Below, one piece after another: positions 1 to 64,000 of a DNA stretch of 64,000 nucleotides. Under the pieces are notes generated by a model. That model worked only from the letters and a program-made list of their open reading frames with translations. It ran no database searches and had not been told where the DNA came from. Source of the DNA: an uncultured Candidatus Saccharibacteria bacterium (GTDB lineage: Bacteria > Patescibacteriota > Saccharimonadia > Saccharimonadales > JALRHH01); contig CAZLJP010000001.1 in the NCBI GenBank assembly GCA_964559915.1, positions 129,510 to 193,509 on the forward strand, given 5' to 3'. Both the position numbers and the translations under genes were made by a program. Every line of letters starts with the position of its first letter. Positions within the stretch are counted from its first letter, which is position 1.

Positions 1-473
1 GTGAATTAGACGAGGACGAGGTGGAAATTATGCGCGGTGCACTCAGTCTCAGCGAAAAGCGTGTACGCGATATTATGACACCTATTCGGAATGTGTATTG
101 GCTTCGTCCCGATAGCTTGATTGATGGTCGAGCCATTGCCGAAATTCAGGTCAAATCCTGGAGTCGTATCCCCATTTTCAATCAAGAATTAACTGAATGC
201 GTTGGCGTACTTTTGATGAAAGATTTAGTAAATATCAATTTCGCGAAGCAGCCTGTCCAAGTTAAAGATTTGCCGCTGCACCCTACCCGCTTGGTCGGTA
301 GTATGACCGCGCTGGACACTATGTTCCGCAAGTTTATCAATGCACATACGCATCTTATACCTATAGAAAAAGATGATGTAATCGTAGGCGTAGTGACCAT
401 TGAAGATTTGCTAGAAGAAATCCTTGGTCACGAAATTGTCGACGAAGCCGACCACCGAGTGAAGCGGTCTTAG
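1..473 (+). CDS. CBS-domain CorC/HlyC (CNNM/TlyC) family transporter, C-terminal part (5' truncated by window edge)
   Basis: Frame is open to position 1 (translation ...ELDEDEVEIMRGALSLSEKRVRDIMTPIRNV). A CBS pair followed by a CorC_HlyC-like tail is typical of the DUF21-CBS hemolysin/CorC family. Confidence 0.6.
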   Translation, partial: ELDEDEVEIMRGALSLSEKRVRDIMTPIRNVYWLRPDSLIDGRAIAEIQVKSWSRIPIFNQELTECVGVLLMKDLVNINFAKQPVQVKDLPLHPTRLVGSMTALDTMFRKFINAHTHLIPIEKDDVIVGVVTIEDLLEEILGHEIVDEADHRVKRS

Positions 474-1396
474 AACCAGCGCTTCTTATGAAAGATGTAT
501 ATCACTGTCGCCATTAATCCAGCAATTAACAACAATACAATTGAAAAAGCATGCGGGTTATCACGAAGTGGCACCGCAACGTTCATCCCCCACAACCCAC
601 CAACAATAGTTGGGATAGAGAAGAAGATAGCGATTGATGTCAGTCGCTTAAAGGTCTGGTTCAAACTGGTAGTAGCGATAGTGTCGTATGCCTGACGGAT
701 ATTCTGAAGGGCTCGTGCACGTGATTTAGCTAGCTCAATTAGCTCAGCTGCACCCAGTCTTAAGTCCTCAACCATATCCTTATCATCCTCGTACAAACGA
801 ATATACTTACCACTCAACAGGATGTTTAACACGACTGCTTGCGGTTGCAGGGCAGTCATGAACTCGTTCAAATCTTCTTCAATTTCTATAATACTTACAA
901 AATCTCGGCCAGTCAGTTCTGATTGTCGCATCTGAGCACGAATCTGCAACGTCTTCTTGGACACTTTATTGATTTGCATGCGGTAGGAACGATTTATCTC
1001 TTCCAGGATTTGCATTAAAGTCTTGGTTTTTTGAGTTGTCACCGCCTCTACTGCACCGCTCTGTAGCTGTTTAAATATGTCTGAGTCAAGTCGTGTAACC
1101 GTAATTAAATAGTTAGGGGTATATATAAGTAGCATTGGCTCTGTAGCAATATCGCGACCTTCGGGATGGCAATAACGAGTAAAGATATAGACATTGCCAC
1201 CATCTGTCTCGATACGTGGAGCTTCGTAGATATCGACAGCGTCCTGTAGCAGGTCAAGCTCTAGTCCGTATGTCTTGGCAAGGCTTTCAAGTTCTTGCTC
1301 GCTGGGAGTGACCAATGATATCCACGAACCAGCCTTCGGCTTGTCAATTTTAGCAAGTGTACGGTCTCTGGCTGTGCTGTGATATACCGTTAACAT
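470..1396 (-). CDS. corA: CorA family Mg2+/Co2+ transporter
   Basis: 308 aa. C-terminal two-TM region carries the GMN signature (LWGMNVAVP). Length and architecture fit CorA. Confidence 0.85.
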   Translation of the reverse strand: MLTVYHSTARDRTLAKIDKPKAGSWISLVTPSEQELESLAKTYGLELDLLQDAVDIYEAPRIETDGGNVYIFTRYCHPEGRDIATEPMLLIYTPNYLITVTRLDSDIFKQLQSGAVEAVTTQKTKTLMQILEEINRSYRMQINKVSKKTLQIRAQMRQSELTGRDFVSIIEIEEDLNEFMTALQPQAVVLNILLSGKYIRLYEDDKDMVEDLRLGAAELIELAKSRARALQNIRQAYDTIATTSLNQTFKRLTSIAIFFSIPTIVGGLWGMNVAVPLRDNPHAFSIVLLLIAGLMATVIYIFHKKRWF

Positions 1397-1410
1397 AAGG
1401 CTATTTTACC

Positions 1411-3243
1411 CTACTTTGCTTGGCGCTTACGCTTATTGGGATCCAATTCACGTTTGCGGAGGCGGAGATTTTTGGGGGTGACTTCTAGGAGTTCGTCGTT
1501 CTCTATAAAGTCGAGACATTGTTCGAGACTGAAGATGGTTGGAGGTGTAAGTTGGACGACACCATCGCTCCCAGAAGCACGCATGTTAGTCAGGTGTTTA
1601 GCCTTACAGACATTAATTTCCATGTCCTCTTGACGAGTGTTCAAACCAATAATCTGACCAGCATAGACTTTTTCTGCAGGACCGACGTAGGTAGTACCAC
1701 GAGCTTCGGCATTTTGCAGTGCGTACGGAGTGGTCGTACCAGTCTCAAACGAAATCAATACTCCGTTACGTAGCTGTTGCAGCGGTGCGCTCTGAGGTTC
1801 AAAACCGATAACCAAGCTGTTCATAACAATAGTACCCTTGGTGTTAGTCATCAGAATGTTACGCATACCCAGCAGTGCACGTGTTGGCATAACATATATA
1901 AGCTTAGTCACACCCTTGGGACTGGCAAATTGTTCTTTAAGGTTAGCACGGCGTTGGCCGAGTTCCATTTGTACAGCGCCCACATGTTCTGCGGGTACTT
2001 CAATAATAACTTCTTCAACCGGCTCGACTGTTTGCCCCTTTTCTTCATGGGTCACAACCTGAGGACGACCAACTTCAAACTCATAGCCTTCGCGGCGCAT
2101 AGTTTCAATCAGCACGCCAAGATGCAGCTCACCACGGCCCGCTACGGTAAAGCCAATACCGTCCTCTTGGACCCTTAGACCAACATTAGTCTCCAGCTCT
2201 TTGTCCAAGCGTTCAGCAATCTGGCGCGAGGTACTGAATTCACTCTCCTGTCCCTTGAACGGGCTAGTGTTAGGACCCAAGTAAATACGCAGTGTTGGCG
2301 CCTCTACCTCGATTGTAGGTAAGGCTTCTGGGCTGATTGCATCCGCCACTGTCTCGCCAATCTGAGCATCGGCTATACCTGTCAGTTGCACGATATCACC
2401 TGCGATGCCGCCGGGTACTTCAAACTTACTGACACCATGACTCATAAATACATTATCAACGCGGGCCCTGGCCTGTGTGCCGTCTTTTTTACAGAGTACA
2501 ACTTGGTCGCCAGGCTTAACCGCACCGCGTGTAATACGGCCGATAGCGTATTTGCCCTTGAACGTATCGTGGGCTAACGCAGTTACCAACATCTGGAATG
2601 GCTTATCGAGCTCTACTGTTGGGGCCGGAATCTTATCTATTACCGCTTCAAAAATCGGTTCCAAATCTGCAGCCATTTCTGGGTCGGTAGGTGGCGTAGC
2701 CCAGCTTTTACCGGCACGACCAATGGCATAATAGACTGGATAATGCAGTTGGTCTTCGTGTACAGCTAGCTCTAGGAATAAATCAGCTAGCTCGTCTTCA
2801 ACTTCCTTGATACGACTACCTGGTTTATCAATCTTGTTGATAATCACAATTGGCTTTAGCTCTGCTGCCAAGGCCTTGCCTAATACAAATTTAGTCTGCG
2901 GCATAGGGCCTTCTTGGGCATCAACAATCAACAAACAACCATCAGCTAGGTTGAGCGTACGCTCTACCTCACCACTAAAGTCGGCGTGCCCGGGTGTATC
3001 AATAATATTAATACGGTAATCACCGTGTTGCACAGCAGTGACCTTGGCGGTGATTGTGATACCACGCTCTTTTTCCTGATCGCCACTGTCCATAATAAGT
3101 TCTTGGCCCATTTCGGCCTGGTTATCACGGAATGTCTGAGACTGCTTGAGCAAGCCATCAACCAAGGTAGTTTTACCGTGGTCAACATGCGCGATAATCG
3201 CGATATTTCTAATCTTGGTTGGGTCTTGTTTCATGCAATACAA
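1411..3243 (-). CDS. typA: Translational GTPase TypA/BipA
   Basis: NIAIIAHVDHGKTTLVD G1 motif, EF-G-like domain order, about 600 aa. The start may be the M four codons downstream. Confidence 0.9.
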   Translation of the reverse strand: MYCMKQDPTKIRNIAIIAHVDHGKTTLVDGLLKQSQTFRDNQAEMGQELIMDSGDQEKERGITITAKVTAVQHGDYRINIIDTPGHADFSGEVERTLNLADGCLLIVDAQEGPMPQTKFVLGKALAAELKPIVIINKIDKPGSRIKEVEDELADLFLELAVHEDQLHYPVYYAIGRAGKSWATPPTDPEMAADLEPIFEAVIDKIPAPTVELDKPFQMLVTALAHDTFKGKYAIGRITRGAVKPGDQVVLCKKDGTQARARVDNVFMSHGVSKFEVPGGIAGDIVQLTGIADAQIGETVADAISPEALPTIEVEAPTLRIYLGPNTSPFKGQESEFSTSRQIAERLDKELETNVGLRVQEDGIGFTVAGRGELHLGVLIETMRREGYEFEVGRPQVVTHEEKGQTVEPVEEVIIEVPAEHVGAVQMELGQRRANLKEQFASPKGVTKLIYVMPTRALLGMRNILMTNTKGTIVMNSLVIGFEPQSAPLQQLRNGVLISFETGTTTPYALQNAEARGTTYVGPAEKVYAGQIIGLNTRQEDMEINVCKAKHLTNMRASGSDGVVQLTPPTIFSLEQCLDFIENDELLEVTPKNLRLRKRELDPNKRKRQAK

Positions 3244-3319
3244 AAGCGCCCGATTTGCAGGCGCTTGCCTTTGACTATATTATCGCATAACGGGGAGAAA
3301 CAAACAAACTGATATCAAA

Positions 3320-3586
3320 CTAGATTGCTTGGCCGTCAGGAAATTCTGGACAATTTACTGGATATGCCACAGATTCATCAGCCTCGATTGCCAAGAGTAC
3401 GCCGCAATTACCAAGTCCACAGGCGATGCCCATAGCTCGTTCTTCTTCTACGCTATCTTTTTCAACCAATATGCGAAGAGCCTGTCTGGCATTAAATCTC
3501 TGTTGTCCATCATCTAAACGCTGCACCCAATCAGCCGCACAAGTACGTTGGGCTCTATTTTCTAGAAATTCATGTATGGTAGCCAT
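3320..3586 (-). CDS. Small conserved Cys-containing hypothetical protein (CGLGNCG motif)
   Basis: 88-aa ORF upstream of typA on the same strand. No clear SD. Weak resemblance to small thioredoxin-like/DUF1450-type proteins. Confidence 0.3.
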   Translation of the reverse strand: MATIHEFLENRAQRTCAADWVQRLDDGQQRFNARQALRILVEKDSVEEERAMGIACGLGNCGVLLAIEADESVAYPVNCPEFPDGQAI

Positions 3587-3649
3587 AATCTTAATATATT
3601 ATAACACTCTTATCCTAATCCTGTCAATACTGCGTGCTACAATAAAGGT

Positions 3650-4828
3650 ATGAGTTTTGAACCACTTGCAGAGAAAATGCGACCAGCCAAGCTAGCTGAT
3701 GTAATTGGGCAGGAGCATTTGGTTACTGCGGGCAAGATTATCCACGAGATTATTGCGGCCAAGCAGCCTGTCAGCCTGATACTGTGGGGGCCGCCTGGCA
3801 GTGGCAAAACCACTTTGGCGCGAATTATCGCCACAGAGACGGATGCTGAGTTTATAGAACTGTCGGCTGTGAGGGCTGGCAAAGCCGATGTAGTAAAGGT
3901 CATAGAGCATGCGCAGCAAAACCAACGTTTGGCACAACGCACTATTTTATTCGTAGATGAAATTCACCGCTTTAATAAAGCCCAGCAAGATGCCTTTTTG
4001 CCCTATGTAGAAGACGGCACGATTACCCTGATTGGAGCTACTACAGAGAACCCTAGTTTTGAGGTGATTACACCCCTGTTATCCCGTTCACGCGTATTGG
4101 TGCTGGAGCCTCTTGACAAAGGGTCTATTACCACCGTTGTCAAGACAGCTGCTAAGAAGTTAAAACTGACTGCTAAGCGCTTGCCAGCCAGAAGTATTGA
4201 TTTGCTAGCTGAGCTATCTGGCGGTGACGCACGCGTTGCGCTGGGTAACCTCGAGTTAGCATTACAACTGACCAAAAATACTATCACGCCAGAGATTATT
4301 AAAACAGCTGCCCAAAAACGTATCCCAGGCTATGACAAAGCTGGCGAAATGCATTACAGCGTCATTAGTGCCTTCATCAAATCCATGCGTGGCAGTGATG
4401 CTAATGCCACACTGTATTATCTGGCCCGTATGCTACAAGCTGGTGAGGACCCTAAATTTATTGCCAGGCGCATGGTGATATTTGCCAGCGAGGATGTCGG
4501 CATAGCCAGCTCACCGGCACTCAATTTAGCCATCAGCACGTTTCAGGCAGTGGAGCGAATCGGCATGCCCGAGTGTCAGTACAACCTCTTTCACTGTGCA
4601 CTCGTGCTAGCCAAATGTCAGAAATCACGCGTCGTAGCCGACGCTATGCACAAGGCGCAGGCCGCAGCCAAGGAGCATCCTGATACCCCAGTGCCGCTAC
4701 ACCTGCGCAATGCTCCGACTACACTTATGAAAGATTTAGGCTATAGCAAAGATTACAAATGGGAGGCCGATTTTACACACCCACGAGGCTTTTTGCCGGA
4801 CGAATTGTCCGGGCTGGAGCTGCTGTAG
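3650..4828 (+). CDS. rarA: Replication-associated recombination protein A (AAA+ ATPase RarA/MgsA)
   Basis: MRP..L...IGQEHL N-terminus, Walker A GPPGSGKTTLA, and MgsA C-terminal helical domains. Confidence 0.85.
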   Translation: MSFEPLAEKMRPAKLADVIGQEHLVTAGKIIHEIIAAKQPVSLILWGPPGSGKTTLARIIATETDAEFIELSAVRAGKADVVKVIEHAQQNQRLAQRTILFVDEIHRFNKAQQDAFLPYVEDGTITLIGATTENPSFEVITPLLSRSRVLVLEPLDKGSITTVVKTAAKKLKLTAKRLPARSIDLLAELSGGDARVALGNLELALQLTKNTITPEIIKTAAQKRIPGYDKAGEMHYSVISAFIKSMRGSDANATLYYLARMLQAGEDPKFIARRMVIFASEDVGIASSPALNLAISTFQAVERIGMPECQYNLFHCALVLAKCQKSRVVADAMHKAQAAAKEHPDTPVPLHLRNAPTTLMKDLGYSKDYKWEADFTHPRGFLPDELSGLELL

Positions 4829-5957
4829 ATTTACGCTTGATTATCTTGACCTGTTCCCATGGCAAGCCTTCACGCCCAAAGTGTCCGTACGCTGCAGTCT
4901 GCAGATAGATTGGCTGACGTAGCTTCAATCCCTCGACAATCCCTTGTACGGATGTGTCTAACAATTGCTCGGCAAAGGTTTGGATTTTGTCTGCCGATAC
5001 CTTGTTAGTGCCAAATGTATCAATGGTAAAGTTAACCGGCTTTTTGGCGCCAATGTAGTAAGCAAGCGCCACTTCGGCTTTTGCAGCCAGCCCGTTAGCT
5101 ACAATGTTTTTGGCGATATAACGCGCTGCATAGGCGCCTGAACGGTCGACCTTACTTGGGTCTTTGCCACTAAAAGCCCCACCACCGACGCGGGCATAGC
5201 CACCGTAGCCGTCAACCACAATCTTACGCCCAGTTAGCCCGGCGTCAGATGCTGGACCCGGCGTATACCAAACACCTGTACCGTTCACCACAATATCTTT
5301 CTCGGCAATCACATAGCCGTAACGTTGAAGTACTGGCGTAATAACATGCTGATAGACATCCGCCCTGACACGCTCCAGACTAATCTTCTCATTGTGCGGC
5401 ACGGCAATTGTCACATGCTCAACAGCAGCTGGCTTATCATCTTCGTAGCGCACCACCACTTGTGCCTTCCCATCTGGACGGAGATGGGGCAAAGTGCCGT
5501 CCTCACGAGCAGTATCTAACGCACGCGTTAGCGCGTGTGCAAGACTTATGGGTAGCGGGAGATATTCTGGTGTTTCGTCGCTTGCAAAACCAAACATTAG
5601 CCCTTGGTCGCCTGCTCCAAAGTCGTCTACACCCACCGAAATTTCTGCTGATTGCTGATGAATGTAATTATCAATTGGTGACGTATCACTAAATCCCCAC
5701 TTAGGCTCCGTGTATCCCAGACGACGAATCTCTTGTCTGGCGATAGCCTCGATATCAACCTTTGCGGTAGTATTGATTTCCCCGGCTAAAATAACCCGGT
5801 TATTGCCCACGAGAGTTTCTACGGCCGTGCGACCATTCGGGTCTTGTGCCAGCACTGCATCTACAATTGCATCGCTAATTTGATCGGCCACCTTATCCGG
5901 ATGACCAGCAGCCACACTCTCCGACGCAAAATGCGTAATTTTTTTAACTTTTGACAT
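4773..5957 (-). CDS. metK: S-adenosylmethionine synthetase
   Basis: Collinear MetK signature (GHPDK..DQISD, GAGDQG, AAYGHFGR) over 394 aa. C-terminal extension overlaps the rarA 3' end by 56 nt. Confidence 0.9.
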   Translation of the reverse strand: MSKVKKITHFASESVAAGHPDKVADQISDAIVDAVLAQDPNGRTAVETLVGNNRVILAGEINTTAKVDIEAIARQEIRRLGYTEPKWGFSDTSPIDNYIHQQSAEISVGVDDFGAGDQGLMFGFASDETPEYLPLPISLAHALTRALDTAREDGTLPHLRPDGKAQVVVRYEDDKPAAVEHVTIAVPHNEKISLERVRADVYQHVITPVLQRYGYVIAEKDIVVNGTGVWYTPGPASDAGLTGRKIVVDGYGGYARVGGGAFSGKDPSKVDRSGAYAARYIAKNIVANGLAAKAEVALAYYIGAKKPVNFTIDTFGTNKVSADKIQTFAEQLLDTSVQGIVEGLKLRQPIYLQTAAYGHFGREGLPWEQVKIIKRKSTAAPARTIRPAKSLVGV

Positions 5958-5965
5958 AATTCCTC

Positions 5966-6229
5966 CTAAATTGTTGCTTGGACATCAATTTGACTGACCA
6001 GTTCTTGGGCATCGAGCCGCTGACCAGTTCGGTCAAATATAGTACTTTGTGGGCTGACTGGCACCGTTCCATTAAAGATGTCAGCAAAGGTCAGCTCCTT
6101 GCTGAGTTGGATGACAGCTTCTGCACCGAGCAATCTCGCAACTCGCAGAGTACGCGCTGGCTCAATCAGGAACTCTGGTGTTGGCGCCTGTTCAGCCTTA
6201 ATACAAGGCTCAGTTAGTAGGTTTGACAT
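5966..6229 (-). CDS. Hypothetical protein, first gene of the metK operon
   Basis: 87-aa ORF 9 nt upstream of metK on the same strand. AAGGGA SD-like sequence before the ATG. Confidence 0.4.
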   Translation of the reverse strand: MSNLLTEPCIKAEQAPTPEFLIEPARTLRVARLLGAEAVIQLSKELTFADIFNGTVPVSPQSTIFDRTGQRLDAQELVSQIDVQATI

Positions 6230-6433
6230 AAAAAATATCCCTTCTGCTCAATCAGCAAGAAAGGGATAGGATGTTCGTTAAAATCACCGTATATCTTTCC
6301 GCTTTTATGAGCGGCTAGATGGAGCACCTTCATGGATTAACGGCCTTTTCGTCTATCCCATGGGTTGCCGGCAGGTCATCGAGCTAGATCTCTCGCTGCA
6401 CTCTTTATATTTGTAAAAATTATCAAAGAAAGG
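6230..6433 (-). promoter_or_regulatory. Structured about 200-nt leader upstream of the orf87-metK operon (candidate riboswitch/attenuator)
   Basis: Minus-sense leader contains GAUGA (kink-turn-like) and CCGGCAACCC motifs. It ends in an imperfect 11-bp hairpin followed by AUAUUUUUU immediately before the start codon. Confidence 0.3.
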
Positions 6434-7342
6434 CTATTTCAAGTGTAGCACGCGACGAACATGTGTCAACGTGCTTGTGCCCAATCGCTGAATTGCTCGC
6501 AAAACATACGGTGCTGCGAAGTAGGCAGCCACCGCATACAGCCCGCCCAGAATTTCATCAATGGCATAATGCTCACCCTGATAGATAGTGCCAAAATAGA
6601 TACAGAATGGGTATATCAGTGAGGCGTATTTCCAGCTGCTCTTCTTAAATAGCTTGAAGACAAATATGGCGAATAAGGTGGCGTATGCTGCGTGTAGTGA
6701 GGGCACCGCTGCGACTGGGTTGGGAGAAATCTTGTTATAAACTGATGGGAAATCATGAATACCAAATACAGCCCAGACATGACTTGATACGCGTTGAATT
6801 GGCTCAATATATCCCATATCACTAGCCATCCACGGTGGTGCCGCTGGGAATGCTAAAAACGTCAGAAAGGCTGCAAATGATACAAGTATATACGTTGTGA
6901 CATACCGCCAATAGTGTTTTTCACGTACACGCCAAATTAGGAATGCGAGGGCAAATGGCAACACAAAATGTAGCGTATAGAACAAATAGAGAATCAAATC
7001 ATACCATTGCACGTGGCCATGCCATAGATGCTGTTGTAACCATGCCGTGGGTAGCTGCCCAAAGAACAAAAACCTATCAACATCTGGCATCCAAGTGTAA
7101 TTCACATGTTGGTTGAGATGTGGCACAATCCCCCGGAATGACTCATACACGAGCAGGAGCCCAACAAATGGCACAAAGCGTTTTAGCATCTCTTTGGCCT
7201 GGCCAAAAATCAAACAAACAAAGGTAGCAAAAACCAATAATTTGTCTGGTGTCGGAAAACTTGGCTCATGGATAAAAATAGCCAGGCTAACACCTGTCAT
7301 TACAATTCCCACAAGCTGCATGGGTTTCAGTTTTTTAAGCAT
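6434..7342 (-). CDS. PAP2-superfamily integral membrane protein (Aur1/Ipt1-like PAP2_3 domain)
   Basis: Multi-TM protein with PSLHAAYA and YQGEHYAIDEI motifs, matching the PAP2 phosphatase/phosphotransferase His/Asp signature. Confidence 0.55.
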   Translation of the reverse strand: MLKKLKPMQLVGIVMTGVSLAIFIHEPSFPTPDKLLVFATFVCLIFGQAKEMLKRFVPFVGLLLVYESFRGIVPHLNQHVNYTWMPDVDRFLFFGQLPTAWLQQHLWHGHVQWYDLILYLFYTLHFVLPFALAFLIWRVREKHYWRYVTTYILVSFAAFLTFLAFPAAPPWMASDMGYIEPIQRVSSHVWAVFGIHDFPSVYNKISPNPVAAVPSLHAAYATLFAIFVFKLFKKSSWKYASLIYPFCIYFGTIYQGEHYAIDEILGGLYAVAAYFAAPYVLRAIQRLGTSTLTHVRRVLHLK

Positions 7343-7493
7343 CGTTTATCATTATACCAATACTACGTATTAGTGAAACGGGCGATACTCAAACTAAACA
7401 TGTAAACACGTTTAGTTTTCCGTTTCTACGTTATAACTAAAACTGCCCCGCTAAAGCGAGACAGCCGCAATACGTCCACATCGACACGTATTC

Positions 7494-7658
7494 TTAAAGC
7501 GTGCGGGGCGTTTGCTCGTATTCCCAAAACGACTCAACTACCGGTTCATCACCGGTTTCTTGGTCGTTAAAATCAGTCAAGTCGTGACGGACATTCAGGC
7601 GTAGTGCTTTCCACATATATTTAACGCGCTGCTTAGCGACAAATTGTTGAGTAGTCAT
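7494..7658 (-). CDS. Small ORF (54 aa) translationally coupled to the upstream small ORF
   Basis: Below the ORF-track size cutoff. ATG overlaps the TGA of the upstream ORF (ATGA). GGAGGTG SD lies inside the upstream ORF's 3' end. Translation MTTQQFVAKQRVKYMWKALRLNVRHDLTDFNDQETGDEPVVESFWEYEQTPRTL. Confidence 0.35.
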   Translation of the reverse strand: MTTQQFVAKQRVKYMWKALRLNVRHDLTDFNDQETGDEPVVESFWEYEQTPRTL

Positions 7659-7834
7659 AGCGCACCTCCACCATCGAAGCTCATGGGATGTCGTTTTTCA
7701 ATCTGTGGAACAACATTCATACGGTGAAGTGCGGGATTGCGCAGCGCAATGCGATGCACATCATCAGCTGGACGCAAATCATCACCTGCGTTTCGCATCT
7801 TAGTTTTGGCAATAGATATATTATCTTGGCTCAT
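7655..7834 (-). CDS. Small ORF (59 aa) downstream of crp
   Basis: Internal start of the 99-aa track ORF. Strong SD GAGAGGGGAG 6 nt before ATG (MSQDNISIAKTKMRNAGDDLRP...). Coupled to the next small ORF. Confidence 0.4.
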   Translation of the reverse strand: MSQDNISIAKTKMRNAGDDLRPADDVHRIALRNPALHRMNVVPQIEKRHPMSFDGGGAL

Positions 7835-7956
7835 GACATCTCCCCTCTCGGTACCCGTATTGTTATATATTTCTTTACCTGAAACAGTGACAGTCTTCAC
7901 AATATTCATGTGATTAATATCACATGTTTGCCTGAGCCCAGGCTGAGTGAGCAAGG

Positions 7957-8670
7957 TTACTTATTTTGCGATATGGGGTGTTCAAGAAAGGGCCACATGC
8001 CCAAAACGTCTTCTACGCCAATGGTACTGGCCAATTTAATTGGATCAATAATTACAAAATGCCCGCGGCCCTTTTGTCGTAGTAGCCCACGTTTTTCCAT
8101 ACGGCCAATCATACGACTGGCAGTCTCACGTGTCATACTCAGTGAATCGGCAATATGTTGGTGACGGAACGGTATTGTCAGATACCAGCCGTCCTCGTGT
8201 AGCTCGCCATAACGGCCAATAAAATACAGCAAGCAATAGGCTACTTTGTCGTACGCATTACTAAAAGTCAGATTTTCCACACGAGATTTGAGGAAATACA
8301 TTTGCTCCATCTGCATATAGGTAAATTCTTTGTGCAGCTCTTCGTTGCTAGATAAGGCCTCTTCTAGTTTCTTTGGGGGCAAACTATACGCCACGATATC
8401 GGTGTATGCTTCCCTGTAGACATTCTGATGCACGTCCAGAAAGGCCCACATGATAGAGAATATTTCGCCTGGCTGATACATGATGTTGAAGTGCTGCGTG
8501 CCATTTTTTGCCAGAGTGTATTCTTTGACTAATCCTTGAGTCAAAAAATAAACCCCTTTCGGGGTTTCGTTGGCGTGTTGGATGATTTCACCCTTCTTGT
8601 AAGTTAGTTTTTGGCCCAACTTGAAGAGCTTCCCAATTTCGGTCTCAGATTTGTTACCGGCGTATTTCAT
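7957..8670 (-). CDS. Crp/Fnr family transcriptional regulator
   Basis: N-terminal cNMP-binding beta-roll and C-terminal HTH (RETASRMIGRMEKRGLL). 237 aa. Confidence 0.8.
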   Translation of the reverse strand: MKYAGNKSETEIGKLFKLGQKLTYKKGEIIQHANETPKGVYFLTQGLVKEYTLAKNGTQHFNIMYQPGEIFSIMWAFLDVHQNVYREAYTDIVAYSLPPKKLEEALSSNEELHKEFTYMQMEQMYFLKSRVENLTFSNAYDKVAYCLLYFIGRYGELHEDGWYLTIPFRHQHIADSLSMTRETASRMIGRMEKRGLLRQKGRGHFVIIDPIKLASTIGVEDVLGMWPFLEHPISQNK

Positions 8671-8760
8671 CCTTTGTAGACCTTTCGCATTACTATGCGA
8701 TACTTCATAGTATACACCTTGTAGCTAGTTTTACGCCTAGCAAAAAAGAGCGGGTTTTAG

Positions 8761-8766
8761 TATAAT
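8761..8766 (+). promoter_or_regulatory. Possible -10 box (TATAAT) for tRNA-Gln
   Basis: Perfect TATAAT about 28 nt upstream of the mature tRNA 5' end. The -35 is not convincing. Confidence 0.25.
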
Positions 8767-8793
8767 CACCTCTTGTCAGCTATGTTGACATAC

Positions 8794-8868
8794 TGGGGAT
8801 TCGCCAAGTGGTAAGGCACTGGTTTCTGGTACCAGCATTCGGGGGTTCGAATCCCTCATCCCCAGCCA
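8794..8868 (+). tRNA. tRNA-Gln (anticodon CTG), CCA encoded
   Basis: Cloverleaf closely parallels E. coli tRNA-Gln (TGGGGAT/ATCCCCA acceptor, anticodon loop TTCTGGT, T-arm GGGGGTTCGAATCCCTC). Confidence 0.85.
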
Positions 8869-8870
8869 TG

Positions 8871-8913
8871 AAAAAGCGTTCATTTGCCAGCGGCAGATGG
8901 ACGCTTTTTCTTT
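8871..8913 (+). terminator. Rho-independent terminator after tRNA-Gln
   Basis: GCGTTCATTTGC...GCAGATGGACGC hairpin followed by TTTTTCTTT. Confidence 0.7.
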
Positions 8914-9014
8914 ACTCGGACGATAGGGATTCGAACGACCGAGTCCAGTGGACTCGGGCCGCCTGAAACCCGGAGGGTGACCGGAGCAAAAGTAATTTTC
9001 TTTTGCTGGTCAGG

Positions 9015-9044
9015 TCGAATCCCTCATCCCCAGCCATGAAAAAA
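9015..9044 (+). repeat. Direct repeat of the tRNA-Gln 3' end (T-loop half, T-stem, acceptor 3' strand, CCA and 8 nt of downstream flank)
   Basis: About 28-30 nt identical to 8847..8876 (TCGAATCCCTCATCCCCAGCCATGAAAAA). The 5' half of the tRNA is absent. Confidence 0.8.
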
Positions 9045-9070
9045 GACCGACATTTGTCGGTCTTTTTTTG
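9038..9070. terminator. Bidirectional rho-independent terminator
   Basis: AGACCGACA-TTT-GTCGGTCT perfect hairpin flanked by an A-run and a T-run. Serves the pseudo-tRNA copy (+) and gene 9084..9614 (-). Confidence 0.7.
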
Positions 9071-9083
9071 GATTATTTGAAGT

Positions 9084-9614
9084 CTAATCGCTGATATCAA
9101 AATCAATTGGATACATACCGAGCTTCACGTTAGTGCCGGATGTGCCTGTAGTATACGTACCCTGAAGCTCAAAGAAGCCTGACTTACCCTTCGCGGATGA
9201 ATTAAAGACTTTGTCTTCTTTCGCGGTAGTAAAGGTGCCCTTTCCCATACCTTCTAGATTGCCACCACCCATAGGCTGGACCTTGCCATCGTCCTGAATA
9301 TAGTAGAGTTGGTAGGATAATGTGGCGTACCCATCATTATTGGTCTTTGTACCATCATATTCAAAGCTGAGTACTTGGCCATTACCAAATTTCACGTTTT
9401 TTTCTGGATATTTAGTAACACTAGGGTCAGAGAAGAAAGCGTAGTCACCATTAGGGTCATCGAGCTTTACTTTGGACGCAGCGTCAGACGTTTGACTGCT
9501 CGAGCCCGTATTTGAACTCTTTGGCGAATCATCCTTCTGCGTAATCATAAAAACGGCTCCGCCGATTACAATGACTGCTCCTGCTCCGGCAAGTAATACA
9601 TTTGGCTTTGGCAT
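9084..9614 (-). CDS. Membrane-anchored/secreted hypothetical protein
   Basis: N-terminal TM/signal anchor (LLAGAGAVIVIGGAVFMI), S/T-rich linker, beta-rich C-terminal domain. Confidence 0.5.
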   Translation of the reverse strand: MPKPNVLLAGAGAVIVIGGAVFMITQKDDSPKSSNTGSSSQTSDAASKVKLDDPNGDYAFFSDPSVTKYPEKNVKFGNGQVLSFEYDGTKTNNDGYATLSYQLYYIQDDGKVQPMGGGNLEGMGKGTFTTAKEDKVFNSSAKGKSGFFELQGTYTTGTSGTNVKLGMYPIDFDISD

Positions 9615-9727
9615 ACATTTCTCCAGTGTTAAGTAATGTTATTTATTGTAGTTCATAGCATAAGTAAAAAGAAATATAGTTAACATATAAGACGTAGTGG
9701 TCTGCATTTACTTGCTACAATATCTAG

Positions 9728-10300
9728 GTGAAGCAAAATACTAAACCCAGGAACGGACAATTCCTCCTAGCTGACTATCAGACTGCGTTTGTATCAGCGG
9801 CTACCCTGCAATTTGCCAAGAACGAGGCTGAACGGTCCGAGACTGTTCTAATGCACCAGCTTACCTCACTTGGTGGTGGCGCCTATCTCAACCCTGGTAC
9901 TGTTGACTTACAAACTGACGTCAGTCGGGCTAGTTTGGATGCGCACATCAAAAAAGTACAAGTTGCTCAGCTAAACGCAATTAGCGCAGACCAGCTATAT
10001 GCGATGAGCGCCCAAGATACCAAAGATTACGTAGGCCGCAAAGTTCGCATAACGCCCAAGTCTAGCCGTAAAGACGCCATCGAAGCTGTTTGGTTTAACC
10101 CACACACGGGTTATCGTGTGAGTCCCATGACGCGCAGCCAGATAACCGGTATCATCACTGAGCTATGGCTCGATAAAAATGTACTGGTACTCAAGCCAGC
10201 CAAACTGACCCGTATGATTAATCCAGAGTTGCAGCAATATCTAGTCTACGTTGTAGACCCGGCCACTCTGGAACCTATGATAGATTTGGCGCTGGTCTAG
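9728..10300 (+). CDS. Hypothetical protein
   Basis: 190-aa ORF with no recognisable motifs. Confidence 0.4.
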   Translation: MKQNTKPRNGQFLLADYQTAFVSAATLQFAKNEAERSETVLMHQLTSLGGGAYLNPGTVDLQTDVSRASLDAHIKKVQVAQLNAISADQLYAMSAQDTKDYVGRKVRITPKSSRKDAIEAVWFNPHTGYRVSPMTRSQITGIITELWLDKNVLVLKPAKLTRMINPELQQYLVYVVDPATLEPMIDLALV

Positions 10301-10301
10301 A

Positions 10302-12050
10302 CTACCAGCCGCCTCCGCCACCTCCGCCTCCGCCACCACCAGAAGAACCACCGCCACTTGAACCACCAGAGCTTGAACTGCTTGCGCTGGTATAGCTGGC
10401 TGCGCTGCTAAAATTAGTCATGGAGTTGCTAAATACAGCTGCGTTAAATGCCCCGTGCCCGGCATACCATTCAGGGCTCTTGCCAATTGATTCATAATAT
10501 TGGCCAATCCGCTGATTCCACTCTTTTTCCAAACCAAACAAAGTGGCGTAGGGCAGAACTTCTTCGTACAGCTTAACCAATTGGCCATCATCTTTTACGT
10601 CAACATCGCCAATCTTCAGTGCACCTTCTGGACTTTGTAGCATTTTGAGGCGTTCTACTTCGGCAACCTTGATGTACTGCTTAAGCCCATCAAGATAGCG
10701 CGCTAGCTCCAACCCCTTATCAGTCAACGGCCACAATGTATAGCTAGCTATAAGCACACCAATCGCTAGTATTAGTAAGGCCGGGTTGAGTAAGGGCACA
10801 GATAAAACTAACAATGTTAGGCCAAGTTTCTTGAGCCAGGCAGATTTTGCCGAATCTTTAGCGGTTAGACCATACTGGCCACGCATCAAATCACGAAGTT
10901 TTTTATCATTATTTTGCATACGACTATAGACAGTAGTGTTGTTCTGTAGCGATTTAAGCACCAACCGTTGTCCGACGCTAGTTTCACCAAATATGTCTTT
11001 CAGAATTTCTTGCTCCTCGGCCCTCAGCGAGCTGATATCTTTGATGATTTCAATGTCATATTCGGCCCTACGCCAAAAGCTTTTGGGTCTGGTCTCGATA
11101 ATCTTTGTGTAATGACGAACAGCAAAATCAAGAAGCTGTGCAGTAAACACAGAACGTCCTTTGGCTATAATAGCTGCCGCAGTTGTAACGCTGGTATCTT
11201 TAGGGGGCAGGTACTCTGTCACCACTGTTTGACGCTCATTACTACGCCTGGTCCAGCGGTAATACCGCACTATAATTAGAATCGTGCCGATTACGATGAG
11301 TGGTAGAGCAACAACCCAACCAATTAATATCCAAATGATAAGCTTTTCAAATAGTGTCTTTTGATACGGCTCAAATGTACCGGTCTTGAAACCGATTACG
11401 ATAGTTGCATTCTCGCTAAAACTTAGGTTGGCAGTGCTCACATGATAGCCGCTATCATCACGCACGATGCTACAAGGTACCGTTGCACCAGCAGGCCCCT
11501 GATAACACGCCGTGTCGCCCGTTAGCGCTGTTTGTATAGATGGGTCGAGTGTCAGATTTACTGTCAGATTATCTATTGGTACCAGCCACTCCGTGCCGTT
11601 GGTATCCCAATAGAACTCATCACGCCCCGTGTCAGCAAAATACTTAGTGACATCACGCTGGGTGTATGTAAGCACGTATGTCTGCAGACCGTGCACATAG
11701 CGGTCAGCATCACCAATCCTCACCACTTCGTTACCATTACTACTGTATGTTGTATAGGTTAATTTTGCACCACTCTCGTTAGTAACAGACCCTACAGAAA
11801 GACTCGTTGGGTGTCCATCGTATGATTGAGGAATAGCCCGCTCAATACCATGATTCTGGGCATATACAGGAAAATTAGCAGTAATTGTTTCTTTAGTGAG
11901 TAGTATGGAGCGACCGGCAGAATCCTTACTCAAATGATAATCAATACTGTAGTTGGTGATTACAAAATTATTGACCGCTGCGTGGGCTGATGACGGCAAC
12001 ACGAGAAAAACGGCCACAAGACTGAGACAAAAAAGCAGTAGCCGTTTCAT
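10302..12050 (-). CDS. DUF2207-family membrane protein (signal peptide, extracellular domain, two TM, Gly/Ser-rich C-tail)
   Basis: Start reassigned to MKRLLLFCLSLVAVFLVLPSSAHA signal peptide, which avoids overlap with the upstream permease. Ends in ...SSSSGGSSGGGSSGGGGGGGGGGGW, typical of DUF2207. Confidence 0.6.
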   Translation of the reverse strand: MKRLLLFCLSLVAVFLVLPSSAHAAVNNFVITNYSIDYHLSKDSAGRSILLTKETITANFPVYAQNHGIERAIPQSYDGHPTSLSVGSVTNESGAKLTYTTYSSNGNEVVRIGDADRYVHGLQTYVLTYTQRDVTKYFADTGRDEFYWDTNGTEWLVPIDNLTVNLTLDPSIQTALTGDTACYQGPAGATVPCSIVRDDSGYHVSTANLSFSENATIVIGFKTGTFEPYQKTLFEKLIIWILIGWVVALPLIVIGTILIIVRYYRWTRRSNERQTVVTEYLPPKDTSVTTAAAIIAKGRSVFTAQLLDFAVRHYTKIIETRPKSFWRRAEYDIEIIKDISSLRAEEQEILKDIFGETSVGQRLVLKSLQNNTTVYSRMQNNDKKLRDLMRGQYGLTAKDSAKSAWLKKLGLTLLVLSVPLLNPALLILAIGVLIASYTLWPLTDKGLELARYLDGLKQYIKVAEVERLKMLQSPEGALKIGDVDVKDDGQLVKLYEEVLPYATLFGLEKEWNQRIGQYYESIGKSPEWYAGHGAFNAAVFSNSMTNFSSAASYTSASSSSSGGSSGGGSSGGGGGGGGGGGW

Positions 12051-12073
12051 ATGCACAGTATACACCCAGTGAG

Positions 12074-12883
12074 TTACTGCACTGCGCGACGACGAAACAG
12101 CAAGGTAGCAATTGGAATTGCAACAATCAACACACCAATGCACCAAGCAACGGCCAGCCAGCCATGATTACCGACTGGCGTACCGAGCATAAGTGCCCGC
12201 GTAGCCTCAATGATGTGGGTGATTGGCTGATTCTCTGCGAATGCCTTAAGGAATCGGTTCATTCCTTCAGTAGGAACAAATGCACTACTGGCAAATGTTA
12301 GGGGGAATACAATGATAAAGCTGAGCCATTGCACCGCCTCTACGCTCTTAGATAAAAGACCCATGATTGCCGCTAGCCACGAAAACATGAGTGTGAAGAG
12401 CAGCAGAATACCAACAATAGCTAACCATTGTAGCGGGCTTGCGTGGCTACGAAAGCCCATGATGAGTCCGGTTACTATCATCACGATAGTCGAGATACCG
12501 TTGCGGAATATATCAGAAATAATATGTCCGTTCAGCACAGCCACATTACTCATGGGCAATGAACGAAAGCGGTCAACGATGCCTTTTTGAAGGTCATTGG
12601 AAATAGCAATTGCGGTGGTAGTAGAGCCAAACGCCAATGTCTGAACAATAATACCCGCCATCAGGAAGTCTAGATAGCCAATACCATTTGGCAAAGCCAT
12701 TGAGATAGCTCCGCCAAAAACAGCAGAGAACAAGACCAAGAACATGATTGGCTGGAAGAATGTGCCTAGTAGCTGGTCTGTGTTGCGCAGGATGTGACGG
12801 CTACTACGCTGAATCATCAGTAGTGAGTCTGTCAGTGCTTGTACCGGGCGAGATTTTTTCTCAAAATGTAATTCGGTTGCCAT
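12074..12883 (-). CDS. ABC-2 type transporter permease
   Basis: Six-TM ABC-2 architecture. Directly downstream of the ATPase with a 1-nt gap. Confidence 0.75.
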   Translation of the reverse strand: MATELHFEKKSRPVQALTDSLLMIQRSSRHILRNTDQLLGTFFQPIMFLVLFSAVFGGAISMALPNGIGYLDFLMAGIIVQTLAFGSTTTAIAISNDLQKGIVDRFRSLPMSNVAVLNGHIISDIFRNGISTIVMIVTGLIMGFRSHASPLQWLAIVGILLLFTLMFSWLAAIMGLLSKSVEAVQWLSFIIVFPLTFASSAFVPTEGMNRFLKAFAENQPITHIIEATRALMLGTPVGNHGWLAVAWCIGVLIVAIPIATLLFRRRAVQ

Positions 12884-12884
12884 A

Positions 12885-13862
12885 TTATTTCTCCTCCGCC
12901 TTCTCAGCTGCTTTCTTTTTGCCTGTCAGTGACAAAAAGACATCATCCAATGTTGGCTTATGTACCGCCAGTGATTCAATCACGATTTGCTTGCTAGAAA
13001 GTTTCTCGAGAATACCCTTCACGTCTTTATTGGTATCATTGATAACTACCGAGAGAACATGCTCGGTGTTATCAACTTCTGAAGCCGATTTACCGAGCTC
13101 TGCTTTGGCAGTGGCAAGTACTTTGTCATTCTTAAATGTAAGCTCGAGTCGGTCTTTGCCAACTTTACTCTTTAGTTCTTTGGCCGTACCCTCGGCAATC
13201 ACGCCACCATTATCAATCACGATAATCTGATCAGCCAATTGATCGGCTTCTTCAAGATACTGCGTAGTCAACAAAATGGTCGTACCTTGTTGCATAAGAT
13301 GACGGATACTCTCCCACATGGCAATACGAGACCGTGGGTCAAGCCCCGTGGTAGGTTCATCTAGGAAAATAATCGGTGGCTTAGCGATGAGGCTGACAGC
13401 CAAGTCCAAACGGCGGCGCATACCGCCAGAATAGGTCTTGGCAGTCCGGTCAGCCGTCTTAACAAGGTCAAATTCTTCAAGTAATTCTTCGGCACGAGAC
13501 GAAGCACTCTGTTTGGTAAGACGATAGAGTCGGCCCATCATAATCAGGTTTTCACGGCCAGTGAGTAGTTCATCAACTGCAGCTGATTGACCGGTCAAGC
13601 CAATAACACTGCGAACCTTATCGGCGTCATCGGCGACATTAAATCCCTCTACCGTTACCTGACCCCCGTTGTACGGCAGTAAGGTACTAAGGATTTTGAC
13701 CGTTGTGGTCTTGCCAGCACCGTTTGGACCGAGCAATGCCAACATCGTGCCCCGCTTAACAGAAAAACTAACGTCCTTAAGAACTTCTAAATCTTTATAT
13801 GATTTGCGTAGGTTCTTTACGACAATCGCGTCATCAGTCTGACTTTGTTTTTCTTTGGGCAT
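12885..13862 (-). CDS. ABC transporter ATP-binding protein (DrrA-like)
   Basis: Walker A GPNGAGKTTT, ABC signature LSGGMRRRL, Walker [13 protein letters not shown]. Confidence 0.85.
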   Translation of the reverse strand: MPKEKQSQTDDAIVVKNLRKSYKDLEVLKDVSFSVKRGTMLALLGPNGAGKTTTVKILSTLLPYNGGQVTVEGFNVADDADKVRSVIGLTGQSAAVDELLTGRENLIMMGRLYRLTKQSASSRAEELLEEFDLVKTADRTAKTYSGGMRRRLDLAVSLIAKPPIIFLDEPTTGLDPRSRIAMWESIRHLMQQGTTILLTTQYLEEADQLADQIIVIDNGGVIAEGTAKELKSKVGKDRLELTFKNDKVLATAKAELGKSASEVDNTEHVLSVVINDTNKDVKGILEKLSSKQIVIESLAVHKPTLDDVFLSLTGKKKAAEKAEEK

Positions 13863-13945
13863 AGCTGTCTCTCCGTCTATTAATCTAGAGTTCTATTATA
13901 TGATGTGAGCTGTCTTGTGTGAAGCCTACGTTTATACCCGTAAGG

Positions 13946-14623
13946 TTATCGTACGGTGAATGTACCTTTTGTCTCGGGTTGTAGATGGTCGTGGAATTCG
14001 TAGCTACCGGTTTCTGAAAGGGTAATGGTTTTGTTTTGGCCTTTTCGAATAGTATATTCTGCTTCACCAGCATAGGTTGTGTCATTGGGGTGTGCGCCAA
14101 AGGCAATTTGTTTAGTATCAATATCCTCATTCATAAATGTAAGCGTGTCGCAGCGTTCTGCTACAGTCACCTCTGGGGTAACAACACCCTCCTGGCTTAG
14201 CTTGATTTGGTGATTAGCATGTTGGCCCTCACAAGCACCTGTCTCTTGCCCGCCGACCTGATAAATCGCTTCATCATTTACCAATTTCTTGGTTTGCTCA
14301 GCTGCGCTTGGTGCCATATTGCGGTGCAAATTAGTGGTGATGACTATGGAGCCTCCTACGACTACTAAAATACTGAAAATAGTTACACCAAAGAACACCT
14401 GCTGCCATGTTGGTCCGGGACCACGCCCTAGATGCAGGAAGAATAATACCTGAACCAACATCTGCAACACGCCAAATCCTAGAATCGTAACAAGTAGTGC
14501 TGTACCAGCAATAACGTGGTTTACCACCATATGGTATGGAATGAAGGTGAATATCAACGAAAGGATAAAGCCAATAATATAGGCCTGCATTGTGCCGTGT
14601 TCATGTGGGGCTTTTTTGGTCAT
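13946..14623 (-). CDS. cyoD: Cytochrome o ubiquinol oxidase subunit IV (CyoD) with about 115-aa C-terminal beta-rich (cupredoxin-like) extension
   Basis: Start taken at MTKKAPHEHG, which overlaps the cyoC stop as ATGA. N-terminal three-TM region is CyoD-like. CyoD is normally about 110 aa, here 225 aa. The tail contains ...GSYEFHDHLQPETKGTFTV. Confidence 0.6.
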   Translation of the reverse strand: MTKKAPHEHGTMQAYIIGFILSLIFTFIPYHMVVNHVIAGTALLVTILGFGVLQMLVQVLFFLHLGRGPGPTWQQVFFGVTIFSILVVVGGSIVITTNLHRNMAPSAAEQTKKLVNDEAIYQVGGQETGACEGQHANHQIKLSQEGVVTPEVTVAERCDTLTFMNEDIDTKQIAFGAHPNDTTYAGEAEYTIRKGQNKTITLSETGSYEFHDHLQPETKGTFTVR

Positions 14624-15219
14624 ACGAATGCTCCCAAGTACACGATAGTAAAGATAAATATCCAAACGATATCTAGGAAGTGCCAGAACAGACTAAGCAT
14701 GGTTAGCTTGCGTACAATGTGCGTATTAAGCCCACGCTTCATCGTGAAAATCATAGTAATGCCCATCCATAGCAGACCAGAGGTAATGTGAAGTCCATGC
14801 GTACCAACCAGTACAAAGAATGATGACAGAAAGGCACTGCTGCGCAACGTATGGCCTTCATGTATGAACTCTGCAAACTCCTTTAACTCAAATGCCAGGA
14901 AAGCTGCACCGAGAGCGAAGGTAACCGCAAACCAGAATAGTGTCGCCGCCTTTTTACCACTGCGAGCCGTTATCATAGCTAAGCCGACTGTGAAACTACT
15001 GGTCAGTAGCAATAATGTCTCGGTCAACGCAAGCGGTAGACCGAATAGCTCACGGCCAGACTCGCCGCCTGCTGTATTACCATGCAGCACTGCATAGCAT
15101 GCAAACAGAATCGCAAACATCAACAGGTCGGTCATCAGATACACCCAGAAGCCAAACATAACTCTGTCTGTGGCTTCGGCCTCGAGCTGTTCGTGGTTTA
15201 TTGGTGTGTGTTCTTTCAT
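14620..15219 (-). CDS. cyoC: Cytochrome o ubiquinol oxidase subunit III
   Basis: 199 aa, five-TM heme-copper oxidase subunit III. Its position between cyoB and cyoD supports the call. Confidence 0.85.
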   Translation of the reverse strand: MKEHTPINHEQLEAEATDRVMFGFWVYLMTDLLMFAILFACYAVLHGNTAGGESGRELFGLPLALTETLLLLTSSFTVGLAMITARSGKKAATLFWFAVTFALGAAFLAFELKEFAEFIHEGHTLRSSAFLSSFFVLVGTHGLHITSGLLWMGITMIFTMKRGLNTHIVRKLTMLSLFWHFLDIVWIFIFTIVYLGAFV

Positions 15220-17325
15220 CTAGTGTGACTTCTTTCTACGAATGAGGCCAAAACAGAAACCAACTACAATCTTGATAAGCTCCCAGAGCCCCATGTCTTC
15301 TTCTGGGTCATGGTGCTTTGGTGTGGGTTGCGCATCGTCTCTCTTCTTGCGCTCTTCTTCAAGCCTACGAACTTCGTCTGCAGTAAGTATGTACTCCGTC
15401 TCTTCGTTAAAGGTGCGGACCACAAAGACGACCAATATACCGATAAGTGACACAACGGCTAGCCACAAAATTTCCCAAACGGCTGCAAAACCTACCAAGA
15501 AGGCAAAAACAGAAATGTAGATGCCCGCTGCGGTATTCTTAGGAATAATAATGTCTTCATACTTGGGCTTGGGTAGGCCCTTCTGTTTCATTTCCCAGAA
15601 CTGGTCCTGTGATGTTACTTGCGGAATAGATGTGTAGTTATAGAACTGTGGTGGCGAAACAGTTGCCCACTCAAGAGTGCGACCATCCCACGGGTCACCA
15701 GTTGTATCACGTAGCCGCTTTTTCTGAATGAAACTCGCGAGGATTTGAGCAAGCTGCAGAGCGGTGCCAATTGCAATGATAATGCCGCCGAGCAACATAC
15801 ATATATACAGTGGCTGCCAGCCAGTTGATGCGTCGTAATGGTCAAGACGTCTTGTGGCACCCATGATTCCCAACACATACATTGGGATAAATGACATACA
15901 GAAACCTACAATCCAGCACCAGAAAGCTTGGCGGCCAATCCGTTCATTAAGTTTGATACCGGCAATTTTTGGGAACCAATAGCTAATGGCACAGAAAATA
16001 CCAAACAACACACCACCAATGACATTTGAATGGAAGTGTGCGACTAAGAACAGGCTATTATGCAGCTGAAAATCGACTGGCGGTATGGCCAAAACTAAGC
16101 CCGAAAGGCCACCAATAGTAAAGATTGAGACAAAACCGAGGAACCATAGCATTGGTGTGTCAAACCGTATTCGGCCCTTGTGCATCGTAGCAATCCAGGT
16201 GAAGAACAATACTGCTGTGGGGATGCCAATCAGTAGTGTCATAAAGCCGAACCAAGCATTGACGTTAGCGCTTGCGCCCATAGTGAAGAAGTGGTGGAGC
16301 CATACAGATAATGCAAGCGCTGAAACACCCGCCATACCAAGCACATTGGAGGTATAGCTAGCAATCTTCTTGCGGCTGAAGGTCGAAACAACTTCCGAGA
16401 AGACACCAAAAGCCGGTAACATCAGGATATAGACTTCAGGGTGTCCCCACATCCAGATAAGGTTGGTATACATCATCGGGTCGCCACCAGCTGTAGTCGT
16501 AAAGAAGTGCGTACCAAAGGCTCTATCAAAGAACATCAAGAAAAGCGTAGCGGTAAGTAGTGGAAAGACAGCAACCGCCATAAGCATGCTAAATAGTGAA
16601 CCCCAGGTGAAGAGTGGCATCTTCATCAACGTCATGCCCTTAGCACGCATTTTTAGAATCGTCATAATAAAGTTAATCGCACCCAGCGTGGTACCAATAC
16701 CCGAAATCTGCAAACTCCATATCCAGTAGTCCACGCCTACCCCAGGACTAAATTCCTTGCCTGATAGTGGTGCAACCGCCAGCCAGCCAGTCGCAGCGTA
16801 TTCACCACCAAGCAGGAAGAACATGTTAACCATCAGTACACCGCCAATATAGAGCCAGAATCCAAGCGTATTGAGGAATGGTGATGCCAAATCGCGCGCG
16901 CCAATCTGTAGTGGCACAATATAGTTAATCAATCCAAAGATAAATGCCATAGCCACAAAGAAGACCATGATATTGCCGTGCGCAGTAAAGATTTGTTGGA
17001 AGTGATCCGCAGACAGATAGCCATGTTGGGCTTCCCCTAAACCTGGCATATTGCTAGAACCGAGTGCTTGTTGCAGCCAAATCATAATGGCGTCCAGGCC
17101 ACCACGTAGCAGCATAAAGCCACCCGCGATAAAGTACATGATACCAATCTTCTTAGGGTCGACGGACGTTAGCCACTCTTTCCAGAGCCACTTCCATCGC
17201 TTGGTATAGGTCAGGTATCCGGCGATTAGTATGAAAAGCGCAAAAAAGGCTGCTGAGCCAGCAATAGTGAACCACTCGTGCGGCAGTGCGTGGCCGTTTA
17301 GCTTACCAAGTAGAAATTCTCTCAT
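15220..17325 (-). CDS. cyoB: Cytochrome o ubiquinol oxidase subunit I
   Basis: 701 aa, heme-copper oxidase subunit I signatures (WGHPEVYILMLPAFG, histidine ligands). Confidence 0.9.
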   Translation of the reverse strand: MREFLLGKLNGHALPHEWFTIAGSAAFFALFILIAGYLTYTKRWKWLWKEWLTSVDPKKIGIMYFIAGGFMLLRGGLDAIMIWLQQALGSSNMPGLGEAQHGYLSADHFQQIFTAHGNIMVFFVAMAFIFGLINYIVPLQIGARDLASPFLNTLGFWLYIGGVLMVNMFFLLGGEYAATGWLAVAPLSGKEFSPGVGVDYWIWSLQISGIGTTLGAINFIMTILKMRAKGMTLMKMPLFTWGSLFSMLMAVAVFPLLTATLFLMFFDRAFGTHFFTTTAGGDPMMYTNLIWMWGHPEVYILMLPAFGVFSEVVSTFSRKKIASYTSNVLGMAGVSALALSVWLHHFFTMGASANVNAWFGFMTLLIGIPTAVLFFTWIATMHKGRIRFDTPMLWFLGFVSIFTIGGLSGLVLAIPPVDFQLHNSLFLVAHFHSNVIGGVLFGIFCAISYWFPKIAGIKLNERIGRQAFWCWIVGFCMSFIPMYVLGIMGATRRLDHYDASTGWQPLYICMLLGGIIIAIGTALQLAQILASFIQKKRLRDTTGDPWDGRTLEWATVSPPQFYNYTSIPQVTSQDQFWEMKQKGLPKPKYEDIIIPKNTAAGIYISVFAFLVGFAAVWEILWLAVVSLIGILVVFVVRTFNEETEYILTADEVRRLEEERKKRDDAQPTPKHHDPEEDMGLWELIKIVVGFCFGLIRRKKSH

Positions 17326-18239
17326 TCGTGACCCTCATGATTAGCATGCCCAGAATGTGCTGCGGCATACTTTGCAACAATTGTATCGAATAGACCGTCT
17401 TGATAGCTAGCGTACAGTGCAGATGGCGTGTCTTCACTGGGCTTAACGAGCTTTTCATAGGCAGCGTTATCCAGTACGTTAGCAGATTGCTTGGTAGTTT
17501 TTGCCCAGGCATCAAAGTCTGCTGCTGAGCTAACGCGAGTAGTAAATTTCATGCCTGCAAATCCTTCGCCGTTAATCTCCGCCGAACTACCCGTATAGTC
17601 GCCAATCGTATCAGCCATTATATTAAGCCGGTTAACGTGTCCCGTCATAGAATACAGCTGACCGGCAATGTTTGGAATCCAGAATGAACTCATTGGTGCT
17701 TCGTCGGCCGTCAGCTCAAAGATTATTGGGGTGTCCTTGGGGATTTGCACAAAGTTAACCGTGGCAATCTTCTGCTCAGGATATAAAAATATCCACTTCC
17801 AGCGCAGAGATACCACCTGTATTGTCATTGGCTTAGTATCTGATGCGATTGACTTACGAGGTTCGAGCCTGTGAGCCGACAGATACATCACAGGTAATAA
17901 AATAAGCATAATTATGGTTGGAAATGCCCACATGCTAAACACAAAAAATTTACCATGATGAGCATCAGGATTGTGTGGAGCTTTCACATTGGATTCACGG
18001 TATTTCCAAGCAGTAAAGTACAGCACTAGTACGGTTGGAATAGCAGCCGCGAACAATACACCCAGCGTGATGACCAATAAGCCCATCTGTTCCTGAGCGA
18101 TAAATCCTTTTGGGTTTAATAAGGCAACGTTTTTGCCGTGCAGCAAGATTGCAATCAGGCCAGCGAACTCAACCAATAGCAACGGAATATACCAAAACAG
18201 CCAGCCCTGACTCCCCCGTCTTTTGTTTGTTTGTGCCAT
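17322..18239 (-). CDS. cyoA: Cytochrome o ubiquinol oxidase subunit II
   Basis: N-terminal TM pair plus cupredoxin-fold periplasmic domain lacking CuA ligands (quinol oxidase type). Overlaps the cyoB start by 4 nt. Confidence 0.85.
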   Translation of the reverse strand: MAQTNKRRGSQGWLFWYIPLLLVEFAGLIAILLHGKNVALLNPKGFIAQEQMGLLVITLGVLFAAAIPTVLVLYFTAWKYRESNVKAPHNPDAHHGKFFVFSMWAFPTIIMLILLPVMYLSAHRLEPRKSIASDTKPMTIQVVSLRWKWIFLYPEQKIATVNFVQIPKDTPIIFELTADEAPMSSFWIPNIAGQLYSMTGHVNRLNIMADTIGDYTGSSAEINGEGFAGMKFTTRVSSAADFDAWAKTTKQSANVLDNAAYEKLVKPSEDTPSALYASYQDGLFDTIVAKYAAAHSGHANHEGHE

Positions 18240-18339
18240 TCACCCAACTCCGTTAGAACATAAGCGTAATCTTGAGCCTTACTATATCATAGGCCTGCGC
18301 CCAAGGTCTAATAGTACTGATGGTATACTTTCTATTATT

Positions 18340-19200
18340 ATGAGCTCCATCAAAACATACTACTATCTCACCAAACCGGGCCTCATTTACGGAAACATCC
18401 TGACTATTATTGCTGGCTACCTATATGGCGCTATTGTGCGTCCCGAACTAGGAACGCTCATAGGCGTGGCTGTTGGCGGAGCGCTTGTAATGGCCAGCGG
18501 AACAGTTATCAATAACATTCACGACCGAACCATGGACTTGCACATGAAGCGGACCAAAGAACGTGCTCTTGTGACTGGCGCTATAACGCCTCAACAGGCT
18601 TCCGTGTATGCTACGCTGCTGGCTATGTTGGGCCTTACTACGCTAGCCCTGGCAACTAATCCTCTCACCCTGGGGCTTGGGCTCATGGGTCTGGTGTTTT
18701 ACGCCGGCATCTATACCTACGCCAAGCCACGTACTGTTCATGCGACCTTAATCGGCACGATACCAGGTGCAGTACCGATTCTGGCGGGCTACGCAGCAGC
18801 AACAAACCGCATTGATGCGTCGTTCTGGATATTCTTTGCTCTGATGGCTTTCTGGCAAATGGTACATTTTTACGCCATTGCAACATTCCGCATGAAGGAA
18901 TATAAAGCAGCTGGTGTGCCGGTCATCACCGTAGTAAAGGGCGTTAAGATTGCAAAGTTTCTGATGGCAGTTTTTGTTGCCGGGTATCTTGTATCGATAC
19001 TCCTCTTAGCGTACCTGGGCTATGCCGGATTCATTTATCTTGCCATCATGGGGCCCCTTGCAGTCTGGTGGAGTGTGGTTACTATCCGTGGTTTTGGGGC
19101 AAAAGACGACGCAGCCTGGGCCCGAAAAGTCTTCTTCACTTCGCTCATTTTATTGCCAGCCCTCTGCGCCACGCTTGCTCTTGATGCTTGGGTTCATTAG
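18340..19200 (+). CDS. cyoE: Protoheme IX farnesyltransferase (heme O synthase)
   Basis: UbiA-family prenyltransferase. Start reassigned to MSSIKTYYYLTKPGLIYGN, since the longer track ORF would overlap the divergent cyoA. Confidence 0.85.
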   Translation: MSSIKTYYYLTKPGLIYGNILTIIAGYLYGAIVRPELGTLIGVAVGGALVMASGTVINNIHDRTMDLHMKRTKERALVTGAITPQQASVYATLLAMLGLTTLALATNPLTLGLGLMGLVFYAGIYTYAKPRTVHATLIGTIPGAVPILAGYAAATNRIDASFWIFFALMAFWQMVHFYAIATFRMKEYKAAGVPVITVVKGVKIAKFLMAVFVAGYLVSILLLAYLGYAGFIYLAIMGPLAVWWSVVTIRGFGAKDDAAWARKVFFTSLILLPALCATLALDAWVH

Positions 19201-19212
19201 AATAAAACTATT

Positions 19213-19473
19213 ATGCTTATACTTCTAGTAATCCATGTTGTCGTCGCAATTACGAGCTTAGGAGTCGCTGCCAGCGGATTACTGTGGCCTTCCAGGACGC
19301 GCCTTAATCTGTCATACAGTCTTGTTGCCACCACCATCGCCAGTGGTACTACCCTGGTGGTCGTAACGCATAGCGCAGTCCTACAGAGTTGCCTGACAGG
19401 CCTAATGTATACCGCTACCGCACTTTCGCTAACACAGTTGCTTCGTCGACGCCTTACGAGCAACGAACTGTAG
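19213..19473 (+). CDS. Small two-TM membrane protein (coupled to cyoE)
   Basis: ATG 13 nt after the cyoE stop. Its stop abuts the next ATG (TAGATG). Confidence 0.4.
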   Translation: MLILLVIHVVVAITSLGVAASGLLWPSRTRLNLSYSLVATTIASGTTLVVVTHSAVLQSCLTGLMYTATALSLTQLLRRRLTSNEL

Positions 19474-20025
19474 ATGAAGAAAACCGATATCACAAACCAC
19501 TTACATATAAGCGCACTTCGTAGTGCTCGATTCAACTTTGCTTATGTGGCGATTTTTGCAATACAAACTATCGTATTTCATGCGTCCAAAGTCATCACAC
19601 CCGAGCTACTGCTCAAGCGCTGGTCGGCAGCAGCAATTTTACTAGTAATAACGGCTGCTGCTTGGCTGATTGCAAAAGGACGACACGCGGGTGGGGTCAG
19701 TGCGCAAGTTGCACTCAGTCTCATTATTTTGGTTGATATTGCCTTTGCTGTGTTCAATACCTATACCCAGCGTGGCTATGCGAGTAAATCCGTCCTGTTA
19801 TTTATTATCCCTATCGTTGTTGCCACTAGTTTCATGAATCGGGCTGCTTTGTTTGCAACAGCCCTTCTGGCAGTAGCGGCTTATACCACTACGGCTATCG
19901 CTTACTTTGTATTAAACTTCAACGAAGGCTACATGTCAGAAATGTACGCCGAAATTGGCTTCTATAGCACCATCTTTTTGTTACTTGCTGGTCTTCTCTG
20001 GTCACTAACGCGTCATCGTCGTTAA
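19474..20025 (+). CDS. Integral membrane protein (4-5 TM), hypothetical
   Basis: Start directly follows the upstream stop. Hydrophobic helices throughout. Confidence 0.45.
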   Translation: MKKTDITNHLHISALRSARFNFAYVAIFAIQTIVFHASKVITPELLLKRWSAAAILLVITAAAWLIAKGRHAGGVSAQVALSLIILVDIAFAVFNTYTQRGYASKSVLLFIIPIVVATSFMNRAALFATALLAVAAYTTTAIAYFVLNFNEGYMSEMYAEIGFYSTIFLLLAGLLWSLTRHRR

Positions 20026-20062
20026 GGTGCTATCATAAAAGTAGCTAATTGGAGGGTTTACC

Positions 20063-20785
20063 ATGGCGCAATATGATTTTAGTGGGCTCAAAGCAATCTT
20101 TTTTAACGGCACTCTTGAGAAATCGCCAGGCGAGAGCCATACCGAATTATTGATAGATGTAAGTCGTAAGATTATGGAAAAGCACGGCGTTAAAACCGAA
20201 AGTATTCGAGTTATCGACAGTGGCATTGCTACTGGTCTATGGCCGGATATGACAGAGCATGGCTGGGAAACAGATACGTGGCCAGAGATATACGAACGTG
20301 TGAAAGCTGCCGACATCGTAGTCATCTGCGGGCCAATTTGGCTTGGGGACAACAGCTCAGAAACCAAGAAGATTATCGAACGTTTGTACGCCGTTGGGCA
20401 TGAGCAAAATGAAGATGGCCAATATATCTTTATGAACAAAGTTGGTGGCTGCCTAATCACAGGAAATGAAGATGGCGTTAAACATTGTGCGATGAATATT
20501 CTCTATAGTTTGCAGCATTTGAGTTTTACCATTCCGCCAACCTCAGATGCAGGATGGCTTGGCGACATTGGTCCTGGGCCCAGCTACGGCGATAAACTTC
20601 CTGATGGAACTCGCGCTGGATTTGATAGCGATTTTACCAACCGTAACGTCACCTTCATGACCTGGAATTTGATGCATATGGCACAGCTTATTAAGAATGC
20701 TGGCGGTATTCCTGCAGAAGGAAATTCACGCAGAGACTGGGACGCTGGCGAACGCTTCGACTTCTCTAACCCGGAGTACCGGTAA
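20063..20785 (+). CDS. Flavodoxin-like fold NAD(P)H-dependent oxidoreductase
   Basis: GGAGGG SD. N-terminal AIFFNGTLEKSPGESHT and VVICGPIWLG motifs match flavodoxin_2/NADPH-dependent FMN reductase-type proteins. Confidence 0.55.
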   Translation: MAQYDFSGLKAIFFNGTLEKSPGESHTELLIDVSRKIMEKHGVKTESIRVIDSGIATGLWPDMTEHGWETDTWPEIYERVKAADIVVICGPIWLGDNSSETKKIIERLYAVGHEQNEDGQYIFMNKVGGCLITGNEDGVKHCAMNILYSLQHLSFTIPPTSDAGWLGDIGPGPSYGDKLPDGTRAGFDSDFTNRNVTFMTWNLMHMAQLIKNAGGIPAEGNSRRDWDAGERFDFSNPEYR

Positions 20786-20791
20786 CTATTA

Positions 20792-21382
20792 GTGAAGTCA
20801 TTGGCCAATAGTCTGGGCACCCCAAAGGCACCTGCCGTCTCATATCTGCCTGACTTCACAGCCGAAAATATTGCTGATATTGATTTTATGCTGCTTAAAA
20901 AGCTTGGGATTAAACATCTGCTTTTTGATTTGGACCAAACACTGCGTCGCCCATATACCAGACATTTACATCCAGAAGTTATTACACTACTCACTAAAGT
21001 TAATAAGTCTAAGCAGTTCAAAACTTTGTGTGTGGTTAGCAATAATCACCGTAGGCTCACTCGATTTAGTAAGCCGATTGGTGCTCGTGTATTTCAACCA
21101 TACCGCAAAGGTTGGCGTATTATCCGCAAACCAAACCCGCTCTTTTTTGAATACGTACTGGGTGAGCTTAGGGCCAAGCCAGAACATACTATTATGATTG
21201 GTGACCGCATACACGCTGATGTATTTGGCGGTAATCGTATGGGTATGTACACACTCTATGTCAAAAAACGCGGCGCAATTGATTATTGGTTTGATTGGCT
21301 GCTACTGACACGCGTGCGAGACAAGCGACGATTCCGTGATGCCCTGACACGCCACAGAGAAAATCGCAAAAATAAGAAGTAA
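20792..21382 (+). CDS. HAD-superfamily phosphatase, YqeG-like (HAD-IIIA)
   Basis: DxD motif LLFDLDQTL and C-terminal IGDRIHADVFGGNRMGM. Confidence 0.6.
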   Translation: MKSLANSLGTPKAPAVSYLPDFTAENIADIDFMLLKKLGIKHLLFDLDQTLRRPYTRHLHPEVITLLTKVNKSKQFKTLCVVSNNHRRLTRFSKPIGARVFQPYRKGWRIIRKPNPLFFEYVLGELRAKPEHTIMIGDRIHADVFGGNRMGMYTLYVKKRGAIDYWFDWLLLTRVRDKRRFRDALTRHRENRKNKK

Positions 21383-21408
21383 CCTAATAATCGGGTATAC
21401 TAGAGTTA

Positions 21409-22407
21409 ATGGAGACAACGGGGGGCACAGCGTTAACCGACGAAGGCCGGCAAGCAAAGCTTGACGAGCTGTTAGCTGGTCGATTCCGACAGCGCGGCAA
21501 ACTACACCTTCCGACTACTACACAGTACAATAGCCTCAACACAAACGATGGTCTGCTTACCGTTTGCAAAGATATGTGTCGCTGGCTGGGCGTCAAACCA
21601 AATGGCCTGCAAGTGGTCTTTGGTAATATATCTACCAACTTTGATTACACTAATGACACTATCATTATTAATCAGCGCTATAAATCACACCCCTACGCCG
21701 TCGGCGCATTCCTAGCACTTGCTACCGTCACTTATTTTGTCCAACGTTATAACAATGATTCCACGGATAGATTATTTATAGAATACGCCGCGCTACACAG
21801 TGGTTTGGGCATCTGGGTACTCAACGCGCTGCAACCCAAAACATCACGACCCGAGGCGCTCTACACTGCCATAGACGGGCGATGGTTCCATACTGAGGGC
21901 ATTAGTCTCCAGCTGTATAGTTCAAGTCAGTTTGCGTCACAAGTCGCTTCATTTGCGCACAGCAATCGTATTGCCCCAGAAAGCTACTTGCCCCAGGTGA
22001 GCCCTCGCTCTCGACATCTGCTGCCAGCTCTCATGCAAACTGCCAGCACCCGTAGCTTATCCGAACCGGACATCGTGGTTTATCATCGCCGTGAAGCCCG
22101 CAGGTTATGGACAAAAATCTGGCTGGTAGTTGGTATCTTTGCACTAGTTACCACAGTTGGCGTCTACTATGTCGCACAGCGCAAACCGTCTACCGACCCG
22201 ATACAGATTCAGGCCCGTCAAAGCTTAGATATCATTAAAGAGTCAGTGGATGCGTGTGTGAAAAAGGCCTCAGACCAACAAAGCAGTTACGACCCGAATG
22301 ATTTGTTTATGACTCGTCAGATTGATGCCACAAAGTCACGCTGCGAATCACAACGCAATCAATACAACTACGCCCTCGGCGAATACCGCGATACTTACAC
22401 TAAATAA
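21409..22407 (+). CDS. Hypothetical single-pass membrane protein
   Basis: 332 aa with one predicted TM (WTKIWLVVGIFALVTTVGVYYVA). No recognisable domains. Confidence 0.4.
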   Translation: METTGGTALTDEGRQAKLDELLAGRFRQRGKLHLPTTTQYNSLNTNDGLLTVCKDMCRWLGVKPNGLQVVFGNISTNFDYTNDTIIINQRYKSHPYAVGAFLALATVTYFVQRYNNDSTDRLFIEYAALHSGLGIWVLNALQPKTSRPEALYTAIDGRWFHTEGISLQLYSSSQFASQVASFAHSNRIAPESYLPQVSPRSRHLLPALMQTASTRSLSEPDIVVYHRREARRLWTKIWLVVGIFALVTTVGVYYVAQRKPSTDPIQIQARQSLDIIKESVDACVKKASDQQSSYDPNDLFMTRQIDATKSRCESQRNQYNYALGEYRDTYTK

Positions 22408-22408
22408 T

Positions 22409-24070
22409 CTAGAAATGTTCACGCAAGTGAGACATAGAATAATCCCACTTAGCATCAGTCTTTTTGTGTGGGTTGAAGATATTTTCTGAATCAAAGATAT
22501 GCTTGACCGTACGCATGTGATCGGTAATAGCCTTGCCAAACTGCTGTTCCAGCCAAGGGCCACGCACCAAACCATCATTATGCTCACCACTCAGTGAACC
22601 ACCATAGCTCAGGACTAGGTCATTGACCTCTTTTTGTGCAGGTTGAATTTTGGCACGTTCTTTGGGGTCTTCGAATTTCATTAGTGGGATAACATGAAAA
22701 TTACCATCACCAACATGCCCGGCTATTGTGGCAAATAACTTGTACTTCTTAATAATCTTTTGCAGTCGTGGCAAAAAGTCTACCAAATGTTCTACTGGTA
22801 CTGCAAAGTCATCAATGAATGGCGCTGTGTGCTTGTCCTTAACCTTGCTGCGCAAAATCTGAAAACTATTACGGCGCATAATCCAGAACTTCTCTGCCTT
22901 ACCCTCTGTTGGGTCTTCTTCGAAACCATTGATTTCATAACGTGCACGTTTTTTAGCTAATTCTTTGTGTAGTGCGCGGACTTTTGCGCGGACTTCCTCT
23001 TCTGTATCGGCATTAAACTCCACCATCAAGACTAATTTAGGTATGCCTCGAAGGAGTTGTAGACCATCAGGGATTAAAGTAATCAATAGATGAATAAATC
23101 GTTTCCAGCCCAGCATCTTTAGGAAGCTCGGCATAAAGCGGATTGAGAGTAGTAGTGTAGCATCGTCAAATGATTCAAACGTGGCAGGCTTGTGCTTTAG
23201 CACGGCTGGGATAAGCTCACCCAGGTCATTAATATTCTTGAGGAACAAGACGAGCACGCCCGAGTGAGCACGCGCCGGTACGAGACGGAATTTAATATCG
23301 GTAACCATACCAAGCGTACCTTCAGAACCCACAAACAGTTTAGTCAGGTCAAATATTCCTGTTTCGCGGTCCCACACATCCCATAATGCGTAGCCCATCG
23401 AGTTCTTGGTAACATGCGGGCGAGCGGCTTTGATTTCGTCATAGTGGGTATCGCACAACTCAAAGACCTCTTTGTATATGCGACCTTCAAGGTTATTTTG
23501 GGCAATTTTAGTATCAAGCTCTACCTTAGCTAGTGGAGCAATAGTATATTCCTTGCCATCAGCCAAAACTACCTTCAGCTCATCCACGAACCCAGCCGTC
23601 TTGCCATATTCTAATGACTTCTCACCACCGGAATTGTTGCCAATCATACCACCAATCGTGGCCATCTCACGTGAGGCTGGATACGATGGCATCAGTGATC
23701 CCTGCGCCAGTGTTGCTTTCTCGAAATCACGATAAAACACACCAGGCTGTGCATGGGCTTGCTCGGGTGATACTTCAAAAATCTTCGTCAAATAACGGTT
23801 AAAATCAATAATGACCGAATCATTGATAGCACCACCAGCCATGTCAGTGCCCGCACTACGAGCAGTTAATGACAAGTCAGGAATTGTCTTCTTGTGCTTG
23901 GTCGTCAATGCAACCAAGGCTTCTAAGTCCTTAGCATCCTTAGGCGCCACAATGGCCTGCGGTACAATCTCGAACATACTCGCATCATGGCTATACTTCT
24001 CACGTGTAGCCAAATCTGTTTCTATATCACCTTGAAATTTTGTCCGTAATTCAGTGAGGAATGCGTCCAT
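22409..24070 (-). CDS. FAD-linked oxidase (GlcD/D-lactate dehydrogenase-like; FAD_binding_4 plus FAD-oxidase C domain)
   Basis: 553 aa with N-terminal FAD-binding PCMH-type domain motifs and a C-terminal oxidase domain. Confidence 0.75.
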   Translation of the reverse strand: MDAFLTELRTKFQGDIETDLATREKYSHDASMFEIVPQAIVAPKDAKDLEALVALTTKHKKTIPDLSLTARSAGTDMAGGAINDSVIIDFNRYLTKIFEVSPEQAHAQPGVFYRDFEKATLAQGSLMPSYPASREMATIGGMIGNNSGGEKSLEYGKTAGFVDELKVVLADGKEYTIAPLAKVELDTKIAQNNLEGRIYKEVFELCDTHYDEIKAARPHVTKNSMGYALWDVWDRETGIFDLTKLFVGSEGTLGMVTDIKFRLVPARAHSGVLVLFLKNINDLGELIPAVLKHKPATFESFDDATLLLSIRFMPSFLKMLGWKRFIHLLITLIPDGLQLLRGIPKLVLMVEFNADTEEEVRAKVRALHKELAKKRARYEINGFEEDPTEGKAEKFWIMRRNSFQILRSKVKDKHTAPFIDDFAVPVEHLVDFLPRLQKIIKKYKLFATIAGHVGDGNFHVIPLMKFEDPKERAKIQPAQKEVNDLVLSYGGSLSGEHNDGLVRGPWLEQQFGKAITDHMRTVKHIFDSENIFNPHKKTDAKWDYSMSHLREHF

Positions 24071-24134
24071 GCCACCCTTTAAGTTTTAGTGCTAGTTATG
24101 GTGTAAGTATAAGCGGTATGCTACTATTTACCAA

Positions 24135-25358
24135 ATGAGTAGTCACAGAATTGTAGTGGTGGGCGGCGGTTTTGGTGGTATAAAAACTGCCTTGGAACTG
24201 GCCAGAGATAACCGGTTTGATATCACCCTCATTAGCGACCATGAAGATTTCCGTGTCTATCCTACGCTGTATCACGTTGCCAGTGGTGGTTCGCACAAAG
24301 TTGCCTCTATCCCGCTGTCAGAAATCTTTGCAGAAAAACGCGTCAAGGTAGTTATCGACCGAGTTACGGCAATAGATAAAAAAGCTCGCACTATTACTAC
24401 CGCCGGTAAACGGAGCTTTGGCTACGAAGCTACCGTTATCGCACTGGGCGTACGAACCAATTACTTTGGCATTCAAGGTATAGAGGAGTTTTCATACGGT
24501 ATTAAGACTTTGGCAGAAGCCGAACGTCTGAAAGCTCATCTCCACCAACAACTGTGCGATGATAAAAAACCAGACCTCAACTATGTAGTAATTGGTGGTG
24601 GCCCAACCGGTGTTGAATTAGCTGGCGCCCTCCCCCAATACCTCAAGCAACTTGCCAAAAATCACGGGATTAATCACCGAGCGATTCATGTTGACCTAAT
24701 CGAAGCAGCACCACGACTGGTTCCACGTATGCCCAAGGTTATATCCAAGGCCATTGCGCGCAACCTGCGTCGTCAAGGCGTTAAGCTGTATCTAAAAACT
24801 GCCGTCCAGGCCCAAACCGCTGATGCACTCATGGTCAATGACAAGCCTATTCGTAGCCACACGGTTATTTGGACTGCTGGCACTGCCAACCATCCGTTCT
24901 TTGCAAAGCATGATTTCCAAATTGCACCCAACCGCAAAGTTCGTGTTGACCAGTTCCTGCAAGCAGAACCGGGCATTTATGTGATTGGTGACAATGCCGA
25001 TACACCTTATAGCGGCATGGCACAAACCGCCCTGTATGACGGTAATTTTGTGGCGGCCAATCTACAGCGTATTGCCAGTAGCCATGATCCCAAACCCTAC
25101 ACCGCAAAAAAGCCTATCTATGTATTCCCGGCCGGACCTAGGTGGGCTGCAGTGCTGTGGGGCAGAATCCGCATCTATGGACGTCTGGGCTGGTGGCTGC
25201 GCAGCATGGCTGATCTCGTTGCCTATCATGATTACTTGCCTACTGCCCTTGCCCTTAAGCGTTGGGGCGCTATGGAACAAACAGAAGACGCTTGCCCCTA
25301 TTGTAGTGGCGACCCACAACTCGATAAACTCGAGTATCTCTCTGGCGAATCGAGCTAA
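24135..25358 (+). CDS. ndh: Type II NADH:quinone oxidoreductase (NDH-2)
   Basis: Two Rossmann GxGxxG motifs (VVVGGGFGG, VVIGGGPTGVELAG). 407 aa. Confidence 0.85.
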   Translation: MSSHRIVVVGGGFGGIKTALELARDNRFDITLISDHEDFRVYPTLYHVASGGSHKVASIPLSEIFAEKRVKVVIDRVTAIDKKARTITTAGKRSFGYEATVIALGVRTNYFGIQGIEEFSYGIKTLAEAERLKAHLHQQLCDDKKPDLNYVVIGGGPTGVELAGALPQYLKQLAKNHGINHRAIHVDLIEAAPRLVPRMPKVISKAIARNLRRQGVKLYLKTAVQAQTADALMVNDKPIRSHTVIWTAGTANHPFFAKHDFQIAPNRKVRVDQFLQAEPGIYVIGDNADTPYSGMAQTALYDGNFVAANLQRIASSHDPKPYTAKKPIYVFPAGPRWAAVLWGRIRIYGRLGWWLRSMADLVAYHDYLPTALALKRWGAMEQTEDACPYCSGDPQLDKLEYLSGESS

Positions 25359-26012
25359 CTATTCAGCCTTTTGACTATTTTCAGCGCGCCACTTTTCAAT
25401 CTCGGCGTGATGACCACTAAGTAAAACCTCGGGTACTGTCATGTCGTTGAACACTTCAGGACGAGTATACTGTGGGAACTCAACAGAGGTGTCGTCTGCT
25501 TGGAATGACTCAATTTCGGCTGATGCTGCGCCGCCCAATACACCGGGTAGTAGCCGTACGACACTATCAATAATAATCATAGCCGGCAGTTCACCTCCTG
25601 TTAAGACATAACTACCAATACAATATTGTTTATCTACCCATTTGGTCACCCGTTCATCATAGCCTTCATAGCGTGGGCAAACCAAAATCAGACCCTTGGC
25701 ATTGGCAGCTAGTTGCTTAGCATCTGATTGCTTATATACTGCGCCGCGTGGTGTTGGTAGGATAACCACCGCTTCAGGGTCAATCTGCTTGGCGTGTTCT
25801 ATGGCCGCAACGAGTGGCTCTGGCTTGAGCAACATACCATCACCACCGCCATATGGTGTGTCATCCACCTGCTGACGCGGGCCAGTACCAAAACTACGCA
25901 GATTGATATAACTAACTTCAAAGGCGCCTTTGTCTTGTGCCTTCCAGAGCATACTGGCGTTAAGTACGCCTTCGAACATCTCTGGGAATAGACTAATTAC
26001 CTGTATCTTCAT
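25359..26012 (-). CDS. trmD: tRNA (guanine37-N1)-methyltransferase
   Basis: MKIQVISLFPEMF N-terminus matches the canonical TrmD start, and SPOUT knot motifs are present. The track ORF begins 18 codons further upstream at a GTG. Confidence 0.85.
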   Translation of the reverse strand: MKIQVISLFPEMFEGVLNASMLWKAQDKGAFEVSYINLRSFGTGPRQQVDDTPYGGGDGMLLKPEPLVAAIEHAKQIDPEAVVILPTPRGAVYKQSDAKQLAANAKGLILVCPRYEGYDERVTKWVDKQYCIGSYVLTGGELPAMIIIDSVVRLLPGVLGGAASAEIESFQADDTSVEFPQYTRPEVFNDMTVPEVLLSGHHAEIEKWRAENSQKAE

Positions 26013-26229
26013 CTCTGTTATTCTAGCACAAACAAAAAGAACCCCCTTCGGGGTTCGTTTTGTCACATAAAGCTCTCATCTTTCGATGTCTCGCAACCGA
26101 GCTTTTGTTTGGGTGTTTTTGTTTTTTACTGCTGTAGGTCACAGCCGAATGTAGGTATGACTATAGCCGTAACCGTCTTGGTACGCAATACGAATCTACG
26201 GTTAGTTATCCCCACCCCTGGGGATAAGT

Positions 26230-26616
26230 TTAGATGTCGAGGTCGTCGAGGTCAGCTAATTCGGCACGAGTCTTGCTCACTACGTCGCTCGGCTCTTCTT
26301 CGGCTACCACGGCATCGCTGTCGTCGTCAGCACTGTTACTAGTACTAGAAGCAGTTGGTGCACCACCGGTCACATCAACAATTTTGAGGTTATAGCGGGC
26401 ATCGTTCTTCGTGCCAAGAGCGCGCAGCAGTGTACGCAGGCTCTGCGCAGTCGCGCCACGCTTACCGATGACACGGCCAAGATCTTCACCATCTACGGTT
26501 AGCTCAAGTAGTACGCCTTTTTCATCAATTCGGCGCTCAACACTTACTGCATCAGGGTTACCGACAAGTGATTTAACAATATATTCTATAAACTGCTGGT
26601 CAATGGTATTACTCAT
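26230..26616 (-). CDS. KH-domain RNA-binding protein (KhpA/YlqC-like) with acidic low-complexity C-tail
   Basis: GxxG-containing KH fold (LGRVIGKRGATAQSLRTLL). Sits between rpsP and trmD as in many bacteria. Confidence 0.7.
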   Translation of the reverse strand: MSNTIDQQFIEYIVKSLVGNPDAVSVERRIDEKGVLLELTVDGEDLGRVIGKRGATAQSLRTLLRALGTKNDARYNLKIVDVTGGAPTASSTSNSADDDSDAVVAEEEPSDVVSKTRAELADLDDLDI

Positions 26617-26704
26617 ACTGACGTCCCTCCGATTACGGTATTACCCATCTATTGTACCAAAAAACCCAGCACATAGCTGGGTTTTAAGCATTAGTTCAGA
26701 AAAC

Positions 26705-27169
26705 TTAGGCTTCTTTTGGTTCGTCAGCTGATTCTTCTGCTGGAGTTTCCTCGGCAGCAGCTTCTTCAACAGGTGCTTCTGGAGCTTCTGCAACTTCCTC
26801 GGCTGGCGCCTCGGGTTCTGCTGCTGGCTCTTCAGGCTCTGGTGCAGCTTCTTCTGCAGGACGGTTACGACGCAGTTTTTCTGGGTTTCGCAGTTTGCCT
26901 TCCTTAGCAGGAGCAACCTTTACCCACTCTGGTAACTTAACACCCTCTGCTGTGAGCAATCGCACAACACGGTCAGATGGCTGAGCACCATTGCTCAGGT
27001 ATTTAGTTGCTAGCTCTTTGTTCAGAACCGTTTCTTTGCTGTGTGGATTGTAGCTGCCAAGCAGGGCGACCACACGGCCACTGCTAGGGGTCCGGCGACT
27101 GTCTTGAACGACAACGCGGAATTGAGCATGACCTTTACGGCCAGTACGCTGCAAACGAATAACAAGCAT
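26705..27169 (-). CDS. rpsP: 30S ribosomal protein S16 with Ala/Glu/Pro-rich C-terminal extension
   Basis: MLVIRLQRTGRKGHAQFRVVVQDSR... is canonical S16. About 65 aa of extra (AEEAAPEPEEPA)n-like tail. Confidence 0.85.
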   Translation of the reverse strand: MLVIRLQRTGRKGHAQFRVVVQDSRRTPSSGRVVALLGSYNPHSKETVLNKELATKYLSNGAQPSDRVVRLLTAEGVKLPEWVKVAPAKEGKLRNPEKLRRNRPAEEAAPEPEEPAAEPEAPAEEVAEAPEAPVEEAAAEETPAEESADEPKEA

Positions 27170-27247
27170 GTTATTCCTCTCATATTCCCTATAAAGAGAT
27201 TAAATTGTTAACTCGGTAATATTACAGGAAATCACCCCTGTTGTCAA

Positions 27248-27943
27248 CTATTTAGCGTAGGTCTTTAGAGCAGTTTCGGCGGCTGCAACTTGGGCAGTCT
27301 GCTTGCTTGGGCCGATACCTTCACCCTTTAGCTGACCATTCACAAACACACCAACCGTAAAGGTCTTTTCGTGGTCTGGGCCTTCTTCGGTCAATACTTT
27401 GTATATTGGTGTATGACCGTCTTTGCTTTGTACGATTTCTTGTAAGTTAGATTTTGGGTCCATCCATGAGCCAGTTTTTAAAATCTCTTCGAATGTGACT
27501 AATAGGCTACTGGTGATGAAATTCTTGGCAGCATCGTAGCCTTGATCCAGATACAGCGCACCAACCACAGCTTCGTAACAGTTGGCCAAAATCTGAGCAC
27601 GGGCACGATCCGTACCGCGCTTCTCGCCTCGGCTGAGACGCAACAATGGCTCAAAATCATGTCGAGCGGCAGCCGCACTAATGCTTTCGGTTCGCACCAA
27701 TGCACTGCGCCAGTTGGTGAGAATGCCTTCTGGGTCACTATAGTTACCGTACAGATACTCAGTAGAGACGAGCTCGAGCACAGCATCCCCCAGGAACTCG
27801 AGACGCTCGTTATGCTCCTTGGCGGTCTTACGGTGCTCGTTTACATATGAGCGGTGGGTAAAGGCAGTGATTAGCAGCTCAAGGTCATTGAATGTAACGC
27901 CAAGTGTATCCTTGGCAAACTGTGTGTATTTAGTAACGTCCAT
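27248..27943 (-). CDS. rnc: Ribonuclease III
   Basis: RNase III signature ERLEFLGDAVLELV and C-terminal dsRBD. Confidence 0.9.
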   Translation of the reverse strand: MDVTKYTQFAKDTLGVTFNDLELLITAFTHRSYVNEHRKTAKEHNERLEFLGDAVLELVSTEYLYGNYSDPEGILTNWRSALVRTESISAAAARHDFEPLLRLSRGEKRGTDRARAQILANCYEAVVGALYLDQGYDAAKNFITSSLLVTFEEILKTGSWMDPKSNLQEIVQSKDGHTPIYKVLTEEGPDHEKTFTVGVFVNGQLKGEGIGPSKQTAQVAAAETALKTYAK

Positions 27944-27946
27944 AAT

Positions 27947-28453
27947 TTAGTGCTTCTTGTTCCTGATTTTTTTAAGCGCCAACAAAATAATCTTGCCGAT
28001 ATCTTCGTATTCAATCTTATCCAGGGCCTCGTTGGCTGGGAACCATTTAATACCATTCATCCAATCTTCTGGCTGCAATTCGTTGGTCTTGCCCTTTGCC
28101 TCAACCAAGAATATCTCTGTGGTCATCAGCACCAAGCTCTGCTGCCGGCGATAACGGAAGTTAATCTTGCCCAACCAGTCCGATACAGCCATTTGCTGCA
28201 AACCAGTTTCTTCGCGGATTTCACGTTCTGCAGTTTGCTTTGATGATTCACCTTCTTCGATATGACCTTTTGGGATAGTCCAGCGGTTCTTGGCGTCCTG
28301 AATCAGTAGTATTTCTACTTCACCTTTTTCGGCCAAGCGATACACAATACCACCCGCAGTTGGTTCACGGACGACTTCGCTAATAGTGGGTTTACGACGA
28401 CTAACAAATTTTTTGAAGCCGCCTAGCGGGTTATTTGGTCGTTTCATCGGCAT
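27947..28453 (-). CDS. NUDIX hydrolase
   Basis: Nudix box GHIEEGESSKQTAEREIREETGL. Confidence 0.8.
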   Translation of the reverse strand: MPMKRPNNPLGGFKKFVSRRKPTISEVVREPTAGGIVYRLAEKGEVEILLIQDAKNRWTIPKGHIEEGESSKQTAEREIREETGLQQMAVSDWLGKINFRYRRQQSLVLMTTEIFLVEAKGKTNELQPEDWMNGIKWFPANEALDKIEYEDIGKIILLALKKIRNKKH

Positions 28454-28916
28454 CTTTAATGACTTTCTTAGTGAGGGGAGCTACGTCTTCGCCCTCGCGC
28501 TGGCGCAAGAGTGTGCCCAATACGCCGTTAATAAATTTAGAGGAATTTTCGCCGCCAAATGCCTTGGCTAGCTCTACAGCTTCGTTAATAACCACCTTAG
28601 GTGGTACGTCACTGACAAATGTCAGCTCGTAGGCACCGATGCGTAGTACCAGTCGGTCCATACGTGCGATTTGGTCAATTGGCCAATCAGGTGCAATTGG
28701 CTGTAGCATGGCATCAAGTTCGGTTTTTTTGGCGTCTACGCCAGCAACCAGTTCTTGAATAAACACTGGGTCGTCCACCATGTCAGCATAGCGCTTGATG
28801 TTGCGCGCCAAGACGTCCTTCAATTTGAAGGCTTTGTCATCACACTCTAGACGGAACTCTTCTTCGTAGAGCGTCTGTAGTGCAATGATACGACCGAGGT
28901 GTCGGTTGGATGCCAT
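28431..28916 (-). CDS. nusB: Transcription antitermination factor NusB
   Basis: 161 aa, all-helical. RIIALQTLYE N-terminal motif. Confidence 0.85.
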   Translation of the reverse strand: MASNRHLGRIIALQTLYEEEFRLECDDKAFKLKDVLARNIKRYADMVDDPVFIQELVAGVDAKKTELDAMLQPIAPDWPIDQIARMDRLVLRIGAYELTFVSDVPPKVVINEAVELAKAFGGENSSKFINGVLGTLLRQREGEDVAPLTKKVIKDADETTK

Positions 28917-28963
28917 ATTGTTAAAATCCTTCTTAGCTACCAGTATACCCTAAGGGCGATTGG

Positions 28964-29122
28964 TACTTAAGCTTTTTCGGCTAATTTTTTGCCTGATTCG
29001 CGACGTGTGGTATATGCCTTCACTGGTGAAGTAGCATTCACTGCACGAGCCAATTTGACCAGCAAATGGCTACGACGTGAGCCGGTGCGACGCGGACTGG
29101 TTCGTTTCTTGGGCTTACCCAT
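28964..29122 (-). CDS. rpmF: 50S ribosomal protein L32 (below ORF-track cutoff)
   Basis: 52-aa ORF MGKPKKRTSPRRTGSRRSHLLV... matches the L32 N-terminal signature (PKRRTS..R...RRSH). AGAGGAG SD 8 nt upstream. Lies between leuS and nusB. Confidence 0.55.
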
Positions 29123-29197
29123 AGATATATACTCCTCTTACGAGTTAACAAAATTCTCTGTTACTATAGCGTAAATTACCACGTTATTCAAGGGATG

Positions 29198-31642
29198 CTA
29201 GATAACGAAGTTTACTAATTTGCCCGGTACATAGATAGATTTCTTAATCTCTGCACCATTAATAAAGGCAGCCACTTTCTGGTCTGTAGCAGCCACAGCC
29301 AAGATATCGTCTTTGTTGGCGTCAGCAGATACGCTAATTTCGCTACGTAACTTACCGTTTACCTGAACTGCCAAGGTAATGGTGTCTTGGGCCAAATACT
29401 GGTCATCCCATTGTGGCCAGCTATCACGTTGTACACCATCCTTATGACCAAGTTGCTGCCATAGCTCGTCGGCAATGTGTGGCGCAAATGGAGCAATACA
29501 AGCCACTACGGCCTCTAAAGCCTCCTGCCATACCTCATTCTGCTTCAGATTATCTGTTTTGAGCTTGTATAAATCATTGACGGTAGTCATTGCGGCTGCA
29601 ATTGCAGTGTTATAGCGGTTTTCGTGGATGTCTTCGGTCATTTTCTTAATCATCTGGTGTGTGGTCAGACGGATAGCCTTGGTAGCCTCTGCAGATACCG
29701 TACCCTCGTCAGCGGCCAAGTATTCCTGCGCCAGTGTCCAGACACGATTCAAGAATCGATAGGTACCGGGTACGCCTTGTGGGTCCCATCGTATCCACAG
29801 CTCAAGCGGTGCGGCAAACATCAAGTAAGTACGGAGTGCGTCTGCACCATAGCCCTGATTAATAATCTCGAGTGGATCAACACCATTGCCCTTAGACTTA
29901 CTAAACATCGTGCCGTCACTTGCCATAATCTTGCCGTTAAACAAGAATTGCTTGAATGGCTCGGCTTCGTGCACCAAACCAAGCTTTTTAAAGAAGTGGC
30001 CAATGAAGCGGGCATACAGCAAGTGCGCAGTAGCATGGTCGCCACCGTTATAGAAATCTACCGGCTCCCATTTGTTGACAATCTCAGTATCAAAAATCTT
30101 GTCAGTGTTGAACGGGTCCATGTAGCGGTACATATACCAGCTACTACAGATGTAGGTATCCAGTGTGTCGGTTTCACGCTCTGCGTCACCACCACATTCT
30201 GGGCATTTAACCTGTAACCAGTCCGTGGCTCGGGCTAGTGCACTACGACCATCGCCACTCGGCTGAAAATCTGTAAGTTCTGGCAGAACAACCGGTAGTT
30301 GGTCATCGGGAACAAGCACATTACCGTCTTTTGGACAGTTGATAATAGGAATTGGTGCACCCCAGTAGCGTTGACGGCTGACTGACCAATCGCGCATCTT
30401 GTAGTTTACTTTCTCTGCGGCTATGCCTTCTTTGGCTAGACTTTTCACGATATTTTCACGCGCATCGGCTGATGCCTGGCCGTTGAACTCACCAGAGTTA
30501 ACCATGACACCTTCGTCATGGCTGCATTCATCGTCAGGGGCGTCGTTCTGCACCACACGAATGATGGGCAGATTAAAAGCCTTAGCGAATTCGTTGTCGC
30601 GTTCGTCGTGGGCAGGCACGGCCATAATGGCACCGGTGCCGTAGCCAGTCAGCACATAGTCAGCAATCCAGATAGGTATCTGCTCGTTATTGACTGGATT
30701 AATTGCATACGCACCTGTAAACACGCCTGTCTTTTGCTTGCTAGCCTGACGCTCTATTTCAGTCTTCTGCTGAGCGGCTTTAACGTAGGCATCTACTGCA
30801 TCTTTTTGTTCGGCAGTTGTCAGCTGCGCAACTAGCTCGTGCTCTGGCGCTAATACCAAGAATGTTGCACCAAACAACGTGTCGGGCCGTGTCGTGAAAA
30901 CTTTTATTTTCACGTTTTCACGAGTTTTCACGCCAAAATCTACCTCTGCGCCCGTGCTCTTGCCAATCCAGTTTTTCTGAGCCAACTTAACGGTATCGGT
31001 CCAATCTAAATCTTCAATTGCATCTAACAGTTCGTCGGCATATTCAGTAATTTTGAAGAACCATTGTTTAACTTCTTTTTTCTCGACAATTGGGTCGTCT
31101 TCACCATCATGACGCCAACACTTACCATCTATAACTTGTTCATTAGCCAATACTGTCTGGCATTTGGTACACCACCACTGCATACGGCTATCTTGGTAAG
31201 CCAGGCCATTCTTATACATTTGGGCAAAAATCCACTGCGTCCACTTGTAGTACTCGGGCACGTGCGTGGCAATTTCTTTACTCCAGTCGTTGCTCCAACC
31301 CATGGCTTTGTACGCCTTACGATAATCAGGAATCAGCTGCGCCATACTCTCTTGTGGGCTAATTCCCTGCTTAATAGCACGGTTCTCGGCTGGCAGACCA
31401 AAAGAATCCCAACCAACTGGGTGATAACTCTCAAAGCCTTTTTGGCGCATAAAACGGGCTTTTACTTCGCTAATGGTGTAGTTCATGGCATGCCCAATGT
31501 GCAAGTTACCACTGGGGTAGTTGAACATACTCATGGCAAGATATTTGGGCCGTGATGTTTTTAAGTCAGCTTTGTAAACCTGGGTCTCGTCCCAAATTTT
31601 TTGCCACTTCGGCTCTATTTCCTTAGGATTATATCGCTGCAT
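29198..31642 (-). CDS. leuS: Leucyl-tRNA synthetase
   Basis: HIGH motif (NYPSGNLHIGHAMNY), KMSKS (FSKSKGNG), 814 aa. Confidence 0.95.
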   Translation of the reverse strand: MQRYNPKEIEPKWQKIWDETQVYKADLKTSRPKYLAMSMFNYPSGNLHIGHAMNYTISEVKARFMRQKGFESYHPVGWDSFGLPAENRAIKQGISPQESMAQLIPDYRKAYKAMGWSNDWSKEIATHVPEYYKWTQWIFAQMYKNGLAYQDSRMQWWCTKCQTVLANEQVIDGKCWRHDGEDDPIVEKKEVKQWFFKITEYADELLDAIEDLDWTDTVKLAQKNWIGKSTGAEVDFGVKTRENVKIKVFTTRPDTLFGATFLVLAPEHELVAQLTTAEQKDAVDAYVKAAQQKTEIERQASKQKTGVFTGAYAINPVNNEQIPIWIADYVLTGYGTGAIMAVPAHDERDNEFAKAFNLPIIRVVQNDAPDDECSHDEGVMVNSGEFNGQASADARENIVKSLAKEGIAAEKVNYKMRDWSVSRQRYWGAPIPIINCPKDGNVLVPDDQLPVVLPELTDFQPSGDGRSALARATDWLQVKCPECGGDAERETDTLDTYICSSWYMYRYMDPFNTDKIFDTEIVNKWEPVDFYNGGDHATAHLLYARFIGHFFKKLGLVHEAEPFKQFLFNGKIMASDGTMFSKSKGNGVDPLEIINQGYGADALRTYLMFAAPLELWIRWDPQGVPGTYRFLNRVWTLAQEYLAADEGTVSAEATKAIRLTTHQMIKKMTEDIHENRYNTAIAAAMTTVNDLYKLKTDNLKQNEVWQEALEAVVACIAPFAPHIADELWQQLGHKDGVQRDSWPQWDDQYLAQDTITLAVQVNGKLRSEISVSADANKDDILAVAATDQKVAAFINGAEIKKSIYVPGKLVNFVI

Positions 31643-31668
31643 TGATTATATTCTAACAGAGGTCAGGA

Positions 31669-32934
31669 CTATTTGAAACTGGCTTGTTTCTTTTTGAGCC
31701 AGGAGCGGCTCTGGCGGACAAGCTTTGATTGGTCCGCAGAGTCGGCCAATATGAGCTTTACGGCTTCTTCTGCAAACACACGGTTTTGGGAACCTTTAAC
31801 AAGTACCACAGCACCGGGCTTAATGAGCTGTTTCAGGTATTCACCTGCAGCGTAAGGGCTGGTGAAGGTAGTGACTTTGCAACCGGCCCTTATGGCGGCA
31901 GGCGCTAAATAGGTATTGGCATCAGGGCCAAGCGTCAGCACTTCGTCCAGATGCTTTGATTCACAAAACTCACCAAGCTCAGTATGCGCATCTGGCGAAT
32001 ACGTGCCGAGTTCGTTCATATTGCCGAGTAACGCAATTTTCTGAGGCGCTTTGATACGGTACAGGATTTCCAACGCTGCCCTGGCTGCTTCGGGACTGGA
32101 ATTGTACGTATCATCAATAATTGTTGATCCTTGGATGCCAGCTAAGCGCTGCAAGCGACCGTTCACTGGTTGTACATTTTTGAGGCCACTAACGATTTGT
32201 TGCATGCTAAAACCCAACATATCTGCCACGGCTATTGCAGCTGTTAGTGAGTAGAGGTGTGCATCGGCCATGCTCTCATGACGAGCCTTCAACAGCACAG
32301 TACCATTATGACTCACCTGAAATGCAGCGCCATCTGTATGGAAAGAGAAATCATCCATATGATACTCTGCTTTGTTATGCAGACCGTAGGTGGTTGCCTC
32401 GGGCACAAACTCGACGTATTCTTGTGCCACTAAATCAGTATTTATAACAATTTCATCAGCAAGCTGCACAACTGACAACTCTTCTTTTGCTACAGCATCA
32501 AGGTCCTGGAAAAATTCCATGTGCTCTGGTGTGATAGCTGTCACTACGGCAATATCCAGATGGATATATCGTTTGAATGCAGCAATTTGGCCTGGCCCAT
32601 CAGTGCCGAGTTCAACAACAACTACTTCAAAATCAGGCTGTTTGTGGAGCTGTAGCTCGCATGCAACAAAGGTCTTGAGCCAACCCAATGGGTTGAGCAG
32701 TGATGGCATTGGCACATCAAAGAATACCAGTGGCACGGTCACTAAATCGTTGAAGTTACCTTCCTGGAAACGAACCTTTTTAGTACCGCCCAGTACCTGG
32801 GCAATAGCGAACTTAGTGCTGGTCTTGCCGATACTACCAACCACACCGACTGTACTAAAACGATACTTACGCTGCAGCCGGCGGACCTGCCAGCCCAACA
32901 CTGCTACTACTAGCTTGCGGGCAAATTGTTTCAT
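31669..32934 (-). CDS. Mur ligase family protein (MurF-like UDP-MurNAc-peptide ligase)
   Basis: P-loop GSIGKTST and Mur ligase middle-domain motif ITAITPEHMEFF. Which Mur paralogue it is was not resolved. Confidence 0.55.
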   Translation of the reverse strand: MKQFARKLVVAVLGWQVRRLQRKYRFSTVGVVGSIGKTSTKFAIAQVLGGTKKVRFQEGNFNDLVTVPLVFFDVPMPSLLNPLGWLKTFVACELQLHKQPDFEVVVVELGTDGPGQIAAFKRYIHLDIAVVTAITPEHMEFFQDLDAVAKEELSVVQLADEIVINTDLVAQEYVEFVPEATTYGLHNKAEYHMDDFSFHTDGAAFQVSHNGTVLLKARHESMADAHLYSLTAAIAVADMLGFSMQQIVSGLKNVQPVNGRLQRLAGIQGSTIIDDTYNSSPEAARAALEILYRIKAPQKIALLGNMNELGTYSPDAHTELGEFCESKHLDEVLTLGPDANTYLAPAAIRAGCKVTTFTSPYAAGEYLKQLIKPGAVVLVKGSQNRVFAEEAVKLILADSADQSKLVRQSRSWLKKKQASFK

Positions 32935-32971
32935 ATATACTGACCAGTATACCCTGGCCGGTGTTTCGCCG

Positions 32972-34399
32972 CTACAATGTCAGACTATCAAAGGCTGAAG
33001 TAGTATTAGCACCTAATACACTTTCGCCTGAGCCGCCCAAGAACGCACCAAGCAGCTCCATAAGTGATTTAGCGCCATCTGGCTTCTTGAACTCAAGCTT
33101 GTCGTTGTTTGGCTGGATAGTTGCATTGAGTGTGAACTTAATAGCCTTGCCGTCGTCTGTACCATCGAAATCCGCTTTAACCGTCGCTGTATTCTTCTTT
33201 GTATTGAGAGTAACTCCCACCGTAGCCTTGCCCTTTGGCTCATCCTCACTTGCGTTGATTGTTACATAGAATGGATACTCGTCACCACCATTATAATTGA
33301 GGCCCACAGAGACGAAGTCACCAGCCACCTTTGGGTCGTTGAAGGTAATTTTGCGAACCAGCTTAGTGCTCGTATCTACCCATACATCTGCAGTATCTGT
33401 GTCCTTGATAGAATCAAGGTCTTTAGTGTCTTCACATTGCCTCTTCAAGTCTGCTTCTGACTTGCCAGAACTGATTGCTTTGTAGAGCTTAGTAGAGAGT
33501 GCCTTGTCACACAGCGCTTGGTTGTAAGCTTTGAGGTGATTCTTATTAATACCGACTTTGTAATGGTATGCACCACGGTCATCAAGTTTTTCCTTGCCAA
33601 CATTTTGCTTGACCACAAAGACGGCCTTACTAGCGTCATCTGTGAATACATACTGCTTGGTAGGTTCACCGAGTGCACGAGCAAAATCAGTCACGTCCTG
33701 GAGCTTGACGTTTTGTATACCGGAGTCGGATTTTGTAGCTGATTTCTCTACCTGGTCAAGCAGTGTATGGTCAATGAAATACCACTGGTTATCAAAAGCC
33801 GCAAACTGCTCGCCCGCACCCGCTGCTTCTGCACCCAGCACTTTATCGATGCCCTTTAGGCCATTCACTCGTAAATAAATGTCAGGGTTCGCGCTGGTGT
33901 CAGTTGTGTGCGTCAAGGCTTCCAATGTGAATCGTTGGCCTACGGCACCTGCATCAATCTTGGTTTCAGAGTCTTTCTCGTAAAATTTTGAATCAATGGT
34001 ACCGTCCACAACAACATCTTTACTATCAAACTTGAAGGTACCGTTAATTTTGGCGCCCTTGGTGTCTTTCTGACTGTCGGCGTACGTAACCAAACGGTCG
34101 TAGCCCTTGCCGGTATTAGTTAACGCCTTGGCCCAAAGGTTTTCTGGCTTATTGGCCACAACAATTCCAAAGTAGGCTGCGGCACTACCACCAAGCACCA
34201 CTATGGCCACTAATGCAGCTATAGCCATGACTGGCAGCTTCTTTTTGACACTGCTCGTAACAACTGATGCTGAGTCAACAGTAGGAGTCGTTGATGTGGT
34301 AACTGGTTCAGTAACTGGAGTTGCTTCCGTATTTGGTGTTGGTTCGGTTGTGTTTTCTGGTTTCGGTGTATCGTCTGTAGGCTGCATATAATCCTCCAA
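32972..34399 (-). CDS. Large membrane-anchored extracellular hypothetical protein
   Basis: Pro/Thr-rich N-terminus, one TM (LPVMAIAALVAIVVLGG), then a beta-rich ectodomain of about 400 aa. Confidence 0.5.
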   Translation of the reverse strand: MEDYMQPTDDTPKPENTTEPTPNTEATPVTEPVTTSTTPTVDSASVVTSSVKKKLPVMAIAALVAIVVLGGSAAAYFGIVVANKPENLWAKALTNTGKGYDRLVTYADSQKDTKGAKINGTFKFDSKDVVVDGTIDSKFYEKDSETKIDAGAVGQRFTLEALTHTTDTSANPDIYLRVNGLKGIDKVLGAEAAGAGEQFAAFDNQWYFIDHTLLDQVEKSATKSDSGIQNVKLQDVTDFARALGEPTKQYVFTDDASKAVFVVKQNVGKEKLDDRGAYHYKVGINKNHLKAYNQALCDKALSTKLYKAISSGKSEADLKRQCEDTKDLDSIKDTDTADVWVDTSTKLVRKITFNDPKVAGDFVSVGLNYNGGDEYPFYVTINASEDEPKGKATVGVTLNTKKNTATVKADFDGTDDGKAIKFTLNATIQPNNDKLEFKKPDGAKSLMELLGAFLGGSGESVLGANTTSAFDSLTL

Positions 34400-34545
34400 A
34401 TGTAGCGTTATATAAACTACTTATGATTATACAGCAGCTTCTCAGATTATATAATGTAGGAACAGAGAAATACCGTGTTTACACAGTTTTCGAGTACCGC
34501 CCGCTTCAACGCTGCAAAGCAGTGTTATGCGGCAACCTCTCGGTA

Positions 34546-35484
34546 TTACTCTATTGACTGTAATTGAGCCTGAAGCTCGTCCACAGAAATGGCATCTTTT
34601 GGTGGGGCTGGTAGTTCCTTGCGGAGATTGCGGCCTGAGATATCTTCTGTCTTTGAGCCTGCGCTCTGGGCGGTCTGAGTCACCTGGTGTGACCAGCCAT
34701 CAATAGATACGCTGAAGAATAGCTGGCTCGCCTGCTCATAGTCGCTTGGGTTAATACCATCTAGATGAGTAAGGCCTGTCTCCTTTGCAAACTCCTGAAT
34801 GGCAGTGATGTATGGTACTGGGTTTACAGTGACCGAGAATGTGTAAGTAGGACGACGGAATAGGCCGCTGTGTCTTGTTTCAACAACTTTGTAGCTGTAG
34901 GCTTTGTTGTCTTTCATGTGCTTAACCAGACTGTGGCGTTGAGCAGCAGTAAGATTTCCTGTTGGGAACACGCCTAGCACAGATTGATTGTAGAGCTGAC
35001 CTTGGGTGATGCTTGTATCATCAGGCTGAGTCTTGCCCCAAATGTTTAATACGCTTGAGAAATCCAGTGGCTTGCCATCACGCTCACCCTGAGCGCCAGT
35101 CACAATGCTGGTATATCGTACATAGTCGTATACCGGTGTGCCAATATTTTCTGTCTTGGCGGTAGCGGAATCAACGCCTGTTTGCGTAAACACTGTGTCA
35201 CCAAACACGCGCTGCTTTGGCTCGGCTGTCGTAGCGATAACCTGGTCAACGCTTTGTTGGCCCTGCTTGATAGTACTGTGCCTGGTGTAGGACATAGTCT
35301 GCAGACTGTTATTCACAGAGCCCCAGAATAGTCGGTCTGGATTAGTCACATTATGGTATTGCCAAGCAACAAATATAGCTGCCAGCAATACAGTTGCGAT
35401 AGATACAATAAATTTAGTTGATGTAATCGTGCGTGCAAGCACGTTTGATGAACCACCCTTAAAGGCAAGACGTTTTCTAATCAT
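34546..35484 (-). CDS. Membrane-anchored extracellular hypothetical protein
   Basis: Start moved to MIRKRLAFKGG. The track ORF's first 53 codons read through tRNA-Ala and its terminator. Single TM followed by an ectodomain. Confidence 0.5.
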   Translation of the reverse strand: MIRKRLAFKGGSSNVLARTITSTKFIVSIATVLLAAIFVAWQYHNVTNPDRLFWGSVNNSLQTMSYTRHSTIKQGQQSVDQVIATTAEPKQRVFGDTVFTQTGVDSATAKTENIGTPVYDYVRYTSIVTGAQGERDGKPLDFSSVLNIWGKTQPDDTSITQGQLYNQSVLGVFPTGNLTAAQRHSLVKHMKDNKAYSYKVVETRHSGLFRRPTYTFSVTVNPVPYITAIQEFAKETGLTHLDGINPSDYEQASQLFFSVSIDGWSHQVTQTAQSAGSKTEDISGRNLRKELPAPPKDAISVDELQAQLQSIE

Positions 35485-35539
35485 ATAGCTATTAAACAGT
35501 ATCTGAGCGTTTATCGCAATTCGAGTGGACTTCAGACAA

Positions 35540-35572
35540 AGAAAAAAGCCCTCAAGATGAAGGCTCTTTGCT
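35540..35572 (-). terminator. Rho-independent terminator after tRNA-Ala
   Basis: Minus-sense AGAGCCTTCA-TCTTG-AGGGCTTT hairpin followed by TTTTTCTTT. Confidence 0.6.
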
Positions 35573-35649
35573 TGGTGGAGCATAAGGGATTCGAACCCTT
35601 GACCTCTTCCATGCCATGGAAGCGCGCTAGCCAACTGCGCCAATGCCCC
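35573..35649 (-). tRNA. tRNA-Ala (anticodon GGC), CCA encoded
   Basis: Acceptor GGGGCAT/ATGCTCC with the G3:U70 Ala identity pair. Anticodon loop ATGGCAT. T-arm AGGGTTCGAATCCCT. Confidence 0.85.
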
Positions 35650-35826
35650 AAAAGACCAAAAAATTGTAGCACAACAGAGACGAAATAGAAAACCGCCCTT
35701 GAGGCGGTTTCTGTTCGTGCGCGCCCACCCGCGGCGGGTGAACGCTTTTGTTTTGAAGTGTTTGTTTCGCCGCTTGAGCGCACGATTACTCTAAGCATAG
35801 TACAGTCAGCTATTTTGTCAATCAGC

Positions 35827-36291
35827 CTACTCGGCTGGGTAATGAGTATCCCGTTGGGAATGAATTTCAACCAAAGCATCTGCCCGAGCAAGTTCACGCT
35901 GTATTTTTGGTAGCTCAATCAACGGCTCGTCAGAGCGCAGTGCGGCCAATTCTTCACCCAAGTCACGAATAAATGCTTGGTTATCTATTAGTGGTTCAGC
36001 TACAGCTAGTTCAACAATTATTTCTTCTGTGACTTCTGGGTCAATTTTGTGCAAATCTGGCAAAATATCAAGAATCTGAAAATTATTGGTGACTTCTCCG
36101 TCCTCCACGGTCTGCAAATTTTCCGGGTCCAGCAATTCTGCAGCAGCCTCAACCGCCCGCTCTTGCATAGCCTTGTTGCTTGTTGATACAACGCGGCCTA
36201 GTTGCGCCGCTACTTCAACATGCTGGTCAGAGATAGCAATCTCATGGTTAATAATTTCTGTAGGGGTTATCCCTAGTGGTGCTTCAGCCAT
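35827..36291 (-). CDS. Acidic hypothetical protein
   Basis: 154 aa, highly acidic. Downstream of ligA on the same strand. Confidence 0.4.
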   Translation of the reverse strand: MAEAPLGITPTEIINHEIAISDQHVEVAAQLGRVVSTSNKAMQERAVEAAAELLDPENLQTVEDGEVTNNFQILDILPDLHKIDPEVTEEIIVELAVAEPLIDNQAFIRDLGEELAALRSDEPLIELPKIQRELARADALVEIHSQRDTHYPAE

Positions 36292-36359
36292 CTAGATGCC
36301 TCCTGCTTAACTTGTATTGTATATATTTTTACATACATCGACACATATGTAAAATCTGG

Positions 36360-39341
<2,982 letters not shown>

Positions 39342-39355
<14 letters not shown>

Positions 39356-40226
39356 TCATTGCTCTGAGCCGTGCAATGCGGTCTTCGATAGGAGGATGCG
39401 TACTGAACAAGCCAGCCAGGCTGCCGCCCTTTAGCGGATTAGCAAAGAATAAATGTGCGGTTGAGCTATTAGCACGACGAGTGACACTACCTTGCTGAGC
39501 AATCTTCTCTAGTGCACTTGCTAAGCCCTCTGGGTAGCGAGTTGTCAGCGCACCGGTGGCATCAGCCAGATATTCACGACGCCGAGAGATAGCAAGCTGT
39601 ATGAAGCTGGCTGCAATCGGCGCAATCAGCGCGGCAGCTATGCCCAATATGTACACAATCGGGTTGCGGTTATCGCTATCAGAGAAAAAGGCATAGTGGA
39701 GTATCAAATCAGCAACCAATGACACAACAGAAACAAGACCAAAGGCAAACATTGAAACTCTGATGTCATAGTTCTTTACGTGTCCAAGCTCATGCGCCAT
39801 CACACCCTCAAGCTCATTATCATCTAGGGCATCAAGAATACCAGTCGTTGCACAAACAATAGCATGCTTGGGGTCACGGCCTGTGGCAAATGCGTTGAGT
39901 GCTGGGTCTTCCATGATGTAAACCTTGGGCATTGGGAGGCCTTCGGTAATTGCCAGGTTTTCGACAATACGATATAGCCGTGGGTTGTCTTTCTTACTAA
40001 TCTCTTTTGCACCATTAACCGCAGTAGCCAGCTTGGCACCACCGTAGTAGGTAATTAAGGCGTAAATCATTGAGCCAGCAAAGAAACCAATTGTCAGCAC
40101 TGGTGTGTAGCTTGTACTGCCAGTTAGCAGTGCACCGGCTACCCAGGACAGACCAAAGACAAATATTAGAAACCCAACAAATATAAATAACGTCTTGCGC
40201 TTATTCGCTGCAATCTCGGAATACAC
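39342..40226 (-). CDS. htpX: Zinc metalloprotease HtpX (M48)
   Basis: HELGHVKNYD HEXXH motif, TM N-terminus, C-terminal M48 features. Confidence 0.85.
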
Positions 40227-40236
40227 TACTTAACTC

Positions 40237-40800
40237 CTAGAACTTAACTTCAACTGGCTTTTGGGCAGCTGCAAGGTCTTCAACCTCAAAGAACTCACGT
40301 TCCTTGAAGCCCAAGATACCGGCAAAAATAGTGTTTGGAAATACTTTAATCTTGATGTTCAAATCACGAGCTGAACCGTTGTAGAAACGGCGAGCAGCTT
40401 GGATTTTGTCTTCGGTATCAACCAGCTCTGCCTGTAGCTGCTGAAAGTTCTCGGTAGCACGTAGCTGTGGGTAAGCTTCAGATACAGCAAACAAGCTCTT
40501 TAGGGCCTGTTCGAACTGATTCTCTGCCTTAGCGGTCTCTTGTACACCTTGGGCATTCAGCGCGTTTGAACGGGCTTCTGTTACCTTCTGGAATACTTCT
40601 TTTTCGTGGCTTGCGTAGCCCTTCACAGATTCAACTAGGTTAGGAATCAGGTCAAGACGTCGCTTTAGCTGTACAGTAATGTCACTCCAGGCTTCATCTA
40701 CACGCACATTTAGTTTTACTAAACCGTTATACAGACCAATCAGGGCTAGTACGGCAACACCGACTACTGCTAATACAATTATCAACGTCATTTCAGTCAC
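40237..40800 (-). CDS. lemA: LemA family protein
   Basis: N-terminal TM plus LemA domain. Classic lemA-htpX adjacency. Confidence 0.85.
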   Translation of the reverse strand: MTEMTLIIVLAVVGVAVLALIGLYNGLVKLNVRVDEAWSDITVQLKRRLDLIPNLVESVKGYASHEKEVFQKVTEARSNALNAQGVQETAKAENQFEQALKSLFAVSEAYPQLRATENFQQLQAELVDTEDKIQAARRFYNGSARDLNIKIKVFPNTIFAGILGFKEREFFEVEDLAAAQKPVEVKF

Positions 40801-40902
40801 ACTCCTTTTATGTATCTATAGTATATCACTAGCGTGAGCGGTATTACATAGAAAAACAGCCATGTTATACCGCGATTTTATGTAATAAAAAACACCGAAT
40901 AC

Positions 40903-41307
40903 TTAGGTATCAATAGGTGCTACTAGCTCACCTGCTATTTCGTGCACAGTGAGCTTGTCTAGGATGGAGTGTAGATCGTTAGCTTCAAGCTTTATCTCTT
41001 CCTCGTTTATATATGCGTAGACCGACGTATTGTCCACTACTTCAATATGGAAGATTGTAAAACGATTATTCTTGAGACTAATGGAGTGGCACGTTTCTCG
41101 CTCGGTAGAGGAAGCCTTAAATTCAACATGACTAATTGGTACTAGCTGGGCGCTGTCATTAAAGTCCCATGCAGAGCTTTTGTACATGTATTGAGAGTGA
41201 GGCGACTCGATACCTTCCCGCATCGGAACGTCTGCGGCATGTTCTTCTACATACTTCGTGAAGCGCTCGAAGACTATCTCTGGATTACCTAGTGTTTCAC
41301 CTGTCAT
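40903..41307 (-). CDS. Hypothetical protein
   Basis: 134-aa ORF with no recognisable domains. Confidence 0.4.
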   Translation of the reverse strand: MTGETLGNPEIVFERFTKYVEEHAADVPMREGIESPHSQYMYKSSAWDFNDSAQLVPISHVEFKASSTERETCHSISLKNNRFTIFHIEVVDNTSVYAYINEEEIKLEANDLHSILDKLTVHEIAGELVAPIDT

Positions 41308-41349
41308 ATAGGTATGTTACACCGTGCTTTCGGGTAACAGCAAGCATGA

Positions 41350-41386
41350 GCAAAACAAAAACACTCTGGTAAAACAGAGTGTTTTT
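41350..41386 (-). terminator. Hairpin plus T-run following the tRNA-Leu 3'-end copy
   Basis: Perfect 9-bp stem AACACTCTG/CAGAGTGTT. The minus sense is followed by TTTTTGTTTTG. Confidence 0.55.
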
Positions 41387-41389
41387 ATA

Positions 41390-41405
41390 TGGTGGGCAAG
41401 GAGGG
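41390..41405 (-). repeat. Direct repeat of the tRNA-Leu(TAA) 3' end (CCA, discriminator, acceptor 3' strand, T-stem 3' strand)
   Basis: TGGTGGGCAAGGAGGG is identical to the 3' end of the tRNA-Leu gene 150 bp away. A structured about 100-nt segment lies between the two. Confidence 0.75.
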
Positions 41406-41510
41406 GCCTCGCTACGCTCGCGCACTGCGTCATGCTCGGTGTAAACACCTGCGCGTGACTTCGTTGGCGTCGAACCCTTGCTTTGCAGTACGGGTTCTCG
41501 ATGTCACACC

Positions 41511-41543
41511 AACAAAAAACCGGTCAAAAGACCGGCTCTTTGT
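41511..41543 (-). terminator. Rho-independent terminator after tRNA-Leu(TAA)
   Basis: AGCCGGTC-TTTT-GACCGGTT hairpin followed by TTTTTTG (minus sense). Confidence 0.7.
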
Positions 41544-41628
41544 TGGTGGGCAAGGAGGGACTCGAACCCTCAAGCCTTGCGGCACATGATTTTAAGTCGT
41601 GCGCGTATACCAGTTCCGCCACTCGCCC
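41544..41628 (-). tRNA. tRNA-Leu (anticodon TAA), type II with long variable arm, CCA encoded
   Basis: Acceptor GGGCGAG/CTTGCCC, anticodon loop CTTAAAA, variable arm GCCGCAAGGC, T-arm GAGGGTTCGAGTCCCTC. The anticodon stem has one mismatch. Confidence 0.8.
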
Positions 41629-41765
41629 TGGAGGCACCTACGGGTAACGCTCCCGTCTACACGGTTTTGCAGACCGTTGCCTAACTTCTCGGCCAAGGCG
41701 CCACGGTATCGTGACGATACCGTGTGATTATAGCGTATTTATATATGTATTTAACAGTGTGATAG

Positions 41766-42227
41766 CTAGTTATCCCTATTTGGGAATAGTGGTATTACAT
41801 TACGAGTATGGTCAAACTTTTCAATAACCTGCTTGGTACGGTCAAGTACTACTACGGGCAAATACGGGTTCACATCTGGATATATTTCCTTTTCCAGGGC
41901 TATATCAACCACCTCGGCGGTTATTCTGTCGGGTACAACTCGACTTGCATCAGCCTTGAGTACCGAGCTAGCAATAATGAGCTCACCCATTAGCACCAAA
42001 TCTTCCTGGCCAAGTCTTACGCCACGGGTCATCGCGTTGACACCCAGCCCAGCCTCGTGGAGAGGCTGATTACGCAGTAATTGCACCACATGATTTTCCG
42101 GTGTCTCTGCAGGCAAGAACACACCTGCACTCTGGCGGAAGAAGTTACCCATATATTCCTGGCCGCGTTTGGCCATGCCAAACGGCACGGTTAATACATT
42201 CCCTCCAAAGGGATATATCTCTCTCAT
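41766..42227 (-). CDS. Hypothetical protein
   Basis: 153-aa ORF. No confident domain assignment. Confidence 0.4.
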   Translation of the reverse strand: MREIYPFGGNVLTVPFGMAKRGQEYMGNFFRQSAGVFLPAETPENHVVQLLRNQPLHEAGLGVNAMTRGVRLGQEDLVLMGELIIASSVLKADASRVVPDRITAEVVDIALEKEIYPDVNPYLPVVVLDRTKQVIEKFDHTRNVIPLFPNRDN

Positions 42228-42368
42228 ATGTTGCCTTTCTTTACTTGTTGACGCTGCGTCTCAGCCGAATGTGTATCTATCTTGGTAAAGATGCAGGCAA
42301 GTATGCGCTTATGCTTGGCTAATATCTGTCAAAATCATTACAGACTATGAGTAAAAATTGGGCCTAAA

Positions 42369-42962
42369 TTAGTCGGCCATAGAACCAGTTTGCACTTCTC
42401 CGGCTCGCTTGTAGTTAGCAAAGATAACGCCGGTTGGTGTTACGTTGGTCTCTGTTAGCGTAAACGCGGCAGGAATTGTACCTTCAGCAAATAGTTTTTT
42501 GCCATTCCCGAGTATCACGGGGAATGTTTTTAGCCAAAGTTCGTCTACTAAATCGTGTGCGAGCAATGTTTGAATTAGCTTGCCGCTACCATGGACTTGG
42601 ATATCAGAACCTTCTGATTCTTTGAGCTTCTTAATCTCTTCTACGCCTGATAGAAAGACCGTATTTTGCCAATCCGATTCTTTCCTGCTTGTACTTACAA
42701 CGTACTTCTTCACCTCATTGATACTTGGCCATTGGTCAACATGTTTTGGCCAGAAAGGCTCCCAAATATCGAAGGTTTTTCTGCCAAGCAACAAATCTGC
42801 TGGCTGCATTTGTTTTTCCATAATCTTGCCAGCTGCTTCATCAAAATACGGTGCAGTCCAGCCACCGTATTTAAAGTCACCGGATGTATCTTCTTCCGGG
42901 CCACCAGGTGCCTGCATGACACCATCTAAACTGATGAATGATAATACAATTATTTTTCTCAT
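42369..42962 (-). CDS. Dihydrofolate reductase family protein (RibD C-terminal domain type)
   Basis: MRKIIVLSFISLDGVMQAPGGPEEDTSGDFKYGGW is a typical RibD_C/YwjB-like DHFR-family N-terminus. Confidence 0.75.
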   Translation of the reverse strand: MRKIIVLSFISLDGVMQAPGGPEEDTSGDFKYGGWTAPYFDEAAGKIMEKQMQPADLLLGRKTFDIWEPFWPKHVDQWPSINEVKKYVVSTSRKESDWQNTVFLSGVEEIKKLKESEGSDIQVHGSGKLIQTLLAHDLVDELWLKTFPVILGNGKKLFAEGTIPAAFTLTETNVTPTGVIFANYKRAGEVQTGSMAD

Positions 42963-42977
42963 GTTTCTATTATTATC

Positions 42978-43319
42978 CTAAATTACTAAAATTACTTGAT
43001 AAATATCCCACACAATGTGGCAACAGACGACAACCCCAAGTACTCGTCGGAACAAACTATGGCCGAGCGCTATTTCCAACACTGCCCAGATGAGTATCGA
43101 TACGACGCTGACAACACTGAGCATAGAGCCTGCGCTGCCATCAACAAACTTGTGAGCCAATGATGCAGTCAACCAAATAGCTAGCGGCACATTCGGCCAC
43201 TCAAAAATCACTATCTGTCCTGCTTTATCTGCAAAGAAACGTCGTAACATCTGCCTAGTATAGCGCCTGCTACTACTAAAGTCGTGCTGGGCCCAACCCA
43301 GCCTTATGGCCGGAATCAC
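42978..43319 (-). CDS. Small membrane protein, hypothetical
   Basis: 113 aa with 3 predicted TM. Confidence 0.4.
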   Translation of the reverse strand: MIPAIRLGWAQHDFSSSRRYTRQMLRRFFADKAGQIVIFEWPNVPLAIWLTASLAHKFVDGSAGSMLSVVSVVSILIWAVLEIALGHSLFRRVLGVVVCCHIVWDIYQVILVI

Positions 43320-43327
43320 TATTTCGA

Positions 43328-43708
43328 TTATCCTTCGACCGCCACTTCAAAGCCACCGTATGCCATTTTTTGCATGTCGTTTGGCATTTCAAAATCAGTA
43401 GCATCTGCATAAGCTTCACTCATTTCGGCCATAACCTTTGCGTTTACTTCATCGCGATGCTCTTTTGAGTTGAAAACTATAAATGAAAACCATACGTTGT
43501 CATCTTCACCCGCACCAGCCATTTCTTTATAAGCTCGCGATTTTTGGTCACCCATTTCCTGCTGCTTCAGGTCATCGCCCCTACACTCAAAGTATTGCAG
43601 TGCACCATGCTTCATCCATGAATCACGCCCCATTTCTGCCATTTTCTGGTATTCAGCTTCTTTTCCTTTGGGTATTACTAGTACAAATCCATCAACATAT
43701 TTAGCCAT
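43328..43708 (-). CDS. DUF1428 family protein (YbaA-like)
   Basis: MAKYVDGFVLVIPKGKEAEYQKMAE N-terminus and the 126-aa length match DUF1428. Confidence 0.7.
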   Translation of the reverse strand: MAKYVDGFVLVIPKGKEAEYQKMAEMGRDSWMKHGALQYFECRGDDLKQQEMGDQKSRAYKEMAGAGEDDNVWFSFIVFNSKEHRDEVNAKVMAEMSEAYADATDFEMPNDMQKMAYGGFEVAVEG

Positions 43709-43800
43709 TTTATGCCCCTTTTTCGTTATGTTTATCTTCTAATTTTAAGTCTCTTACGAGCTAACAGCAATAAAAAGAACGCCGAAGCGTTCAAATTGAC

Positions 43801-44253
43801 CTATTTTAGTTCTTCTGCCAATCCAATGAGGATTTGCTCGGGACCACGCATATAGCACAGACGATATGTGTCTTCATACTGGACTATTTCTCCGACAAGC
43901 TTCGCACCGTGCTTCTGCAGCCTGGACACTGTGTCATCAATATCTATTACTGTGAACATACTGCGCAGATAACCAAGAGCATTGACTGGCGCGCTGCGAT
44001 GATCAGCAACTGGCGACGGCGCCAGATAACGACAGAGTTCTAGTCTGCTGTGCCCATCGGGTGTGACCATCATGGCAATCTCAACACGCTGGCCATCTAA
44101 CCCAGTGACACGACCAGACCATTCACCTTCAAGTACTGCACGGCCCTCAAGCTTCAGACCAAGCTCTGTAAAAAAAGATACGACTTCATCCAGTGATTCA
44201 ACGACTATGCCAACGTTGTCCATTCTTTTTAGGTTAGATTGGTTTGGTTCCAT
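43801..44253 (-). CDS. VOC (glyoxalase/bleomycin-resistance) family protein
   Basis: Start placed at MEPNQSNLKRMDNVGIVVESLDEV. The longer track ORF runs through repeat (a), and alternative starts sit 8 or 31 codons upstream. Confidence 0.6.
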   Translation of the reverse strand: MEPNQSNLKRMDNVGIVVESLDEVVSFFTELGLKLEGRAVLEGEWSGRVTGLDGQRVEIAMMVTPDGHSRLELCRYLAPSPVADHRSAPVNALGYLRSMFTVIDIDDTVSRLQKHGAKLVGEIVQYEDTYRLCYMRGPEQILIGLAEELK

Positions 44254-44310
44254 ATGCTCTATTCTAGCACTTAACATCTTTGGGGTTAACGCCCCTGTTT
44301 GGGCACAAAG

Positions 44311-44439
44311 AAAACACCGAGTTGCTCGACGTTTTACATAGGTCATTATCAAAAATGCAAATTGGTGTGGGCAAGGAGACTCGAGGCTCCCGGCCGATGG
44401 CGGTGGGAGCATCCTGGCCAGTTAATTATTTTTGAAGAG
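44311..44439. repeat. 129-bp direct repeat copy (a); includes a mimic of the tRNA-Gly 3' end plus a terminator-like hairpin
   Basis: Core TGGTGTGGGCAAGGAGACTCGAGGCTCCCGGCCGATGGCGGTGGGAGCATCCTGGCCAGTTAATTATTTTTGAAGAG preceded by AAAACACCGAGTTGCTCGACGTTTTACA. About 90% identical to copy (b). Confidence 0.8.
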
Positions 44440-44482
44440 ACGAGCAATTTGACCTTGCAGGCGATTTACTTGATCAATAGAT

Positions 44483-45334
44483 TTAAATGCAAGAATGATT
44501 GAAATCTAGATTTTTCTGAACATACTGTGTAAGCCAAATTGTGCCGCCAGCAGTTAGCGATGGTACAGTACAGTTATCTTTTGCATTCGCAAGGCTCGCA
44601 CCACTTGGTCGCCAGTTAGGCAGTCCAATGAGGTTACCGCTTGTGACTTGCGTAGTACCAACAATTTGCTCCCACTGAGACTTGGTAGAATATAGGCCAA
44701 CCGTTGCGCTCTTTGACTGATAGTATGCTGCAAAACCCTCTATTGCTGCTTTGTTGAGAGCTAGCCCACTGCCAGTCTGCCAAGAATTCATAGTTTCTAC
44801 ATCAAGCCACCACGTGTACTTGCTTGTGTCCGTACCAATCCCCGCAGCCTGTGCTCTGCTGACAAAGTATGCTTCTGTTTCAACTGAACGGTTCCAGCCG
44901 TACTGCCAAGAACAAGCTTCATTATTGTTTCTCACACCAGCACATGCACCGTAAGGAGTGGCACCAGTAGTCGGCCAGTTATTCCAGTTGTAGGCAGTAT
45001 CTTGTGCTGGGTTGGCGGTATTTACATACACCTGTACTTTTGGCTGCTTTGAGTTTGTATCAGCTTTAGCACTATTAGCCCACGCAAGCTGTTGGGTTAA
45101 ACACGTGTTGTATGAGGCTGCTGTACCACCGTTTACGCCCACAATACCAAAGTAATGGTCAGTTGGTAGCTTCTTGCCACACTGCGGGTAAGATACGTCG
45201 TAACCAACGTATTCAACTGTTGGAGTTGGACTAGGACTCCCCCCTCCGCCTACAGGTTTAGCTGCAAATGCCACAGATGGGACGAGCAAGACTGCAACAA
45301 ATGATACTGATACAAGGGATAATAATTTCTTCAT
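44483..45334 (-). CDS. Secreted glycoside-hydrolase-like protein (GH25/Rv2525c-like lysozyme-type fold), single-gene cassette between direct repeats
   Basis: Start at MKKLLSLVSVSFVAVLLVPSVAFA signal peptide. Mature region YVGYDVSYPQCGKKLPTDHYFGIVGVNGG...VQVYVNTANP resembles GH25/DUF1906 N-terminal strands. The fold call is tentative. Confidence 0.45.
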   Translation of the reverse strand: MKKLLSLVSVSFVAVLLVPSVAFAAKPVGGGGSPSPTPTVEYVGYDVSYPQCGKKLPTDHYFGIVGVNGGTAASYNTCLTQQLAWANSAKADTNSKQPKVQVYVNTANPAQDTAYNWNNWPTTGATPYGACAGVRNNNEACSWQYGWNRSVETEAYFVSRAQAAGIGTDTSKYTWWLDVETMNSWQTGSGLALNKAAIEGFAAYYQSKSATVGLYSTKSQWEQIVGTTQVTSGNLIGLPNWRPSGASLANAKDNCTVPSLTAGGTIWLTQYVQKNLDFNHSCI

Positions 45335-45384
45335 AAACAAATTATAACAGATTAGGCAGTGCGAGTCCTTTGTGGGTTGAATTA

Positions 45385-45512
45385 AAAAACACCAATTTGC
45401 TCGGTGTTTTACAGGCATAGATTTTACGAAATCATTGGTGCGGGCAAGGAGACTCAAGGCTCCCGACCGCAAGCGGTGGTAGCATCCTGGCCAGTTAATT
45501 ATTTTTGAAGAG
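45385..45512. repeat. 129-bp direct repeat copy (b); immediately downstream (minus sense) of tRNA-Gly and its terminator
   Basis: First 21 nt (TGGTGCGGGCAAGGAGACTCA) are identical to the tRNA-Gly 3' end including CCA. The remainder matches copy (a) only. Confidence 0.8.
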
Positions 45513-45544
45513 GCCAGGAGTTTGAATCTGGCTCAAACCAAGCA

Positions 45545-45572
45545 AAAACCCGGATTCTCATCCGGGTCTTGG
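45545..45572 (-). terminator. Rho-independent terminator after tRNA-Gly
   Basis: CCCGGA-TGAGAA-TCCGGG hairpin followed by TTTTTGCTT (minus sense). Confidence 0.7.
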
Positions 45573-45574
45573 CT

Positions 45575-45650
45575 TGGTGCGGGCAAGGAGACTCAAACTC
45601 CTGGCCTCTTCCTTGGCAAGGAAGCGCTCTATCAACTGAGCTATGCCCGC
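45575..45650 (-). tRNA. tRNA-Gly (anticodon GCC), CCA encoded
   Basis: Acceptor GCGGGCA/TGCCCGC, anticodon loop TTGCCAA, T-arm AGGAGTTTGAGTCTCCT. Confidence 0.85.
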
Positions 45651-45743
45651 ATGTCTTGATACAATTGTTAATTTGTATAACCCCAACGATTATAATCGAC
45701 AGGGGTCGGTTTATCAAGTAACTTCGTAGTACAATATTGGTAT

Positions 45744-46526
45744 ATGGCACAAACTTCCCTCCCCGTTAAGATTGATAGAGGCACAGGTACTCCGATGGTT
45801 CTGCTACATGGACTTGGCAATAATCACAAAAGCTGGTCGTTTGTATTGGATAATTTAGATGGCTCATCACACCGCATCATTGTGCCTGATTTATTAGGAT
45901 TTGGCGACGCGCCCAAGCCCAAGAACAAGGCATATTCCCAGCAAGACCACGCTGAAGCAGTTATAAAAACTCTTGATCAGCTTGACGTGAAAAACGCCAT
46001 TATTGCCGGACATTCCATGGGCTGCATCATTGCTTTGGAAGTTGCAAAGCAGAGGCCAGACTTGGTGCGTCAGCTTGCGCTGTTTGGAGCACCAATCTAT
46101 GAAAAACTGCCAACAAGTAGCTGGGTGTCACGGCTGAATCGCTCAGAAGGAATGTACTTTTCGATTTTTTCTATTGTCCAGAAAAATCCGGACGCTGTGC
46201 AAGCAGGCGGTAAGATCGCTGATGAGATTATACCCCTCGTAAAGGGTATGGAAATTACTGAGGAGACATGGCCGGCGTACAAAAAGAGTCTTGAGCATAC
46301 CATTATGCAATTTGACACTTTCAAAGATGCAAGCCAGATCAAAGTTCCAACGCTTTTCGTAAACGGTGTATTAGATTTCTTTATTATCCGCAAGAACATC
46401 AAAAAAATCGCGCAAAAGAATCAAAAGTACATAAAGATTAGAACCGTCCTTGGACCACATGAAATCACACCGCTGCAGGGAAAGCGAATTGCGAAGATAC
46501 TTACTAGCCAATTAAGACTAAGGTAA
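45744..46526 (+). CDS. Alpha/beta-fold hydrolase
   Basis: Nucleophile elbow GHSMG, HGxGxN-like N-terminal motif. 260 aa. Confidence 0.75.
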   Translation: MAQTSLPVKIDRGTGTPMVLLHGLGNNHKSWSFVLDNLDGSSHRIIVPDLLGFGDAPKPKNKAYSQQDHAEAVIKTLDQLDVKNAIIAGHSMGCIIALEVAKQRPDLVRQLALFGAPIYEKLPTSSWVSRLNRSEGMYFSIFSIVQKNPDAVQAGGKIADEIIPLVKGMEITEETWPAYKKSLEHTIMQFDTFKDASQIKVPTLFVNGVLDFFIIRKNIKKIAQKNQKYIKIRTVLGPHEITPLQGKRIAKILTSQLRLR

Positions 46527-46595
46527 TAGCCTCAGCTAACGCTGTTCACCAAACTGGTAATTCACGTTGCTCTCGCATCCAGTTCTCGTCTGGGG

Positions 46596-46642
46596 CCCTC
46601 CAGCCAAGAAAAATGGATCACGCTTCGGTGATCCATTTTTCT
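46596..46642. terminator. Bidirectional terminator (18-bp perfect inverted repeat)
   Basis: CCAAGAAAAATGGATCAC-GCTTCG-GTGATCCATTTTTCTTGG lies between the hydrolase gene (+) and tRNA-Phe (-). Confidence 0.7.
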
Positions 46643-46718
46643 TGGTGGCTCCTCCCAGACTCGAACTGGGGACACACGGAGCTTCAATCCGATGCTCTAC
46701 CAACTGAGCTAAAGAGCC
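46643..46718 (-). tRNA. tRNA-Phe (anticodon GAA), CCA encoded
   Basis: Acceptor GGCTCTT/AGGAGCC, anticodon loop TTGAAGC, T-arm CCCAGTTCGAGTCTGGG. Confidence 0.85.
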
Positions 46719-46775
46719 ACGCGCCTAGTAACCCCGGTATTTTACGGGAATTACTAGTGTTTTTCAAGGGTAGGG

Positions 46776-47537
46776 CTAGATGTTTTCTTTGGTCATGAAC
46801 TTCTTGACGCTATCGACCGTGTCCATAAACTGGCTTGGGAAGATAATTGTACTGTTTTTCTCGACAGCAATCTCGCTCAATACTTGCAGGTTACGAAGTT
46901 GTAATGCAATTGGGTGCTTACTGATGACATCAGCGGCTTCACCAAGCTTAACGGCACTCAGCGCTTCACCTTCGGCGGCAATAATCTTGGCACGCTTCTC
47001 TCGTTCTGCCTCAGCTTGCTTGGCCATGGCACGTTGCATGCTATCTGGCAGTTGAATATCCTTGAGTTCTACAGTGCTCACATAGACACCCCATTTCTCT
47101 GTAGCAACATCTAGAATGGCCTTGATTGCTTCGTTAATCTTCAGAGTCTGGCTTAGCACTTCATCCAGTGAATTTTGGCCAACGATATTACGTATGGTGG
47201 TCTGGGCGATTTGGTATGTTGCTGAGACAACGTTCTGAATCTCTACAACTGACTTAATTGGGTCTTGAACCTGGTAGAAAGCAACGGCTGCAACATCAAT
47301 AGAAACATTGTCTTTGGTAATAATCTTCTGGCTGTCGACCGGTAGTGCCACAATCTGCATATTGACCTTACGCATCTGGTCAACAATCGGAATGATAAAC
47401 CGAAGTCCGGGTTCTTTGATGCCTGGACGCATTTTACCTAGACGGAACACGACGCCACGCTCGTACTGGTTCACAATCCGTACGCCGTTAGCAATGATGA
47501 TAATCGCAATGAACAATAAGAAAACTGTAAACCCCAT
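46776..47537 (-). CDS. SPFH/band-7 (stomatin/prohibitin-like) membrane protein
   Basis: N-terminal TM plus SPFH domain and a coiled-coil C-terminus. 253 aa. Confidence 0.85.
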
Positions 47538-47611
47538 GAGATGCTCCTTAGTTATGTCTTCATTGTACGAGCAGTAAGTGTGGTTGGCAATCTCGAGTGT
47601 TCAGAGATGAG

Positions 47612-47650
47612 CCTCTGACATATAAAAAACTCCCTCACGGGAGTTCTTTA
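47612..47650 (-). terminator. Rho-independent terminator after tRNA-Val
   Basis: AACTCCC-GTGA-GGGAGTT hairpin followed by TTTTATATG (minus sense). Confidence 0.65.
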
Positions 47651-47652
47651 TA

Positions 47653-47729
47653 TGGTGGGTGATGAGGGATTCGAACCCCCGACCCTCTCGGTGTAAACGA
47701 GATGCTCTAGCCAACTGAGCTAATCACCC
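47653..47729 (-). tRNA. tRNA-Val (anticodon TAC), CCA encoded
   Basis: Acceptor GGGTGAT/ATCACCC, anticodon loop TTTACAC, T-arm GGGGGTTCGAATCCCTC. Confidence 0.85.
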
Positions 47730-47740
47730 GGGTATGGAAT

Positions 47741-47825
47741 TGGTGCGCGAGAGAGGACTTGAACCTCCACACCTTGCGGCACTACCACCTCAAGGTAGCG
47801 TGTATACCAATTTCACCACTCGCGC
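47741..47825 (-). tRNA. tRNA-Leu (anticodon GAG), type II, CCA encoded
   Basis: Acceptor GCGCGAG/CTCGCGC, anticodon loop TTGAGGT, long variable arm, T-arm GGAGGTTCAAGTCCTCT. Confidence 0.85.
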
Positions 47826-47885
47826 GCGGCAAGACTCAGTTATTCTACGCATTTTACAGAGAAAAATCAACCTGTTAGAGCTACC

Positions 47886-49523
47886 TTAGGTGCGGGGCAT
47901 GTGCTGGTACAAGTGGTCGAGTGAATATTCATCGCGGAGCACCGCTTTGACATCATCCATGGTAACGTTCATTTTCACACCCGTATTCAGAGTATTGTAG
48001 GGGTCAAAAATCTGTTTTACCTTACTAAACAGAGCATATACTTCTGGGCCGTAGAGTTTCTCTAGGTAGGCGCCACGCAGGCGGCCATCGTTGTGCTCAC
48101 CACTAGTACTACCACCCAGACTGACTACCAACTCATAGTAATCATCCATCAACTTGAACAGCATTTGCCTATCGGCTACTTGGCTCAAATCTAGGAATGG
48201 CTGGATATGCAGGTTTGCATCACCGGCATGGCCCCAGACTGCTGCCTGCAGATTGTGGCGCTTAAACAATTCGTAAATACCGTTGATATAGTCTTTGAAC
48301 CTATCGACGGGCACAATGCCATCTTCAATAATTGGTAGCGCTCTGGCCTGCTCTTCTGAATACGACACGATTGCCGTGGCACTGTGACGGACCTTCCATA
48401 GCTCATCACGACCCTTCGGATCAGTCTCTAATTGGTACTTTAAATCATGTTTTTCTAGTATCTTTACGGCTTTCTTGGCCATGCGCTTCTGGGTACGCTC
48501 AGACAAATCGTCAAACTCTATCAGCAGGACTAATTCAGGGAATGGTGCCGTCAAAACACCTTTGAGCTGATTAGGATTATGGCGTTGCACAAAATCTAGC
48601 AAATGTTTGTCGACAATCTCGAGACTACTTGGCTTTTCGGGCAGCTTGCGCAGTTCGGCCAGGACTTCCTGGGCAACCGTCATATTATCAATCAACGCCG
48701 CAATCAATGTGGTATTGGGGTTGTGCGGCTCCGTAGCAAGTGTAGCTTCGGTTACCACACCCAACGTACCCTGAGAACCAACAATCAGCGGAGTTAGGTC
48801 AAATGAGCCGTCCTTACGCTTCACACTGGCCAGGGCATAGCCGGCAGCATTCTTGGTGGTTTCGATGGATATACTTTTAAGTAATTGCTGGTTTTCCTCA
48901 ATCAGCGTATCCAAATTGCGGTATAGTTCGCCTTCGAAGTTAGCCAGGCCCAGTTTCTTGCTAAGCTCACGCTTGGACAAGCGACGGGTTTCAATAACCT
49001 CACCATTTGCCAATACCACACGCAAGCTCCGTACAAAATCACGTGTAGCGCCATACTTAACAGTCTTTTCACCACTGGCGTTGTTAGCAATTGCACCACC
49101 AACAGTTGAGTATTCTAATGAGGCTGGGAACGGTGGTAAAAAGCGGTTATGAGTATGCAATGTTTGCTGCAGCTTGCCGTAGTTAATACCTGGTTCTATG
49201 GTGACAAGGCCAGATTTACCATCAAATTCTAATACACGGTTAAGATGAGCCGGAAATGACATAATAATGCCGGGCCCAATAGCCGCGCCAGTCAGATCAG
49301 TACCAGCGCCACGAGCCGTCAATGGTATGACGCGCCCACGCTCCGCTAGCTGCCAGGTGAACCGAGTAGTCTTACGAACATCATTCTCATTACGGGGGTA
49401 CACCACAATAGCTGGTGGTATCTTGAACACACTGGCGTCGGTAGAGAAGTAACGACGAGCGTCGGCTCCGGTCATAACCTCGCCAACTAAATGTTCCTGC
49501 AGATAATGCGCAGCTTTATTCAT
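47886..49523 (-). CDS. FAD-linked oxidase (second GlcD-like paralogue)
   Basis: 545 aa, FAD_binding_4 plus C-terminal oxidase domain. About 35% similar in architecture to 22409..24070. Confidence 0.75.
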   Translation of the reverse strand: MNKAAHYLQEHLVGEVMTGADARRYFSTDASVFKIPPAIVVYPRNENDVRKTTRFTWQLAERGRVIPLTARGAGTDLTGAAIGPGIIMSFPAHLNRVLEFDGKSGLVTIEPGINYGKLQQTLHTHNRFLPPFPASLEYSTVGGAIANNASGEKTVKYGATRDFVRSLRVVLANGEVIETRRLSKRELSKKLGLANFEGELYRNLDTLIEENQQLLKSISIETTKNAAGYALASVKRKDGSFDLTPLIVGSQGTLGVVTEATLATEPHNPNTTLIAALIDNMTVAQEVLAELRKLPEKPSSLEIVDKHLLDFVQRHNPNQLKGVLTAPFPELVLLIEFDDLSERTQKRMAKKAVKILEKHDLKYQLETDPKGRDELWKVRHSATAIVSYSEEQARALPIIEDGIVPVDRFKDYINGIYELFKRHNLQAAVWGHAGDANLHIQPFLDLSQVADRQMLFKLMDDYYELVVSLGGSTSGEHNDGRLRGAYLEKLYGPEVYALFSKVKQIFDPYNTLNTGVKMNVTMDDVKAVLRDEYSLDHLYQHMPRT

Positions 49524-49646
49524 CTTCTGTAAACCTCTTAATCAAAGCATTAGCAACTAACAGTTATGATAGCACAAAGCGACAGGCCTTGTCCGAGCAT
49601 TGCTTTTTATCTGTAGAATTCGTACAATACCGGGGTTATTTACCAA

Positions 49647-49733
<87 letters not shown>

Positions 49734-49739
49734 GCTCAT

Positions 49740-49772
49740 GAACCGGTCCTTGCGACCGGTTTTTGAGTTGGT
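49740..49772 (+). terminator. Rho-independent terminator after tRNA-Leu(CAG)
   Basis: AACCGGTC-CTTGC-GACCGGTT hairpin followed by TTTGAG. Confidence 0.65.
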
Positions 49773-49878
49773 CTGAAAGTCTTGAACCCCAAAAAGTGGA
49801 GGTGAGAGTAACAGGCCCTATGTTTGTATGCGCACCAGAGCTTAATCTTAGGTATTGGATGAGGTGCTATAGGGGCTG

Positions 49879-50289
49879 CTAAATGACAAGCGGGAAACTT
49901 CTAATAAAGTCAGCTAGTTGATTTTCATTTTCACTCAAATCTACAAGAATCCAATTCTCTAAAACACCGAGCTCGACTAAGACTGCTCGCTCGTCACTAA
50001 ATAGATCATCCTCAAAGACTAAGAATGGTTCACTGAAATCTATGCCTTCGGTTTTAGCGACCGTCCAGTCGGTGGCTTCTATTTGTTTCATGTATTCTAT
50101 GGTTTCAGGCTTAAAGAGATATCCTACATGCTCTATGGGTGTCATAGGGTCACCGTGACAGTGAGTGGTGAGCCACTTGGTCCTGTAGTTACTCACAACG
50201 TATTTAATAAACTCATCTGCATAGTTTGCTGCATTATTCTCATTGACGAGTAACACCCCGTCAATATCAAGATATACCGTAGGTTTCAT
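49879..50289 (-). CDS. HAD-like small protein (HAD-SAK-type DxDGVL motif)
   Basis: N-terminal VYLDIDGVLL motif. Size and pattern match stand-alone HAD domains associated with RNA-repair gene sets. AT-rich context. Confidence 0.45.
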   Translation of the reverse strand: MKPTVYLDIDGVLLVNENNAANYADEFIKYVVSNYRTKWLTTHCHGDPMTPIEHVGYLFKPETIEYMKQIEATDWTVAKTEGIDFSEPFLVFEDDLFSDERAVLVELGVLENWILVDLSENENQLADFIRSFPLVI

Positions 50290-50536
50290 GAGCTTATATA
50301 GTTACATATTATTGTTTGACTGCAAATAGCTTATAATCTTTAACAAGTCGCTTACGCGACCTACATCCTAGAGCCAGCCGCAAGGAAAGGTATGGAAATC
50401 AAATCAACAGAAAGAGACAGCTCGTCATGGGTACTTCTTTCTGTTGTCATTGCTGGAAACGGTGATGGGTGGCCGAAAGGTTGCCGCTCGTGGCGAGCTT
50501 TTTGTTTGCCGAATACAAACTTAGAAGGGTAATATT

Positions 50537-50989
50537 ATGGGTTTATTTGGCAAGAAGAAAGACAATTTTACGGTTAATGTCACTCGCACAGCAACAGGAA
50601 AAGGCTACATAGTTAGATCAACTGTCGATTACCGACTCAGGACCCCCGCAGACGTCGGTAGACTAATAGATGACTTAGACGATAAGACGGTGCAGGAACT
50701 TCCTGAAGCGGCTGCCGCCGGCATGATTTACAGCTACTGCACGATTAAATATGCTGACCCAACAATCTCTAACGAGGACGCACTCTTGAAGATGCTGGAA
50801 GAAAGCGGATATGCCAAGCGCGAAGTTAATGACTTGAATGTTATGAATACAGGTTCCCTAGTTGACCTTATTAACTACAACCTCCAATATCACGCTAAAG
50901 ACTATATCTTTAACCTCGAAGAAGTTAAGGGTTTCTATGAAAACCTATGTATGACTTCACCTATTTTTAGGAATATAGAGATTAATTAG
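50537..50989 (+). CDS. Hypothetical protein
   Basis: 150-aa ORF in an AT-rich islet. No motifs recognised. Confidence 0.4.
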   Translation: MGLFGKKKDNFTVNVTRTATGKGYIVRSTVDYRLRTPADVGRLIDDLDDKTVQELPEAAAAGMIYSYCTIKYADPTISNEDALLKMLEESGYAKREVNDLNVMNTGSLVDLINYNLQYHAKDYIFNLEEVKGFYENLCMTSPIFRNIEIN

Positions 50990-51282
50990 ACAGTGTGTCT
51001 GAACTAAAAAATGAACTCAGTGAAGAAAATATAAAGGCATGGGCTGAATACTTCATGCTACTTGCCGAAATTGATATGAAAAACAAGTTACAGGAACAAA
51101 AAGACAATATTGTATAATATATTTTTAACAGGGGTGGAAAATCAAGCGTAAACATTTGACAACAGGATTTGTCGTTAAATACTTGCCCCGACCCCTGTTG
51201 GGTCGTGACTCACAATCGACTTGTGCGACACACGTTTCACTAGCATGATCAGTAACAGAGGTGGTAATGCTATAATTAGGTT

Positions 51283-51759
51283 ATGAGTATTGAAACCATA
51301 GGTGTTATAGGTTCGTTGGTACTTGGAGTGGCAGGTTTTGGCTTTGGCGTGTACCAATATGCTGACAAGAAAAAGAGTCAGAAAATTAAGTTGCGAGTTA
51401 AGTTTGAGAGCGGTGTATTGACGTACCATAGCGGCAATCTGAGTGAGCCAATGCTTTTCATTAAAGCAGCTAACATTGGCGATAGGTCGGTCACTCTGAA
51501 CGCCCCACACATAAACGTGAAACATAGCGACGGTGGTTCGTTATTTACAGAATATGGGGCATATCAAACTTTGCCATATACTCTTGAGTCAGGCGATAGT
51601 TTGGTGGTTTGGTACGAGATTAAGCCTATTGCCAAAGCGCTCAAACGACATGGTCTAGCAGGCAAGGTTAAGTTAGGGGGCTATTACACAAGTCAGGTGG
51701 GTGATGAGTTTAAGGCGAAGCCCTATACGCTTGACGTAGACGACTGGTCAAAGGACTAA
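51283..51759 (+). CDS. Membrane-anchored hypothetical protein
   Basis: N-terminal TM (IGVIGSLVLGVAGFGFGVY) then a beta-rich domain. TATAAT 10 nt upstream. Confidence 0.4.
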   Translation: MSIETIGVIGSLVLGVAGFGFGVYQYADKKKSQKIKLRVKFESGVLTYHSGNLSEPMLFIKAANIGDRSVTLNAPHINVKHSDGGSLFTEYGAYQTLPYTLESGDSLVVWYEIKPIAKALKRHGLAGKVKLGGYYTSQVGDEFKAKPYTLDVDDWSKD

Positions 51760-52030
51760 CGGACGACTTAACTTAGTCCGCACAAGTTTTACTTGTGACC
51801 AGCAACTAGCATAGGTTCAAATGGTGTCCAGCGAGTGTAAAAGCAAGTCTATATCAGGGGTGATACTTTTGTGCGAAGTTACTCCTTGAAGCCTCTCTTA
51901 GCTGCAATACCCAATCAATATCTGGGTTGCTAAGTAACCAGTCACCTATAGCTTCAAAAGGTTCAACACTGCTGACTTCTGCTGTACCAAACTAAGAGTC
52001 CAGATGAGAGTCTGGGCTTTTTGTTTGGAT

Positions 52031-53809
52031 TTAGATTTTGCGGACTTTTTCGGTGTGAATCATCCAGTGAGACACATTGCCGTAACGATCGGCAGGTACA
52101 TTCAGAGTGTTGAGTTCAAGGCCGTACACCGTGTCTCTAGTCACATAGAGATACCGTGGCTGATACAGTGCAAGCGCTGGTGCATCATTGCGCCAAGCCT
52201 CTAGGAACGGCTTGTACTTCACTGCTCGAAGTGCGGGATCCGCCCTTGTCCTGCCCGCCTGCAGCGCGCTATCAGCGGCAGCTGAACGATACTCAGAAAA
52301 GTTTACTCGGTTTGTTGCCCGCTCATCGGCCTGGCTACTGCCCCAATAGGCATAAATATCAGGATCAGGGCCCAATGATATGCCGTACAACAGCGCATCG
52401 TAACTGTGATAGGTGACTGAGTTCTGCAGCTCACTGTCTGGCTGCAACAACACTTCCAGCTTAACGCCAATTTTTTGCCAATCTTGCTGCAAACGCTGGG
52501 TTACATAGGCATATTCGCTACTGCTCTGTGAATATAGATTAAAGGTGAGTGGCTTGCCGTCTTTCATGCGAATACCGTCAGCACCGGGTACCCAGCCCGC
52601 TTCGCTCAACAGAGCGGCTGCTTTGTCACGGTTAAATGCCAGCTGGGTAATGGCGGGGTTATAGCCTGGGTGGTTTTGCAAGAACGGCTCCTTAGAAGCA
52701 ATAGCCGGGAACCCAAGGTCGGCCAACAGTGACTGTTGGTCAGTCGCTTGAACTAATGCTTGGCGAACTTTTACGTCTTTGAGGATTTCTTGAGAATTAC
52801 GGAAGAAGACCATAATCTGGGCTGTGAGCGGTACATTGTACTGGTCAATTGAAACGTCAGCCTTAAAGGTATCTGGTAGTGCTTCCACGCCACTCATTGC
52901 AGTTAACTCATGGTTTTCGAAGCTATGTATCATAGTGGTCTCGTCTGCAAAATATTGGATAACGTAATGACTCAATGCAGGTTTACCTTGGTAATAATAT
53001 TGATTTGGGTTCAGGCCGATACGCCCACCGGGCATGTCAGTGTTATGTGAAACCTCTACCCTATCCCATGAGAATGGCCCAGCACCAACGGGGGCGGTGT
53101 TGAATTGCATGCCGCGCATCTGTGCAGGCGGCACGGTTGCCAGTAAATGCTCGGGGATAATGCCAGTAGTCAATGAATACGGGAATGCGCTGAGAATACT
53201 TGGCAGCGTGAATACGACGGTGTAATCATCCTTGGCTTGTATATTAATTCCCTGCCAGCTACTAAAGAGTGGTGATTTGGCATCGGGATTCTGAATTGTC
53301 TTATACGTAAACACCACGTCACGCGCCTTCAATGGCTTGTTATCCTGCCACAAAATATTGCGCTTGAGGGTCACCGTATAGGTAGTTTCGGCGGCGTCCA
53401 CTTCCCATTTTTCTGCCAAATCGCCAACTAGCTTATTTTGAGCATCGTATTTGAATAGCCCTGCAAACACCAGGCGAGAAACCGCACTATCGACTGCCCC
53501 GGTGGCATATATGGGATTAGCATTAGTAAAGGCGCCTAGGATGCCTTCTGTGTACGTGCCGCCCGCTACGGGAGCAGGGGTCTGGTAGTACTTACTAAGG
53601 TCAGAAAACTGATACACCGTCGCGCCCAACAGCAGCACTGCGAGTACAATCCATGTCAGCACAAACCGACGTACATCAGCCAAACGGCTTAAACGCTTGA
53701 AGAAATGGCGTTCTATTTGTTCTTCTGCTTGCACGCCCAGGTCTTCAACCTGGTTCTTACTACGCCTAAACCGGCGACGCCACCTCAGCCGAGTAGTTCT
53801 ATCTATCAT
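52031..53809 (-). CDS. ABC transporter substrate-binding protein, family 5 (OppA/DppA-like)
   Basis: 592 aa with N-terminal signal anchor. SBP_bac_5 architecture. Confidence 0.8.
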   Translation of the reverse strand: MIDRTTRLRWRRRFRRSKNQVEDLGVQAEEQIERHFFKRLSRLADVRRFVLTWIVLAVLLLGATVYQFSDLSKYYQTPAPVAGGTYTEGILGAFTNANPIYATGAVDSAVSRLVFAGLFKYDAQNKLVGDLAEKWEVDAAETTYTVTLKRNILWQDNKPLKARDVVFTYKTIQNPDAKSPLFSSWQGINIQAKDDYTVVFTLPSILSAFPYSLTTGIIPEHLLATVPPAQMRGMQFNTAPVGAGPFSWDRVEVSHNTDMPGGRIGLNPNQYYYQGKPALSHYVIQYFADETTMIHSFENHELTAMSGVEALPDTFKADVSIDQYNVPLTAQIMVFFRNSQEILKDVKVRQALVQATDQQSLLADLGFPAIASKEPFLQNHPGYNPAITQLAFNRDKAAALLSEAGWVPGADGIRMKDGKPLTFNLYSQSSSEYAYVTQRLQQDWQKIGVKLEVLLQPDSELQNSVTYHSYDALLYGISLGPDPDIYAYWGSSQADERATNRVNFSEYRSAAADSALQAGRTRADPALRAVKYKPFLEAWRNDAPALALYQPRYLYVTRDTVYGLELNTLNVPADRYGNVSHWMIHTEKVRKI

Positions 53810-53818
53810 TGCGTAAGC

Positions 53819-54034
53819 TTAGGCAACAATGCCCAGTACGATTGACGCTACGAATACAAAAGCGATAATAATGGTCAGTTGATGCAGACTTTTGTCTGTG
53901 CCACGACGTACGGTGTTGATTTCACCACCGCCACCACCTAGACCAGCACCCAATGAAGCGCCGCGTGTTTGAATTAGAATCAGTATGGTCAGTACCACCA
54001 TTGTGCCCATTGTGACGTAGTTATAAATACTCAT
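53819..54034 (-). CDS. secG: Preprotein translocase subunit SecG
   Basis: 71 aa, two TM separated by a Gly-rich loop (GASLGAGLGGGGGE). Confidence 0.7.
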   Translation of the reverse strand: MSIYNYVTMGTMVVLTILILIQTRGASLGAGLGGGGGEINTVRRGTDKSLHQLTIIIAFVFVASIVLGIVA

Positions 54035-54060
54035 AGTTATTGCTCCCCGGCTTGGCCGAG

Positions 54061-54423
54061 TTAATCCTCCAAAATAGTGTTCACTAAGTAGTTTACCAAG
54101 CCGATGATCATACCCGCAAGCATTGCCGCCCCAAAATTGGTGACATGCAGTGCTGGATAGAGCCAGCTGGCTATTAATACCATCAAGCCATTAATCACAA
54201 TCATGAAGAGCCCAAGGCTAAATAATATAGCCGGCAACGACAGCAAAACGACGATTGGCTTGATAATGCTATTTACGGCGGCCAAGATACCACCCGCCAC
54301 TACAATGACCGCCAGACGCTTATCGTACTCTAGGGCGTCGCCAAGTAGACCAGCTGCAATCCATAGGCCTAGGCCACAAACCACCCAGCGGACAAGAAAT
54401 CGAGCAAGAGGACCTTTTTTCAT
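54061..54423 (-). CDS. DUF360/YvlD (phage_holin_4_2-like) membrane protein
   Basis: 120 aa, four TM. Sequence pattern matches the YvlD/DUF360 family. Confidence 0.55.
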   Translation of the reverse strand: MKKGPLARFLVRWVVCGLGLWIAAGLLGDALEYDKRLAVIVVAGGILAAVNSIIKPIVVLLSLPAILFSLGLFMIVINGLMVLIASWLYPALHVTNFGAAMLAGMIIGLVNYLVNTILED

Positions 54424-54433
54424 AATCTTATGC

Positions 54434-55660
54434 TTATTCTAGCACGCGCGGTAGCTTTGCGGACAGGACTCGCACACCTGATTCCTCGACCACTACATCA
54501 TCTTCAATACGGATACCAATCGACTCTTCTGGTATATAAATGCCCGGCTCAACTGTTAGCACCATGCCTGCTTCCAGTGGTAATTCATAATCAGCTACAT
54601 CATGTACATCTAACCCGAGGAAATGTGAGGTAGCGTGTGGGTAGTATTGGCGTATTGCGTCAGATTCGATTGATTTAATAAGTCCTAGTTCACGCAGCTT
54701 TTCGCCCATAAATAGTGCCACCGACTGCTCATATTCCCGTAATATGACACCAGGCTTCAGCATATCCAGCGCATATTCCTGAACAGCCAGCACGGCATCG
54801 TAGACTTGCTGTTGCCGCTTGGTCGGCACCTCGAGGCTATAGGTGCGTGTAATATCTGCGGCATAATGATTAACTTCGGCACCGACATCAAGTAGCACCA
54901 GTTCATTCTCTACAAGTTGACTACTATTTTGAGTGTAATGTAGTGTGCAGGCATTTTGTCCTGATGCAACAATTGGCTGATAGGCGTGGTCATAGCTTTG
55001 CTGTTTGAAGCCTGCGGTTATGAACGCTTCCGCCTCAAATTCATACGTAAAGGTGCCTGGCCGTTTTTTCTTGAACTTCTGCAGCGTATCAACGGTTATA
55101 TCGATTGCCTGCTGGATTGCGGCAAGCTCGGCTGGCTGCTTAACCATGCGCATACGGGCCACATGCATACGTAGGTCAAGCAATTCTATATCAGCATTCT
55201 GTGACTTGATTCTTTTGATTAGGCGAGCGCGGGCTGGATTACTATAAAACCCATGTGCCGAGACATAAGACGGATTGGCTGCTAGTGTAGCCACGTGCTT
55301 AACTCGCTGTAACCGAGCCTCGAGCTGTTTCCAGCCAGTATCGGCAGACAACACCGACTCAATGCCAGATATAGTACTAAGACTGCTATTTTCAATCTGA
55401 CCATCAAACGCCACCCGATGTTCATCGCGCTCGGGTATAATCAAATACTCTTTGCCCTTGTCCATCACCAGCACAACATCAGGCTCATCAATACCAGTTA
55501 GGTACCAAAAATTACTATCCTGTCGATACGGAAAGGTAACGTCACCACTACGCTGTAGCAACCCATTAGCAGTCAGTACAATCGGGGCAGTGCCCGTAAA
55601 CAGTTCCCGAAGGCGCTGTCGATTGCCGGCAAAAAAGGCCGCATCCAAAACTTCACTCAT
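54434..55660 (-). CDS. pepP: Xaa-Pro aminopeptidase (M24 family)
   Basis: N-terminal creatinase-like domain plus C-terminal pita-bread fold with metal ligands (HYTQNS...D...H...E...E). Confidence 0.85.
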   Translation of the reverse strand: MSEVLDAAFFAGNRQRLRELFTGTAPIVLTANGLLQRSGDVTFPYRQDSNFWYLTGIDEPDVVLVMDKGKEYLIIPERDEHRVAFDGQIENSSLSTISGIESVLSADTGWKQLEARLQRVKHVATLAANPSYVSAHGFYSNPARARLIKRIKSQNADIELLDLRMHVARMRMVKQPAELAAIQQAIDITVDTLQKFKKKRPGTFTYEFEAEAFITAGFKQQSYDHAYQPIVASGQNACTLHYTQNSSQLVENELVLLDVGAEVNHYAADITRTYSLEVPTKRQQQVYDAVLAVQEYALDMLKPGVILREYEQSVALFMGEKLRELGLIKSIESDAIRQYYPHATSHFLGLDVHDVADYELPLEAGMVLTVEPGIYIPEESIGIRIEDDVVVEESGVRVLSAKLPRVLE

Positions 55661-55694
55661 AACAGACTCCTAGTATACACTACGGCACCTACCT

Positions 55695-57182
55695 CTATAG
55701 GTACTGCTTGATGAGTGTAGCCTTGGATTGGCCAACTACATCCGTCAGCTCCTCAATAGACGCTTGTTTGACACCACGAACACTGCCAAAGGTTTTGAGA
55801 AGTTGCTTGCGAGTCGCTGGCCCAATACTAGGGATATCATCTAGAGAACTGGCAGTCTGACGCTTGGCCTTGAGCACCGAATGATAGCTAACCGCAAAAC
55901 GGTGAGATTCATCACGGATGCGCTGGAGTAGCTTGACTAGGTTGGTGTTGTGCGGCAGATTGACCAATATAAAGTCTTCGCTTTCTGTTACAAATCCACC
56001 AAGCTTCTTAATACTTAACATGTTAAGTATTATATTCGAGCGACTTTTCTCAATCACGATTTGTTCTTCACGCTTAGCCAAACCAATAGCCGGAATCTTG
56101 GATAGACCTCGTTCATCGCGAGCTTTCAAGGCTGCATCAAGCTGACCCTTACCTCCGTCTATGAGTAGTAAGTCCGGCTTACCCCAGGCTTTAACATTCT
56201 TTTCGGACAAGCGTCGCTTGAGCGTTTCATTCATATTATAGAAATCATTATTGTGATTAATCTTGGTTTTGAATTTACGGTACTGACCCTTATCACTCAC
56301 ACCATTGGTGAACACCACCATACTGGCCACCACATCTGTTCCCTGCATATGACTGATGTCATAGCCCTCGATACGCCTGGGATAGCCCTCAAGCCCCAAC
56401 AACTCAACCAGCTCGGTCAGTGCGTGGTCTTTGCTAATATCAAGGAATTCTTTGTCGCTAAAGATAACTTGGTGGCCGAGCTTTTGCAGCGCAAAGATTT
56501 GGTTACGGACCCTGGCTGCATCCTCAAACTGCGCTGCTTTAGAAAGCTGTTTCATGTCTTTCTCTAGCTCTTTGATAATATTGGTTCGTTTGCCCTCAAT
56601 AACGGCGATTAGTTTGCGCAGATTTGCCCGATACTCTTCTAGACTTGTTTTGCCTTCTTCTAACCCCGGGTCCAGCCCCAAATGATAATGCAATGTTGCT
56701 CGTTTTTGATGAATGGTTTGTTTTTCGGCAAAAGGGAACACGCGGCGCAGATATTTGAGCGCCTTGCGCACCGTCAAGCTACTAAGATACGGGCCAAAGT
56801 ACCGCGCTCCGTCATCCATTGGCCGCCGTGTAACCGTTACCGTGGGATGGTCGCTATCATAATCAATACGAATGTAGCTCATTGATTTATCATCACGGAG
56901 CAAAATGTTGTAGCGCGGCATGTAGCGCCGAATCATTTCGGCTTCTAGAAACAGTGCTTCTAGCTCACTTGCTACAACCATCCAGTCTGTATCAACAATC
57001 TCTGATACCAAAATCTCGGTCTTAGGGTCGCGCCCACGGGATTTCTGGAAATACTGACGCACACGATTATTTAGAACTGCTGCCTTGCCAACATAAATAA
57101 TCTCCCCTTTTGCATCCTTGTGGAAGTACACACCGGGCTCTTTGGGCAGTTGCTTAAGCTTTGTCTCTAGGTTCTTGTTCAC
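55695..57182 (-). CDS. uvrC: Excinuclease ABC subunit C
   Basis: GIY-YIG N-terminal domain (GVYFHKDAKGEIIYVGKA), UvrBC domain, RNaseH-like endonuclease and C-terminal (HhH)2. Short at 495 aa. Confidence 0.85.
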   Translation of the reverse strand: MNKNLETKLKQLPKEPGVYFHKDAKGEIIYVGKAAVLNNRVRQYFQKSRGRDPKTEILVSEIVDTDWMVVASELEALFLEAEMIRRYMPRYNILLRDDKSMSYIRIDYDSDHPTVTVTRRPMDDGARYFGPYLSSLTVRKALKYLRRVFPFAEKQTIHQKRATLHYHLGLDPGLEEGKTSLEEYRANLRKLIAVIEGKRTNIIKELEKDMKQLSKAAQFEDAARVRNQIFALQKLGHQVIFSDKEFLDISKDHALTELVELLGLEGYPRRIEGYDISHMQGTDVVASMVVFTNGVSDKGQYRKFKTKINHNNDFYNMNETLKRRLSEKNVKAWGKPDLLLIDGGKGQLDAALKARDERGLSKIPAIGLAKREEQIVIEKSRSNIILNMLSIKKLGGFVTESEDFILVNLPHNTNLVKLLQRIRDESHRFAVSYHSVLKAKRQTASSLDDIPSIGPATRKQLLKTFGSVRGVKQASIEELTDVVGQSKATLIKQYL

Positions 57183-57204
57183 AGCTTATAGTATACAAGC
57201 GAGT

Positions 57205-57750
57205 CTAGTTACTGACGAGCTCTGCTAGTTTCTTGGCGGTGGTGATGTTACGAATTGTCATTTGCTTGTACAAAGGAGTACCAACGATACGTAACAGGCT
57301 GTACTTTGTCTGATTCTGACGTGATATGTTGGCCAGCACCGCGCCGTCCATATAAACCATGGTTTCTAGCTCTGGCCTGTGCCCCAGCTTGTCTAGCACA
57401 TCTGGCTTATTGATATCGTCAAACAGATACAGCACGTCAGATTTCTGACCAGATTTATCCGGCTGCGGTTTGTCGTTCGTCCAAGTCTTTGGGATAGCTG
57501 ATGCGATAGCCTTGATTTTCTCACCAGACAAAACCAAGGTAGGAATACCAAACCCAAAATGTTTCTCAAGTGCAGCCTGTACTTCGCTCGCTTTTGGCTT
57601 GGCGCTGCTACTAAATACTGCATTGCCAGAATTGATATAAATCAATACATCCTTAAAGCCAAGACTTTCCAGCACAGCCTTAAATTCTGCCTTGGGCACA
57701 CGATTGTTCCCGCCAACATTGATACCACGGAGCAGCACAACGTACTTCAC
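57205..57750 (-). CDS. DUF1697 family protein
   Basis: MKYVVLLRGINVGGNNRV N-terminal signature. Confidence 0.7.
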   Translation of the reverse strand: MKYVVLLRGINVGGNNRVPKAEFKAVLESLGFKDVLIYINSGNAVFSSSAKPKASEVQAALEKHFGFGIPTLVLSGEKIKAIASAIPKTWTNDKPQPDKSGQKSDVLYLFDDINKPDVLDKLGHRPELETMVYMDGAVLANISRQNQTKYSLLRIVGTPLYKQMTIRNITTAKKLAELVSN

Positions 57751-57754
57751 GATG

Positions 57755-58216
57755 CTAGTACTCTGCTATAACAATCTTGTGCTGTTGCATTAAGGTCTTG
57801 AAAGCTTCTGGTTTTTTCATCAGCTCTGCCATGTTTTCTGGCACAATTTGCCAGCTCAAGCCGTATTGGTCTTTGCACCAACCGCATTGTTCACTCTCTG
57901 GCACTTTTGACAGATGTTCCCAATAGTAATCAATCTCATCCTGGTCTTTGCACGGCACCATAAATGATACTGATTCATTGAACTTAAATTCCGGTCCTGC
58001 GTTTATGGCAACAAAACGCGTGCCAAGCAAATCAAATTCTACAGTTAGTACCTTGCCGGCTAATTCTTTTTGGAAGTCTGCCAAGCCTTCTTCTGTGCTG
58101 CTTGGGTAATATTCTGTGCTGACGACCTGAGCGTCTTTAAACACCGATACGTAAAAATCCACTGCTTCTTTGGCATTACCATCGAACCATAGATTTGGAA
58201 CTATTTGTTGTGACAT
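57755..58216 (-). CDS. VOC-superfamily protein (PhnB/3-demethylubiquinone-9 methyltransferase-like domain)
   Basis: NLWFDGNAKEAVDFY signature of PF06983-type proteins. Confidence 0.7.
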   Translation of the reverse strand: MSQQIVPNLWFDGNAKEAVDFYVSVFKDAQVVSTEYYPSSTEEGLADFQKELAGKVLTVEFDLLGTRFVAINAGPEFKFNESVSFMVPCKDQDEIDYYWEHLSKVPESEQCGWCKDQYGLSWQIVPENMAELMKKPEAFKTLMQQHKIVIAEY

Positions 58217-58217
58217 A

Positions 58218-58496
58218 TTATTTGTCCTTTCCTTTTAAATTAAGCATATTTGATGGGTCGCTATGCGCCCTTCCGGAATTAACATGTTTGTCACTAATCT
58301 GTGCACCGTATTTGATAATGTGCACAATTGCCATGGCATGACCACGGCCTAGCTCAAACTCACCACTCAGCCACTGTACAATATCACCGGCCTTTGTGTC
58401 CTTGTCGAACCCTTTGGCCGTAGCCATATCAATAAATTGTTGCGGTGTCTTACCCGTTTTATCTTCAATGTTATCTAGATATGCTTGAAATGACAT
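58218..58496 (-). CDS. DUF4287 domain protein
   Basis: Start at MSFQAYLDNIEDKTGKTPQQF, which overlaps the upstream stop as TAATG. The longer track ORF would overlap the upstream VOC gene. Confidence 0.6.
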   Translation of the reverse strand: MSFQAYLDNIEDKTGKTPQQFIDMATAKGFDKDTKAGDIVQWLSGEFELGRGHAMAIVHIIKYGAQISDKHVNSGRAHSDPSNMLNLKGKDK

Positions 58497-58882
58497 TATT
58501 TCTCCTGCAGGACTGATAGGATATTGCCGGCAGGGTCTTTGAACCACGCTATGTCTGGACCCATGCTGGCAGCTAGGCCGCGTAGTACGCCCTTTTCATC
58601 CTGTGGGGCGGGCATGTTGTCATAGCGCTCCATGACAACTCCCTTGCTTGTTAAGGCATCGATTGTTGCGTCTATATCTTCAACTACAAAGTTAAGCACC
58701 GTAAATGTTGCAGGTTGATGGTCCTCTTTTTGATATACAAACACACTTCCGCCAGCATGTAAATTTAGGTGTAAGCCCATCCTGTCGTCATCGGTTTGGA
58801 GGCCCAGTGCTTCGCCATAGAACTGCTTTGCTGCATCAATATCGTTCACAGAAAATCCGCTAAAAGTTGCTACATAATCCAT
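58496..58882 (-). CDS. VOC (glyoxalase) family protein
   Basis: 128 aa with a betaalphabetabetabeta module pattern. Confidence 0.7.
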   Translation of the reverse strand: MDYVATFSGFSVNDIDAAKQFYGEALGLQTDDDRMGLHLNLHAGGSVFVYQKEDHQPATFTVLNFVVEDIDATIDALTSKGVVMERYDNMPAPQDEKGVLRGLAASMGPDIAWFKDPAGNILSVLQEK

Positions 58883-58920
58883 ATGAAACCTCCTAATATA
58901 GGTTTTATTATACGCCGGTA

Positions 58921-59844
58921 CTAGGCTGCGGCGACAATTTTAGGCGCTTTACGGCATGCTTCCGTGTGGAAAAGCAGGCTGGGGTCTTCTTTGCAGGTTT
59001 CGCAAATGAGGACAAGGTCATTACAGGCTGGATTGGCGCAGTTTTCAAAGTTGCTGGTTTTGCCACTGCAATGCGTACATTCACCGATTGTTTTAGCATG
59101 GTCAGAAAAGTCCACTTTCATGCGCTTATCAAATACACGCAGGCTGCCTTCCCATAACCCGTCATCACCATAGGCTTCGCCGTACTTCACAATCCCACCA
59201 TCAATCTGGTAAACGTCTTTGAAGCCACGCTTTTTCATCATAGAGCTGATTACCTCACAGCGGATGCCACCAGTACAGTAGGTTACGACCTTTTTGTCTT
59301 TAATGTCACTGTACTTATCACTTTCGAGCTCAGCTATAAAATCACGGGATGTATTAGTGTTGGGGACCACGGCATTTTTGAATTTACCTATACTTGCCTC
59401 GTGAGCATTGCGCCCATCAAAGAACACTACATCATCACCATATTTTTCTACCAATTCATGCAATGCCTTGGGCTTAATATGCTTACCGCCACCAATCACG
59501 CCATGTTCGTCTACATCAAATTCGTCATCAGAATTTTTGAACCCCACCAGCTCACGACGTACTTTTACGCTCATACGCGGAAAATCTTCACGGCTACCTT
59601 CGCTCCACTTAAAAACTATACCTTTAAAGGCAGCATATGATTTGGTAGCTTTTGCATAGGCTTTGAGGTCCGCTAAATCGCCACCAACTGTACCGTTTAG
59701 GCCATGTTGACTGACTAATATACGGCCACGGAGGTTCAGACTGTCGCAGAGTGTCTTCTGCCACAGCTTCACCGCCTCTGGGTCGGCAATAGGCGTAAAT
59801 TTGTAATACAAGAGAATCTTCTGCATCGACAAATAGTATACCAT
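58921..59844 (-). CDS. trhO: Rhodanese-domain tRNA uridine(34) hydroxylase (UPF0176/TrhO/YceA)
   Basis: ILLYYKF N-terminus, rhodanese active-site YCTGGIRCE and C-terminal Cys cluster. The start may be 6 codons downstream. Confidence 0.8.
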
Positions 59845-59860
59845 ACCCCTGTTATTTACA

Positions 59861-61699
59861 GTGAGTACGTGGCTTGCAGCCGAAGCATATGTTCACTTAT
59901 GTTACAGAGTAGTAAACTATGAGGACATGAGCTCTACCGAAACACCCAAAACTGAAATTTTTGCCAAAGAAACACTACGCTATTATTGGCAAGCAAGTTG
60001 GGCATACAAACGCCTCACTCTACTTTCCTTGCTTCTGCCAATAAGCGCAGTCTTAACAAGCGTAATATCTCCCCTATTCGCCAGTCGAGTGCTTGCTTCT
60101 TTAGTAACCTCGGGTCCGACGACAAAGTACTTTATCTTTTTTGTATGTGCCGCTCTATTGGGCTTAGTACTCAACAAGATTGGCATCACGGCTAATATGC
60201 AGCTCCAGGCAAGAGTCATGTCACATCTCCATAACACCATGATTGAACGACTATTGCAGCGCAGCGCTGGTTTTTATGCTGACAGGGTTGGTGGCAAAAT
60301 CGTATCTGATGCTCTAGATTTTTCAAATGCGTATGGTGGTCTGATGACGAATGGGTTCATCAAGGGCATTGGGTTCTTAGCAATCATCATTAGTGGTGTA
60401 CTTATTCTGCTTGCCACCTCATGGGTCTTGGGTTTCAGCATCTTGGTACTACTATTCATATTAACTGTCTGGACGATACACAATAGTAAACAGCGCAAAG
60501 GATACCGCACTATTCGACTCCGGACCAGCAAAGAATTGACCTCTCACCTATCCGATAGCCTTGTAAACGCCATAACCGTCAAAACATTTGCTCGTGAGTA
60601 TGAAGAGATTAAAACTAGTCAGGCTCTCAGTAATAAACTGCGTGATCAGCGTGACTCAGACTGGACACGAACTGTTGCCGACGAAAATCGTCGCGTATCA
60701 CTTGTCGTCGTTCTTCAGATTTTACTGGTCTTTATGCTTATCAAGCTTGTGAACGATGACCCGGCTATACTGAGTACTGGCATCTTTGCTTTTACGTACA
60801 CTATTACACTACTCGGTCGATTCTTCGAGATAAATTCACTTGTTAGACAAGTAGACGAAGCTATTTTGAATGCTTCTCCAATGGCTGAAATACTCCTGCA
60901 ACCGATTGAAATTATTGATGCTCATGATGCAAAAAATCTAGAAGTAAGTGACGGTAAGGTCGATATTCGTAACATGCATTTTGCATACCCGGGGTCAAAA
61001 AATGGCGACAAAGTATTCGATGATTTCTCACTGCACATAGAACCTGGTGAAAAGATTGGCCTCGTAGGCCATAGCGGCGGAGGTAAATCAACACTAACTC
61101 GATTACTGCTTCGATTTGATGACGTCAGTAGCGGGTCGATTACCATTGATAATCAAGATATAAAATCGGTGACTCAGACAAGCCTAAGGAGGGCGATTTC
61201 TTACGTACCACAAGAACCGCTCTTGTTTCACCGCAGCGTGCTCGAAAATATCCGTTATGGCAATCCTACCGCTTCAGTAAAAGAAGTTGAGCATGCTGCA
61301 AAGCTTGCAAGTGCATTTGAATTTATCAAGAAGTTGCCAAGTGGTCTCGAAACCTTAGTAGGCGAACGTGGCGTGAAACTATCAGGTGGTCAGAGGCAGC
61401 GAATCGCAATCGCTCGTGCTATCCTCAAAAATTCACCAATTTTGGTTCTGGACGAAGCGACTAGCGCATTAGATAGCGAAAGTGAATCTGCCATTCAGAC
61501 AGCCTTGGGTGAACTCATGAAGCACAGGACGAGTATTGTGATTGCCCATCGGCTAAGCACAGTACAACGCATGGATAGAATTGTGGTGCTTGACGAAGGG
61601 AAAGTCGTAGAACAAGGCTCTCACAAAGAATTGCTTGCCGAAAATGGCATCTACGCCAAGCTATGGGCACACCAGTCTGGTGGGTTCATAGAGGAATAG
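59861..61699 (+). CDS. ABC transporter ATP-binding/permease fusion (MsbA-like exporter)
   Basis: Six-TM domain then NBD with Walker [10 protein letters not shown], signature LSGGQRQR and Walker [13 protein letters not shown]. Confidence 0.85.
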
Positions 61700-61729
61700 A
61701 AAAAGTGGCTCAATTGAGCCACTTTTTTA
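61700..61729. terminator. Bidirectional rho-independent terminator
   Basis: A-run, GTGGCTC-AATT-GAGCCAC hairpin, T-run. Confidence 0.65.
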
Positions 61730-61948
61730 ATTTGTGTTCTTGTGAGAGTCTAGCTCTCGCGCATGACCCAGCATAACAGTACCCACTATAACCGACCAGA
61801 GGCCAGCCTCTGTATGATTCGTTGCAATTTCACCTACACCAACGGCTAACGCTAGCGAACCTACAACCCCAAAAAGTTCAGGACGTGCGTACCATCGTTC
61901 ACGCGCTGCTTCTTGCTCCGGTGACATTAGTTGTACATCTCGAGACAT
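61727..61948 (-). CDS. Small membrane protein, hypothetical
   Basis: Start at MSRDVQLMSPEQEAARERWYARP. The longer track ORF overlaps rplY. One hydrophobic helix. Confidence 0.3.
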   Translation of the reverse strand: MSRDVQLMSPEQEAARERWYARPELFGVVGSLALAVGVGEIATNHTEAGLWSVIVGTVMLGHARELDSHKNTN

Positions 61949-61949
61949 C

Positions 61950-62633
61950 TTAGGCCTCTGGTTTATCTTCAGTCTTGGCTTCGGTATCTGTTTCTTCGGC
62001 AGTTTCTGCTTCTGGCTTGCCAGCGTCTTCGGCAAGAGATTCCTGAGCAGCATTAGCTTCGGCAATCTGATCCTTGGGCATTTCAACTACTGCAACAGAA
62101 TGCTCTGCTTCGGTCAGAATAGTAACGCCTGCTGGAACCACAAGATCCGCTACAGTCAGGTGGTCACCGACTTCGCTCAGTGAACTTGGGTCAACAACTA
62201 TTGTGTCTGGCAGGTCTTTTGGTAGAGCTTTAACGTGTACGGTATCCAGTTGCTTGAGCACCATCAAGCTCAGTTTCTCGGCTGGAATCTCCACATCTTC
62301 CTTGAAGACTATTGGAATCTCTGCCTCGGTGGTTTCGTTCTGATTGATTGCCTGGAATACGACATGGCGAATACGATTCTTTGTAGGCTCGCGGTCGACG
62401 TCTTTGATAAGCGCAAGGTGTGGCTTGCCGTCAACTGTTAAATTGACAGGGTGGTGCTTGCCAGCCTGGCTGTAAACCTTAGCAACTGCTGCCGCATCTG
62501 CTGACACGTGTATTGAGTCCTTGCCGTGATTATGCACAACTGCAGGAACCAAACCCTCGTGGCGCAAACCTGCAAGCTTCTTCCTAATTACTTCACGTTT
62601 ATGTAGTTCTAATGAAATATCCTGACTGGTCAT
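61950..62633 (-). CDS. rplY: 50S ribosomal protein L25/general stress protein Ctc with acidic C-tail
   Basis: L25/Ctc beta-barrel N-domain and C-domain, then about 40 aa of Glu/Ala/Thr-rich tail. Confidence 0.85.
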   Translation of the reverse strand: MTSQDISLELHKREVIRKKLAGLRHEGLVPAVVHNHGKDSIHVSADAAAVAKVYSQAGKHHPVNLTVDGKPHLALIKDVDREPTKNRIRHVVFQAINQNETTEAEIPIVFKEDVEIPAEKLSLMVLKQLDTVHVKALPKDLPDTIVVDPSSLSEVGDHLTVADLVVPAGVTILTEAEHSVAVVEMPKDQIAEANAAQESLAEDAGKPEAETAEETDTEAKTEDKPEA

Positions 62634-62714
62634 ATGTACTCCTCTGAATCTAGTCCTATCTAGTATAGCAAACTTCTACTAGACCCCGTCTCTTAAAACC
62701 GCTAGGCTATATAC

Positions 62715-63344
62715 ATGCTTGACCCCGATACAATCATTGCAACTGGCGGTTTGTTACTTATCAGCATTATTATTTTTAGTGAGTCTGGGTTGCTTTTAGG
62801 CTTTTTCCTGCCGGGCGACACATTGCTATTCGCGGCTGGTTTTTTTGCATCACAAGGCAAACTGTCACTTCCTATATTACTGACGGCGCTGACTGTGGCC
62901 GCTATTCTTGGGTATTGGCTCGGATATCATCTTGGGCGCAGATTTGGGCCCCGTCTCTTTACCAAACAAGCGGCGTTTCTGAAACACGAATATGTCGAAA
63001 GAGCCGAGAAATTCTATGCTAAACATGGTGGCAAAGCCACGCTCATTGCGCGCTTTGTACCGATAGTGCGCACCATTGCGCCCGTGTTAGCCGGTGTTGC
63101 CAAGATGAATATGCGTACTTTCTGGATTTACAACATCCTTGGTGCGATTACGTGGGTCATCAGTACGACACTGCTTGGCTATTGGCTTGGTGCACGCATA
63201 CCAAATATTGACCATTACCTGCTACCAATCGTGTTATTTGCAACCGTAATTAGTTTTGCACCAACTATTATTCACATTAGTCGCGATAAAGCGGTACGTA
63301 AAGCAATCTGGGCAAAACTAACCAAGTCACTTAAGAAGCGCTAG
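62715..63344 (+). CDS. DedA/SNARE-associated family membrane protein
   Basis: GFFLPGDTLLFAAGF motif. 209 aa. Confidence 0.8.
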   Translation: MLDPDTIIATGGLLLISIIIFSESGLLLGFFLPGDTLLFAAGFFASQGKLSLPILLTALTVAAILGYWLGYHLGRRFGPRLFTKQAAFLKHEYVERAEKFYAKHGGKATLIARFVPIVRTIAPVLAGVAKMNMRTFWIYNILGAITWVISTTLLGYWLGARIPNIDHYLLPIVLFATVISFAPTIIHISRDKAVRKAIWAKLTKSLKKR

Positions 63345-63669
63345 GATTCTCCACCAGGAGTTGTAGTGCTTCCTCTAGGCTATCTGCTTTTCTAGTAATC
63401 AAACCCGTATCGGCCAGTGCTCTGCGTGCAATAGTATTGCGAACTTTGACAGTCTGAATGGCCAGTTCTGAAGGGACGCCTCTTTTATGCATTTCTTCAT
63501 CAAATATAACTGCCCCCATGTTATCGCCACGATTCCAACCTAAAAAGGCAGCCGCAATGACTGCCCTGGATGTAATGGGCCGCGTTATGGTTTGCTCATT
63601 GTATGCCCCAGCATAGGCATCAAACAGCCGGCCCGCAAGTTGCTCTAGCTCCGTAGACCGCTCTGTCAT
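63331..63669 (-). CDS. Hypothetical protein
   Basis: 112-aa ORF immediately downstream of uvrA. Confidence 0.4.
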   Translation of the reverse strand: MTERSTELEQLAGRLFDAYAGAYNEQTITRPITSRAVIAAAFLGWNRGDNMGAVIFDEEMHKRGVPSELAIQTVKVRNTIARRALADTGLITRKADSLEEALQLLVENPSAS

Positions 63670-63672
63670 GTA

Positions 63673-64000
63673 TTACAATACCTTTTTAAGAAATTGACCG
63701 GTGTAGGAATCTTTGACCTTGGCAACCTGCTCTGGAGTACCCTCCGCCATCACGTTGCCACCACCTGCGCCACCTTCGGGGCCCATATCAATCAGCCAGT
63801 CTCCGTTTTTGATGACATCTAAGTTGTGTTCAATGATTACCATGCTGTTACCAGTATCGACCAGTGCGTGCAATACAGAAAGGAGTTTTTTGACGTCTTC
63901 CATGTGCAACCCGGTGGTTGGCTCATCAAGGATATACAGCGTGCGGCCGGTTGGACGGCGAGATAATTCAGTGGCCAGCTTGATGCGCTGTGCTTCACCG
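63673..64000 (-). CDS. uvrA: Excinuclease ABC subunit A, C-terminal end (gene continues beyond window)
   Basis: C-terminal ABC region [36 protein letters not shown]. The frame stays open to the window edge on the minus strand. Confidence 0.85.

Follow-up and report, generated by a model that had tools for sequence, protein, structure and literature searches.

A gene-less structured insert at the 3' end of a Saccharibacteria tRNA-Gln gene, a candidate miniature integrative cassette

The tRNA-Gln locus and its duplicated 3' end

The tRNA-Gln(CTG) gene described here has a Crp-type regulator and a 176-aa protein without a Pfam match as its neighbours in the window, by which we mean the whole 64,000-nt stretch of DNA that was analysed. 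ARAGORN and Rfam both call the gene at 8794-8868 on the + strand, where the original prediction had begun it, and a second copy of its own 3' end lies downstream (Table 1). The repeat, TCGAATCCCTCATCCCCAGCCATGAAAAA, occurs exactly twice (8847-8875 and 9015-9043) and consists of the last 22 nt of tRNA-Gln plus 7 nt of flank, running from the second base of the T-loop through the 3' strands of the T-stem and acceptor, the discriminator G and CCA. The proposed duplication is thus real and exact, save that the first copy had been drawn one base too far, to 8876. A shuffling control gave no match in any of 100 shuffles, even at 3 mismatches (0 expected by chance), and neither ARAGORN nor Rfam RF00005 finds a tRNA, pseudo-tRNA or cloverleaf at the second copy, the intact gene being their sole call. 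Since an independent assembly from another sequencing run (L147) carries the same sequence including the insert, the arrangement is not an assembly artefact.

Each copy of the repeat is followed by its own terminator, and the two terminators are distinct, as had been claimed. The first folds with -28.6 kcal/mol (z = -8.3), is succeeded by a T-run and, because an A-run and a T-run lie on its two sides, could work bidirectionally; the second could do so as well and also terminates the convergent 176-aa gene. Between the copies, the insert codes for no credible gene (ORFs overlapping the 168 nt reach at most 64 aa), no integrase lies inside or adjoining it, and a Pfam scan of the window ORFs returned no integrase among the best 25 of 88 families. 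A promoter-like site on the minus strand (9100-9072) was judged spurious because its start would fall within terminator 2.

Within the 168 nt of the insert, terminator 1 is followed by an inverted arm and by three hairpins, and the last 22 nt (9015-9036) are the tRNA-derived part of the second copy. Two of the hairpins, A and C, had already been named from the sequence and are present; the inverted T-arm copy in the spacer had been overlooked. This arm is 18 nt long and 89% complementary to 8839-8856, with a core, AGGGATTCGAAC (8925-8936), that is a perfect 12-mer match, and its positions 8925-8934 are complementary at 10 of 10 bases to 9015-9024 of the second copy. The latter pairing forms a closing helix, P1, which encloses hairpins A-C in both the RNA and the DNA fold; folding of 8916-9036 gives z = -4.2 as RNA and -5.9 (-5.85) as DNA. 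In a single strand, the fold predicts that the inverted arm and the displaced 3' end pair into a double-stranded copy of the target site, by which the hairpin domain is closed. Parts of this domain are found in related elements: the loop motif of hairpin A, CC(A/G)GTGG, is common to them, with paired stem differences in L003, L018, L073 and L134 and the loop kept in L003, L018 and L134; the hairpin B motif CCTGAAACCCG(A/G)AGGGT is also found in L138; and hairpin C has a counterpart in L003, GCAGAA-TATTTTG-TTCTGC.

At the gathering threshold, Rfam 15 reported nothing over the window other than tRNAs, a SAM riboswitch and LOOT, and at E ≤ 10 only terminator-like chance matches. A tmRNA, a Y-RNA-like element, other known tRNA mimics and self-cleaving ribozymes were rejected, as none has an Rfam match even at that relaxed threshold. 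A convergent tRNA gene or minus-strand pseudo-tRNA was likewise discarded: no tRNA model matches, and among 120 metagenomic loci listed there are 0 convergent pairs, the inverted arm belonging to an opposing tRNA gene in none of them.

Table 1 Positions of the features of the tRNA-Gln locus and of two sister elements in the window
Feature	Position	Strand	Evidence or composition
Intact tRNA-Gln(CTG), encoded CCA	8794..8868	+	ARAGORN; Rfam tRNA model 59.1 bits; 75/75 identical to L132 tRNA
Direct repeat copy 1 (A1)	8847..8875	+	exact 29-mer found twice
Insert, 168 nt, one possible register (the repeat permits others)	8869..9036	+	removal gives collinearity with L132
Terminator 1, part of insert	8871..8909	+	hairpin, 19 predicted pairs, 3-nt loop; flanking A-run and T-run
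Inverted arm (A')	8925..8942	+	reverse complement of tRNA variable-loop and T-arm region
Hairpin A, CCGAGTCC-AGT-GGACTCGG	8939..8957	+	RNA and DNA folds
Central hairpin B region, GGCCGCC-TGAAACCCGGA-GGGTGACC	8957..8982	+	folds; imperfect, one G.T pair on + strand
Hairpin C, GCAAAAG-TAATTTT-CTTTTGC	8986..9006	+	inverted-repeat search; folds
Direct repeat copy 2 (A2), displaced tRNA 3' end	9015..9043	+	exact repeat; 9015-9024 pairs with 8925-8934
Terminator 2, AAAAAAGACCGACA-TT-TGTCGGTCTTTTTTT	9039..9069	+	terminator scan; 15-pair stem and T-run
Sister element, tRNA-Leu(TAA)	41356..41543	-	terminator 41512-41543; inverted/direct T-arm hairpin 41470-41501
Leu(TAA) element, continued		-	module 41406-41469; 16-nt 3'-end copy from 41405; second terminator 41356-41386
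Sister element, tRNA-Gly(GCC)	45384..45577	-	terminator 45538-45577; perfect 19-nt inverted arm 45507-45525
Gly(GCC) element, continued		-	22-nt 3'-end copy 45436-45457; second terminator 45384-45410

Empty sites, occupied sites and recurrence behind other tRNAs

A related Saccharibacteria contig (L132) carries the tRNA without the insert, followed by a single terminator and the same 176-aa gene at 92% amino acid identity. Its sole terminator, AAAAAAGACCCGG..CTGGGTCTTTTTT, aligns with terminator 2, whilst terminator 1 is missing, and deletion of 8869-9036 renders the window locus collinear with it. The orthologous site thus lacks exactly the 168 nt between the repeats, which answers the question, raised with the original prediction, of whether spacer and second copy are an insertion: on this sequence comparison they behave as one. 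Read in this manner, the 3' part of the present tRNA-Gln (from 8847) would have arrived with the insert.

The tRNA-Gln site is likewise empty in L133, and five other Saccharibacteria tRNA-Gln loci are occupied, four downstream of the tRNA (L003, L134, L135 and L138) and one upstream (L137). It had been proposed that the duplicated segment in distant relatives would argue for a conserved functional element rather than a scar; the outcome is mixed, as some distant relatives (L003, L134, L135 and L138) do carry a related element at the same tRNA and others (L132 and L133) have an empty site. The second copies have shrunk in some of these relatives, L003 retaining 11 nt and L138 about 10 nt. A 5-bp target duplication (TCGAA) of the transposon type, combined with an upstream arm in direct orientation, was suggested by L138 but rejected as a general rule because the arm at the tRNA-Gln and Gly loci of the window and in the metagenome set is clearly the reverse complement.

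The same build is found at three of the nine tRNAs of the window, Gln, Leu(TAA) and Gly, in agreement with the pattern noticed at the outset: a 16-nt 3'-end copy lies 138 nt downstream of tRNA-Leu(TAA) and a 22-nt copy 117 nt downstream of tRNA-Gly(GCC). Compared with each other, the three window modules show no mutual similarity. The core of the Leu module, CAGGTGTTTACACCGAGCA, recurs as CAGGAGTTTACTCCGAGCA behind tRNA-Gln in L135, and the stem change between them is paired.

When metagenomes were scanned for T-arms with an inverse copy behind them, at least 120 loci were returned; because the scan demanded the inverted arm, frequency estimates derived from it are biased. The same build was recognised behind ten kinds of tRNA, across more than 100 metagenomic loci, and in those scanned loci where ARAGORN called the tRNA there is just one (Val, Ser, Gln, Tyr, Ala, Arg or Lys). 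Among them are 57 distinct elements with a direct 3'-end copy, in which the closing arm pair is present too, and at least 12 of 59 tRNAs that lie in those loci outside the scan's selection also carry both arms. When present, the direct arm is no more than about 170 nt away from the inverted arm. The elements measure roughly 120-240 bp and hold two to four hairpins, and tandem arrays exist (for example in L015). One module type is common to Val, Gln and Ser. Related copies occupy several sites of one genome in L037, L024 and L071, with pairs 74-89% identical. In L037, the tRNA-Lys and tRNA-Arg modules are 89% identical with a direct repeat of up to about 58 nt, whilst their arms show a matched substitution, G:C versus A:T, that tracks the T-loop of each tRNA; from these sequences, it appears that the element has spread inside one genome with re-fitted arms. 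We found no described equivalent of these elements in the literature, of which our coverage was incomplete.

Between relatives, stems change in pairs, in a compensatory manner, and the arms match each host tRNA: the outer inverted arm folds with its own acceptor strand at -5.79 kcal/mol, as compared to -4.57 ± 0.22 kcal/mol with others, a value reached in 0 of 200 permutations. Paired stem changes, and substitutions from U.G to U.A on the tRNA-sense strand, also suit a host small RNA, in which the structured module would be transcribed either together with the tRNA or when the terminator of the latter is read through, and would end in the acceptor and CCA copy, acting perhaps as a decoy or partner for tRNA-3'-end-binding enzymes or toxins, with the repeat functional and not a by-product. 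The module has the same orientation as a strongly transcribed tRNA gene, 43 of 60 elements fold better on the tRNA-sense strand (p = 0.0002), GNRA tetraloops are present, and the closing helix is predicted to mimic stacked acceptor and T stems by using the tRNA's own 3' sequence; relatives with a neighbouring protein just 56% identical moreover retain a related element behind this tRNA. We nevertheless consider this explanation improbable. A strong terminator separates the tRNA from the module and leaves no space for a promoter, the element is absent in close relatives (L132 and L133), and the three window elements slightly favour the opposite strand; in addition, 24 of 51 triloops are C(GNA)G, typical of stable DNA hairpins, the CCA is often paired within the long helix rather than free, and no Rfam family matches.

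Matched arms could in principle also be made in place. Quasi-palindrome mutagenesis by template switching can match inverted repeats without selection, and we posited a local replication artefact, in which a nascent strand would switch template where it met the palindrome of the terminator and the T-loop, which is nearly palindromic (TTCGAA), so that an inverted copy of the tRNA end and afterwards a direct one would arise without any mobile element. The tRNA 3' end, terminator and inverted arm do form a long quasi-palindrome, and some inverted arms start with the CCA complement directly after the terminator. Such switching fails, however, to explain hairpin modules that are unrelated to the tRNA yet homologous across tRNAs and genomes, or a first terminator unlike the second at the tRNA-Gln locus, and as the origin of these elements it is very improbable; with homologous modules at unrelated tRNAs already observed, it would survive solely as a side process that keeps the arms matched.

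Phage attachment cores and the origin of the insert

The tRNA-Gln 3' end is a real attachment core, since phage contigs carry the same core beside a tyrosine integrase. Two such contigs (L139 and L140) hold 30-37 nt of the tRNA-Gln 3' end without the full tRNA; in L140 the core lies 127 nt from the 280-aa integrase (Phage_integrase, E = 2.8e-39), and in L139 the copy has its own terminator. Their attachment regions lack both inverted arm and hairpin module, and their flanks are unrelated to the modules. No module similarity was found in 50,697 catalogued phage records, a first pattern scan of viral contigs gave two chance matches in coding regions, and motif scans of viral contigs for Saccharibacteria modules gave nothing useful apart from a chance match in a coding region; a phage-derived module was rejected on these grounds. 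At the loci examined, an integrase lies just downstream in a single case (L114), beside a different tRNA, and in ten loci without a nearby second copy the ORFs, inspected by eye after translation, are for the most part housekeeping genes.

The original prediction had read the repeat as an attachment-core duplication left by a deleted integrative element. An attachment-type repeat does bound inserted DNA, as the empty site in L132 and the phage cores indicate. The further step, by which a full-size prophage or conjugative element at tRNA-Gln lost its interior and left its attachment-site flanks, a terminator on one side and hairpins on the other, is in our view unlikely, if foremost among the alternatives. 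It would account for phages that use the exact core and whose tRNA 3' copy has its own terminator, for the second copies that are decaying in L003 and L138, and for five gut viral contigs in which module arrays directly adjoin a prophage end and short GC-rich hairpins fill the interval from lysin gene to attachment core; decayed elements are also documented to stack up at the 3' ends of tRNA genes (PMC5704250). Random deletion, however, predicts remnants of many sizes, some with gene fragments, whereas the compact build recurs with a discrete size: in searches of up to 9 kb just two cases of longer arm spacing were found (262 and 414 nt), and the gap between terminator and inverted arm is only 10-25 nt in locus after locus. 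The modules are also unlike the phage attachment flanks, catalogued phages and viral contigs described above, one genome (L037) has near-identical modules with re-fitted arms behind two of its tRNAs, and the pairing of the stem changes argues against free decay.

Our best reading is therefore a non-autonomous cassette in preference to a random prophage scar, and the mini-element that the original prediction had offered as its second option fits better than the deleted element. We put the probability at roughly 55% that the 168 nt behind tRNA-Gln are a miniature, gene-less integrative cassette and belong to a large undescribed class at tRNA 3' ends. We infer that such DNA would recombine with the tRNA gene within or just after the T-loop, as tRNA-targeting phages do, and would bring a replacement tRNA 3' end and its own terminator, so that the tRNA would remain intact and still terminate. 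The original 3' end and original terminator would be displaced 168 nt downstream, which would generate the direct repeat. As the cassette codes for no protein, a recombinase from elsewhere would be needed to move it; a small Xer-like tyrosine recombinase, of the type seen next to the same core in a phage contig, is a candidate, and the folded, presumably single-stranded arm pair may be its substrate, much as folded attachment sites serve CTX phage and integron cassettes. Recombination between the direct repeats would excise the cassette precisely and restore an empty site such as that of the relative.

Several observations sit less easily with a mobile cassette. A double-stranded circle of 170-240 bp would make a poor recombination substrate; selection on RNA would explain the U.G to U.A changes and GNRA loops no less well than selection on DNA; neither the inverted arm nor the module is present in the attachment regions of L139 and L140; the only integrase at the examined loci adjoins a different tRNA; and the three window elements are unlike each other, in contrast to a recently active repeat family. 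A bolder proposal, which we regard as speculative and improbable, is that these are new minimal mobile elements of about 120-240 nt, each made up of a replacement 3' end, a terminator and a hairpin core, with arms that fold into a duplex copy of the target T-arm and acceptor; they would be mobile as folded single strands, perhaps in the form of small circles, via a host or phage Xer-like recombinase, and would re-copy both arms from each new tRNA. If true, no smaller site-specific integrative elements would be known, and much variation beside tRNA genes would have a hidden, widespread source in them.

Since tRNA 3' ends are classic landing sites of phages and genomic islands, a common gene-less structured cassette there would alter the interpretation of attachment-site scars and tRNA fragments, both in genome annotation and in island-mapping tools, and would indicate DNA movement that needs no gene inside the element. 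Cassettes add attachment cores beside tRNA genes, and because the loops of their hairpins contain rearrangement breakpoints in several strains, the cassettes may be a cause of variation there. Should the RNA explanation prove true, the elements would instead be a widespread, uncatalogued RNA class that mimics tRNA ends. Whichever reading applies, cultivable Saccharibacteria-host pairs and gut Actinobacteria-like genomes offer direct material for the study of this class.

Comparison with known systems

Islander-type genomic islands and prophages are described in PMC4383910 as integrating in tRNA gene 3' ends via tyrosine integrases. The cassette resembles them in that the tRNA would be regenerated by incoming sequence, with the displaced 3' fragment forming a direct repeat at the far end, in having an empty site in a relative, and in sharing its tRNA-Gln core with DNA beside a phage integrase. 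It differs in measuring 168 bp rather than kilobases, in having neither integrase nor cargo, and in its inverted core copy and conserved hairpin domain; its tRNA identity also begins within the T-loop, whereas phage cores span 30-37 nt.

CIMEs, which are decayed integrative elements, resemble the cassettes in that both attachment sites flank the element, in the lack of recombination genes, for which an integrase from elsewhere would be needed, and in tandem stacks at tRNA 3' ends; at the tRNA-Gln locus both repeat copies are present with no gene between them. They are, however, kilobase-sized and recognisably derived from a parent element, whilst for the cassettes no parent was found in phage records, viral contigs or the L139 and L140 flanks. 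The cassettes are also narrow in size, roughly 120-240 bp, with both arms fitted to each tRNA.

Small size, lack of genes, inverted arms around a structured core, presence or absence at the same site between genomes, and related copies within one genome (L037, L024 and L071) are features shared with MITEs. Unlike the fixed ends of those elements, the cassette arms copy the neighbouring tRNA (8925-8934 and 9015-9024 being complementary at 10 of 10 positions), and the flanking repeat is variable, at 16-58 nt (29, 22 and 16 nt in the window), as compared to a short fixed target duplication. Cassettes lie strictly behind the tRNA terminator, and there are no near-identical copies in the 64 kb of this genome, where the three modules lack similarity.

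In CTX phage, attP(+) is built from a pair of inverted Xer sites with a spacing of about 90 nt, and the attC sites of integrons likewise fold single-stranded. The cassette differs from both in its target, the tRNA T-arm and 3' end rather than dif or attI, and in having essentially no genome between the first and the inverted copy. The layout is otherwise alike: a target copy and the element come first, then a target copy in inverted orientation, a structured spacer that spans about 80-130 nt and a hybrid target copy. There is no integrase within the cassette, DNA-type C(GNA)G loops are common, and cassette-like tandem arrays exist. In both cases, inverted core copies with a structured spacer can pair into a duplex target, for the cassette as a predicted fold and for attC as a single-stranded DNA structure, which is mentioned in PMC5737381.

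Structure of the insert behind tRNA-Gln

The original prediction described a duplicated tRNA-Gln 3' end with a separate terminator behind each copy, and both parts were borne out, as an exact 29-mer repeat was recovered that had zero matches in shuffled sequence, even at three mismatches. The two hairpins named for the spacer were likewise located, and ARAGORN and Rfam tRNA model searches found the intact tRNA-Gln and no second tRNA at the second repeat copy. In an independent assembly from a separate sequencing run (L147), the insert-containing sequence is identical to that of the window, and the contig break falls within the tRNA, outside the insert.

Main features of the tRNA-Gln locus and of other loci in the window
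Feature	Position	Strand	Detail
tRNA-Gln(CTG)	8794-8868	+	ARAGORN and Rfam tRNA model
Direct repeat, 29-mer TCGAATCCCTCATCCCCAGCCATGAAAAA	8847-8875 and 9015-9043		exact; no other occurrence
Terminator 1	8871-8909		hairpin, then T-run; -28.6 kcal/mol, z = -8.3
Inverted-arm core AGGGATTCGAAC	8925-8936		exact reverse complement of tRNA bases GTTCGAATCCCT
Predicted arm-arm helix	8925-8934 with 9015-9024		10 bp, closing three hairpins
Spacer hairpins	8939-8957 and 8986-9006
Terminator 2	9039-9069		15 pairs, after second copy; terminator scan
Sister element, tRNA-Leu(TAA)	41356-41543	-	complete; 16-nt 3'-end copy
Sister element, tRNA-Gly(GCC)	45384-45577	-	complete; 22-nt 3'-end copy
tRNA-Phe, post-terminator stretch	46579-46605	-	resembles reverse complement of own T-arm and acceptor
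tRNA-Leu(CAG), post-terminator stretch	49777-49790	+	resembles reverse complement of own T-arm and acceptor
LOOT RNA (Rfam RF03000)	50365-50485	+	55.7 bits; ~630 nt downstream of tRNA-Leu(CAG)
SAM riboswitch (S-box)	6288-6413	-	53.7 bits; upstream of S-adenosylmethionine synthetase gene, as shown by homologous locus L001
DUF2207 membrane protein	10302-12146	-	long serine/glycine tail, ending in twelve glycines and tryptophan

The spacer also holds an inverted copy of the T-arm of tRNA-Gln itself, which the original prediction did not mention, with complementarity to the tRNA reaching 18 nt at 89%. In predicted folds this inverted arm could pair with the tRNA, leaving terminator 1 as the tip of an extended hairpin, and it could also pair with the second copy. 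For the 121-nt unit, predicted folding goes well beyond that of shuffles: -52.7 kcal/mol (z = -4.2) as RNA and -32.3 kcal/mol (z = -5.9) as DNA.

As predicted, the layout of parts is matched behind tRNA-Leu(TAA) and tRNA-Gly(GCC), where terminator, inverted T-arm piece, hairpins, 3'-end copy and second terminator follow in this order. The Gly element carries its inverted copy of the variable-loop and T-arm region as a perfect 19-mer, and a 27-nt insert separates its direct partial T-stem copy from the T-loop. No similarity was found among the three complete modules (the hairpin-rich cores) of the window. No direct 3'-end copy lies behind tRNA-Phe or tRNA-Leu(CAG), whose post-terminator stretches may be partial or decayed elements. 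In the tRNA 3' flanks of the window, terminator stems take in the CCA and the acceptor end as well (for example Leu(TAA), CACCAACAAAG...CTTTGTTGGTG), so that in a read-through transcript a long hairpin would enclose the tRNA 3' end.

Empty and occupied sites in relatives and metagenomes

The best relatives of the Crp-type regulator beside tRNA-Gln come from Candidatus Saccharibacteria MAGs (56-57% identity), and ten related Crp loci formed the comparison set. One of these, L132, is an empty site with an identical tRNA (75/75), the only such orthologous site, and its lone terminator matches terminator 2 of the window. When 8869-9036 is removed, the window aligns collinearly with L132, the sole sizeable residual gap being 20 nt; relative to this locus, the stretch behaves as an insertion. 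Identity to L132 shifts at the tRNA, from only 56% in the Crp-type gene (7957-8670) through 100% in the tRNA to 92% in the protein of the adjacent convergent 176-aa gene (9084-9614), which suggests recombination between lineages anchored at the tRNA.

A duplicated segment in distant relatives, which the original prediction would have taken as the sign of a conserved functional element, was encountered in part: L003, L134, L135 and L138 hold modules, some related and some different, while L132 and L133, the latter with a different neighbour gene, are empty. In L003 the inverted arm is kept along with three hairpins, whose stems have changed; the CAGTGG loop is identical, the second copy is down to 11 nt, and ~1.7 kb of other genes lie beyond. 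In L134 the second copy comprises a 3' third of the tRNA, and its T-loop contains a module of 105 nt. The homologous modules of L131 (1-250, -) and L137 (1-300, -) start TGA(A/G)AA(C/T)TGCC(A/T)GTGGCA(G/A)TTTGCAAG and are found on the upstream side of tRNA-Gln, within the D-loop or anticodon loop of incomplete 5' copies: L137 uses the anticodon loop, and L131 runs from a 17-nt 5' fragment through the module to a complete tRNA-Gln of a different allele with a different acceptor stem. Throughout the relatives, the module sits in a loop of a partial tRNA copy beside an intact gene. At L136 (1-750), tRNA-Gln is absent beside the Crp-type gene and a 188-aa ORF is present instead. Because empty, occupied and rearranged states occur across relatives, this locus is a hot spot.

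A metagenome scan for GGTTCGAATCCCTC, a 55-85 nt gap and GGGATTCGAAC matched at least 120 loci; since the inverted arm was demanded, its numbers characterise the class rather than how common it is among tRNAs in general. Among the loci listed, the inverted arm was in no case part of an opposing tRNA gene, and the tRNA called by ARAGORN was always single (Val, four Ser isoacceptors, Gln, Tyr, Ala, Arg or Lys). A direct copy of the tRNA 3' end, 12 nt or longer, lies within ~170 nt in at least 57 distinct elements; it is often 18-22 nt long, and in some the terminator is duplicated too. Where no nearby copy exists, a search of up to 9 kb found just two farther away, at 262 and 414 nt. Both arms also accompany at least 12 of 59 tRNAs outside the scan selection in the loci listed, and tandem arrays exist (L015). 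Among L038/L041/L045 and L022/L062, strain variants of one tRNA-Ser element differ by a deletion or a 1.1-kb insertion with breakpoints within module hairpin loops, and in L022 and L062 a gene region starts within another hairpin loop.

Fold and fit of the arms

In predicted folds of the loci listed, the arm-arm helix closes one to four hairpins in 57/57 elements. C(GNA)G triloops, typical of stable DNA hairpins, account for 24 of 51 triloops, and GNRA/GNNA tetraloops, typical of RNA, are also abundant. One gut family of 15 members adopts a five-way junction; two of its hairpins show GC/CG swaps, and there are U.G to U.A changes on the tRNA-sense strand. This strand gives the more stable fold in 43 of 60 elements (p = 0.0002), with the opposite seen in the three of the window. 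RNA and single-stranded DNA are hard to distinguish from sequence alone (PMC5737381). We consider it unlikely that the insert is a host RNA made by read-through.

Cores are shared between tRNAs. In gut samples one and the same core is found behind Val, Gln and Ser tRNAs, and the Leu(TAA) core type of the window accompanies tRNA-Gln in L135, where GGTG/CACC is replaced by GGAG/CTCC. On a single contig (L037), the tRNA-Lys and tRNA-Arg cores are 89% identical, and the inverted arm has G or A opposite the T-loop C or T, so that pairing is kept. In a set of 87 elements, pairing of the outer part of the inverted arm is stronger with the element's own acceptor strand than with those of others (0/200 permutations reach the observed value). 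Local template switching may help to keep the arms matched; set beside these shared cores, it is highly improbable as the origin of the insert.

Phage attachment, origin and known systems

A 22-mer of the repeat is present in two viral contigs without a full tRNA, likely of Saccharibacteria phage origin. In L140 (8393-9395), 33 nt of this tRNA-Gln end lie 127 nt away from a small, Xer-like tyrosine recombinase of 280 aa in convergent orientation (Phage_integrase, E = 2.8e-39), with a lysozyme-like gene on the other side; L139 (1125-1190, -) carries ~37 nt followed by its own terminator. These 30-37-nt ends are probable attachment sites, and because phage contigs carry it, in L140 beside an integrase, the tRNA-Gln 3' end is a genuine attachment core in this clade. 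The phage-borne end brings a terminator, as the insert does; the inverted arm and module are absent from the L139 and L140 attachment flanks. Immediately before the 3' end in L139 lies a GCTGGG that could pair with CCCAGC in that end, as could GCTGG at window 9006-9010. Five viral contigs hold the gut-type module, in each case ~1.2 kb or less from a contig end. It comes straight behind a lysin gene, a diverged 3' end of a tRNA and a terminator, which places the arrays just outside a prophage end.

Recombination into the tRNA 3' end best explains the origin, with a probability of about 0.85, given the insertion and empty-site pair, the attachment-type repeat and the use of this core by phages. 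The original prediction of an integrative-element scar or a mini-element stands as regards recombination at the tRNA 3' end, and its mini-element reading fits better than a random remnant. A decay scar is doubtful: the narrow size, constant part order, re-fitted arms, paired stem changes and related cores at different tRNAs of one genome argue, from sequence, that the compact unit is the element itself. As the insert holds no gene, this compact unit would have to depend on a recombinase from elsewhere.

Rfam 15 has no family for the element, and no published description was found in the literature searched, whose incomplete coverage makes this weak evidence. The insert works like a tRNA-integrated island or CIME (PMC5704250; Islander), but has neither integrase nor cargo, and no parent element was found in the phage records and viral contigs searched. 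In size, and loosely in its arms, which are copies of the local tRNA, it recalls a MITE, though it has neither fixed ends nor a short duplication. A lead, rather than a test, comes by analogy from folded-single-strand recombiners such as CTX phage and integron cassettes, whose integrated layout the insert matches: target copy, short element, inverted target copy, structured spacer and hybrid target copy.

Follow-up and report, generated by a model that had tools for sequence, protein, structure and literature searches.

Miniature non-coding modules beside Saccharibacteria tRNA genes, possibly inserted at the T-loop

What places a second copy of the end of a tRNA gene downstream of that gene, and what is the DNA that lies between the two? 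The question is raised by a tRNA-Leu locus in a 64,000-nucleotide stretch of DNA (the window), which is chromosomal DNA of a member of the Saccharibacteria. All 80 of the loci that were retrieved with a neighbouring LemA gene came from Saccharibacteria metagenome-assembled genomes (MAGs; best LemA identity 83%); the 30 window ORFs compared with Pfam either fall into housekeeping-type families (BipA, LeuRS, cytochrome oxidase, UvrC and others) or have no match, and LigA and HtpX were recognised by eye. The 16-mer TGGTGGGCAAGGAGGG lies at 41390..41405 and 41544..41559 and at no other place in the whole window, even with up to two mismatches allowed. Its expectation from shuffled sequence is 0.02, with two or more matches in 0 of 100 shuffles; an earlier note on this DNA had reported the exact duplicate, and in this it was right.

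Anatomy of the tRNA-Leu locus

The interval 41544..41559 is the 3' end of an intact, CCA-encoding tRNA-Leu(UAA) gene on the minus strand (41628..41544; called with anticodon taa by ARAGORN), which scores 52.8 bits against the Rfam tRNA model and adjoins a tRNA-Cys gene (41629..41702, ARAGORN) without a spacer. The copy therefore corresponds to tRNA positions 61-76, that is, to the 3' strand of the T-stem, the 3' strand of the acceptor stem, the discriminator and CCA, as had been proposed from the letters. The structure is real rather than an artefact of assembly, because an independent assembly, L081 (the Logan assembly of run SRR8931242), is 100% identical over its overlap with the locus; this overlap takes in the tRNA-Leu from position 5 on, the segment and the copy.

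The Leu module is a 154-bp non-coding insertion downstream of tRNA-Leu, or 193 bp with the older terminator included, and it splits and duplicates the tail of the tRNA gene. All of its parts are read on the minus strand. The tRNA is followed by a first terminator, T1 (41507..41543, recognised in the sequence), in which a CCGGTC/GACCGG hairpin precedes a T-run; the palindrome of T1 extends outward, its TTGGTG pairing with the CACCAA end of tRNA-Leu. Next comes a hairpin whose two arms copy the 5' half of the T-arm of tRNA-Leu, first in antisense and then in sense orientation. The antisense piece, TCGAgaACCC (41492..41501), copies the 5' strand of the T-stem and the T-loop; the apex, GTACTGCAAAGCAA (41478..41491), contains GCAAAGC, and GCAAAGC/GCGAAGC mini-hairpin motifs are recurrent at the apex in relatives; the sense piece, GGGTTCGA (41470..41477), repeats tRNA positions 51-58. 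After A58 the tRNA copy is interrupted by a foreign insert of 64 nt (41406..41469), composed of a linker, a conserved core hairpin and a 3' hairpin, within which the 26-nt core ACGCGCAG-GUGUUUACAC-CGAGCAUG (41431..41456) is the signature of the family. The copy is resumed by the 16 nt of positions 61-76, CCCTCCTTGCCCACCA (41390..41405); the partial tRNA-Leu thus comprises positions 51-58 and 61-76 only, with the 64 foreign nucleotides between them, and the inserted DNA is bounded by an exact 16-nt direct repeat of the 3' part of the tRNA. Beyond it stands a second terminator, T2 (41351..41389, outer end approximate, recognised in the sequence), which, by analogy with the pair of loci L062 and L079 discussed below, is probably the ancestral terminator of the tRNA.

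A hairpin with a T-run is therefore present 3' of both the tRNA-Leu and the copy, the latter being the perfect hairpin terminator that had been noted there; of the two hairpins, the consensus terminator scan picked up the first alone, and only on the plus strand. The earlier note had also taken the intervening DNA for a single GC-rich structured unit ending in the copy. It does end in the copy, but it is a succession of T1, the T-arm hairpin and the 64-nt insert. No ORF lies in the 154 bp, and no sigma-70-type promoter was found in the module. The segment matches no Rfam family at the gathering threshold or at E <= 10, and 41300..41543 has no Rfam tRNA match even at E <= 10; furthermore, ARAGORN calls only 41544..41628 and 41629..41702 here, and a reading of the segment as a tRNA gene or pseudogene was rejected on these grounds.

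The minimum-free-energy fold of the Leu copy in the window is no better than that of shuffled sequence (z = -0.95). The stems GTGACATCG/CGAAGTCAC and AACCC/GGGTT that the earlier note had picked out do occur in this fold, but the fold itself does not exceed the shuffles, and part of the long stem of the note (AAGTCAC) competes with a helix, GUCA/UGAC, that flanks the core and covaries in the family. The evidence for structure is therefore covariation across the family and not the single sequence in the window. In a family alignment around the core (seven relatives from genome loci), RNAalifold gave 12 pairs, of which 9 show compensatory changes. Five pairs of the core helix vary; across 62 unique sequences they are canonical in 73-100%, against 47-88% in shuffles, and the pairing observed was reached by 0 of 1000 shuffles, in a control that ignores phylogenetic relatedness. 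The covariation that the earlier note had suggested looking for is thus present in the Leu-type insert.

A family beside many tRNA genes

The same note had also suggested a search of metagenomic relatives, and for the Leu-type insert this was positive. The scan pattern ACGCNCAGNNGTTTACNNCGAGCATG specifies 21 bases (ACGCRCAG-hairpin-CGAGCAUG) and matched exactly in 90 metagenome stretches, where by our estimate well under a few matches would be expected by chance. The core of the window (41431..41456) is itself an exact match, and the layout around it is as in the metagenomic members. The statistics that follow come from 80 loci with 81 instances of the motif; the contigs carrying the core are environmental DNA, and the assignment to Saccharibacteria comes from the LemA loci of MAGs.

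It is clear that the core keeps company with tRNA genes. A tRNA lies within about 330 nt in 47 of the 81 instances, on the same strand in all of them, and it is upstream of the core in all but two of the 47, mostly 84-117 nt away. These tRNAs represent about 23 anticodons and 14 amino-acid specificities. Some 17-41 nt past the core, in about two thirds of the 47, there is a 9-19-nt copy of the 3' part of the same tRNA, which starts at tRNA position 57-62 in tRNAs that are not class II and later in the longer Ser, Tyr and Leu tRNAs, and which reaches CCA in just over half of the metagenomic copies. In those relatives that were inspected, TTCG(A) precedes the left junction. The T-arm hairpin is likewise matched to its own tRNA: over 42 metagenomic relatives, the longest stretch antisense to the local T-arm has a mean length of 7.7 nt (4.0 nt for shuffled sequence), and of the antisense and sense pieces the antisense one comes first in 31 of 32 cases. 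Modules at different tRNAs have the 3' hairpin of the insert in common (up to 25 of 30 positions identical, between an Arg and a Ser module), while the likeness of T1 between modules is generic only. The distance from tRNA to copy is constant, 117-178 nt, across dozens of loci. A free-standing conserved element contains the 26-nt core as well, and four loci with this free-standing core gave no Rfam match other than to tRNA.

In the genome loci the modules were surveyed through tRNA duplication. The collection of relatives holds one genome per species, the closest of them being at 83% LemA identity. Of 234 tRNAs (the 80 LemA loci and the window), 17 are followed, at a distance of 90-260 nt, by an exact repeat of 12 nt or more from their 3' part, and about 15 of these look real by eye; the copies start at tRNA positions 54-70. 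None of the 234 tRNAs has a partial copy that runs unbroken for more than 22 nt, from which it follows that duplication and insert are coupled. At 9 of the 17 module-bearing tRNAs, and at 19 of 215 others, a T-run leads into the complement of NCCA (TGGN). Other insert families were recognised, among them an 88-nt "GUGAAA" type with a CAGUG-loop hairpin, and some tRNAs are preceded by mirror-image modules, whose partial 5' copy is interrupted within the D-loop, the variable loop or the acceptor stem. One locus (L020) carries at least six modules. In L001 and L078, T1 and T2 are identical, giving direct repeats of 95 nt and 51 nt respectively. Each tRNA is present once in the loci examined, and Rfam returned no non-tRNA match in seven module-rich loci or in a sibling module region.

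Several other readings were considered and rejected. The sole full-length split gene found (L061) is a pseudogene with a broken D-stem and an altered anticodon, and removal of its insert does not give back a 7-nt T-loop; a bacterial intron in the T-loop of a tRNA was rejected for these reasons. Two further ideas, split tRNA halves and an external guide sequence, were set aside: the loci always retain an intact gene, and the tail is without an acceptor 5' partner. In a weaker, by-eye comparison, the consensus of HDV-like and hammerhead ribozymes and of group II intron domain V did not fit.

Within the window itself there are four clear modules and two degenerate ones, so that the count of three such events given in the earlier note was too low, and 6 of the 9 tRNA loci in the 64 kb bear a module. 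Three insert families are represented among the four clear modules. The Gln and Gly loci had been said to match the architecture of the Leu locus; in layout they do, but nhmmer found no similarity among the Leu, Gln and Gly inserts, so only the layout is common to them, and a single family for the three inserts was rejected. The sister module that follows tRNA-Gln(CUG) (8869..9069, plus strand) consists of T1, an antisense T-loop (8925..8936), a 78-nt insert with a CAGUG-loop hairpin and GGCCGCC (8937..9014), the 3' copy (9015..9043) and T2, and it has a homolog with compensatory stem changes at the tRNA-Leu of L001. Gly module A (45384..45574, minus strand) follows tRNA-Gly(GCC) and comprises T1, a 23-nt antisense copy of tRNA positions 40-62 (45507..45529), a sense copy of positions 44-51 after this antisense piece, a 26-nt hairpin insert (45459..45484), the 3' copy (45436..45458) and T2. 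Homologs of the Gly module are found in L017, L020 and L061, and a metagenome scan for the Gly type gave no matches. Gly module B (44363..44439, minus strand) is an older paralog with a diverged tRNA tail (..CCCACACCA), situated beyond a cargo ORF for a secreted protein (44483..45331). The degenerate modules follow tRNA-Phe (46540..46607) and tRNA-Leu(cag) (49768..49837).

Insertion, turnover and cargo

Empty-site alleles in relatives were among the things that the earlier note had named as bearing on its proposal, and a clean pair of a filled and an empty site was found for a sibling module. The DNA downstream of tRNA-Leu(UAA) in L062 (terminator, promoter and start of LemA) aligns with the DNA past the second copy in L079, with 81 of 117 positions identical, and it does not align with the T1 of L079. 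It follows that L079 carries a 199-bp insertion made up of T1, the hairpin, the insert and a 20-nt duplicate, and that T2 is the ancestral terminator in L079; its T1 is new DNA, unrelated to that terminator. For the Leu site of the window, for which these genomes offered no empty-site allele (a point against the mobile-module reading), the comparators are an identical strain (L081) and distant species, most of which have no module; the closest relative, L001, has a Gln-type module with its 95-nt repeat at the tRNA-Leu site. At the tRNA-Gly(ccc) of L079 the upstream partial 5' copy resembles the L062 ortholog and the intact gene differs from it; the intact part is therefore the incoming one.

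Decayed copies are common (Gly module B and the Phe and Leu(cag) modules of the window; L003), and frequent degenerate copies are what would be expected of selfish repeats. At one tRNA-Val/LemA site, L055 and L078 share a GUGAAA-type module with compensatory changes, which reflects either retention under selection or repeated targeting of one site. Such retention could fit a function for the host, a point that weighs against a reading of the segments as mobile modules.

Modules also stack, with variable cargo between them. In several cases a distal module lies 0.8-8.2 kb from the tRNA with variable genes between, and in L138, L140 and L175 the distal module has a perfect 19-nt copy. The ORFs downstream of tRNA-Gly are wholly different among the window, L020, L061, L062, L017 and L001, and no homology between these cargo ORFs was detectable from genome to genome. 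In the islands of L140 and L148 a large serine recombinase (513 and 522 aa; the N-terminal 60 residues were scanned and match the Pfam Resolvase N-terminal domain) adjoins the tRNA. The distal junction of both islands, however, reads "..CACCA" directly before T1, and L165, which is the island-free allele of L140, already has the module. These islands were therefore inserted later, at the CCA end, and were rejected as the source of the modules.

A mobilising enzyme was sought in several places. The Pfam scan of the 30 window ORFs contained no recombinase, transposase or reverse transcriptase and no TnpA, TnpB, IscB or Cas protein. Clustering of 277 neighbouring ORFs across the 80 metagenome loci gave no recurrent neighbour gene, and neither TnpB, IscB, Cas nor another partner stands beside these 80 copies. 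Two scans of viral contigs with the core pattern returned only chance matches, within coding DNA, and a phage origin was rejected. An autonomous partner element was thus found neither in the viral contigs nor among the metagenome neighbours. That the window ORFs, metagenome neighbours and viral contigs yielded no mobilising enzyme is another point against the mobile-module reading.

Readings of the module and known systems

The best explanation, to which we give a probability of about one half, is that the segment belongs to a family of miniature, non-coding, non-autonomous modules with the T-loop of Saccharibacteria tRNA genes as their target, the tRNA being kept through duplication of its 3' end. 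The locus would have started as the tRNA followed by T2, to which about 154 bp was added: a new T1, the antisense/sense T-arm hairpin, the conserved structured insert and a duplicate of the tRNA 3' end. The outcome would be an intact tRNA gene and then a partial copy split after A58, in which the 16-nt copy may be the displaced original 3' end of tRNA-Leu. The insert is probably the conserved mobile part, and its hairpins may act as a recognition or recombination structure, folded as single-stranded DNA or as RNA. The enzyme would be supplied in trans, candidates being a tyrosine or serine recombinase, an HUH-type single-strand nuclease or a reverse transcriptase. The insertion step would duplicate or re-template the target sequence, and one insert could stand beside many tRNAs with perfectly matched flanks because, as proposed, insertion copies the target. 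The sense-antisense-sense order, the T1-centred palindrome and the tRNA-matched arms point to a hairpin or template-switch process rather than plain conservative recombination. The matching of the antisense and sense arms to each new tRNA is itself left unaccounted for by the mobile-module reading and weighs against it.

It is possible, though we advance it only tentatively, that the modules represent a new class of non-autonomous element, or an RNA- or single-strand-templated insertion system, with a categorically new mechanism. Such a system would recognise the universally conserved T-loop of any tRNA gene (also the D-loop in sister families), insert a structured cassette and regenerate the gene by copying the target via a fold-back or hairpin intermediate; the module could also be a landing pad for small gene cassettes in the streamlined Saccharibacteria genomes.

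The rivals of the mobile-module reading, namely a functional RNA, an att scar and a tandem inversion, each cover part of the evidence and fail elsewhere. We consider it unlikely that the segment is a functional small RNA or 3'-trailer RNA, in which a scaffold would carry a 12-22-nt single-stranded tail identical to the tRNA 3' end, and which might serve as a guide (with a scaffold and 3' guide like those of TnpB or Cas12), as a decoy for enzymes or toxins that recognise the 3' ends of tRNAs, or to regulate the tRNA beside it. The covarying hairpins lie on the tRNA strand, non-Watson-Crick pairs are more often G-T than A-C (roughly 16 against 8 among the pairs listed), and the tail is guide-sized with a terminator directly after it. 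The insertion point right after the conserved TTCGA is TAM-like, with the foot of the left hairpin 19-21 nt from the junction, and both the module that two species keep at the same tRNA-Val site, with compensatory changes, and the free-standing conserved element with the same 26-nt core would suit an RNA. Yet no promoter was detected in the module and a terminator lies upstream; neither the window ORFs scanned nor the surroundings of the 80 metagenomic copies yielded a TnpB, IscB, Cas or other partner gene; truncation or decay affects many copies; the segment is not tRNA-like, since its acceptor 3' strand has nothing to pair with, and ARAGORN and the Rfam tRNA model are both silent; and the fold of the window copy does not surpass shuffles.

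Alternatively, the repeats might be a passive scar, the attL and attR arms of an integrase island or prophage at the tRNA 3' end from which the interior was deleted. Direct repeats of the 3' part of a tRNA are the classic mark of tRNA-integrating elements, stacked partial tRNAs are known (10.1101/2020.12.28.424599), large-serine-recombinase islands do occur at these tRNAs (L140, L148), and variable cargo lies between tRNA-Gly and the distal module. The constant tRNA-to-copy distance of 117-178 nt at dozens of loci, the one conserved, covarying insert beside about 23 tRNA anticodons, the lack of coding remnants in the module and the antisense arm matched to its target, which is foreign to att scars, make this quite improbable; moreover, the islands came later, at the CCA end, L165 having the module already. 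Less probable again is a spontaneous tandem-inversion duplication, in which snap-back template switching at the terminator and T-arm palindromes would have triplicated the 3' region of the tRNA, with trimming by deletion afterwards and no mobile element. The order sense, antisense, sense is that of such an event. The T1-centred palindrome running into the CCA end (seen at 9 of 17 module-bearing tRNAs and 19 of 215 others), the identical T1 and T2 of L001 and L078 with their 95-nt and 51-nt repeats, and a copy that starts at position 61, as T-stem snap-back would have it, all agree with it. It leaves unexplained, however, the foreign conserved insert, linker and apex found in every copy and common to unrelated tRNAs; the T1 of L079 is new DNA unrelated to the ancestral terminator, and a triplication free of an insert was seen at 0 of 234 tRNAs.

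Set against known systems, the modules have points in common with integrase-bearing islands. In the tycheposons of Prochlorococcus, partial tRNAs flank and stack beside tRNA genes (10.1101/2020.12.28.424599). Like the modules, tycheposons have a partial tRNA at the distal end, older copies pushed outward, variable cargo and degenerate remnants; they are, however, kilobases long and encode a tyrosine or large serine recombinase, whereas the modules are about 140-200 bp with no gene, their tRNA copy is always split in the T-loop by a conserved insert and accompanied by an antisense T-arm copy, and one insert family serves about 23 tRNA anticodons. The ssrA islands of Dehalococcoides, which reportedly have a serine recombinase and direct repeats of roughly 20 bp of the gene 3' end, resemble those of L140 and L148, unlike the modules with their T-loop junction and no recombinase. 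Islands integrated at this tmRNA gene provide a second precedent (PMC3146451).

Like MITEs and REPINs, the modules are small, non-coding and hairpin-forming, with diverged or decayed copies and presence/absence differences. They differ in that MITE-type terminal inverted repeats and a short fixed target duplication are absent: the inverted repeats of the module are T-arm copies derived from the target, the duplicated tRNA tail is 12-22 nt and sometimes 50-95 nt, and no autonomous partner was identified. Integron attC sites and the attP hairpin of phage CTX are recombination sites that act as folded single strands. The modules recall them in keeping structure over sequence, in their compensatory changes and in the two inverted target copies at the junction, and empty and gene-carrying units stack at one site as cassettes do. 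Unlike integrons, the modules appear from their sequence to have no IntI/Xer dependence, attI or GTTRRRY core, and their target would be the tRNA T-loop; an integron cassette or attC was rejected, there being no integrase among the window ORFs scanned and the junction GTTCGA being unlike GTTRRRY. Insertion directly 3' of TTCGA and subterminal hairpins at both insert ends (the left at about 19-21 nt) are reminiscent of IS200/IS605, and a structured scaffold followed by 16-22 nt of flanking target is reminiscent of the TnpB guide RNA. IS608/TnpB-type elements make neither a target duplication nor an antisense target copy. A derivative of IS200/IS605 or a TnpB guide RNA was rejected, as the window ORFs scanned include no TnpA or TnpB, the tRNA tail is duplicated and no promoter was found.

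Compared with Rfam and the full-text literature searched, several features appear to be new: a unit of about 140-200 bp that carries no gene, a T-loop that is obligatorily interrupted by conserved, covarying insert families, an antisense hairpin derived from the target, and the service of about 23 anticodons by one insert family. The modules are apparently a widespread and so far undescribed family beside Saccharibacteria tRNA genes, and they can mislead the annotation of tRNAs, att sites and prophages in MAGs of this group. If the modules are RNAs, they would constitute a new structured RNA family linked to tRNAs. If they are mobile, they would be an unrecognised route of genome change in the Saccharibacteria, whose genomes are very small, and a marker for hotspots of small gene cassettes, and would be a candidate for a new insertion chemistry that acts at the T-loop, one of the most conserved sequences known, without destroying the gene.

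A second family of inserts in tRNA copies

A second insert family, about 88 nt long, consists of GUGARAA, a CAGUG-loop hairpin, GCAAGG, a long hairpin and a GCCGAAGGY hairpin. Partial tRNA copies are split by it at position 54/55; in partial 5' tRNA copies lying upstream, the split falls in the D-arm, variable loop or acceptor stem. Among the related Saccharibacteria genome loci, it was located in L055 (9805..9890), in L002 (15671..15757) and three times in L078 (3631..3716, 3911..3996 and 10365..10450), with further examples in L011, L049, L061, L062, L067 and L079. In L041 (around 2150..2620) the intact tRNA-Leu(gag) gene is preceded by tandem repeats of a 160-nt unit that joins the 5' part of this tRNA to an insert of the GUGAAA type. 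In L061 (17617..17780) a GUGAAA-type insert splits the T-loop of a full-length tRNA-Ala-like gene, whose D-stem is damaged and whose anticodon is GAC; no intact tRNA-Ala is present in this 20-kb locus. The split gene looks like a disrupted gene in decay.

Islands at tRNA-Glu and a free-standing core element

The CCA end of tRNA-Glu is the exact insertion point of islands of 4.5-5.6 kb that carry a large serine recombinase (L140, 1268..2809; L148, 2254..3822), two metagenome stretches in which the island sits between tRNA-Glu and the first terminator of the module. In L140, the sequences bordering the crossover on the island side are inverted repeats of each other (GAAAAATCCTCTTGG / GAAAATTCTCTTATGG), and an empty allele is seen at the module of L165 (motif-oriented position 1311).

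The 26-nt core of the tRNA-Leu(UAA) insert recurs in four metagenome stretches (motif-oriented coordinates: L113, ~1126; L123, ~9143; L143, ~7266; L177, ~926) as part of another conserved element, about 150 nt long, which reads …UGUUUGYUCAUGAGGAGC-core-UGACGAAAUGGAGUC…. There it is surrounded by housekeeping genes with no adjoining tRNA, and an Rfam search of these four examples matched no family.

In the window, a match to the Rfam LOOT RNA (RF03000; 50365..50485, plus strand) scored 55.7 bits, above the family's gathering score of 46.4, with a small ORF just downstream and tRNA-Leu(cag) about 0.6 kb before it. The window's S-adenosylmethionine synthetase gene (4773..5957, minus strand) has a SAM-I riboswitch (6288..6413, minus strand; 53.7 bits) some 330 nt upstream.

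Further modules and tRNA terminators

The tRNA-Cys and tRNA-Leu(UAA) genes are neighbours in many of the examined Saccharibacteria loci; in the window their spacer is zero (41628|41629), the Cys CCA being followed directly by Leu G1. Also in the window are Gly module B (44363..44439, minus strand), in which the tRNA tail has diverged, and degenerate modules after tRNA-Phe (46540..46607, minus strand) and after tRNA-Leu(cag) (49768..49837, plus strand). CGAGAACTGGATGCGAGAGC is found both in the tRNA-Phe module and in the one that follows tRNA-Phe in L020, so the two may be orthologous and old.

When the window is taken together with genome loci L001-L080, the terminator palindrome extends past the T-run into the complement of the NCCA end (TGGN) at 9 of 17 module-bearing tRNAs, as against 19 of 215 that are module-free; some of these 19 may be decayed modules that went unrecognised.

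What the first reader, a model, noticed from the sequence alone, without database searches (positions are those of the whole stretch)
44311..45650. Single-gene cassette (secreted lysozyme/GH-like protein) bracketed by two 129-bp direct repeats that mimic the 3' end of the adjacent tRNA-Gly
Two about 90%-identical 129-bp direct repeats lie at 44311..44439 and 45385..45512. Both begin (minus sense: end) with a 21-nt copy of the tRNA-Gly(GCC) 3' end including discriminator and CCA. The identity then continues for about 57 nt that is absent from the tRNA. Each repeat also has an upstream hairpin/T-run module. They flank exactly one gene, 44483..45334, a signal-peptide protein with GH25/Rv2525c-like strands. 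The complete tRNA-Gly and its terminator sit 60 nt from copy (b). An inverted fragment of the tRNA-Gly T-arm (CCAGGAGTTTGAATCTGG) lies on the opposite strand at 45516..45536. This is the footprint expected for serial site-specific integration into a tRNA 3' end, with attL/attR remnants or a tandem array and the integrase lost. Alternatively it is a novel cassette system that uses a tRNA-3'-like recombination site. The cargo being a cell-wall hydrolase fits a decayed phage or a mobile lytic cassette.
Basis: partly seen in the sequence, partly recalled or inferred. Interest (0 to 1): 0.7.

Follow-up and report, generated by a model that had tools for sequence, protein, structure and literature searches.

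The report
Integration-site relics beside tRNA-Gly
The two repeats around this one gene are worn-down attachment-site junctions at a tRNA-Gly gene that mobile elements of Saccharibacteria, driven by a large serine integrase, repeatedly use as a landing pad; the integrase is absent from this 64-kb window.

Summary
Two direct repeats flank one gene. Their core is 44361-44439 versus 45434-45512, 79 nt at 91% identity, and weaker similarity extends to about 130-170 nt. Each repeat carries a 21-23-nt copy of the tRNA-Gly(GCC) 3' end.

The organism is a Candidatus Saccharimonadales bacterium. In its relatives, the interval from tRNA-Gly to tRNA-Cys/Leu is a variable hotspot. Full-length large serine integrases of 499-545 aa sit next to tRNA-Gly there. 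Their reading frame runs through the attachment site, on the strand opposite the tRNA's CCA end. Integration therefore strands the last 35 codons at the far junction, and arrays of such 35-codon relics are common.

The window repeats fit this system:
- Their 3' halves match the trailer and terminator that follow an intact tRNA-Gly in locus L014 (81% and 75%).
- Copy a keeps the last integrase codons plus the stop codon.
- The 57-nt part is the right half of a recurrent 140-150-nt structured module found at the same place in four other genomes.

No integrase homologue is in the window. The gene between the repeats is a secreted protein with a GH25-like fold. It is widespread in the order and is not shown to be a phage lysin. 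Whether the two copies arose by serial integration, by excision scars, or by local duplication and gene conversion is not settled.

The parts
45575..45650 (-). tRNA-Gly(GCC), intact. Its CCA end is the crossover region (O) of the integrase family.
   Evidence: ARAGORN. Rfam tRNA model, 69.6 bits. In at least 9 related contigs the last 9 nt of a serine integrase ORF overlap this tRNA's 3' end from the other strand.
45540..45574 (-). Present trailer of the tRNA, with an intrinsic terminator at 45545-45570. It differs from the trailer carried by the two repeats.
   Evidence: Terminator scan. Alignment with the repeats. Corresponds to the left part of module M in the alignment.
45507..45529 (+). 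Inverted copy of tRNA-Gly positions 40-62. It forms the 5' strands of the outer stem and of stem SL1 of module M.
   Evidence: I1: 23 nt, 96% complementary. The same arrangement occurs in L025, L157 and L158. Fold.
45458..45506 (-). Copy b, right half of module M: an A-rich stretch, GGCCAGGA (45485-45492, a copy of tRNA positions 45-52), and the GC hairpin SL2, ACCG-CTTG-CGGT (45466-45477).
   Evidence: A promoter-like site, TTCAAA-17-AATAAT, at 45526..45498 is unverified.
45435..45457 (-). Copy b, O: 23 nt identical to the tRNA-Gly 3' end, from the T-loop through CCA plus one A.
45384..45434 (-). Copy b, tRNA-Gly-type trailer with an intrinsic terminator hairpin and T-run (45384-45410).
   Evidence: 75% identical (60/80) to the trailer of the intact tRNA-Gly in L014; 79% (59/75) to the region upstream of the orthologous gene in L009. 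nhmmer hits. Fold.
45341..45346 (-). TATAAT box 6 nt before the ATG of the cargo gene, suggesting a leaderless transcript.
   Evidence: Read from the sequence. The same arrangement is seen before the orthologues in L001, L003, L004, L008, L009 and L010. Inference; there is no expression data.
44483..45334 (-). Cargo gene: secreted 283-aa protein with a GH25-lysozyme-like barrel.
   Evidence: Translation. No Pfam, NCBIfam or PDB sequence hit. AlphaFold2 model, mean pLDDT 84.9. Best Foldseek PDB matches are GH25 lysozymes: 2x8r (E 2.5e-3, TM 0.61 on the target), 2wag, and Cpl-1. Invariant GYDVS and LDVE in 45 homologues.
44436..44480 (+). Relic of the last codons and stop of the serine integrase gene (RDEQFDLAGDLLDQ*), on the strand opposite the cargo gene.
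   Evidence: Frame 0. The DNA is 88% (23/26), 81% (22/27) and 81% (21/26) identical to the same part of complete relics in L009, L008 and L024. The nhmmer hit at 44470-44441 has E 0.02 only.
44385..44439 (-). Copy a, right half of module M (A-rich stretch, GGCCAGGA, SL2 with a different loop).
44362..44384 (-). Copy a, O: tRNA-Gly 3' end copy, 21 of 23 nt matching (one mismatch in the 20-mer GAGTCTCCTTGCCCGCACCA).
44282..44361 (-). Copy a, tRNA-Gly-type trailer, intrinsic terminator (44311-44335), and the motif CCCAAACAGGGGCGTTAACCCC.
   Evidence: 81% identical (54/67) to the L014 tRNA-Gly trailer. nhmmer E 2.4e-9 against the element profile. Fold.
43801..44253 (-). Next gene, glyoxalase-fold protein, with a TAGAAT box 7 nt before its ATG. 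This is the first gene after copy a.
   Evidence: Pfam PF13669 and PF00903. The same cargo-then-glyoxalase order is seen in L003.

Best explanation
The repeats are relics of site-specific recombination at a tRNA-Gly(GCC) landing pad.

How the live system works. In Saccharimonadales, a family of integrative elements encodes a large serine recombinase. Its reading frame, on the strand opposite the tRNA, crosses its own attachment site. The codons TGG-TGC (Trp-Cys) are the reverse complement of the tRNA's GCACCA end. Integration joins the integrase body to the tRNA, and the frame then ends ...NIWCG-stop. The original last 35 codons are left at the far junction, followed by GCACCA and whatever followed the tRNA before. 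Repeated events and decay leave arrays of these junctions. They separate one to six co-oriented genes between tRNA-Gly and tRNA-Cys/Leu(taa).

The structured module. A second recurrent piece is a 140-150-nt module that I call M. In order it holds a terminator, an inverted copy of the tRNA T-arm region, a direct 8-9-nt copy of that region, a GC hairpin, and a direct copy of tRNA positions 51/55-76. In several genomes it sits between the intact tRNA and the old junction.

Reading the window. The order is tRNA-Gly, module M ending in copy b, a tRNA-type trailer and terminator, the GH25-like gene, the last integrase codons, a second right half of M ending in copy a, a second tRNA-type trailer and terminator, then the glyoxalase-fold gene. 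No integrase gene is present.

What the repeats most likely do today (inferred). Each places an intrinsic terminator in front of the next gene's own promoter. They are also homology for recombination that could delete or duplicate the gene.

Shown versus inferred. Shown: the sequence relationships, and the integrase, tRNA and relic geometry in related contigs. Inferred: the order of events in this genome, and any present activity.
For: 1. Homology of the repeat 3' halves.
- They match the sequence directly after an intact tRNA-Gly in L014: nhmmer E 2.4e-12; 81% and 75% identity.
- They also match junctions without a tRNA in L024, L078, L009, L010 and L043.

2. A conserved coding relic on the opposite strand.
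- The consensus is WCRIVDxFLTAxxxxxDxYKLxxLVxQFNLSGxL, followed by a stop.
- Mean pairwise differences by codon position are 0.44, 0.33 and 0.53.
- 528 synonymous codon differences occur in this frame, against 167-380 in the other five frames.

3. The relic is an integrase tail.
- It is the in-frame tail of a protein with Resolvase, Recombinase and Zn_ribbon_recom Pfam domains (the zinc-ribbon match is below Pfam's own cut-off). L095 has a 534-aa ORF ending ...NVWCTIVDAFQ...LSGNLI.
- Twelve contigs hold 499-545-aa ORFs ending WCG-stop. In the eight of them scanned for tRNAs, plus L121, the last 9 nt overlap tRNA-Gly(GCC) from the other strand.

4. Tandem copies on one contig. L095 and L097 lie 10.8 kb apart on the same contig. 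Their integrases are 100% identical over 501 aa and differ only in the tail. This gives the attL and attP junctions side by side.

5. A worked example. L025 has tRNA-Gly, an integrase remnant reading into it, six forward genes, then the 35-codon relic.

6. Module M recurs. It has the same order of parts in the window, L157, L158, L169 and L025. In each genome the tRNA-derived copies match (95-100%) that genome's tRNA-Gly where it is in the locus (window, L025, L157, L158).

7. Copy a's left flank matches the integrase-tail end of L009, L008 and L024.

8. Neighbours change across genomes. The cargo gene keeps its flanking junction sequences in L003, L008, L009 and L010 while its neighbouring genes differ.

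9. No integrase homologue in the window. All tblastn hits have E above 0.05, and no recombinase Pfam domain was found among 19 ORFs scanned between 36 and 56 kb.
Against: - No empty or occupied pair was found for this exact gene. The source genome is not among the species representatives scanned, and no strain variants were found.
- Simple serial integration at one site predicts only one native trailer. The window has two trailer-like copies, so an extra step is needed: excision scars, duplication, gene conversion, or elements that carry a trailer-like arm.
- The 91% core shared by a and b contrasts with very different M sequences in other genomes. This points to a within-genome copying event rather than two imports.
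- The middle of the window repeats does not align with the canonical 35-codon relic.
- The origin and role of module M are unknown.
- No recombination has been observed directly. All evidence is comparative.
Confidence: 0.72

Rival explanations
1. Local tandem duplication or gene conversion only. An intergenic segment downstream of tRNA-Gly was copied to the other side of the gene by unequal crossing-over or conversion, and site-specific recombination played no part in making these two copies.
For: - The 79-nt core is 91% identical within the genome, while the corresponding modules in other genomes are barely alignable.
- Flanking repeats around this gene were detected only in the window and in L003, with a weaker pair read by eye in L008, out of about 40 Saccharimonadales loci.
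- L003's pair has its own sequence, as expected for homogenisation within a genome.
Against: - It does not explain why the copied material is attachment-site material: the tRNA 3' end, a tRNA-type trailer, and an integrase-tail relic.
- It does not explain why the same kinds of junction punctuate the same interval in many genomes.
- The outer parts of a and b, the trailers and left flanks, are much more diverged than the core. At most, conversion acted on top of older junctions.
Confidence: 0.15
2. Cassette-type system. Units of one or a few genes, bounded by a junction sequence, are mobilised in trans by the serine integrase or another recombinase. Module M serves as a structured recombination site or as a regenerated landing pad.
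For: - Single genes or short gene groups are separated by junction relics in L010, L024, L078 and L141.
- The cargo gene keeps its flanks while its neighbours change.
- Many relics are followed not by an integrase body but by a terminator and a forward gene.
- M folds into a conserved three-way structure, with z-scores down to -6.9.
- M tracks each genome's own tRNA sequence.
Against: - No circular cassette, no empty or occupied pair, and no trans-acting enzyme has been shown.
- Deletion decay of ordinary integrative elements explains arrays of relics.
- The coding-type conservation of the relics indicates that they diverged as parts of working integrase genes, not as dedicated cassette sites.
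- The cargo has its own promoter, unlike integron cassettes.
Confidence: 0.1
3. The repeat is a small structured RNA gene present in two copies: a tRNA-like RNA with a 3' CCA end, its own promoter and its own terminator, unrelated to recombination.
For: - A promoter-like site precedes copy b, and a hairpin plus T-run follows both copies.
- Differences between a and b cluster in the loop of hairpin SL2.
- The M sequences fold better than shuffles: z -2.3 for the window, -5.3 to -6.9 for L158, L025 and L169.
Against: - No Rfam family matches, even at E up to 10.
- ARAGORN finds no tRNA there, and no 5' acceptor strand is present.
- The short folds of the window copies are weak: z -1.7 and +0.05.
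- The helices are built from copies of the neighbouring tRNA, so their covariation is not independent evidence.
- In L157, L158 and L169 the same module abuts an integrase remnant.
Confidence: 0.05

Closest known systems
Prophage and integrative-element attachment sites at tRNA 3' ends, including tandem arrays at one tRNA (general knowledge of genomic islands)
   Same: Direct repeats that copy the tRNA 3' end. The tRNA stays intact. Variable cargo lies downstream. Relics accumulate at one hotspot.
   Different: The enzyme is a large serine recombinase rather than the usual tyrosine integrase. The shared core is only about GCACCA for the canonical junctions. The window copies carry a longer tRNA copy of 21-23 nt plus a structured module.
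SSV1-type 'suicidal' integrases of archaea, whose att site lies inside the integrase gene (review PMC8371274, read)
   Same: The attachment site lies inside the integrase reading frame. Integration splits the gene and leaves a C-terminal fragment at the far junction next to a tRNA-derived core. Such fragments litter genomes.
   Different: Those are tyrosine recombinases, and the review states they are known only from archaea. They lose a large part of the protein. Here a bacterial (Saccharimonadales) serine recombinase loses only its last 35 residues and keeps all recognised domains.
Integration-dependent immunity of mycobacteriophages BPs and Brujita, where attP lies inside the repressor gene (PMC4557955, abstract seen; further details from my own knowledge)
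   Same: Integration at a tRNA gene removes a short C-terminal tail from a phage protein. The integrated and free forms therefore differ.
   Different: There the affected gene is the repressor and the tail is a degradation tag. Here it is the integrase itself. What the 35-residue tail does is unknown.
Integron gene cassettes and attC sites
   Same: Co-oriented single genes separated by structured, sequence-variable sites. The sites are composites of two neighbouring units.
   Different: No IntI-type tyrosine recombinase or attI site was found. The cargo has its own promoter. The sites derive from a tRNA end and an integrase tail. No mobility has been shown.
GH25 lysozymes (Cpl-1, Cellosyl and the A. 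fumigatus enzyme 2x8r) and GH25-like proteins such as Rv2525c
   Same: The predicted barrel resembles GH25 structures. The invariant GYDVS and LDVE motifs resemble the GH25 N-terminal Asp and D-x-E motifs; that comparison rests on my own knowledge.
   Different: No Pfam or PDB sequence match. Foldseek E is only 2.5e-3. No activity has been tested.

Membership tests
att-site relic of a tRNA-targeting integrative element | Direct-orientation copy of the 3' end of the adjacent tRNA gene | tested here: met
   23 nt at 100% in copy b. In copy a, 21 of 23 nt match (91%; one mismatch in the 20-mer). No match of the 20-mer in any of 100 shuffles.
att-site relic of a tRNA-targeting integrative element | Sequence beyond the core matches what follows the unoccupied tRNA gene in relatives (the attB right arm) | tested here: met
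   81% and 75% identity to the trailer of the intact tRNA-Gly in L014.
att-site relic of a tRNA-targeting integrative element | Integrase gene next to the tRNA, or at least in the same locus | tested here: not met
   No serine-integrase homologue in the 64-kb window (tblastn, all E above 0.05). No recombinase Pfam domain among 19 ORFs scanned between 36 and 56 kb. The feature is met in relatives. The rest of the source genome could not be searched.
att-site relic of a tRNA-targeting integrative element | Element-derived arm on the other side of the core (here the integrase's last 35 codons) | tested here: inconclusive
   Copy a keeps only about 14 codons plus the stop: 81-88% DNA identity over 26-27 nt to complete relics, but nhmmer E is only 0.02. 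Copy b has the inverted tRNA fragment at that position instead.
att-site relic of a tRNA-targeting integrative element | Occupied versus empty site among close relatives | tested here: inconclusive
   The gene's neighbours differ among L003, L008, L009, L010 and the window while the flanks persist. No empty site for this gene was found, and no strain variants are on record.
Integron cassette / attC | IntI-type tyrosine recombinase with attI at the head of the array | tested here: not met
   None was found among the ORFs scanned next to the array. The enzyme linked to these junctions in relatives is a serine recombinase.
Integron cassette / attC | Promoterless cassettes ending in an attC with inverse core sites (RYYYAAC ... 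GTTRRRY) | tested here: not met
   The gene has a TATAAT box 6 nt before its ATG. Reading the repeat ends shows no such core sites.
SSV1-type 'suicidal' integrase system | att site inside the integrase reading frame, so that integration splits the gene | tested here: met
   Shown in relatives, not in the window: the L095 tail versus the L097 tail, with the bodies 100% identical.
SSV1-type 'suicidal' integrase system | Tyrosine recombinase of the SSV/pTN3/pT26-2 group (PF16795), archaeal host | tested here: not met
   The Pfam domains are Resolvase, Recombinase and Zn_ribbon_recom. The hosts are Saccharimonadales bacteria.
tRNA gene or tRNA pseudogene | Cloverleaf detected by ARAGORN or the Rfam tRNA model | tested here: not met
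   No hit on either repeat, even at E up to 10. No 5' acceptor strand is present.
GH25 lysozyme | Sequence membership (Pfam Glyco_hydro_25) | tested here: not met
   No Pfam, NCBIfam or PDB sequence hit.
GH25 lysozyme | GH25-type barrel fold with conserved acidic residues | tested here: inconclusive
   Foldseek top hits are GH25 structures, but at E 2.5e-3 and TM 0.47 (query) / 0.61 (target). D46 and D178-x-E180 are invariant in 45 homologues. Their equivalence to the catalytic residues was not checked by superposition.

The most novel reading that the evidence does not exclude
Module M and the junction-bounded one-gene units form a working gene-capture system. M would be a structured, tRNA-matching mimic of the landing site that regenerates a free attB after each integration. 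It would let the serine integrase, supplied in trans, insert, excise and shuffle small promoter-bearing units at tRNA-Gly. This would be an integron-like gene-capture device in ultra-small epibiotic bacteria. In addition, the 35-residue tail that integration removes could set the direction of the reaction.
Probability: 0.13. Interest if true: 0.8.

Novelty: new variant of a known kind. Interest (0 to 1): 0.55.

Why it matters
The feature in the window is a relic and probably does little today. Following it exposed how gene content turns over at one hotspot in Saccharibacteria, which have tiny genomes and few described mobile elements.

The driver is a large serine integrase whose own reading frame crosses the attachment site. 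Every integration swaps its last 35 residues and leaves a datable footprint. A review states that integrases carrying their target inside their own gene are known only from archaea, and only among tyrosine recombinases (PMC8371274).

The footprints give three things:
- a ready marker for mapping past integrations in these uncultured genomes;
- candidate attP and attB pairs for a compact integrase;
- a testable idea that the tail controls direction or stability.

The gene between the repeats, a secreted GH25-like protein shared with Actinomycetota, the phylum of the known hosts of cultured Saccharibacteria, may matter for the epibiotic lifestyle.

Tried and rejected
- Known RNA family. Rfam gave nothing on the repeats, at gathering thresholds or at E up to 10.
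- tRNA pseudogene. A MAFFT alignment to the whole tRNA looked suggestive. Identity upstream of the 23-mer is near random, there is no 5' acceptor strand, and ARAGORN is negative.
- Riboswitch or attenuator for the downstream gene. Rejected because a -10-like box sits 6-8 nt before the ATG, downstream of the hairpin and T-run, in the window and in six related loci. The hairpin therefore ends an upstream unit.
- Paralogy of the flanking genes (segmental duplication of repeat plus gene). The neighbours are unrelated families.
- The 35-codon frame as an independent small protein. It has no conserved start codon, and conservation begins exactly at Trp-Cys.
- A full-length parent protein. Neither the word-indexed search nor the exhaustive profile search showed one. 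It was found only after the in-frame upstream part was used as a query and metagenome contigs were scanned.
- BLASTP of that fragment against the tRNA-Asn integrase of L006 was not significant, and PHROGs gave nothing.
- Aligning the window repeats with L003's flanking repeats failed. They are differently decayed versions.
- The tRNA trailer as a derivative of the integrase 3' end. No convincing similarity by eye, so dropped.
- Exact-protein look-ups for strain variants of the glyoxalase-fold gene found nothing. The look-up for the hydrolase gave one 1-kb contig that breaks inside the tRNA.
- One scan of viral contigs gave only a fragment.
Full report
**Observation.** On the minus strand the order is: tRNA-Gly(GCC) at 45650-45575; a terminator; an inverted 23-nt piece of the same tRNA; copy b; one gene at 45334-44483; copy a; then a glyoxalase-fold gene. 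The repeat core, 44361-44439 versus 45434-45512, is 79 nt at 91% identity with blastn E 2.5e-23. It occurs nowhere else in the window. The 23-mer TTGAGTCTCCTTGCCCGCACCAA is shared by the tRNA and copy b (100%) and by copy a (91%). No shuffle of the window produced a match to the 20-mer GAGTCTCCTTGCCCGCACCA. Beyond the core, gapped similarity runs into a hairpin plus T-run on the downstream side and weakly on the upstream side.

**Organism and the gene between the repeats.**
- Protein hits place the window in Candidatus Saccharimonadales.
- The 283-aa product has a signal peptide and no Pfam, NCBIfam or PDB sequence match. It has 2,543 database homologues.
- An AlphaFold2 model built from 45 homologues has mean pLDDT 84.9.
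- Its best Foldseek matches in the PDB are GH25 lysozymes: 2x8r at E 2.5e-3, then 2wag and Cpl-1.
- GYDVS and LDVE are invariant in the family. From my own knowledge they resemble the GH25 acidic motifs.
- The GH25-like fold is thus moderately supported. A phage origin is not.
- The family also occurs at 47-50% identity in Geodermatophilaceae (Blastococcus, Geodermatophilus, Modestobacter).

**First comparative clue.** In relatives, the gene usually lies between tRNA-Gly and tRNA-Cys/tRNA-Leu(taa), among different accessory genes. L003 also has direct repeats flanking it, and L008 has a weaker pair that I read by eye. Their sequences differ from the window's. An nhmmer profile of the window repeats hit the sequence directly downstream of an intact tRNA-Gly in L014 (E 2.4e-12). 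It also hit tRNA-less sites in L024, L078, L043, L009 and L010. Pairwise, copy a's trailer and terminator are 81% identical to the L014 tRNA-Gly trailer, and copy b's are 75% identical. The window's own tRNA-Gly now carries a different terminator. So the 3' half of each repeat is tRNA-Gly trailer material, as expected for the host-derived arm of an integration junction.

**The hidden reading frame.**
- A profile of the tRNA-less sites found 1-3 copies per locus in eight loci, always in the same interval and orientation.
- On the strand opposite the cargo genes, each copy encodes about 35 residues that begin with Trp-Cys and end in a stop. The codons TGGTGC are the reverse complement of GCACCA.
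- The consensus is WCRIVDxFLTAxxxxxDxYKLxxLVxQFNLSGxL.
- Codon-position variability is 0.44, 0.33 and 0.53. Synonymous differences number 528, against 167-380 in the other five frames. Both show that the sequence evolved as coding sequence.
- The frame has no start codon and no body.
- Database searches returned only orphan ORFs of 31-151 aa. Some carried an in-frame upstream part...LEYVLSNIELKDKKLSYILNDPFKTIVEAKKKSLSxHNSNIWC.
- Relatives of that part include fragments with a recombinase zinc ribbon (Pfam PF13408, E 9.6e-4, below cut-off) and one that NCBI names 'site-specific recombinase, partial'.

**The integrase.**
- A metagenome scan with these fragments returned 80 loci.
- Twelve hold 499-545-aa ORFs that end ...WCG-stop.
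- Three representative ORFs scanned (L095, L097, L098) have Resolvase, Recombinase and Zn_ribbon_recom domains; the zinc-ribbon match (23 bits) is below Pfam's cut-off of 25.3.
- In at least nine loci the last 9 nt overlap the 3' end of tRNA-Gly(GCC) on the other strand, often next to tRNA-Phe as in the window.
- L095 carries a 534-aa ORF ending ...NVWCTIVDAFQTSAINATNDYKLKHLVEQFQLSGNLI. It lies 10.8 kb from L097 on the same contig.
- The two proteins are 100% identical over 501 residues and differ only in the tail.
- The DNA is identical to the right of GCACCA. To the left, one has the tRNA and the other has the tail-coding arm.
- This is a tandem pair that shows attL and attP side by side, and it places the crossover in or next to GCACCA.
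- L025 shows the decayed state: tRNA-Gly, a 112-residue integrase remnant reading into it, six forward genes, then the 35-codon relic with a terminator.
- In L025 and L097 the integrase's last codons also form, on the tRNA strand, a hairpin plus T-run directly after the tRNA.
- A different serine integrase overlaps tRNA-Asn in the same way in L006. A homologue of the window's gene lies inside that element.

**The module that makes up the window repeats.** The middle of the window repeats does not align with the canonical relic. Instead it matches, in architecture, a 140-150-nt unit that I call M. M is found in L157, L158, L169 and L025.
- After a CCA end come a spacer and a terminator.
- Next is an inverted copy of tRNA positions about 43-67.
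- Next are 17-19 A-rich bases.
- Next is a direct copy of positions 44/45-52.
- Next is a GC-rich hairpin whose sequence and length differ in every genome.
- Last is a direct copy of positions 51/55-76.

In each genome the tRNA-derived copies match (95-100%) that genome's tRNA-Gly where it lies in the locus (window, L025, L157, L158). The predicted fold is a three-way junction with a free ...CCA tail. The z-scores are -2.3 (window), -1.65 (L157), and -5.3 to -6.9 (L158, L025, L169).

In L157, L158 and L169, M sits between the intact tRNA and an old junction that still has an integrase remnant. In the window, M runs from the tRNA to copy b. The spacing between the tRNA's 3' end and its copy in b is 139 nt, against 142 and 152 nt in L157 and L158. 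Copy b is followed by a tRNA-type trailer instead of an integrase. That is what excision of an element from an M-containing junction would leave; this step is inference.

Copy a is a second right half of M. Its left flank keeps the last integrase codons and the stop, RDEQFDLAGDLLDQ*, at 81-88% DNA identity to the same part of complete relics in L009, L008 and L024.

**What happened here.** The material of both repeats is junction material from this integrase system, and the window has no integrase homologue. The exact history is open. One native trailer cannot become two by simple serial integration. The 91% core also contrasts with the divergence of M between genomes and with the lower identity of the outer parts. 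The simplest reading has three parts:
- copy a began as an ordinary far junction (integrase tail, GCACCA, trailer);
- copy b is an emptied landing site behind M;
- a conversion or duplication tract later made their cores alike.

A Campbell-type insertion of a circle carrying the gene and one copy would give the same picture.

Today each repeat puts an intrinsic terminator in front of the next gene's own -10 box, which sits 6-7 nt before the ATG. The pair could also mediate loss or amplification of the gene.

**Comparison with known systems.**
- Integration next to tRNA genes, and arrays of relics there, are ordinary.
- What differs is that a bacterial large serine recombinase has its attachment site inside its own reading frame.
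- Here only the last 35 residues are exchanged and all recognised domains remain. This is closer in spirit to the integration-dependent truncation of the BPs phage repressor (PMC4557955; details from my own knowledge).
- Literature searches for Saccharibacteria combined with serine recombinase, integrase and tRNA found no description of this system. The library is limited, so this is not proof of novelty.
- Integron membership fails on the enzyme, on the core sites, and on the promoter.

**Verdict.** It is refined in three ways: the enzyme family is identified, the 35-codon footprint is described, and the recurrent module M is described. How the two copies arose and what M does remain open. 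The window feature itself is a relic. The system behind it is a new variant of a known kind.

Noticed in passing
window 50365-50485 (+) and 6288-6413 (-): Rfam matches above the gathering score: LOOT RNA (55.7 bits) and a SAM riboswitch (53.7 bits).
   Followed up: no
L036, L042, L044, L047-L090 (genome-contig loci): The secreted GH25-like protein family is shared at 47-50% identity with Geodermatophilaceae (Blastococcus, Geodermatophilus, Modestobacter) and other Actinomycetota, the phylum that includes the known hosts of cultured Saccharibacteria. This suggests gene transfer between epibiont and host lineages.
   Followed up: no
L003 1412-1436; L104, L105, L152, L158, L161, L125 (about 180-250 nt upstream of tRNA-Gly): In six of these seven loci a 24-25-nt copy (96-100% identical) of the 5' end of tRNA-Gly lies about 180-250 nt upstream of the gene, in the same orientation; L125 has an 18-nt copy (positions 3-20) about 110 nt upstream. 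Unexplained.
   Followed up: no
L025 76-130; L097 4575-4630: The last codons of the integrase (EAKKK[T/S]L..HNSN.WC) form, on the opposite strand, a hairpin plus T-run directly after the tRNA-Gly CCA end. The integrase 3' end may therefore double as the tRNA terminator after integration.
   Followed up: partly
L095 and L097 (contig Ga0209538_1000285, 30,999 nt): Two integrase genes 10.8 kb apart are 100% identical over 501 aa. This is a tandem pair of the same element, which suggests recent activity.
   Followed up: partly
L168 3300-4248: About 950 nt lie between the intact tRNA-Gly and an older junction. The stretch looks G+C-rich by eye (not measured). It holds a 100-aa ORF with a GIY-YIG-like start (MYYVYILECDKAFFYVGLTNDLEKR...) bounded by a 19-nt inverted repeat.
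   Followed up: no
window 45341-45346, 44261-44266; L001, L003, L004, L008, L009, L010 upstream of the homologous gene: TATAAT-like boxes sit only 6-8 nt before the start codons, which suggests leaderless mRNAs in these bacteria.
   Followed up: no
L006 1-9734 / L007: A homologue of the window's gene lies inside an apparent mobile element (DNA methylase, DUF87 ATPase, small reverse-strand genes). The element ends in a 545-aa serine integrase that overlaps tRNA-Asn next to smpB. L007 has the same genes, but no integrase is called there.
   Followed up: partly
Database proteins P0351, P0427, P0383 and others: Integrase C-terminal fragments of about 105-125 aa, starting near ITQTFHDE, are 70-85% identical across many Saccharimonadales contigs, including near-complete genomes. 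They are unusually uniform for pseudogene debris, and retention or domestication is possible.
   Followed up: no
L174 (Logan contig, 1,051 nt): The only other contig carrying the identical alpha/beta-hydrolase gene breaks inside tRNA-Gly, where the inverted repeat begins. This is probably an assembly break caused by the repeats.
   Followed up: no
window 41544-41702: tRNA-Leu(taa) and tRNA-Cys(gca) abut with no spacer by the ARAGORN coordinates (41628/41629). This pair marks the far end of the variable interval in many relatives.
   Followed up: no
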